A stretch of DNA of 24,037 nt, from positions 1-24,037 of the IMG/VR virus record IMGVR_UViG_3300033067_001674. One strand, 5' to 3'. This document shows positions 1-24,037 of this stretch, in pieces. The notes under the pieces are model-generated. The model was not told the origin of the DNA, searched no databases, and saw nothing but the letters and a program-made list of their open reading frames with translations. The stretch comes from a virus. Its lineage: Duplodnaviria > Caudoviricetes. Each line of letters begins with the position of its first letter. The stretch's first letter is position 1. The translations under genes and the position numbers were made by a program.

Positions 1-151
1 TGGCTCACTTGTCGCCCTCCCTGTCCAGCTTGTCGAGCCCATCCTGCGCAATCCGCCTGAGCCCCCGCGCCCCGCTCTCTGGGACCTAAGAAAACCCGCC
101 CTTTCGTGAAGGGCAACCCGCTCGAACCGGGCTGGAATCCCCGCAGACCGC

Positions 152-754
152 GTGTGGATCCGCACGGCTTCGACGAAGGCTGGCGAATTGGCGAAGCCGC
201 TCCCTGAGTCTACCAAGCGCCGGATCCTCGACCTGCTCGCCAAGGGGCTCTCGGGCGTCGAGGTAGCGAAGCGCTTGCGCGTGAGCCAGGCGAGTGTGAG
301 CGGCGTGCGCAACGCTACTCCGGGCGAGGTCATCGCCCCGACCGCGTCGCCCGCCACTTTGGCCACGATGGCGCCGGCGGACCGGCTCGAGGCCCAGCTC
401 GCCACCCTCGACCAAGTCATCTCGCAGCCCGGCCTCTCTCCGAGCGTTCGGACCAACGTCCTCCGCACCTATTCGCAGCTCCTCGAGCGGGCGACCAAGA
501 TGCGCCAGCGGGACGGCAAGGGCGAGCGCCAGTTCGACGGCCTCGCCGACCTCCTGCTCGCCGGCACCCATGCCGAGCACGCCCGGTGGTCGAAGGAACC
601 CAGCTCGTGGCTCGCTGACGCCGTGCCACGTCAGATGGCCGACCTTCACGAGCTCGCCGGGGCCCTCGAGCGCATCCCGGCCGCTGCCAGGCGTGAGCAC
701 GAGGCCCTGCGTCCCGTTCTCCATCGCATCCTCGCCACCCTCGACGCGCCGTGA
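152..754 (+). CDS. Helix-turn-helix DNA-binding protein, probable terminase small subunit (start may be TTG at 188)
   Basis: N-terminal HTH pattern RRILDLLAKGLSGVEVAKRLRVSQASVS followed by a helical region. Lies immediately upstream of the large terminase with a 4-nt GTGA overlap. Confidence 0.65.
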   Translation: MWIRTASTKAGELAKPLPESTKRRILDLLAKGLSGVEVAKRLRVSQASVSGVRNATPGEVIAPTASPATLATMAPADRLEAQLATLDQVISQPGLSPSVRTNVLRTYSQLLERATKMRQRDGKGERQFDGLADLLLAGTHAEHARWSKEPSSWLADAVPRQMADLHELAGALERIPAAARREHEALRPVLHRILATLDAP

Positions 755-2232
755 CCCCGACGACAGAGGCTCTCGCGGTGCGCCTTGCCCGGCGGTACCG
801 GCACGACCCCATCGGCTTCGCGCGCGAGATCCTGCAGGTCAGGGTGTGGTCCCGCCTCGGCGACCTCCTCCGCGCGGTGCGAGACCACGACTCCGTCGCC
901 ATCCGAGCCGGCCAGAAGGTCAGTAAGACTACCGGTCTGGCCATCATCGCCCTGTGGTGGGTCTGCACGCGGTCCCGAGCCAAAGTCATCTTCTGCGCCC
1001 CGTCGTCGACCCAGGCGCAATCGCAGCTCTACGCCGAGATCGTCCGCCTGCACAACGGGGGCAAGTCCCGCGAGCAACGCGAGCAAGACGGCGGCGCCCT
1101 CGTCGAGCTCGGAGGGACGGCCCTCACCGACTGCGAGGACGGGATCACCTGGGCCGACGGACGGGTCATCTTCGGCTTCCCGGCCAGCGATCCCAAGAAG
1201 GCAGAGCGCTTCCTCGGGCACTCGTCACCGTCGCTGCTCATCATCGCCGACGAGGCATCCGGCATCGACGCCAAGATCCTCTCAACGCTCGACGGCAACC
1301 GGGCGGGCGGCGGCAAGATGATCCTGAGCGGCAACCCGACCCGCGACTCCGGCTACTTCTTCGACGCGTTCCACAAAAACGCGGGCTTCTGGCGCACGCT
1401 GCACGTCTCGAGCGAAGAGAGCCCCAACGTCACAGGCGAGGACTCCGTACCGGGCCTCGCACTCCCCACCTACATCGCCCAGCGCGAGAAGGAGTGGGGT
1501 CGATCGTCGTGGGAGTTCCAGGTGAAGATTCTGGGCAACTTCGCGGCGCAGTCGGAGCGCGCCTACATCGGTCTTGAGACGGTGGTCGGAGCGCAGAAGC
1601 GGTGGGCTCCATCGCCGAGCACCGAAGACCTCTCCCAACCGCTTTCCGTTGGCGTCGACCCGGCCCGCATGGGCAAGGATCACACGTCGATCTGTTTTCG
1701 TCGGGGCGCGTGGGTCGACCACATCCGGACCGTCGCCCAGCTCGACAACGGCGCCGTCGCCGGCATCGTCCTTACCGAGATCGAGGCGCGCGCGCGGCCG
1801 GGCGAAGAGGTGCGCGTCAAGGTCGACCAGACCAACAACAACGGCGTCGTCGACTTCCTCAAGCGCTGCGAGCCCCAGCGCGGGATCGTCCTTCGGCTCG
1901 TCGAGATCACGTCGCAGAGCGCGAGCCTCGACCCTGCGTTCCGAGACCTTCGCTCGCACGTGTGGGGCACCATGCGGGCATGGCTCGCGACAGGAGCCAT
2001 CCCGAGCGACGGCACGTTGCAAGCGCAGATCACGGCGCCGCAGTTCGACTACGACGAGCGGCTGCGCATCCGGCTCGAGAGCAAGCGGGACGTTACCGAG
2101 CGGCTCGGCCGGTCCCCAGACGACGCCGACGCCCTCGCACTTGCGTGCTTCGAGGCGGTCCCCGACACGCACATCGCTGGCGGCGGTCCCGACTGGCTCC
2201 GCCCCACCATCGTCAACCTCTCCACACGGTAG
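751..2232 (+). CDS. terL: Terminase large subunit
   Basis: N-terminal DPIGFAREILQ, Walker A-like RAGQKVSKTT, Walker B LIIADEAS, coupling motif SGNPT, RNase H-like nuclease motifs GVDPARMGKD, VKVD and SPDDADALALA. Confidence 0.93.
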   Translation: MTPTTEALAVRLARRYRHDPIGFAREILQVRVWSRLGDLLRAVRDHDSVAIRAGQKVSKTTGLAIIALWWVCTRSRAKVIFCAPSSTQAQSQLYAEIVRLHNGGKSREQREQDGGALVELGGTALTDCEDGITWADGRVIFGFPASDPKKAERFLGHSSPSLLIIADEASGIDAKILSTLDGNRAGGGKMILSGNPTRDSGYFFDAFHKNAGFWRTLHVSSEESPNVTGEDSVPGLALPTYIAQREKEWGRSSWEFQVKILGNFAAQSERAYIGLETVVGAQKRWAPSPSTEDLSQPLSVGVDPARMGKDHTSICFRRGAWVDHIRTVAQLDNGAVAGIVLTEIEARARPGEEVRVKVDQTNNNGVVDFLKRCEPQRGIVLRLVEITSQSASLDPAFRDLRSHVWGTMRAWLATGAIPSDGTLQAQITAPQFDYDERLRIRLESKRDVTERLGRSPDDADALALACFEAVPDTHIAGGGPDWLRPTIVNLSTR

Positions 2233-2237
2233 GCCTC

Positions 2238-3656
2238 ATGTCGAACGTCCGGACGATCAGCGCTGCTCGATCGCCCGAGGCGCTCCCTGCCCTCCCGCCA
2301 GGATCCGGCCCGTCCATGACGGTGCTTCGCGAGCCGTCGACCCGCTACTATTACACGTGGACGCCCGCGCTCATCCGCGCCGCCGAGGTTGCAGCGATGA
2401 GCGGCAACCTCCGTCTCGCCGCCGACTTGTGCGAGTGGATGATGGGCGACGATCGCGTCAAGGCGGTCCTTGACACCCGCACCGACGCGCTCCTCGGCCT
2501 GCCCTTCGAGGTGCTCCCCGCAGGCGACGGGCGAACCGGCCCGCGAGCCGCGCGCATCATCGGTGACGAGTGGGAGGAGTCGTTCCCCGAACCGGAGCTC
2601 AAGAAGTTGCTCGCGTGGGGCATCATGCTCGGCGTCGGGCTCGCGCAGATCATCTGGCACGAGGTCGCGGGGATGTGGATCCCCCGACTCGAGGTCTGGT
2701 CGCCGCGCTGGCTCTCCTACGACTACGAGCGCCGATCTTGGATGGTCGAGGCGGCCGGGCCCAGCGGGCTCTCGTCGTCCATGCCGTCGCAACGTGAGCC
2801 GATCTGCCCAGGCGATGGCCAGTGGATCGTCTACACCCCCGAAGGTCGTAGCCGCCCCTGGGTCCACGGCGCCTACCGCTCCCTCGCGCGCTGGACGCTA
2901 CTGAAACAGTACGCGCAGACCGACTGGGGGTTCTATTCCGAGCGGCTTGGCCAGGGCGTGTGGGTCGCCGAGACCGACCCCACGAAGGCGGGTGCGGCGA
3001 CCGGCACCGAGACCCAGCGGAAGCAGCTCGCCGCCGACCTGCAGACGCTCGGACGCAACAGCGCGATCGGGCTGCTCCCAGGGCAGACCCTCAAGCTCGT
3101 CGAGAGCGTGGCGCGCTCGCAGGAGAATTTCCGCGCGCAGATCGAACTCGCCGACAACGGGACCGCGGTCAGTATTCTCGGCCAGAACCTCTCGACGCAG
3201 GCGGGGTCCGGCGGGTCGATCGGGTCTGCCACGCTCCACGGCAAGGTCGCTCACGGTCGCACGCGCGTCGACGGCAAGACGCTTCCAAGCGCGCTCCGCG
3301 GCCAGTGCCTCGTTCGGTTCGGAGAGTGGAATTTCGCCGACGAGACCGTCGCTCCGCGCCCGTGGTGGGACACCAAGCCCGTCGACGACGAGAAACTCGA
3401 GGCCGACATCGACATGGAGCGCGCGCAGGCGGCCGCCACGCGCGTCAACGCGGGGATCACTACGCCGAACGAGGAGCGCGCGGCGCGCGGGCTCCCCCGT
3501 ATCGAGGGCGGCGATGTCTTGCGATCGGCAATCCCCGCGACCTCGAGCAACGAGACGCCCGCGACCACTTCCGTGAGTAGCCCCGACCTCGAGCACGCGG
3601 GCGACGACCCGTCCCCGGCGACCGACCCCAACGACGAGCAGGACCCAGACGAATGA
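2238..3656 (+). CDS. Portal protein, DUF935 / Mu gp29-like
   Basis: Start taken as ATG 2238, 5 nt after the terL stop; the upstream part of the 1602 ORF is a shadow over terL. Motifs DDRVKAVLDTRTDALL, GLAQIIW, WGFYSERLG, SILGQNLST and GSATLHGKV are typical of DUF935 portals. Position directly after terL. Confidence 0.88.
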   Translation: MSNVRTISAARSPEALPALPPGSGPSMTVLREPSTRYYYTWTPALIRAAEVAAMSGNLRLAADLCEWMMGDDRVKAVLDTRTDALLGLPFEVLPAGDGRTGPRAARIIGDEWEESFPEPELKKLLAWGIMLGVGLAQIIWHEVAGMWIPRLEVWSPRWLSYDYERRSWMVEAAGPSGLSSSMPSQREPICPGDGQWIVYTPEGRSRPWVHGAYRSLARWTLLKQYAQTDWGFYSERLGQGVWVAETDPTKAGAATGTETQRKQLAADLQTLGRNSAIGLLPGQTLKLVESVARSQENFRAQIELADNGTAVSILGQNLSTQAGSGGSIGSATLHGKVAHGRTRVDGKTLPSALRGQCLVRFGEWNFADETVAPRPWWDTKPVDDEKLEADIDMERAQAAATRVNAGITTPNEERAARGLPRIEGGDVLRSAIPATSSNETPATTSVSSPDLEHAGDDPSPATDPNDEQDPDE

Positions 3657-5236
3657 CTCGCGCGCTTCACCTCGCCGCTGCCATCGCGTGGGCCATCTCT
3701 CCGGAGTGGCTCGGGACGATCCTCACTATCGCCAACCGCGAAGGCGCCGGGCCCGAGGCGGTCTCCGCCGAGCTCGGCCGGCCGCTCGAGAACACCCACG
3801 CCGTCGAGCGCCGCGGAGACATCGCGGTCATCCCGGTACACGGACCGATATTCCGCCGCGCCAACCTGTTCTCGCAGGTGTCGGGCGCCACGAGCGTGCA
3901 GGTGCTCGCCACCGATCTGCACATGGCTCTCGATGCCGAGGAGATCAAGGCGGTCGTCCTTGACGTCGACTCCCCTGGCGGCGAGGCCAACGGCATCTCC
4001 GAGCTTGCCGCGATGATCTTCGCCGCGCGCGGACGGAAGCCGATCTACGCCTACGTCGGCGGCACCGGCGCCAGCGCCGCCTACTGGATCGCCGCCGCCT
4101 GCGACAAGATCCTCGTCAACGACACCGCGTGCGTCGGCTCGATCGGCGTCGTGCGAGCGATGCCCAACCCGGCCGCCTCGAGCGCGCGTGACATCGAGAT
4201 CGTGTCGTCGGTCAGCCCGAACAAGCGGCCCGACGTGACGACCAAAGACGGCCGCGCCGTCGTGCAGGCCGAGGTCGACGCGCTCGCCGATGTCTTCGTC
4301 GGCGCCGTCGCTCGATACCGAGGCGTGAGCCCCGAGACCGTCGTCGAGCGGTTCGGTCGCGGGGGATGCCTCATCGGCGCCGCCGCCGTCGATGCCGGCA
4401 TGGCCGACGGGCTCTCGTCCTTCGAAGCCGTGCTCGCGTCGCTCGCCGAGCCCACCACGTCCACCCCCGGCGGGATGACCGCCACCGCACCGGAGACCCG
4501 CCCCATGGCCAAGCCCGCCGCTTCTCTCCCCGCCCGCACCCTCGCCGCCGAGGACGACATGCCCCCCGCCAGCGAGCCCGCGGGCGAGCCCGACGGCGAC
4601 GAGCCGAAGGGACCGGCGTTCGCCGAGGGCGATGCCGTCATGGTCGGCGAGCGTCCGGCCGAGGTCACCGAAGTGCGCAACGGCCCCCACTACGCGGTGA
4701 CCTTCACCGACGAGCAGGGCGGCGCGTTCCAGTGGGCCAGCGAAGACGAGCTCGAGGCCGCGGGCTCGGAAGCGCAGGAAGATGGCGAGGAGCCGACCGC
4801 CGAAGACGATGAGGACGGCAAGGACAAGGCCCTGCGTTCCGCCCGCGCCGAGATCCGCGCCCTCAAGGCAAAGCTCGCCGGCAAGACGAGCGCCCAGCGG
4901 CGCGCAACGTCGACCGCCATCGCCGAACGCGCCCTCGCCGATCGCCGGGTGACCCCCGCCGCGCTTCCGCACCTCCGCGCCCTCGCGACCGCCATCGGCG
5001 CCAACCCCCGCGCCCACGTCGCGCTCGAGTCGTTCGTGTCCGCGCTGCCCCGCATCCCCGCAGCCACGAGCGTGCGCATGCCCCCGAAGCAGGACGCCAA
5101 CGACACCCCCGCGCACCTCAAGTGGGCGGGTCGCGACTTTTCGACGCTGACCATGGCCGAGAAGGAAAGCCTCTACGCCGAGGCCCCCGAGCTTTTCGCG
5201 CAGATGCGCTCCGCCTCGCGTCCGCCCGCCGCCTGA
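3653..5236 (+). CDS. S49 (SppA/ClpP-class) prohead maturation protease with C-terminal scaffold region
   Basis: Motifs IAVIPVHGPI, LDVDSPGGE, GASAAYWIAAACD, VGSIGV, PNKRPD and AVDAGMADG. C-terminal acidic linker and helical scaffold-like region ending TMAEKESLYAEAPELFAQMR. Confidence 0.92.
   Translation: MTRALHLAAAIAWAISPEWLGTILTIANREGAGPEAVSAELGRPLENTHAVERRGDIAVIPVHGPIFRRANLFSQVSGATSVQVLATDLHMALDAEEIKAVVLDVDSPGGEANGISELAAMIFAARGRKPIYAYVGGTGASAAYWIAAACDKILVNDTACVGSIGVVRAMPNPAASSARDIEIVSSVSPNKRPDVTTKDGRAVVQAEVDALADVFVGAVARYRGVSPETVVERFGRGGCLIGAAAVDAGMADGLSSFEAVLASLAEPTTSTPGGMTATAPETRPMAKPAASLPARTLAAEDDMPPASEPAGEPDGDEPKGPAFAEGDAVMVGERPAEVTEVRNGPHYAVTFTDEQGGAFQWASEDELEAAGSEAQEDGEEPTAEDDEDGKDKALRSARAEIRALKAKLAGKTSAQRRATSTAIAERALADRRVTPAALPHLRALATAIGANPRAHVALESFVSALPRIPAATSVRMPPKQDANDTPAHLKWAGRDFSTLTMAEKESLYAEAPELFAQMRSASRPPAA
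4491..4511 (+). promoter_or_regulatory. Shine-Dalgarno/start motif CGGAGAC-N4-CCCATGGCCA (internal, in protease gene)
   Basis: cggagac ccgc ccc atggcca; matches the motifs at 5333 and 9009. Confidence 0.6.
4505..5236 (+). CDS. Putative nested in-frame scaffolding protein (lambda C/Nu3-like arrangement), 243 aa
   Basis: In-frame ATG just after the protease domain, preceded by CGGAGAC at 4491-4497. This is the same start context as the capsid and sheath genes. Confidence 0.62.
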   Translation: MAKPAASLPARTLAAEDDMPPASEPAGEPDGDEPKGPAFAEGDAVMVGERPAEVTEVRNGPHYAVTFTDEQGGAFQWASEDELEAAGSEAQEDGEEPTAEDDEDGKDKALRSARAEIRALKAKLAGKTSAQRRATSTAIAERALADRRVTPAALPHLRALATAIGANPRAHVALESFVSALPRIPAATSVRMPPKQDANDTPAHLKWAGRDFSTLTMAEKESLYAEAPELFAQMRSASRPPAA

Positions 5237-5332
5237 CCCTGAGGCCATGCGGGGCTGAGCCCGCGGCCACCCACCGTCCCCAACTCCGCGGCGCGCCCCG
5301 AGCGCGTGGCGCGGTCCGTCACGCCCTCACCA

Positions 5333-5354
5333 CGGAGACAGCAGCCCATGGCCA
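5333..5354 (+). promoter_or_regulatory. Shine-Dalgarno/start motif CGGAGAC-N5-CCCATGGCCA of the major capsid gene
   Basis: cggagac agcag ccc atggcca; contains GGAG upstream of ATG 5348. Confidence 0.75.
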
Positions 5355-6580
5355 CCATCACCAAGTCGAACCAAATCATCCCGGAGCTCTTCGCCGAGGC
5401 CGTGGATGGTGCCTTCGCCTCCGCGTCCGCGTTCATGGGCGCCGAGGCCGTCAACCTCGGGATCGTGCAGGTCAACGGGAGCTTCCCGCAGGCCGGCCCG
5501 GACAAGATCGGCAGCACGGTCAGCGTCCCCTACTTCGGGAGTCTCGGCGAGTTCGTCTCGCGCACGGACGGCACCCCGGCGACCGCCACCGCGTCGTCGA
5601 TGTCGAAGGAGCAGGGCACGATCGACTGCGGCACCCTCGGGTTCGAGCTCACCACGTGGGCCGGTTCCGTGCCCGTGCCCGGCCGCTCCCCGTACGAGGT
5701 CTACGCGGGCCAGGTGCTGCAGGCGGCGGAACGCTGGTGCGACCGCAAGATCATCGACGCCGCGTGCGCGGGCAACAACCAGCTCGTGTACGACGTCTAC
5801 TCGTCGACCACGCCGAAGAACATGGACTACGACGTGCTCGTGTCCTCGCTCGGCCTCTGGCGCGACCGCGGACGTCTGAACGAGATCGCCGCCATCGCGG
5901 TCTCGTCGGCGACCATGATCGATCTGCTCAAGCTCAAGGACGCGGTGGGCCGCCCGCTGCTCGTCCTCCCCAACGAGCCCGGCATCCCGCCCGTCATCTT
6001 CGGCAAGCCGCTGATCGTGAGCGATCGCCTCCCGACCGACAACAGCTCGCTGACCGCGGTCACGTCGGCCGGCACCTCGCCGCCCACCATCACCGTGGCG
6101 ACCTCGGCCAACCGCGAAGGCATCACCGGCCCGGTGCGGCCGGCCGACATCAAGATCGCGTGCACCACCACCGGCGCGCTCGGCGCGTGGAAGTTCAAGC
6201 TTTCGATCGACGGCGGCGCGACCTTCACGGCCGACGACGCCTACACCTCGGGCGCGACCGTCGAGCTCCTCGACCCGCTCGACCCCGCCGGCGGAAAGCT
6301 CGGCATCACCCTCTCGATCGCGGCCGGTTCCGCCAGCGCGAACAACACGTGGGTGTTCAAGACCATCACCAAGCAGACGTCGCTGCTCCTCAAGAAGAAC
6401 AGCCTCGTCTTCTGGTACAACGCCCAGTACGCCGGCGTCCTGCAGTCGGTCCCCGTGCCGCTGAACGACAGCATGATCTATGCCTCGCACCTCTACAGTG
6501 TGGCGCACCGCTACATCCGGCTCCCCGGGCAGAACCTGCCGGGCGTCGTCAAGATCCGCCACAACGCCGGCGGTCTCTGA
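5348..6580 (+). CDS. Major capsid protein (HK97 fold, N4-gp56-like family) with an inserted beta-sandwich domain
   Basis: Follows the protease/scaffold gene and has a strong RBS. N-terminal TITKSNQIIPELFAEAV, GSTVSVPYFGSLG, LLKLKDAVGRPL and IFGKPLIVSDRLP motifs are typical of HK97-fold capsids. Insertion spans about 6041-6364. Confidence 0.88.
   Translation: MATITKSNQIIPELFAEAVDGAFASASAFMGAEAVNLGIVQVNGSFPQAGPDKIGSTVSVPYFGSLGEFVSRTDGTPATATASSMSKEQGTIDCGTLGFELTTWAGSVPVPGRSPYEVYAGQVLQAAERWCDRKIIDAACAGNNQLVYDVYSSTTPKNMDYDVLVSSLGLWRDRGRLNEIAAIAVSSATMIDLLKLKDAVGRPLLVLPNEPGIPPVIFGKPLIVSDRLPTDNSSLTAVTSAGTSPPTITVATSANREGITGPVRPADIKIACTTTGALGAWKFKLSIDGGATFTADDAYTSGATVELLDPLDPAGGKLGITLSIAAGSASANNTWVFKTITKQTSLLLKKNSLVFWYNAQYAGVLQSVPVPLNDSMIYASHLYSVAHRYIRLPGQNLPGVVKIRHNAGGL
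6068..6087 (+). repeat. 20-nt direct repeat copy 1 (GCCGGCACCTCGCCGCCCAC), in the capsid insertion domain
   Basis: Identical to 9302-9321; both encode AGTSPPT. Confidence 0.9.
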
Positions 6581-6605
6581 GCCGCTGTCGTCGTAGGGAG
6601 AGGCC

Positions 6606-6869
6606 GTGCATCCACGCCGCTACTACCTGTTGCAAGCGCTCTTCGAGAAGAGCAAGGGCGCCGACGCCGCGTGGTTCACGCTGCGTGGGCAGCAGCAGGC
6701 GCTCGCAGGCACGGCCCTTCCGACGACGATCGTCCGATACGACCTCCTCATCGCCGCCGGGTACCTCACCTACGAGGACGTGCGCGGCGCCCGAGCTGAC
6801 GAGCTCATGAAAACCGCCGGGCTGAACCGGCGCGAGGCCGACGCGGTGATTGCCGCGGTCGGCGCCTGA
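6606..6869 (+). CDS. Small protein with a helix-hairpin-helix-like C-terminal domain
   Basis: LIAAGYLTYEDVRGARADELMKTAGLNRREADAVIAAV resembles HhH repeats of RadA N-terminus / NusA-AR type. RBS GGGAGAGG upstream of GTG. Confidence 0.65.
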   Translation: MHPRRYYLLQALFEKSKGADAAWFTLRGQQQALAGTALPTTIVRYDLLIAAGYLTYEDVRGARADELMKTAGLNRREADAVIAAVGA

Positions 6870-6893
6870 ACCCCTCCCCGGGAGCAACGTCCG

Positions 6894-7286
6894 ATGGCCT
6901 CTCAAGTCCTCCTGCCGGTCTCCGGCTTCACCATGAGCAACGGGAAGTTCGCCAACGTCACCGGCGCGCCGATGTTCCCCCTGCAGACGCAGACGGCGAC
7001 GGCAACCGGCGACATCTTCGAGGTCGGCGACCGCCTCGGTCTCCGGCTCACGCTCAACGTGACCGCGGCGAGCGGGACCACCCCGACCCTCGACGTCATC
7101 GTCGAGACCTCGGACGATCCCACGTTCGCGACCAACGCCCGCACCCTCATGACCTTCACGCAGAAGACCACGACCGGCACGCAGCGCCTCAGCGCGGCCG
7201 GCATGGACCGCTACATCCGCCCGAAGGCGACGATCGGCGGGACCACCCCGTCGTTCACGTTCTCGCTCGACGGCGAGGCCGTCTGA
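6894..7286 (+). CDS. Putative head decoration/cement protein (Thr-rich beta-sandwich)
   Basis: 130 aa, alternating beta-strand pattern (LRLTLNVTAASGTTPTLDVIVETSDD...RYIRPKATIGG). GGGAG RBS; located near the capsid gene. Confidence 0.55.
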   Translation: MASQVLLPVSGFTMSNGKFANVTGAPMFPLQTQTATATGDIFEVGDRLGLRLTLNVTAASGTTPTLDVIVETSDDPTFATNARTLMTFTQKTTTGTQRLSAAGMDRYIRPKATIGGTTPSFTFSLDGEAV

Positions 7287-7290
7287 GTCG

Positions 7291-7725
7291 ATGTCCCTTA
7301 CGGACGTCACCGCCGGAGGCGTCCTGCTCGCCACCACGGCGGATCTTGCTGTACTGGGGATCTCGGAGGCGGTGACCGCGGACATCCCGGCGGCTACCCT
7401 CACCGCCATCCTCACGGCGGCGACCGAAACCGCAGGGTCGATCCTGCAGTCGAGCGGGCGCATTAAGTTGCCCCTCACCTCGTGGGGGGCCGACATCAAG
7501 TCCGCAGTCGCCAAGATGGCGGCATGGGACGTGATGTGCGTGCGCATCGGGCACAACCCCGAAGACCCCAACAACTTCGTGTGGCGAGACCGCGACACCG
7601 CAGCGCGGACCTACCTCGAGCAGGTGGCGCGCGGCTTCGTGGTGCCCGTGGGCCTCGTCGACGCCACTCCGACGGTCACGAAGACCGGCACCGAGATCTA
7701 CACCGAACCGCTACGAGGATGGTGA
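7291..7725 (+). CDS. Head-tail adaptor, Mu gp36 / DUF1320-like
   Basis: Pattern ATTADL...AATETAGSILQS..IKLPLTSW...VAKMAAWDVM...RDTAARTYLEQVARG matches the gp36/DUF1320 layout. Synteny. Confidence 0.75.
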   Translation: MSLTDVTAGGVLLATTADLAVLGISEAVTADIPAATLTAILTAATETAGSILQSSGRIKLPLTSWGADIKSAVAKMAAWDVMCVRIGHNPEDPNNFVWRDRDTAARTYLEQVARGFVVPVGLVDATPTVTKTGTEIYTEPLRGW

Positions 7726-7913
7726 TGGCCAACTCCGACACGCCCGCCAAGGACCCGATCGCCGCCGTCGACGCTGCCAAGAAGGCTGTCGCCGAGGTGA
7801 ACACCAAGCGCGACGAGGCGCTCAAGGCCGTCAACGATCTCACCGTGGCGCTCGAGAAGGCCGAGGCCGATCTCGTCGCGGCACGCGCTGCGGTCTCCCG
7901 CACCATCGCGTGA
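7725..7913 (+). CDS. Small coiled-coil protein (62 aa), unknown function
   Basis: ATG overlaps the previous stop (TGATG) and its own stop overlaps the next GTG. GAGGA upstream. Heptad-like Ala/Lys/Glu-rich helix. Confidence 0.7.
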   Translation: MANSDTPAKDPIAAVDAAKKAVAEVNTKRDEALKAVNDLTVALEKAEADLVAARAAVSRTIA

Positions 7914-8425
7914 GCCTCCGGTTGACCGGTGGCGCGGGGTTCCGCGCCATGCTCGCCCGCGCGCAAGCGCTCGCTACCGGCGCCCTGTCGAAGCGGATCG
8001 CTCCTCGCATCGCGGGCGACACGATCGTCAAGCTCGGCGCGCGCGCGCGCGAGACGGCCACCGCTCCGTCGGGGCGCCGCTGGCCCGCCACCAAGGACGG
8101 GCGAGCGCTCCGCTGGCCTGCGCAAGCCTCGGTTCGGGCCGAGGTGCAAGACGGCAAGATCCGACTCGTCGTGGCCGGGCCGGCCTACCTCGCCCCGCAG
8201 CACTCGGGATGGCGCAAGGTCCGCCAGGCGTCGACGCGCGAGTTCCTTGCAAGCATGAGCGCCAACGCTAGCAAGGGTCAGACCCGCAAGCGGTGGGGAG
8301 GCAAGCCGCGCCGGATCGCCCCCAAGGGCCCTGTGCCGAAGCCGTGGGCGGCGGTCATCGCCAAGGCGCTCAACATCGGATGGCGCTCCTTCATGTCGAC
8401 GAAGGGCGTCCGTCGCGCGAGGTGA
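7910..8425 (+). CDS. Basic virion morphogenesis / tail completion protein (Mu gpG / P2 gpS-like)
   Basis: APSGRRWPATK and AYLAPQHSG resemble the P-x-G-x-x-W and Y-x-x-x-HQ-x-G motifs of this family. Very basic; neck-region position. Confidence 0.55.
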   Translation: MSLRLTGGAGFRAMLARAQALATGALSKRIAPRIAGDTIVKLGARARETATAPSGRRWPATKDGRALRWPAQASVRAEVQDGKIRLVVAGPAYLAPQHSGWRKVRQASTREFLASMSANASKGQTRKRWGGKPRRIAPKGPVPKPWAAVIAKALNIGWRSFMSTKGVRRAR

Positions 8426-8428
8426 CCC

Positions 8429-8950
8429 GTGGCCGATCCGCAGTACTACCTCGGGCCGAAAGCGGACATCTTCGATCCCATCGCCGCGATGATCGAGGCG
8501 AAGACCGGGATCCCGAGCTACTTCCTCGAGCAGTCGACCAACCGGCGCCCGGTCCACTACGAGTGGAGCCCGCAGGCCGGCACCTTCACCGGCGCCAAAC
8601 ATGTCGGTCACGGCCCTCGCGTGCTCGCGCACGTCGAGTGGTCCGTGCAGGTCCTCTGTCGTGGGAAGACGCATGACGAGGCGTGGAAGATGGCGGCGTG
8701 GTTCGCCTCGGCCGCGCGACGCGTGAAGGCTGCCGGCTTCCGTCTCGACGCGTGGTCGGTGCCGGAGTCGAGCTCTCAGCCCGCGACCCAGAAGACAGAC
8801 GTGATCCTCACCTGCACCTTCCTCGCTCCATTCGTCGAGCTCCCGATCGACTCCGAAGGCGTGGAGCCGGTCAAGGTGACTGCGGTTGGCTTCGACACGG
8901 CTGTCCCCTACGGCACCGACGACGGCACTCTGCGACCGCCCACCGGCTGA
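8429..8950 (+). CDS. Putative tail terminator / neck protein
   Basis: 173 aa immediately upstream of the sheath gene; alpha/beta pattern (VQVLCRGKTHDEAWKMA). Assigned mainly by synteny. Confidence 0.5.
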   Translation: MADPQYYLGPKADIFDPIAAMIEAKTGIPSYFLEQSTNRRPVHYEWSPQAGTFTGAKHVGHGPRVLAHVEWSVQVLCRGKTHDEAWKMAAWFASAARRVKAAGFRLDAWSVPESSSQPATQKTDVILTCTFLAPFVELPIDSEGVEPVKVTAVGFDTAVPYGTDDGTLRPPTG

Positions 8951-9008
8951 CTCGCCCCACTCCTCACTCGCCGACCGCGACCGCGCGCCGGCTGACCCCG
9001 CACGCCCC

Positions 9009-9029
9009 CGGAGACTCATCCCATGGCCA
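9009..9029 (+). promoter_or_regulatory. Shine-Dalgarno/start motif CGGAGAC-N4-CCCATGGCCA of the sheath gene
   Basis: cggagac tcat ccc atggcca. Confidence 0.75.
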
Positions 9030-10528
9030 TCGGCAGCGCAAGCGTCGCGTTCCGCGAAGGACAACTCCCCGTCGCCGCGGAGAGCACCGACAACCTGATC
9101 GTCGTCTACGGCTACTGCACGCTCGGCACCACCGGGACGCTCTACTCGTTCCAGGGCGCAAGCCCGGCGGACGTGGTGACGCAGCTCGGCTACGGCCCGC
9201 TTGCGCAGCTCGTCGCCGAGCTCATGTCGACCCCCGGTCATGGTCCGGTCGTCGCCGTCCCGTGTGCGGCCACCGCCGGCGTCCTCTCGTCCGTCACCGC
9301 CGCCGGCACCTCGCCGCCCACGGTGACCCTGACGGGCAACTCGGTCGACGAGTTCCTCGGCCGCGTCGAGATCCGCTCTGCTGGCGCGCGCGGCACCGCG
9401 ACGTTCCGCTACTCGCTCGACTACGACTCGGCGAACCCCACAGCGGCGACGTGGAGCGGTGACATCGTCACCGCGGCCACCTACGTCATGGACAACAGCG
9501 GCGTCACGCTCAACTTCGCCGTCGGCTCGTACGCCACCGACAACGTCTACACCTTCACCGGCGCCCAGCCGACGCACTCCGACGCCCAGATCACCGCCGG
9601 GATGGACGCCGTCTTCGCTGCCGGCACCGACTTCGGGATCGGCTACGTGGTCCAGCGCCCGCGCGGCGTGGACGATGCCGCCGGCGTGACCGCCATGGCT
9701 ACGACCTTTGCCGCGGTCTCCGCGAAGGTCGATACGCTCGAGTCCACCGGCTACAAGTACACCCTGCACCTGATCGAGGCCCCACGCCCCCTCGCGGCCG
9801 ACTCCTCGGGTCTTGCCACGTGGCGCGGCGCCCTCACCGGCGCCACCGCGCAGGCACTCGCGCACAAGCGCATGGCCATCGTGGCCGGCTACGGGCGCAT
9901 CAAGAGCGTCGTGGACCAGCGCGTGACCCGACGCCCGGTCGGCTGGCGCATCCTGCAGCGACTCTCCGTCGCCGACATCTCCGAGAAGATTTCTCGCGTC
10001 GACTCCGGCCCGCTCCCGACGTTGCTCTCGATCGAGCACGACGAGGGTACGACCGGCGGACTCGGCAGCGGGTCCACCGGGCAGCGCTACCTGACGTGCC
10101 GAACGTGGGCTGGAAAAAACGGCTTCTACGCGGCGAGCGATCCGACGTTCGCGAGCGTGGGGTCGGACTACTCGATCATCGTGCGTCTGCGTGTCGTCAA
10201 CCGTGGCGCGAAGGTGCTCCGCAACGGACTCCTGCGCTACGTCGACGACACGATCCTTGCCGACTCCACCACCGGCAAGATTCTCGAGACCGAGGCGCAG
10301 CACATCGACGAGGACATCACGCAGCAGCTCGTCGACGCGCTGGTCAACAGCAAGAGTCGCTCGGGCAAGCCGCACGTCTCGAGCGTGGCGAGTCGCGTGA
10401 ATCGCACGGACGCCATCCTCACCACGAGCACGCTGACCGGCACCGCGGCGATCCAGCCTGCGGGCTACGCCACCGCCATCGCCTTCACCATCGGCTTCAC
10501 CGGGGCGACCGTCTCGGCGGCTGCCTGA
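9023..10528 (+). CDS. Contractile tail sheath protein (DUF2586-like)
   Basis: 501 aa. LGYGPLAQ, ISRVDSGPL, RYLTCRTWAGKNGFY, GSDYSIIVRLRVVNR and C-terminal IQPAGYATAIAFTIGF are typical sheath motifs. Precedes the tube gene. Confidence 0.9.
   Translation: MAIGSASVAFREGQLPVAAESTDNLIVVYGYCTLGTTGTLYSFQGASPADVVTQLGYGPLAQLVAELMSTPGHGPVVAVPCAATAGVLSSVTAAGTSPPTVTLTGNSVDEFLGRVEIRSAGARGTATFRYSLDYDSANPTAATWSGDIVTAATYVMDNSGVTLNFAVGSYATDNVYTFTGAQPTHSDAQITAGMDAVFAAGTDFGIGYVVQRPRGVDDAAGVTAMATTFAAVSAKVDTLESTGYKYTLHLIEAPRPLAADSSGLATWRGALTGATAQALAHKRMAIVAGYGRIKSVVDQRVTRRPVGWRILQRLSVADISEKISRVDSGPLPTLLSIEHDEGTTGGLGSGSTGQRYLTCRTWAGKNGFYAASDPTFASVGSDYSIIVRLRVVNRGAKVLRNGLLRYVDDTILADSTTGKILETEAQHIDEDITQQLVDALVNSKSRSGKPHVSSVASRVNRTDAILTTSTLTGTAAIQPAGYATAIAFTIGFTGATVSAAA
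9302..9321 (+). repeat. 20-nt direct repeat copy 2 (GCCGGCACCTCGCCGCCCAC), in the sheath gene
   Basis: Identical to 6068-6087. Confidence 0.9.
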
Positions 10529-10554
10529 TTCTCCCCACCCTAGAGGGCTGACCC

Positions 10555-10998
10555 ATGCCGCTGCCTCCCGACATCGAACCCGGCTTTCTCTACTCGCACG
10601 TCAGCGACGACGTGCGCGCGTACGGCCTCCGCATGAAAGGGACCACGGAGGTCACCTTCTCCGTGGAGACCGAGGACGCCGAGGAGTACGGTTCCAGCAC
10701 CGACCCCATCGGGGCGACGCGCGGTCGCAACAAGTACAGCCTGAGCCTCACCCTGCTGCTCTCGGCGTGGGAAGGGTTCTGCTCCGACTGCGACGCCAAG
10801 GGCATCGCTCCCATGAAGCGCGCCGGGTCGATCGTGTGGGTCATCTCCGAGCCGGGGCAGCCGACGATCACCATGCGCGCGAACGTGAACAAGTTGAAGA
10901 AGATGGAGCTCGGCGCCGCTGACGGTCCCGACGCCCACAAGGTGAAGGTCGAGGCCACCGTGCTGAAGATCCTTCGCAACGGGAAGCCCATCGCATGA
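10555..10998 (+). CDS. Tail tube protein
   Basis: 147 aa directly after the sheath gene. GTTEVTFS...YGSSTDPIGATRGRNKYSLSLTL and ILRNG patterns are typical of myophage tubes. Confidence 0.8.
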   Translation: MPLPPDIEPGFLYSHVSDDVRAYGLRMKGTTEVTFSVETEDAEEYGSSTDPIGATRGRNKYSLSLTLLLSAWEGFCSDCDAKGIAPMKRAGSIVWVISEPGQPTITMRANVNKLKKMELGAADGPDAHKVKVEATVLKILRNGKPIA

Positions 10999-11342
10999 AG
11001 TCGCTGGCGGAATGCAAGGCGGGTGGGGCGCAGATCTGGACGGCAACCGTCGCCGGACACGAACTCCACTTTCGTCGACCCACGACCCGAGAGTGGGCGG
11101 AGTTCGAGGCGGTGCAGCTCAGCGTCGAGGCGCGCAAGGACGGCGCCTCGTTCGCGGAACTGCAACTCGCCGCCGAACGCCTCATCGTGCGCGTCGTCGA
11201 GTCGCACACGCCCGAGGAACTGCAGGATCTCAACGATGCCTTGCTCGGCATCTGGATCCCCGTGATCGGTCAGGTCGTCGACGCGGTCATGAGCATCCGA
11301 GCCGCCGCGGGAAAAGCGCAGAGCGAGCCTGGGCCCGCGTAA
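10995..11342 (+). CDS. Tail assembly chaperone (gpG analogue)
   Basis: Between tube and tape measure genes; ELHFRRPTTREW motif; slippery heptamer near the 3' end. Confidence 0.8.
   Translation: MKSLAECKAGGAQIWTATVAGHELHFRRPTTREWAEFEAVQLSVEARKDGASFAELQLAAERLIVRVVESHTPEELQDLNDALLGIWIPVIGQVVDAVMSIRAAAGKAQSEPGPA
11309..11315 (+). promoter_or_regulatory. Programmed -1 ribosomal frameshift site G GGA AAA
   Basis: X XXY YYZ heptamer correctly phased in the chaperone frame (GCG GGA AAA). The -1 frame is open to TGA 11545, 3 nt before the tape measure start. Confidence 0.85.
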
Positions 11343-11545
11343 GCCGAGGCCGCGAAGCCGAGCGCGTCTACCACCTGGCCCGAGCAATCCTCGTCTCTCG
11401 TGGCCAAGACGACCTCGACCCGTACGCATGGGCCGACGCGGCCACCGAGGCGCAAGCGCGCGTCGACCTTGGCGTGCTTCGAGGCCTTGTCGAAGGCTTC
11501 CTCACCAGCAAGCAATCCGCGCCATCCCGGCGCCGCACGAGGTGA
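11309..11545 (+). CDS. C-terminal extension of frameshifted tail assembly chaperone (gpGT analogue)
   Basis: The -1 frame reads GKSAERAWARVSRGREAERVYHLARAIL...LVEGFLTSKQSAPSRRRTR*. It has no obvious start of its own and fills the gap to the tape measure gene. Confidence 0.8.
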   Translation, partial: GKSAERAWARVSRGREAERVYHLARAILVSRGQDDLDPYAWADAATEAQARVDLGVLRGLVEGFLTSKQSAPSRRRTR

Positions 11546-11548
11546 CCC

Positions 11549-13285
11549 GTGACCGAGTCCGTGCAGTGGGCCCTCGAGCTCACCGACAAGGTGACGCCCG
11601 ACGGCAAGCGCATCGTCAAGATGCTCGGCGAGATCGGGAAGGGTGCGGACAAGGCCGGCAAGATCGCGAGCAAGGAAGCCACGAAGGGCCTCGAGTCGAT
11701 CGGCAAGGCGGCGGTCACCACGGCCGCAAAGTACGTCGCGCTTTCGAAGGCGTGGGCGCTCGGCGTCAACCTCGCCGAGACCGGCAAGGGACTCGTCCTC
11801 GACGCGCAAGGATTCAAAGACCGCTCCGGCATCGCGCTCTCGGCGCTGCTCAAGAGCGAGAAGGCCGCCGCAGGCGCCTACAGTCGCCTCGTCGACTTCG
11901 CCCACTTCTTCGGCGAAGACCCGACCGAGGCGATCACGCGTTTTCAGAACCTCCTCGCGGGCGGCTGGTCTCAGCGCGACGCAGAGAAGATCATGCAGAG
12001 CTTCGGCGACCTGAAGCTCGTGACACCGACCGTGAACATCGACTCGCTCGGGTCGGCGTTCTCGACCATCCGGAGCAAGGCCAAGCTCGACCTCGCCGAC
12101 TTCCAAGCGGCGGTCAGTGCGGGCGGCCTGAACCTCACGCTGGCCTACGAGGCAATCGGCAAGAAGATCGGCCGCAACGCGAAGCAGGTCGAGGCGATCA
12201 TCGGCTCCGGCCAGGTGAACGCCAACGTCGGCATCATCGGCCTGCTCGACGCGATCAACCAGCGCACGAACAGCAGCAAGGCCGGCGAGCAGCTCGGCAA
12301 GTTCGCGAACACTACGACCGGGATGATCGAGCGGCTCAAGCACCTGCCGTCGCAGTTCGTGATGCGGATGACGGCCGACGACTCGCCCATCAAGGCGTCG
12401 CTCGGCAAGGTGCTCGAGTACCTCGACCCCAAGGGCCCGAACGCGGGCCGCATCATCGGCGCGCTCAACACCGCCTTCGTCAAGATCGGGCAGACGCTCG
12501 CGTCTCTCGCCACGCCGGAGGGGATGGAGAAACTGTCCAAGGGTCTCGCTGCGTTCATCGACGCGGTGCCCAAGATCGTTTCGGCGACCGCGGCGATTTC
12601 CAAGGCCATTCTGTTCATCGTCAACGGCGTCACCAGCTTCCGCGACAACATTCGGTTCCTGTGGGCCGAGGTGAAGCGCGGAGGCGCCATCGCCACGACG
12701 TTCCTCGCGTCGGTGGCCGGCCTGCTCGTCCCCATCGTCGGCATCGGTGTGGCGGCGGTCGGCGCGGCCAACTGGGTGATCAACGCGGTGAAGACGATCG
12801 GCGCGTGGTTCGCGGACCTGGGCAAGAAGGCGCTCGGGTTCGGGACGGCCATCGTCGACGGGCTGTGGCAAGGCATCAAAGACGCCTGGGCCAACCTGCT
12901 GAAGAACATCAAGGGCCTGCTCGACCTTCTCCCGGCCGCCGCCAAGAAGGCGCTCGGGATCGCGTCGCCGTCCAAGGTTTTCATGGAGATCGGCGGCTAC
13001 ACCGCCGAGGGCTTCGGCAAGGGCTACGCCGCGGAGAGCTCCGACGCACGCGCCGTCATGGTCGCCAGCATCGAGGACTCGAAGCGTGCCGCCACGGTGG
13101 CCGCATCGACGAGCATCGGTGGCAACACGATCAGCAACGTGGCCAACAACCGCACCGGGCCGTCTGTCGGTCAGGTCACCGTCCACGTCGACGGCGGGAC
13201 CGGGGACATGGACCGGGACGATTTCGCGTGGAGCGTCGAGCGCGGTCTCGGGCGCGCGTTCGATCGACTTGCCGCCGCAGGATGA
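11549..13285 (+). CDS. Tail tape measure protein (578 aa)
   Basis: Long Ala/Gly/Lys-rich helical protein after the chaperone. N-terminal LELTDKVT, hydrophobic stretch, W/F-periodic repeats, and hallmark LGIASPSKVFMEIGGYTAEGF. Confidence 0.93.
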   Translation: MTESVQWALELTDKVTPDGKRIVKMLGEIGKGADKAGKIASKEATKGLESIGKAAVTTAAKYVALSKAWALGVNLAETGKGLVLDAQGFKDRSGIALSALLKSEKAAAGAYSRLVDFAHFFGEDPTEAITRFQNLLAGGWSQRDAEKIMQSFGDLKLVTPTVNIDSLGSAFSTIRSKAKLDLADFQAAVSAGGLNLTLAYEAIGKKIGRNAKQVEAIIGSGQVNANVGIIGLLDAINQRTNSSKAGEQLGKFANTTTGMIERLKHLPSQFVMRMTADDSPIKASLGKVLEYLDPKGPNAGRIIGALNTAFVKIGQTLASLATPEGMEKLSKGLAAFIDAVPKIVSATAAISKAILFIVNGVTSFRDNIRFLWAEVKRGGAIATTFLASVAGLLVPIVGIGVAAVGAANWVINAVKTIGAWFADLGKKALGFGTAIVDGLWQGIKDAWANLLKNIKGLLDLLPAAAKKALGIASPSKVFMEIGGYTAEGFGKGYAAESSDARAVMVASIEDSKRAATVAASTSIGGNTISNVANNRTGPSVGQVTVHVDGGTGDMDRDDFAWSVERGLGRAFDRLAAAG

Positions 13286-13294
13286 ACCGCACCG

Positions 13295-13942
13295 ATGGCC
13301 ACGCGACACGCCTTCCCGCCGAACAGCGCTCTCGGCGATCAAGTCGAGATCGCCGGCATCCTCGTCGACCCAACGCTCGTGGTCTGCGAGGTGCGCAACC
13401 TCAAGGTGGGGATCAACGTCGACATCAAGGAAGGCCCCGGTATCAACGGCGCCGCGCTCACGTTCCAGGGAAAGAAGCTCGCGCGATGGACCATCGAGCT
13501 TCGGGCCGGTCACGAAGGCGGTAGCGAGAAGGCCACCGCCGAAGAGGGCTACGCCATCCTCGAGGAGCTCGCGACGAAGATCGTGCAGAAGTCGATGGGT
13601 GGTGTCGTCAAGACGAAGACCGTTGGCGGCGTCACAACGCGCGAGACGGCATGCACGCCCGTGGCGGTGCGGCATCCTCGCCTTGCCGCGCGCGGGGTTA
13701 CGGCCGCAGTCTTCCTTGACATGGAAGGCCCCGAGCGGCAGGACTCGCTCGGCTACGTCGTCACGATCGACTGCATCCAGTACGCGCCGCCGCTCAAGCT
13801 GAACGTCTCGAAGCCGCTGCAGGGAGACATCCTGAACGGCGTGGCGGACACCTTCTCGGCGAGTGGCGCTGGCGCCGCTCCGCCATCCACCACTTCGCCT
13901 CAGCTCCCGCAGCCGCCCAGCGCGACCCCTGCGAAGCCGTGA
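13295..13942 (+). CDS. Putative tail tube initiator / distal tail protein
   Basis: Directly after the tape measure gene and before the hub; DIKEGPGINGAALTFQG tube-like loop; Pro-rich tail. Assigned mainly by synteny. Confidence 0.5.
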   Translation: MATRHAFPPNSALGDQVEIAGILVDPTLVVCEVRNLKVGINVDIKEGPGINGAALTFQGKKLARWTIELRAGHEGGSEKATAEEGYAILEELATKIVQKSMGGVVKTKTVGGVTTRETACTPVAVRHPRLAARGVTAAVFLDMEGPERQDSLGYVVTIDCIQYAPPLKLNVSKPLQGDILNGVADTFSASGAGAAPPSTTSPQLPQPPSATPAKP

Positions 13943-13949
13943 CCCGCCG

Positions 13950-15083
13950 ATGGCCCTCCTCACCCTTGGCGACTCGCCGGTGCTGTCCGGATCCATCACG
14001 CGGCCCCTGCGTGGGCCGTGGTCGGCGGATCTGGAGGTCGACGCGGACGCCGCACCGACCGGGACGCTAACCCTCGCTGGCGCCGGCCTCTCCCTCGTTG
14101 GGACCGTTGTCACGTCGCAGTCTTGGAACGACCGCCAACGCGCGCGCGTCGTCGGCGGCAAGGGCGGGCTCGGCAAGGTCGTCGGACCGGCCTTCTACCG
14201 CTCCACGACGCTCCGCACCGTCGTCTCGGTTCTGCTCTCCGCGGTGGGTGAGACCCTGTCGCCCACCTCCGACGCGACCACGCTGGCGACCCCGGTCCCG
14301 GTGTGGGTCCGCCTCGGCGGCACCGCGGGTGCCTGCCTCGACGCCATCCTCGGCGTCTACGCTCCCGCGGCGCTGTGGCGCGTGCTCCCCGACGGTTCGG
14401 TGTACGTGGGCCCGGCGACGTGGCCGACGGTGACCTCGACGGCGGTGGTGCAGGACAATCGCGGCGACGAGGACGTGGCCGACCTGGCGGGCGAGGACCT
14501 CTCCCTCGACGCGGGCGTCACCGTCTCGGGTCGCAAGGTCGGCCTCGCGCGGCACCGCATCCGCCCTGCGGGGCTCCGGTCCGAGGCGTGGTGGTACACC
14601 GGGGCCGAGCGCGGACTCGCCGCGACCGTTCGCGCCCTCGTCGAGCGCATCGTCGGCCAGCGGCTCGATCTCCTGGCTGCTTACTCCGCCCGCGTCGTCT
14701 CACAGAACGCCGACGGCACCCTCGAGCTCGTCCCCTACTCGGGCAAGCTCCCGCCCCTCACACGCGTCCCGATCCGCTACGGCGTGCCTGGGGTGTCGGC
14801 GAAGGTTGCCGCAGGCTCCCGCGTGCTCGTCGAGTTCGAGGCCGGCGTGGCGTCCTCGCCGATCGCCACCGTGTGGGACGTGGCCAGCGTGACGGAGCTC
14901 ACCGTCACCGCAACCACGATCAAGCTCTCGGGCGAGCGCATGACCGCGTACGAAGGCGACGCGATTGTGGCCATGGTCGACTCAGCGACGGTCAAAGCGC
15001 TCTATGCGGCGCCGCTTCCGATCTCGATGCCGGTGACCGGCTACATCCTGGCGTCGAGCGCCAAGAAGGTGCGTGGGGCGTAG
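13950..15083 (+). CDS. Fused baseplate hub and central spike protein (VgrG-like architecture)
   Basis: Start ATG 13950. N-terminal hub-like part (PLRGPWSADLEVD, WRVLPDGSVYVG), then a gpV/gp5-type OB-fold (ARVVSQNADGTLELVP...RVPIRYGVPG...GSRVLVEFEAG..SSP) and a short beta-rich tail. Confidence 0.75.
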   Translation: MALLTLGDSPVLSGSITRPLRGPWSADLEVDADAAPTGTLTLAGAGLSLVGTVVTSQSWNDRQRARVVGGKGGLGKVVGPAFYRSTTLRTVVSVLLSAVGETLSPTSDATTLATPVPVWVRLGGTAGACLDAILGVYAPAALWRVLPDGSVYVGPATWPTVTSTAVVQDNRGDEDVADLAGEDLSLDAGVTVSGRKVGLARHRIRPAGLRSEAWWYTGAERGLAATVRALVERIVGQRLDLLAAYSARVVSQNADGTLELVPYSGKLPPLTRVPIRYGVPGVSAKVAAGSRVLVEFEAGVASSPIATVWDVASVTELTVTATTIKLSGERMTAYEGDAIVAMVDSATVKALYAAPLPISMPVTGYILASSAKKVRGA

Positions 15084-15085
15084 CG

Positions 15086-15616
15086 ATGGCGGTCACCTAC
15101 CTCGGGTCCAAGACGGTCGGCGCTGCGTGTCTCTCGATCGGCCTCGCGCTCCCCGCGCTGGCGCCCGCGCTCGCAGACCTCGCAGGCCGCATCGGTGCGC
15201 TCAACGCCCAGATCACCAGCAACCTCGCGATCATCTCGAGCCCGCCAAACCCGGTCGCGCTCGCGGCATCCCTTGCCGCTGCCGCTGCCGGCGTGGTCGC
15301 CGCCGTGCCGCTGATCGTGGCAGCCATCCCCACCCCTCTTCTCTCGGCCAACGTCGACCTCGCCGCCTCCGTAGCGACACTCGAGGCAACACGCACGCTC
15401 ATGCAGGGCGTCGTCGACATGCTCACGGCTGCCGCGTCTGCGGGAGGCGTCCACGTGCTTGCCGTCGACTCCACCCAAGGCACCCTCGGCGGAGAGCACG
15501 GCGCCGAGCTCGCCGGCCGCGTCTCCCTCCCCACCGCTCGACTCCAGGGCGTGACGCTGGTCACCGAGTCCCCTGCCACGTTCACCGCGCTTTCCTCCGT
15601 CCTGCTCACCGGGTGA
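15086..15616 (+). CDS. Hypothetical hydrophobic helical protein (176 aa)
   Basis: ATG 2 nt after the spike gene stop; Ala/Leu-rich; GC3-rich codons; ends 3 nt before the next ATG. Confidence 0.7.
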   Translation: MAVTYLGSKTVGAACLSIGLALPALAPALADLAGRIGALNAQITSNLAIISSPPNPVALAASLAAAAAGVVAAVPLIVAAIPTPLLSANVDLAASVATLEATRTLMQGVVDMLTAAASAGGVHVLAVDSTQGTLGGEHGAELAGRVSLPTARLQGVTLVTESPATFTALSSVLLTG

Positions 15617-15619
15617 CAC

Positions 15620-15994
15620 ATGGCCGCCGTTGCTGCATGCACGATCTCCACGACCGGCCTGCTCGAGGCCGTGAGCGCCCTCGTGGGGCTCGGGCTCGTC
15701 GACGTGGCGTGCGACGTGTCGTCGCAGAACACCAAGGTGACGCTCACGGGCACACTTGGCCTCGCCGGGGACACGCTGGCGACCGTCGACGCGATCACCA
15801 GCATCACCGCGGGCCGGCGCATGGTCCGGCTGCCAACGCTCAAGGCGCTGCTCACGGCCGTCCCGTCGAGCGTGGGCACCGTGGCGCTCGCGTTCTTCGA
15901 CGCCGCTCCGCCGGCCGCCGCGTACGTGACGCTCACCTACGGCAGCAGCCCGCAACGAGTCCTGATCATCCCGAACCTCGCCACGGGGGCCTGA
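15620..15994 (+). CDS. Hypothetical protein (124 aa)
   Basis: Fits the operon tiling; stop overlaps the next ATG (TGATG). Confidence 0.7.
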   Translation: MAAVAACTISTTGLLEAVSALVGLGLVDVACDVSSQNTKVTLTGTLGLAGDTLATVDAITSITAGRRMVRLPTLKALLTAVPSSVGTVALAFFDAAPPAAAYVTLTYGSSPQRVLIIPNLATGA

Positions 15995-16398
15995 TGTCCA
16001 AAAGCAACACGACCGAAAACGACGTCCTCAAGGCGGTATTGACCGGGGTCGACCCGTCGTGGCGCGCTAACGCCAACCGTTACCTCGCCCTTCACACCGC
16101 CGACCCCGGCGAGGGCGGCTCGCAGACCACAAGCGAGGCGACCTACACGGGCTACACCCGCATCGCCATCGCGACGGGTGCGTGGACCGACGGCGGCTCA
16201 TCGTTCACCAACTCGGCGCTCCTGCAATTCCCACAGTGCACCGGCGGCACGAACGCGATCACCCACGTCTCGATCGGGACCCTCGTCTCCGGCGCAGGGC
16301 AGATCCTGTATTCCGGCGCACTCAACTCGCCGCTCTCGGTCGCCAACCTGATTCAGCCGCAGTTCGCCGCGGGTGCGCTCACGGTGACGGAAGACTGA
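15994..16398 (+). CDS. Putative virion structural protein of the YLALHTADP family (134 aa)
   Basis: MSKSNTTENDVL...YLALHTADPGEGG...EATYTGYTRIAI...FPQCTG...ITHVSIG...FAAGALTVTED, a pattern I recognise from phage tail-region proteins. Confidence 0.7.
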   Translation: MSKSNTTENDVLKAVLTGVDPSWRANANRYLALHTADPGEGGSQTTSEATYTGYTRIAIATGAWTDGGSSFTNSALLQFPQCTGGTNAITHVSIGTLVSGAGQILYSGALNSPLSVANLIQPQFAAGALTVTED

Positions 16399-16400
16399 CC

Positions 16401-16550
16401 GTGTACGCCTGCGCCACGTGCAAGCTCGCCGTCATCGTCCTGCGGGACGGCGCCGTCGTGCGCGTCGTGCGCGCATGCTCGTGCAGCGGGCCCATCGTCG
16501 CCGAGATGCGCGTCGCCATGAAGGGCCAGGGCGGTGGCGGGGTTCGCTAG
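16401..16550 (+). CDS. Small Cys-rich protein (49 aa; CxxC...CxC)
   Basis: GTG 2 nt after the previous stop; MYACATCKLAVIV...RACSCSGPIVAEM; fills the gap before 16534. Confidence 0.6.
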   Translation: MYACATCKLAVIVLRDGAVVRVVRACSCSGPIVAEMRVAMKGQGGGGVR

Positions 16551-17409
16551 CCTCAAGCAGATCGTCGAGCGCGACGTCGTTGACGGGGCTGTGCTCTATA
16601 CCACGTGGCGCAAGGCCCCCGTGGTGACGACGGGGCAGGGCTTCTGGCTCGACCTGTCGATGTCGCCGGGCAACCCTAAGCCAAACTACTATGCCGCCAC
16701 GCCACTGCAGTCGACCGCGCTAGCACAGTCGAGTGACGGCGGCCTGTTCCACGGCGGCGCGGTCTCCCCCGCGACGATGCACCTCCGCCGCATCACGGCA
16801 ATGACGCAGACGGCGGGAGCCGTGCCGCTGCCGATGATCCTCTGCGACTACCTACTCTACTACCCGGTACTCGACGAGGGCGTGGTTGACGAAGCACAGA
16901 CCCTAGCCAACTTTGTCACGCTCCCCCGCTACACCGACGGCGACAACGTGCAGATCATGGCGGTCGTCACCGCGCCGCACGTCACCGGCACCGGGACGAA
17001 GTTCGCGGTGAGCTACACGAACAGCCGAGGGGTTTCCGGGCGGACGTCGAAGACCGTGCAACTCGGGACGCAGACGGTCAACGGAACGATCGCGACGTCG
17101 GGGCAGGCCACCGCACAGTGCTTCGGACCGTTCGTGCCGTTGCAGGACGGCGACAGCGGCGTCCGCTCGATCGAGTCCGTCACCTTCACTGGGGTTCCGG
17201 ACGTCGGCCTGCTCACGCTCGTCCTTGTGCGCCCCCTTGCCGATGTGTCCTTGCGCGGCGTCGATGCGGCGGTCGAGGTGGACTTCCTGACCGACAAGCC
17301 GTCCCTGCCTCGCATCTACGACGACGCCTACCTCAATTGGCTCGTGCTCGCCGCGGGCAACGTCACGGGCGCGCAGATCAACGGGGAAGCCTGGTTCTCC
17401 TGGAGTTGA
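16534..17409 (+). CDS. Hypothetical beta-rich putative virion protein, paralogue A
   Basis: 291 aa; shares LPRYTDG, YTNSxGxxxRT, GDxGVxS and PSLPRxYDxAxLxWL with the next gene. Confidence 0.8.
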   Translation: MAGFASLKQIVERDVVDGAVLYTTWRKAPVVTTGQGFWLDLSMSPGNPKPNYYAATPLQSTALAQSSDGGLFHGGAVSPATMHLRRITAMTQTAGAVPLPMILCDYLLYYPVLDEGVVDEAQTLANFVTLPRYTDGDNVQIMAVVTAPHVTGTGTKFAVSYTNSRGVSGRTSKTVQLGTQTVNGTIATSGQATAQCFGPFVPLQDGDSGVRSIESVTFTGVPDVGLLTLVLVRPLADVSLRGVDAAVEVDFLTDKPSLPRIYDDAYLNWLVLAAGNVTGAQINGEAWFSWS

Positions 17410-17412
17410 CCT

Positions 17413-18543
17413 ATGGGCTACACCTCGATCGACGACTTCGTGCAACAGGTCACCGTCAACGGCAAGTTCCGCCGCGTTGACTGGAACAAGCTCACGCACT
17501 CGGTCGGCGTTCACGTCGCCGGCGAGTGGCACTGCCTGTTCCATAGCACCGGCAACCCGACCACCGGCATCCTGAACGGCGGCACGAACCTCTCGTTTCA
17601 GTCGCTCGACGAACTCTCGACCGGCGCCATCTACCACGGTGGCGAGGTCTCGACGGCGACGAAGCACATCCTGAACGCCTCGGCGTTCAGCGCGGCGGCG
17701 ACGACCATGCCGGCTATCGCGATGCTGGTCGACCTGCTCGGCTACTATCCGATGTCGACGACGACCGTCACCGGCAACCAGGCGACGTTCCACGCGGTCA
17801 CGTTCACGGCTGACAGCACGACGGAGATCATCACGCACACCGGGTACGACATCGCGGACCGGACCCGCGTGCGTGTGACCAACTCGGGCGGCGCGCTCCC
17901 CGGCGGCCTCTCGGCGGGTACCGACTACTGGACGATCCGACAGAGCGCCACCACAAGCAAGCTCGCCTCGAGCCGCGCCAACGCCATCGCCGGAACCGCC
18001 ATCGACCTCACAACCAACGGCACCGGCACGCAGACGATCACGACGTACCTGCCGCGCTACACGGACGGGGCTGGTGTCGGAGCCATCGTCACCTGCAACA
18101 CGGCGTGCGGCGCGGCGACCCCGAACCTCTCAATCACCTACACCAACAGCGCGGGTACTGGGTCCAGGACGACGCCCGCGACGCTGCCCGCCGGCAAGAC
18201 CTCGCCGATCATCGGGCACATCCCATACAGCGGCACCGGCGCGGGCAAGTACGGCCCGGCGATGCCTCTGGCCGGAGGCGACGCCGGTGTGCAGTCGGTG
18301 CAGCAGCTCAACCTCTCGGCGTCCTACGTCTCGGGAACGCTCGCGTGGATGCTGGCGCGCCCGCTGCTCACCCTCCCGATGACCACGGTTGGTGTGGCCG
18401 CCGAGCGCGACCTTCTGAACCAACTCCCGTCGCTCCCTCGCGTCTACGACGGTGCGTGCCTCGCGTGGCTGCTCTACGCGGGCGCCGCGACGCCGGTCTC
18501 GAGCGCGTTCTACGGACACCTCGACTTCGGGTGGGGCGGGTGA
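17413..18543 (+). CDS. Hypothetical beta-rich putative virion protein, paralogue B with ~85-aa insertion
   Basis: 376 aa; same motifs as 16534-17409 plus an inserted domain (FTADSTTEIITHTG...GGALPGGLSAGTDYW...IDLTTNGTGTQT). Confidence 0.8.
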   Translation: MGYTSIDDFVQQVTVNGKFRRVDWNKLTHSVGVHVAGEWHCLFHSTGNPTTGILNGGTNLSFQSLDELSTGAIYHGGEVSTATKHILNASAFSAAATTMPAIAMLVDLLGYYPMSTTTVTGNQATFHAVTFTADSTTEIITHTGYDIADRTRVRVTNSGGALPGGLSAGTDYWTIRQSATTSKLASSRANAIAGTAIDLTTNGTGTQTITTYLPRYTDGAGVGAIVTCNTACGAATPNLSITYTNSAGTGSRTTPATLPAGKTSPIIGHIPYSGTGAGKYGPAMPLAGGDAGVQSVQQLNLSASYVSGTLAWMLARPLLTLPMTTVGVAAERDLLNQLPSLPRVYDGACLAWLLYAGAATPVSSAFYGHLDFGWGG

Positions 18544-19394
18544 TGCTAATCGGCTCCTACAGCGTGCTCCTCAAGACGCCCGGGCGGTTCTTCGGCGGCA
18601 ACCCCGCCACGATGCCCGCAGCGTTCGGCACGTCGGGGGCCAACCGCAACCGCTACAGCGGTGAGGCCGGCATCGACCCCCGCGCCGCGATGCCGCTTGG
18701 GTACGCGCCGGGTTACGGGTGGGTCCCGCCGATCAAGGCCGGCGGAATCGCCGCGTTCGAGACCATCACTGGCTCGGGCCAGGTCGCCGGCGCAAACCTC
18801 GCCGGCGGGCTCGGCGCTGCATCCGCCCTCGCTGGGTCGGGGGCCATCACCGACGCGGCGGCGGGGCTCATCGTGCAGGCGGTGGCCGCGCTCTCCGGCA
18901 TCGGCGGGCTCAGCGGCGCCGTCGCCGGCGCCCTCTTCGCCGCCGCAACGCTCGCCGGCGCGGGCAACGTGACGGCCGCCCTGGGTGCCCTCGCGTCGGC
19001 GGTGGCGTCGATCACCGGGGCCGGCGCGGTCACCGGGTCCGTGTCGGCGCTCGGGTCGATGTCGGCCGAGATCACGCCGTTCACCGAACTCTCGCCGCAG
19101 GGACTCGCGGCCGCTGTCTGGAACGCGGTCGCGGCGTCGTTCAACGGCGCGGGGAGCATGGGCGAGAAGGTCAATGCCGCTGGCACCGCGGGCGATCCGT
19201 GGACGGCAGCGATGGGGACCTACGCTGCGGGGAGCGCTGGTGCCGCGCTCGTCGAGCTTTACCGCCTCGCCGGCCTCGACCCGACGAAGCCGCTTGTGGT
19301 CACCACGACGAGCCGCAAGGTCCCCGCCGACGGGACCGACATCGAGCAGACGATCGTCGACGTGAGCGGGACGGTCACGGTGCAGCGGGTGTAG
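18543..19394 (+). CDS. Gly/Ala-rich repeat protein, putative fibre/shaft (283 aa)
   Basis: ATG overlaps the previous stop (TGATG); five ~20-aa repeats starting [IL]xGxGx[VIL]. Confidence 0.75.
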   Translation: MLIGSYSVLLKTPGRFFGGNPATMPAAFGTSGANRNRYSGEAGIDPRAAMPLGYAPGYGWVPPIKAGGIAAFETITGSGQVAGANLAGGLGAASALAGSGAITDAAAGLIVQAVAALSGIGGLSGAVAGALFAAATLAGAGNVTAALGALASAVASITGAGAVTGSVSALGSMSAEITPFTELSPQGLAAAVWNAVAASFNGAGSMGEKVNAAGTAGDPWTAAMGTYAAGSAGAALVELYRLAGLDPTKPLVVTTTSRKVPADGTDIEQTIVDVSGTVTVQRV

Positions 19395-19397
19395 CCC

Positions 19398-20057
19398 ATG
19401 ATCGCCCTATCGATCGCGACTCTCGGCATGGTCTCCCCCATGAACCCGCTATCGGTGGCGACCGAGGGGCTTCTCGGAACGGCGAGCACGTCCTCGTCGC
19501 TGGTCCGTCCTCGAGCGGTCCGCGTGGGCGCCACCCCCCTCCGCGCCATCGCCATCCTCGGCGCCGCGCTCGCGATCGCCAACATCACCGACGCGCGGAC
19601 GGCGCGTCAGATTGGGGCGCCCGTGCTCACGTTGGCCGACCAGCGCGCGGAGACTTCAGCGACCCACATCCTCGAGCCTCGGCGCGTGGCGGTGTCCCTC
19701 GTGATCGCGCAGACGTTGGCTCGACTGATCGACCGAGAGGACGACTCCATGCGCAAGGGCTTCTCCGAGCAGATCGACGTCCAGTGCCTCGCGGCCGGCG
19801 TCGCCGTCGACCTCACCACGTGGACGGCCGTCAAGGTGCAGACCTCCGTCGACGGCGCGACGTGGGTCGATCGGACGACGACGATCGTCACCGCCTCCGC
19901 CGGCAAGGTGCGCGCGGTGCTCACCACGGCCGACACGTCCGAGCTCGAGGCGAACACGACCTTGCACGTGCGTGTTTCTGGTGTCGACGGGTCGGGACTC
20001 ACCCGGTGTTTCCCGGACGACGCCGACCTCGACCTCAAGCTGCGCGTCACGGTCTGA
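19398..20057 (+). CDS. Hypothetical protein with C-terminal BppU-like beta-sandwich domain
   Basis: C-terminal AVDLTTWTAVKVQ...TASAGKVRAVLTTADT...RCFPDD resembles BppU N-terminal-like domains of tail-region proteins. Confidence 0.6.
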   Translation: MIALSIATLGMVSPMNPLSVATEGLLGTASTSSSLVRPRAVRVGATPLRAIAILGAALAIANITDARTARQIGAPVLTLADQRAETSATHILEPRRVAVSLVIAQTLARLIDREDDSMRKGFSEQIDVQCLAAGVAVDLTTWTAVKVQTSVDGATWVDRTTTIVTASAGKVRAVLTTADTSELEANTTLHVRVSGVDGSGLTRCFPDDADLDLKLRVTV

Positions 20058-20060
20058 CCC

Positions 20061-20474
20061 ATGACCACGGACTACGGCACCACGATCGGCTCGGTCTCGA
20101 GCGGCGCGGGTCTCGACATGGACCCCTACTGGCGGCGCGTCTCCGGCGGCAAGGCCGTCGCTGTGGCGGTCGCTCGGCGCCTGCTCGTGGGCAAGGGCTC
20201 GCTGTGGTGGGCGCCTGATGTCGGGTTCGGGCAGAGCGGGATTCTCGGCCTCATCGACGAGGGCATCACCGCCGAGCGGATCCCCATGCACGAGCGGCTG
20301 CTGCGCGCCGAGTGCGAGGCTGACGAGCGCGTCCTCGGCGCCGACGTCACCCTGACTTTCGCAGCGACCACAAGCCGGCTCACCTGCGACACCACGTTGG
20401 AACTCGGCTCCGGGCCGTTCCGCTTCGTCCTCGTGGCGTCCTCGGTCTCCGTCTCCCTCCTCCTCTCCCCCTGA
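20061..20474 (+). CDS. Baseplate wedge subunit (T4 gp25 / P2 gpW / Mu gp46-like)
   Basis: SGGKAVAVAVARRLLVGKGSLWWAPDVGFG...EADERV; directly upstream of the J-like gene. Confidence 0.8.
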   Translation: MTTDYGTTIGSVSSGAGLDMDPYWRRVSGGKAVAVAVARRLLVGKGSLWWAPDVGFGQSGILGLIDEGITAERIPMHERLLRAECEADERVLGADVTLTFAATTSRLTCDTTLELGSGPFRFVLVASSVSVSLLLSP

Positions 20475-20483
20475 GCGTGCCCC

Positions 20484-21674
20484 ATGGCGGATCCGACGTA
20501 CGCCGAGCTCACCACCCCGATGACGCGCGAGGAGGTCCTCGCGCAGCAATTGGCGGTGCTCTCCGGGCCGGACTTCAGTCTTCCGACGTCCTCGTGGGGA
20601 CCGACCGACGAGCCAATGGCGACGCTCGCCGCGGACGCCGACGTGCTCGCCGACCTCTCCGCGAAGAACGCGGGCGTGGCCAAGGCTGGCGTCACCGACG
20701 ACGCGGCGAGCGACGTCTTGACCGTTCATGCGGCGGACGTCTTCGACGAGCACCGCCTCACAGGTGTCCCCACCATCGGCACCGTCACCCTCACGGAGTC
20801 CGCCGGCTCTCCGCAGTCGTGGCTTGCGGGAGCGCTGCTCTTCTCGAGCGCGGTCGCGCCCGACGTGATCTTGGTGAACGTGGGCGCCGTGTCGCTCTCG
20901 GCGCTCGGCACAGCATCGTTCTCCATCCAGGCAGCGGCCCCGGGCGTTTCCGGCAACGTCCAGGCGGCCGACCTCGTGATGGTGTCCCCCGTCCCCGGTG
21001 TCTCGCTCTCGGCGAGCTCGGGGACGTCGTGGATCACGCAGGCTGGCACGGACGACGAGTCGGACGAGAAGCTGCGCCTTCGGTGTAAGACCAAGTGGGC
21101 CACGCTCACGACCACGGGCCCTGACGATGCCTACATCAAGTGGGCGCTCGACGCAGACGCGACGATCAACCGAGCGAGCGTCTTCGAAGACGCGACGGCC
21201 GACGCGACGGCGGGCGACCCCGCGGTCACCGTGTACTGCGCTACGTCGACCGGCGCTCCGTCGGTGGCGACGCTGGCGGTGGTTGACGCGTACATTCAAG
21301 CCCGGCGCCCGATCGGCATCCTGGTCCGTACGAGCGTGGTCAGCACCTCGACGGCCTACGTCAAGGGAACGGTCACCGTGCGCGCGGCGTCCCGCGTGGC
21401 CGCAGAGGCCTACATCAACGCGCAGCTCGACGCGTGGTTCCGCGGCGAGGCGATCAAGGTGAACGGGGAGACCGTCGACGGGCTCGGCATCGGGGCGCGC
21501 ATGCGTGTCGTGCAACTCGTCGAGATCGTCATGTCCGCGCCTGGCGTCGTCTCGTTCACGCCAAAGAAGGTCGATGGCACCACCACCTACGCGATCGACA
21601 CCGACGACCTGATTGCAGGGGCCAACGAGGTCCTCGTGCTGTCGCGGTCGCTCACCTACGCCGAGGTCACGTGA
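20484..21674 (+). CDS. Baseplate J-like protein (P2 gpJ / Mu gp47)
   Basis: IQAAAPGVSGNV, GTDDESDEKLRLR, GPDDAYIKWAL, RRPIG and SAPGVVS motifs; 396 aa. Confidence 0.92.
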   Translation: MADPTYAELTTPMTREEVLAQQLAVLSGPDFSLPTSSWGPTDEPMATLAADADVLADLSAKNAGVAKAGVTDDAASDVLTVHAADVFDEHRLTGVPTIGTVTLTESAGSPQSWLAGALLFSSAVAPDVILVNVGAVSLSALGTASFSIQAAAPGVSGNVQAADLVMVSPVPGVSLSASSGTSWITQAGTDDESDEKLRLRCKTKWATLTTTGPDDAYIKWALDADATINRASVFEDATADATAGDPAVTVYCATSTGAPSVATLAVVDAYIQARRPIGILVRTSVVSTSTAYVKGTVTVRAASRVAAEAYINAQLDAWFRGEAIKVNGETVDGLGIGARMRVVQLVEIVMSAPGVVSFTPKKVDGTTTYAIDTDDLIAGANEVLVLSRSLTYAEVT

Positions 21675-22366
21675 GTGCCAACGTCGTCGTCGAGACGTAC
21701 CGCGAGTACCAGGCGCGCGTTCGCCCAGCCTTCCACGGAGGGCCAACGGGCGAGGCGTGGGCCGCCGGTCTCGGTGTGCTCAAGGACGCCCTCGACACGC
21801 TCTCCCGACAGGCTCGCCGGCAACGGTGGCTCTCGCTCTGCGCCGAGGACGCGCTCGCGAAGCACGGCGCTTTCCGCGGGTGGTCGCGCGTCTCGGGGGA
21901 GAGCGTCGGCCAGTACCGTGCGCGACTCCTCGCGTGGTGGTCTCTCGCGCAGTGGGCCGGCACCGCCAAGGGCATCGTCGACGCCTTCGCGTTGCTCGGG
22001 ATGACCAACGTCGAGGTGCGCGAGGCCGTCTCCGGCATCCTTGCTGGCACGCTGTGGGGCCGCTACCCGGGCCCGAAGCAGCAGCGTCACTTTGCGATCG
22101 TCGTGCGCCAGCCGCACCCCTTCGGGACCACGTTCTCGTTCAAGCTCGGCGACGGCACCAAGCTCGGCGAGAAGACGCTCGGGTTCTCTGGCGACGCGTC
22201 GCTGATCACCGCGATGCGCGAGATCGTTCGCCACATGAAGCCGGCGCACGCGACGTGCCGCGAAATCATCATCGTCCTCACCGGCAACATCACGGACGGC
22301 ACCGGCACGACCAGCGACGGTGACCGGGTCGCTCTTGGCGACTCCGTCGCCTACTTCGTCCCCTGA
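21671..22366 (+). CDS. Baseplate wedge / tail protein I-like (P2 gpI / Mu gp48)
   Basis: GTG overlapping the J stop (GTGA); EDALAKHG, GESVGQYRARL, AGTAKGI and KPAH motifs. Confidence 0.82.
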   Translation: MSANVVVETYREYQARVRPAFHGGPTGEAWAAGLGVLKDALDTLSRQARRQRWLSLCAEDALAKHGAFRGWSRVSGESVGQYRARLLAWWSLAQWAGTAKGIVDAFALLGMTNVEVREAVSGILAGTLWGRYPGPKQQRHFAIVVRQPHPFGTTFSFKLGDGTKLGEKTLGFSGDASLITAMREIVRHMKPAHATCREIIIVLTGNITDGTGTTSDGDRVALGDSVAYFVP

Positions 22367-22379
22367 TCGAGAGGCCTGC

Positions 22380-23234
22380 ATGAGCCACACACTGACCGAG
22401 ACCCCCACGAAGGGTACGGCCGTCGTCGTGCCCGATGACGGAGACGGCGCCACCGGAGCAGCCTTCGCCGGTCCCTACCAAGCGCTCACCAACCGCGTCG
22501 CGTTCTGCGAGGCGGCGGTCGACTCCCTCGGCGGCAACCACCCGATCAAGGTCGTGGCCGCGCCGGCATCGCTGACCGCCATCGCGAGCCCGGCAAACGG
22601 GGACACCCGCATCGTGCCCGGAAACGGCGTCTACCGCTTCGTGTCGGGGTCGACGGCGACGGCGTTCTCCCCCTGGATCATCACCCACGCGTCAGGCCGC
22701 TGGATCCACGTCGACTACGATAACCTCGCCGACTCCGCGACCGGCGACCTGTTCGCCCTGCTCGTCTCCGGCAAACTCCCGCTCGCGCGACACACGAACG
22801 GGATCGTGCGCACGAGCGAGACCGCATACTCTGGCACCTGGGGGAACGTCATCGCGGGCGCGTCGTTCACCACCGCGGCCTGGACCAACTCGAGCGTCGA
22901 CCACCTCGAGAGCAGCCTTGTCGTGGGAGACATCGTCGAGATCCAGGCGACGGTGCACATGAGCGCGTCGAGCATCGTCCCTGCCTATGCGTGGGCGCGG
23001 CTGCGGGTCATCGACGACGCTCCGGGCGCGTTCGGTGGGCCGACGACGACGGACTACACCACGACCGAGGTGCGGGTCGACGGCAGCACCGCGCAGCAAC
23101 GGATCCTGCGCGTGCGCCACGTGGCCACCAAGGCCGGTCAGTTGCAGGCCATCGTCCAACTGCAGGCGAACGGCGCCGACGCCGCGCGCCTTCTCTACCC
23201 GTCGCGCATCAACGCGACCGTGGTGCGGCCATGA
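22380..23234 (+). CDS. Putative tail fibre / baseplate-attached protein (284 aa)
   Basis: Follows the I-like gene; GAGG RBS; N-terminal VPDDGD...PYQALTNRVAF is typical of fibre attachment domains; beta-sandwich C-terminus. Confidence 0.65.
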   Translation: MSHTLTETPTKGTAVVVPDDGDGATGAAFAGPYQALTNRVAFCEAAVDSLGGNHPIKVVAAPASLTAIASPANGDTRIVPGNGVYRFVSGSTATAFSPWIITHASGRWIHVDYDNLADSATGDLFALLVSGKLPLARHTNGIVRTSETAYSGTWGNVIAGASFTTAAWTNSSVDHLESSLVVGDIVEIQATVHMSASSIVPAYAWARLRVIDDAPGAFGGPTTTDYTTTEVRVDGSTAQQRILRVRHVATKAGQLQAIVQLQANGADAARLLYPSRINATVVRP

Positions 23235-23524
23235 GCCAGCTCGAGGAGCTCTTCCGCTTCGGCAAGGCCGTCGACGTCGCGGTAGCCGACTCGTCGGTGA
23301 CGACGCAGGTCAGCGAGGCCGACACCGCCGCCGCCTACATCCGACTCACTGGGTCCACGCCGCTCACGGCCGTTCGTGCGGTGCGCCTCGCCCAGCGCCA
23401 GAACGGCGCGATGTGGTGGGTCCGCAACCTCTACACGTTCGACGTGGACGTGTCGTGCGGCCCCAGCGCCGCCTACCGCGTCCCCGCGGGCGCCATCGTC
23501 CCCATCATCCTCGAGCCCACCTGA
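23231..23524 (+). CDS. Hypothetical small beta-rich protein (97 aa), tail-fibre associated
   Basis: ATGA overlap with the previous gene; YIRLTGSTPLTAVRAV...MWWVRN resembles fibre modules. Confidence 0.65.
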   Translation: MSQLEELFRFGKAVDVAVADSSVTTQVSEADTAAAYIRLTGSTPLTAVRAVRLAQRQNGAMWWVRNLYTFDVDVSCGPSAAYRVPAGAIVPIILEPT

Positions 23525-23536
23525 TCGGAGCCGCAC

Positions 23537-23893
23537 ATGGACACCCCCTGGACCTCTGTCCGCACCGTCACCACGCAGGCCGCCGAGGGCACCAGCGCGC
23601 CGACACCCACCGCCGCCCTGTCGAGCGCGGGCCGCAAGGTCGAGGTGCGTCTGCGCTCTGGAGTCGTCGGCGGGGCTCCTACCAGTGTCACCCTCGGCGT
23701 GTGGCGCGCGTCGCAGGGCAGCGTCGACAAGATGGGCGCGATCACGTTGCAGGCTGCAGCCATCGGCGTTTCGCAGCCGGCATTCCTCGACTTCTACGGG
23801 CAGAACGTGTGGGTCACCGTCGAGAGCTTTGTGGCCGGCACGGCGCCGACGCTCTCCGGCACGATCGAAGCGCGCCCGGTCTACGGAGCTTGA
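23537..23893 (+). CDS. Hypothetical beta-sandwich protein (118 aa)
   Basis: GGAG RBS before ATG; Thr/Val-rich beta pattern. Confidence 0.7.
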   Translation: MDTPWTSVRTVTTQAAEGTSAPTPTAALSSAGRKVEVRLRSGVVGGAPTSVTLGVWRASQGSVDKMGAITLQAAAIGVSQPAFLDFYGQNVWVTVESFVAGTAPTLSGTIEARPVYGA

Positions 23894-23896
23894 GCC

Positions 23897-24037
23897 ATGG
23901 GAACGCGGCTCACCAACCCGGCCGACCCCACGGGCTACGCGGTCGACTTCCTGCGCACCGTCCGCACCGTCACCCCCACCGGCACCAGCGCCGACGCGGC
24001 GAACATCCAGGCGGCGTGCAACGCCATGTCTCAGACC
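23897..24037 (+). CDS. Partial CDS, possible tailspike / parallel beta-helix protein (truncated by window end)
   Basis: GGAG upstream; open to the end: MGTRLTNPADPTGYAVDFLRTVRTVTPTGTSADAANIQAACNAMSQT. DAANIQAA resembles the D-x-x-AIQ-x-A cap motif of pectate-lyase-like tailspikes. Confidence 0.5.
   Translation, partial: MGTRLTNPADPTGYAVDFLRTVRTVTPTGTSADAANIQAACNAMSQT

Follow-up and report, generated by a model that had tools for sequence, protein, structure and literature searches.

The major capsid protein of this phage carries, in a loop of its HK97 A-domain, an inserted module that is homologous to a module in the tail sheath of the same phage. As judged from sequence comparison, both belong to a portable, unnamed family of all-beta domains of ~90-105 residues, given that relatives carry the module in seven or more families of virion proteins. 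The window (the whole stretch of DNA analysed) is a 24-kb viral record of ~69% G+C, and profile searches and gene order indicate that it contains the morphogenesis genes of a Mu-like phage with a contractile tail, namely those for terminase, Mu-type portal, S49 protease, capsid, gp36 adaptor, DUF2586 sheath, tube, tape measure, and baseplate J. Related loci were found in Polyangiales, Myxococcales, Deinococcota, Proteobacteria, and Tessaracoccus MAG contigs, and the nearest cultured relatives of the sheath are those of Myxococcus phage Mx4, Meiothermus phages MMP7 and MMP17, and Thermus phage Riverbug. We infer a myxobacterial host for the window phage.

Homology of the capsid and sheath copies

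The capsid gene (5348..6580, + strand) encodes a 410-aa protein matched by phrog_247, major head protein (E 2.6e-7). Its model superposes on the LME-1 capsid 9eg4 (Z 16.8, rmsd 3.9, 247 aligned) and on HK97 1ohg (Z 13.5), and the similarity of its core to HK97-fold capsids extends over about 225-275 residues; this fold match, taken with the position of the gene after those for the portal and the S49 protease, places the protein in the HK97 fold. The 501-aa contractile tail sheath (9023..10528, + strand) is a member of the DUF2586 family (Pfam E 4e-26; 92.4 bits vs a cut-off of 26.4) and of the phrog_907 tail sheath family, and its model matches solved sheaths with Z up to 27.6. In the capsid the module spans aa 234-339 (6047..6364, + strand), where it follows the strand GKPLIVSDRLP and is flanked by two predicted A-domain strands, 220-224 and 342-349. 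Its homologue in the sheath spans aa 87-180 (9281..9562, + strand).

The original prediction held that the two segments are homologous beyond the short motif AGTSPPT and share a fold, and our comparisons bear this out. BLASTP aligns them with 31 of 109 positions identical (28%, E 4e-6). Their Smith-Waterman score of 97 was reached in none of 5000 shuffles (shuffle maximum 74), the part that follows the motif still scored 55 by itself, a value matched by 2 of the 5000, and the score of the whole capsid against the whole sheath protein was reached in 0/1000. When a profile of 44 capsids (of 45 hits, with one fragment left out) was compared by HHalign with a profile of 33 sheaths (of 46 hits), the two families aligned over 110 columns at 99.5% and E 7.2e-23. 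The composition-preserving shuffles and the profile comparison rule out chance or low-complexity similarity.

In AlphaFold models of the full-length proteins, both modules are predicted to be all-beta, with seven strands of at least three residues at matching positions. The capsid strands are 239-241, 248-252, 267-274, 282-286, 304-308, 317-324, and 334-340 (pLDDT 86-94 in 10-residue blocks), and those of the sheath are 92-94, 101-105, 111-119, 127-131, 153-155, 161-165, and 175-181 (88-96). The common fold is judged here from strand positions in two separate models, together with the profile homology.

Two features of the capsid module stand out in the alignment of 44 capsids. An Asp-box-like hairpin motif, SIDGGATF (aa 286-293; 6203..6226, + strand), has invariant S286 and G290, and an extra loop at aa 307-319 (6266..6304, + strand), whose columns are gaps in the sheath copies, has invariant D309 and G319. 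The module is conserved to the same degree as the capsid core, with mean identity of 51% vs 51% and entropy of 1.46 vs 1.60 bits (p = 0.09).

A six-frame profile search of the 24-kb record found no further module copy, the proteins encoded at 6894, 15994, and 23537 included. The genes for the small beta protein encoded downstream of the capsid (6894..7286, + strand), the Mu gp36-like head-tail adaptor (7291..7725, + strand; Pfam Phage_Mu_Gp36), and the baseplate J-like wedge protein (20484..21674, + strand) are therefore module-free in the window.

Several other observations on the window were made along the way. The gene preceding that of the capsid (3653-5236) encodes an S49-family protease/scaffold; at the same place, the related locus L001 encodes a different protein (3482-4840) that resembles another prohead protease type, although the L001 capsid is 84% identical to that of the window, and this looks like replacement of a protease gene beside a conserved capsid. 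An 87-aa gene lies directly after the capsid gene (6606-6869), with a weak helix-hairpin-helix (HHH_5) match at E 0.008, below cut-off. Farther downstream, the neighboring genes at 16534-17409 and 17413-18543 are paralogous (33-38% identity in two blocks), and the product of the second contains a ~90-aa insertion (aa ~115-206) with a weak phrog_30390 match, a second and different plug-in segment.

Insertion into the capsid and spread over virion proteins

Scans of three collections gave 132 loci with 115 complete capsid ORFs, 92 of them distinct. The module is present in 54 of these 92 capsids and absent from 38, which confirms that the segment is a true insertion domain and rules out that it is part of the HK97 core. 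The insert-free capsids are about 280-305 aa long and have a short loop following the SDR(L/V)P strand at the module site, and all 54 bearers have the module in the same A-domain loop, as seen from the upstream context of all 54 and the junctions of 13. Mapped on a tree of the capsid cores, presence of the insert requires 3 changes, vs a mean of 29.7 in shuffled data (0/500 shuffles). In an enlarged core tree of 78 rows, to which three capsids were added and from which near-copies were removed (the window row being merged into L001), a 99% branch sets 43 insert-bearing capsids apart, and five capsids with a shorter module are placed among insert-free capsids. The tree tests neither establish nor reject a single origin of the capsid copies (p-AU 0.43 and 0.42). 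The capsids of L141, L142, L146, L147, L019, L042, and L078 have a shorter, sheath-like module in that loop and cores that branch among insert-free ones; they are candidates for independent gains.

The module is more widespread in the sheath. It occurs in 60 of 62 sheath ORF pieces of at least 200 aa, in one to three copies per sheath, and the two module-free pieces correspond to the N-terminal part of a single split gene, the module being encoded in its next frame. The split gene (L017:8411-9485, on a contig shared with L091) lies over two reading frames, through either an assembly error or a frameshift. All 39 dereplicated phages with a detected sheath have the module there (23/23 with a capsid insert and 16/16 without); these sheaths were detected using a profile built from module-bearing sheaths, and no sheath was detected in 39 of 78 loci, of which 12 have at least 6 kb of downstream DNA. 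The DUF2586 and phrog_907 profiles, of 386 and 376 positions, match almost all of the 501-aa sheath, and these lengths suggest that typical sheaths of the family may lack the module. Cultured Mx4 and MMP17 share the sheath family and the sheath module with the window phage but have no capsid copy: in MMP17 the module is present in the sheath only and the related capsid is insert-free, and in Mx4 it is present in sheath p55 and baseplate J p64. The latter protein (L133:24610-26073), annotated as hypothetical, is baseplate J-like (E 6.5e-28) with an N-terminal module. A tblastn search of 50,697 phage records gave no match to the capsid module in cultured phages, and none was found in plasmid records.

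A profile of 78 module copies, searched against 1.84 billion representatives, gave 3,618 matches at E<=0.001 and 1,549 at E<=1e-10, the latter count being inflated by Asp-box-only hits. The best 150 matches comprise 80 sheaths, three capsids, nine post-capsid beta proteins, 34 others, and 24 partial hits to the Asp-box alone. Among 35 carriers that we scanned further were three baseplate J proteins, two gp36 adaptors (P0233 and P0256), five pectate-lyase/tailspike-like proteins, and one sheath, and none was flagellar. The carriers overall are the sheath, capsid, post-capsid beta protein, baseplate J, gp36 adaptor, pectate-lyase/tailspike-like, and LamG-like proteins, with one to four full copies. 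Two baseplate J proteins have two copies each; four proteins with a LamG-like body (P0088-P0091, one with a sub-threshold Laminin_G_3 hit) have the module near the N-terminus; L136, L137, L139, L140, and L145 have it in proteins that are adaptor-like (gp36) by sequence likeness; and L005-L007 have it also in a protein just upstream of the sheath.

The family of the small beta protein encoded at 6894 (phrog_9522/5707/427; window 6894-7286, L001:7150-7869, L004:11260-13304) is found close to the capsid gene, often twice; of the 90 loci with sufficient downstream DNA, 63 have it, with zero to three inserted modules. In L001, L002, L004, L076, L085, L087, and L097, homologues have the module inserted near residue 92, and in L001 it splits two halves that match the window protein. 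Perhaps this is a decoration protein.

Predicted fold and possible roles

The module family has no name in Pfam, PHROGs, or NCBIfam. Sequence searches of the PDB found no match for the capsid or the sheath, and for the module only Asp-box motifs; fold searches with the whole capsid returned HK97-fold hits, which bear on the core of the protein, and an Atlas feature search with the capsid copy returned only unnamed viral clusters, below 0.9. When the sheath model was compared with 48,161 solved chains, FlgL 5ziz (Z 8.6, rmsd 2.2) and FlgK 4ut1 (Z 8.2, rmsd 2.4) were, among the matches listed, the only ones confined to the module, over 79 residues each. These Z values, obtained with the sheath model only, lie just above the range that the search tool calls common. 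An independent Atlas structure search gave FlgK-family models with TM of 0.70, 0.60, and 0.59. The module is thus predicted from the sheath model to have the fold of the outer (D2) domain of FlgK/FlgL, a prediction that extends to the capsid copy via its homology to the sheath copy.

The D2 domains and the module superpose over 79 of about 95 residues, and both are exposed beta domains on helical polymers, those of flagella facing the outside (PMC12221982); they differ in having 13% identity and no profile match. PF21158 (FlgK/FlgL D2-like) was absent among the best 25 of 28 Pfam families at E<=0.1 for the 78 module copies, and no flagellar chain was among 59 PDB sequence hits to the module at E<=10. 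A related case is the Vibrio phage XM1 sheath gp6 (7kh1), which has an insertion domain resembling flagellar FliD D3 and so, like the module-bearing sheaths, a likeness to an outer flagellar domain; unlike in the window phage, no capsid copy is described in the accessible part of that account (PMC10457771), and gp6 gave no match to the module in a single-sequence comparison (probability 0.9%). An Asp-box-like pattern is present in 51 of the 78 copies, with weak Pfam BNR hits in 18. A sialidase-like BNR/Asp-box propeller was rejected: there is one hairpin per module, and the sialidase hits cover the motif only.

The capsid insertion site has a well-known precedent. The I-domain of P22 gp5 occupies residues 222-345 within the A-domain (PMC9965877), a recurring insertion point, and its D-loops link subunits (PMC5701804). 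The capsid module (234-339 of 410) is all-beta like the I-domains of P22, Sf6, and CUS-3 and lies at the corresponding place in the HK97 A-domain, strand-level equivalence being inferred from order along the chain. The P22 I-domain differs from the seven-stranded module as a six-stranded Greek-key barrel, with no tail-protein counterpart described in the available portions of those two sources (PMC9965877, PMC5701804). The P22 chains align with the capsid model over 252-255 residues, no more than insert-free capsids do, so the inserts are not superposed in place, and no P22 entry was among the listed matches to the sheath copy in the search with the full-length sheath model.

In its distribution, the module behaves much like the Ig-like domains of phages (Big_2, FN3, and I-set, with examples in phi29 gp8, lambda gpV, T5 pb6, and SPP1 gp17.1*), which are mobile among virion proteins, optional, and outward-facing, and for which weak binding to cell-surface carbohydrate has been proposed (Fraser et al. 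2006, cited in PMC9230969 and PMC8718954). The phi29 capsid Ig domain is stated to resemble that of the T5 tail tube (PMC11476376). The module is likewise a small beta domain spread over several unrelated virion proteins, optional, present in tandem copies, and predicted to face outward. It differs in lying inside loops rather than at the C-terminus and in having capsid and sheath copies in one genome. Searches with the 78 copies gave only single weak Pfam hits to Ig families (Big_12 E 0.023, TIG E 0.054) and only singletons in NCBIfam.

Display of the module on the outside of both head and tail, which the original prediction had proposed, is supported at the level of prediction by the A-domain insertion in the capsid and the position of accessory domains in the sheath. 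We envisage that the two segments are old members of one FlgK/FlgL-like family, inserted in loops of the virion proteins of Mu-like myophages. A compact domain with adjacent ends would fit a surface loop, and one module per subunit would be displayed on the capsid, at the site of the P22 I-domain, and on the sheath, where accessory domains lie away from the tube. By analogy with the Ig-like domains, these modules may form a low-affinity, many-copy adhesion coat that binds cell-surface or matrix polysaccharide, and such a coat on the virion surface is the option that we favor, by a modest degree of confidence. For a function that would have to hold in neck, wedge, spike, and decoration positions, often in tandem, external binding is a simpler explanation than a role tied to one geometry. 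Carbohydrate-binding modules have been shown on neck and tail proteins of lactococcal phages (PMC6669499).

A possible, though less probable, role is reinforcement of the lattices, in which the module would make neighbor contacts through its extra loop, as does the P22 I-domain, and would cement the sheath rings; this could coexist with adhesion. The module shares its site with a domain whose D-loops link subunits (PMC5701804), it is kept in 43/43 members of the main insert clade, and sheath accessory domains have been suggested to act in stabilization, among other roles (PMC9230969). Its core-like conservation and the invariant capsid-only loop with D309 and G319 are at least as compatible with a structural role as with host binding. 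However, 38 of the 92 related capsids do without the module, and lattice contacts cannot be common to the low-copy, geometrically unrelated adaptor, wedge, and tailspike-like proteins and the tandem arrays in which it also occurs.

More speculative, and in our estimate unlikely, is that a clade of myxobacteria-associated phages took a flagellar-junction domain and made of it a universal virion coat, over capsid, sheath, neck, baseplate, and spikes, that mimics the flagellar surface for binding of the host matrix or associates with itself as a docking system to which accessory proteins could be attached.

Two further explanations concern partners within the virion, and we consider both very unlikely. 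The first, also raised in the original prediction, is that the module is a common docking site on head and tail for one decoration or fiber protein, for example the 6894 protein. That family adjoins the capsid gene and is more frequent where the capsid has the insert (41 of 46 loci, vs 22 of 44 insert-free loci, each with at least 2 kb downstream, and uncorrected for kinship and duplicates), yet half of the insert-free loci also have it, and searches of MMP17 and of 36 kb of Mx4, both with module-bearing sheaths, did not detect it. The module is itself inserted in 6894-family, tailspike-like, LamG-like, and wedge proteins of relatives, which speaks against a single shared partner. The second is that the module binds itself, so that module-carrying fibers, spikes, and decoration proteins attach to a coated head or sheath, or virions cluster. 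Such pairing would fit the occurrence of the module in high-copy lattices as well as close to the N-terminus of the separate LamG-like proteins P0088-P0091, and would also fit the tandem copies. Tandem arrays and spread over many proteins are, however, also seen for Ig-like spacer and adhesion domains, and no fiber-type gene of the window has the module, which was found there in two copies in total.

Origin of the capsid copy and its meaning

The original prediction also ascribed the capsid insert to transfer of the phage's own sheath domain between the two genes, and here our data point elsewhere. In 20 dereplicated phages, the normalized similarity of the capsid copy to the phage's own sheath (0.191) is no higher than that to sheaths of other phages (0.193; permutation p = 0.56), whereas capsid copies of different phages have a mean similarity of 0.38 to one another. 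The window's own sheath ranks 11/37 in similarity to its capsid copy.

The part of the claim that concerns nucleotides was reproduced: the 20-nt stretch coding AGTSPP(T) in the capsid copy (6068..6087, + strand) is identical to that in the sheath copy (9302..9321, + strand), and it is the window's only exact direct repeat of 20 nt. It is also the longest match in the 20 within-phage comparisons, and six identical codons in the motif have a probability of about 0.005-0.01 from codon usage alone. As evidence for recent copying it is nevertheless weak. Third-position G+C is 96% in both window copies, and 14 of 24 codons for identical residues outside the motif are identical too, so high codon identity is the background. 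A longer exact match of 24 nt joins the window's capsid copy to the sheath of L002 (1/380 between-phage pairs exceeds 20 nt), which cuts both ways because L002 is a close relative of the window, and in L001, the closest capsid relative, the longest within-phage match is 9 nt.

A GTxPP-type N-terminal motif is present in 63 of 70 capsid copies vs 11 of 60 sheath copies, six of these 11 being the window and its close relatives. Since the motif is typical of capsids and rare in sheaths, the sheath copy of the window may itself have acquired sequence from the capsid side. In L146, the best match of the capsid copy is the phage's own second sheath copy (0.63). This match and the GTxPP distribution suggest that head and tail genes probably exchanged sequence in places during the history of the family, through old or local events, and a short, old conversion tract may lie at the N-terminal motif. 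The post-capsid beta-protein copies group with capsid copies in trees; in L001, L002, and L076 their pairwise scores are equally high to the phage's own sheath.

A recent duplicate of the own sheath domain, with gene conversion keeping the copies alike and little function, could draw on the 20-nt identity, on the enrichment of GTxPP in sheaths of the window's clade, and on L146, but the within-phage, nucleotide-match, and codon comparisons largely refute a recent copy of the whole domain, the window copies are only 28% identical in protein, and capsid copies extend across hosts down to 33% identity, making this account highly improbable. The wider spread of the module in sheaths, in unrooted data, suggests instead that it was present in the sheath lineage before the capsid gained it. 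Recombination between structural genes would then have brought it into the capsid on one or a few occasions, and the capsid would have kept it and acquired the capsid-specific loop.

Domains inserted into capsids, accessory domains on sheaths, and promiscuous surface domains have all been described before, and the module system is not a new kind. Capsid and tail proteins of Listeria phage PSA and Lactobacillus phage A2 are both reportedly extended by frameshifting. Our literature search, which reached few subscription papers and covered main texts rather than supplements, returned no description of the module family, of DUF2586 sheaths, or of a domain common to the capsid and sheath of one phage.

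These findings define a large, uncurated domain family that behaves as Ig-like domains do and has a different predicted fold, and they provide a case in which one virion has the same domain in the A-domain loop of its HK97-fold capsid and in its sheath. They bear on whether accessory domains of capsids and sheaths serve adhesion or stability, and the natural pairs with and without the module, together with the sheath copies in cultured Mx4 and MMP17, make the role open to testing. The A-domain loop of the capsid emerges as a naturally proven display site in the HK97 shell.
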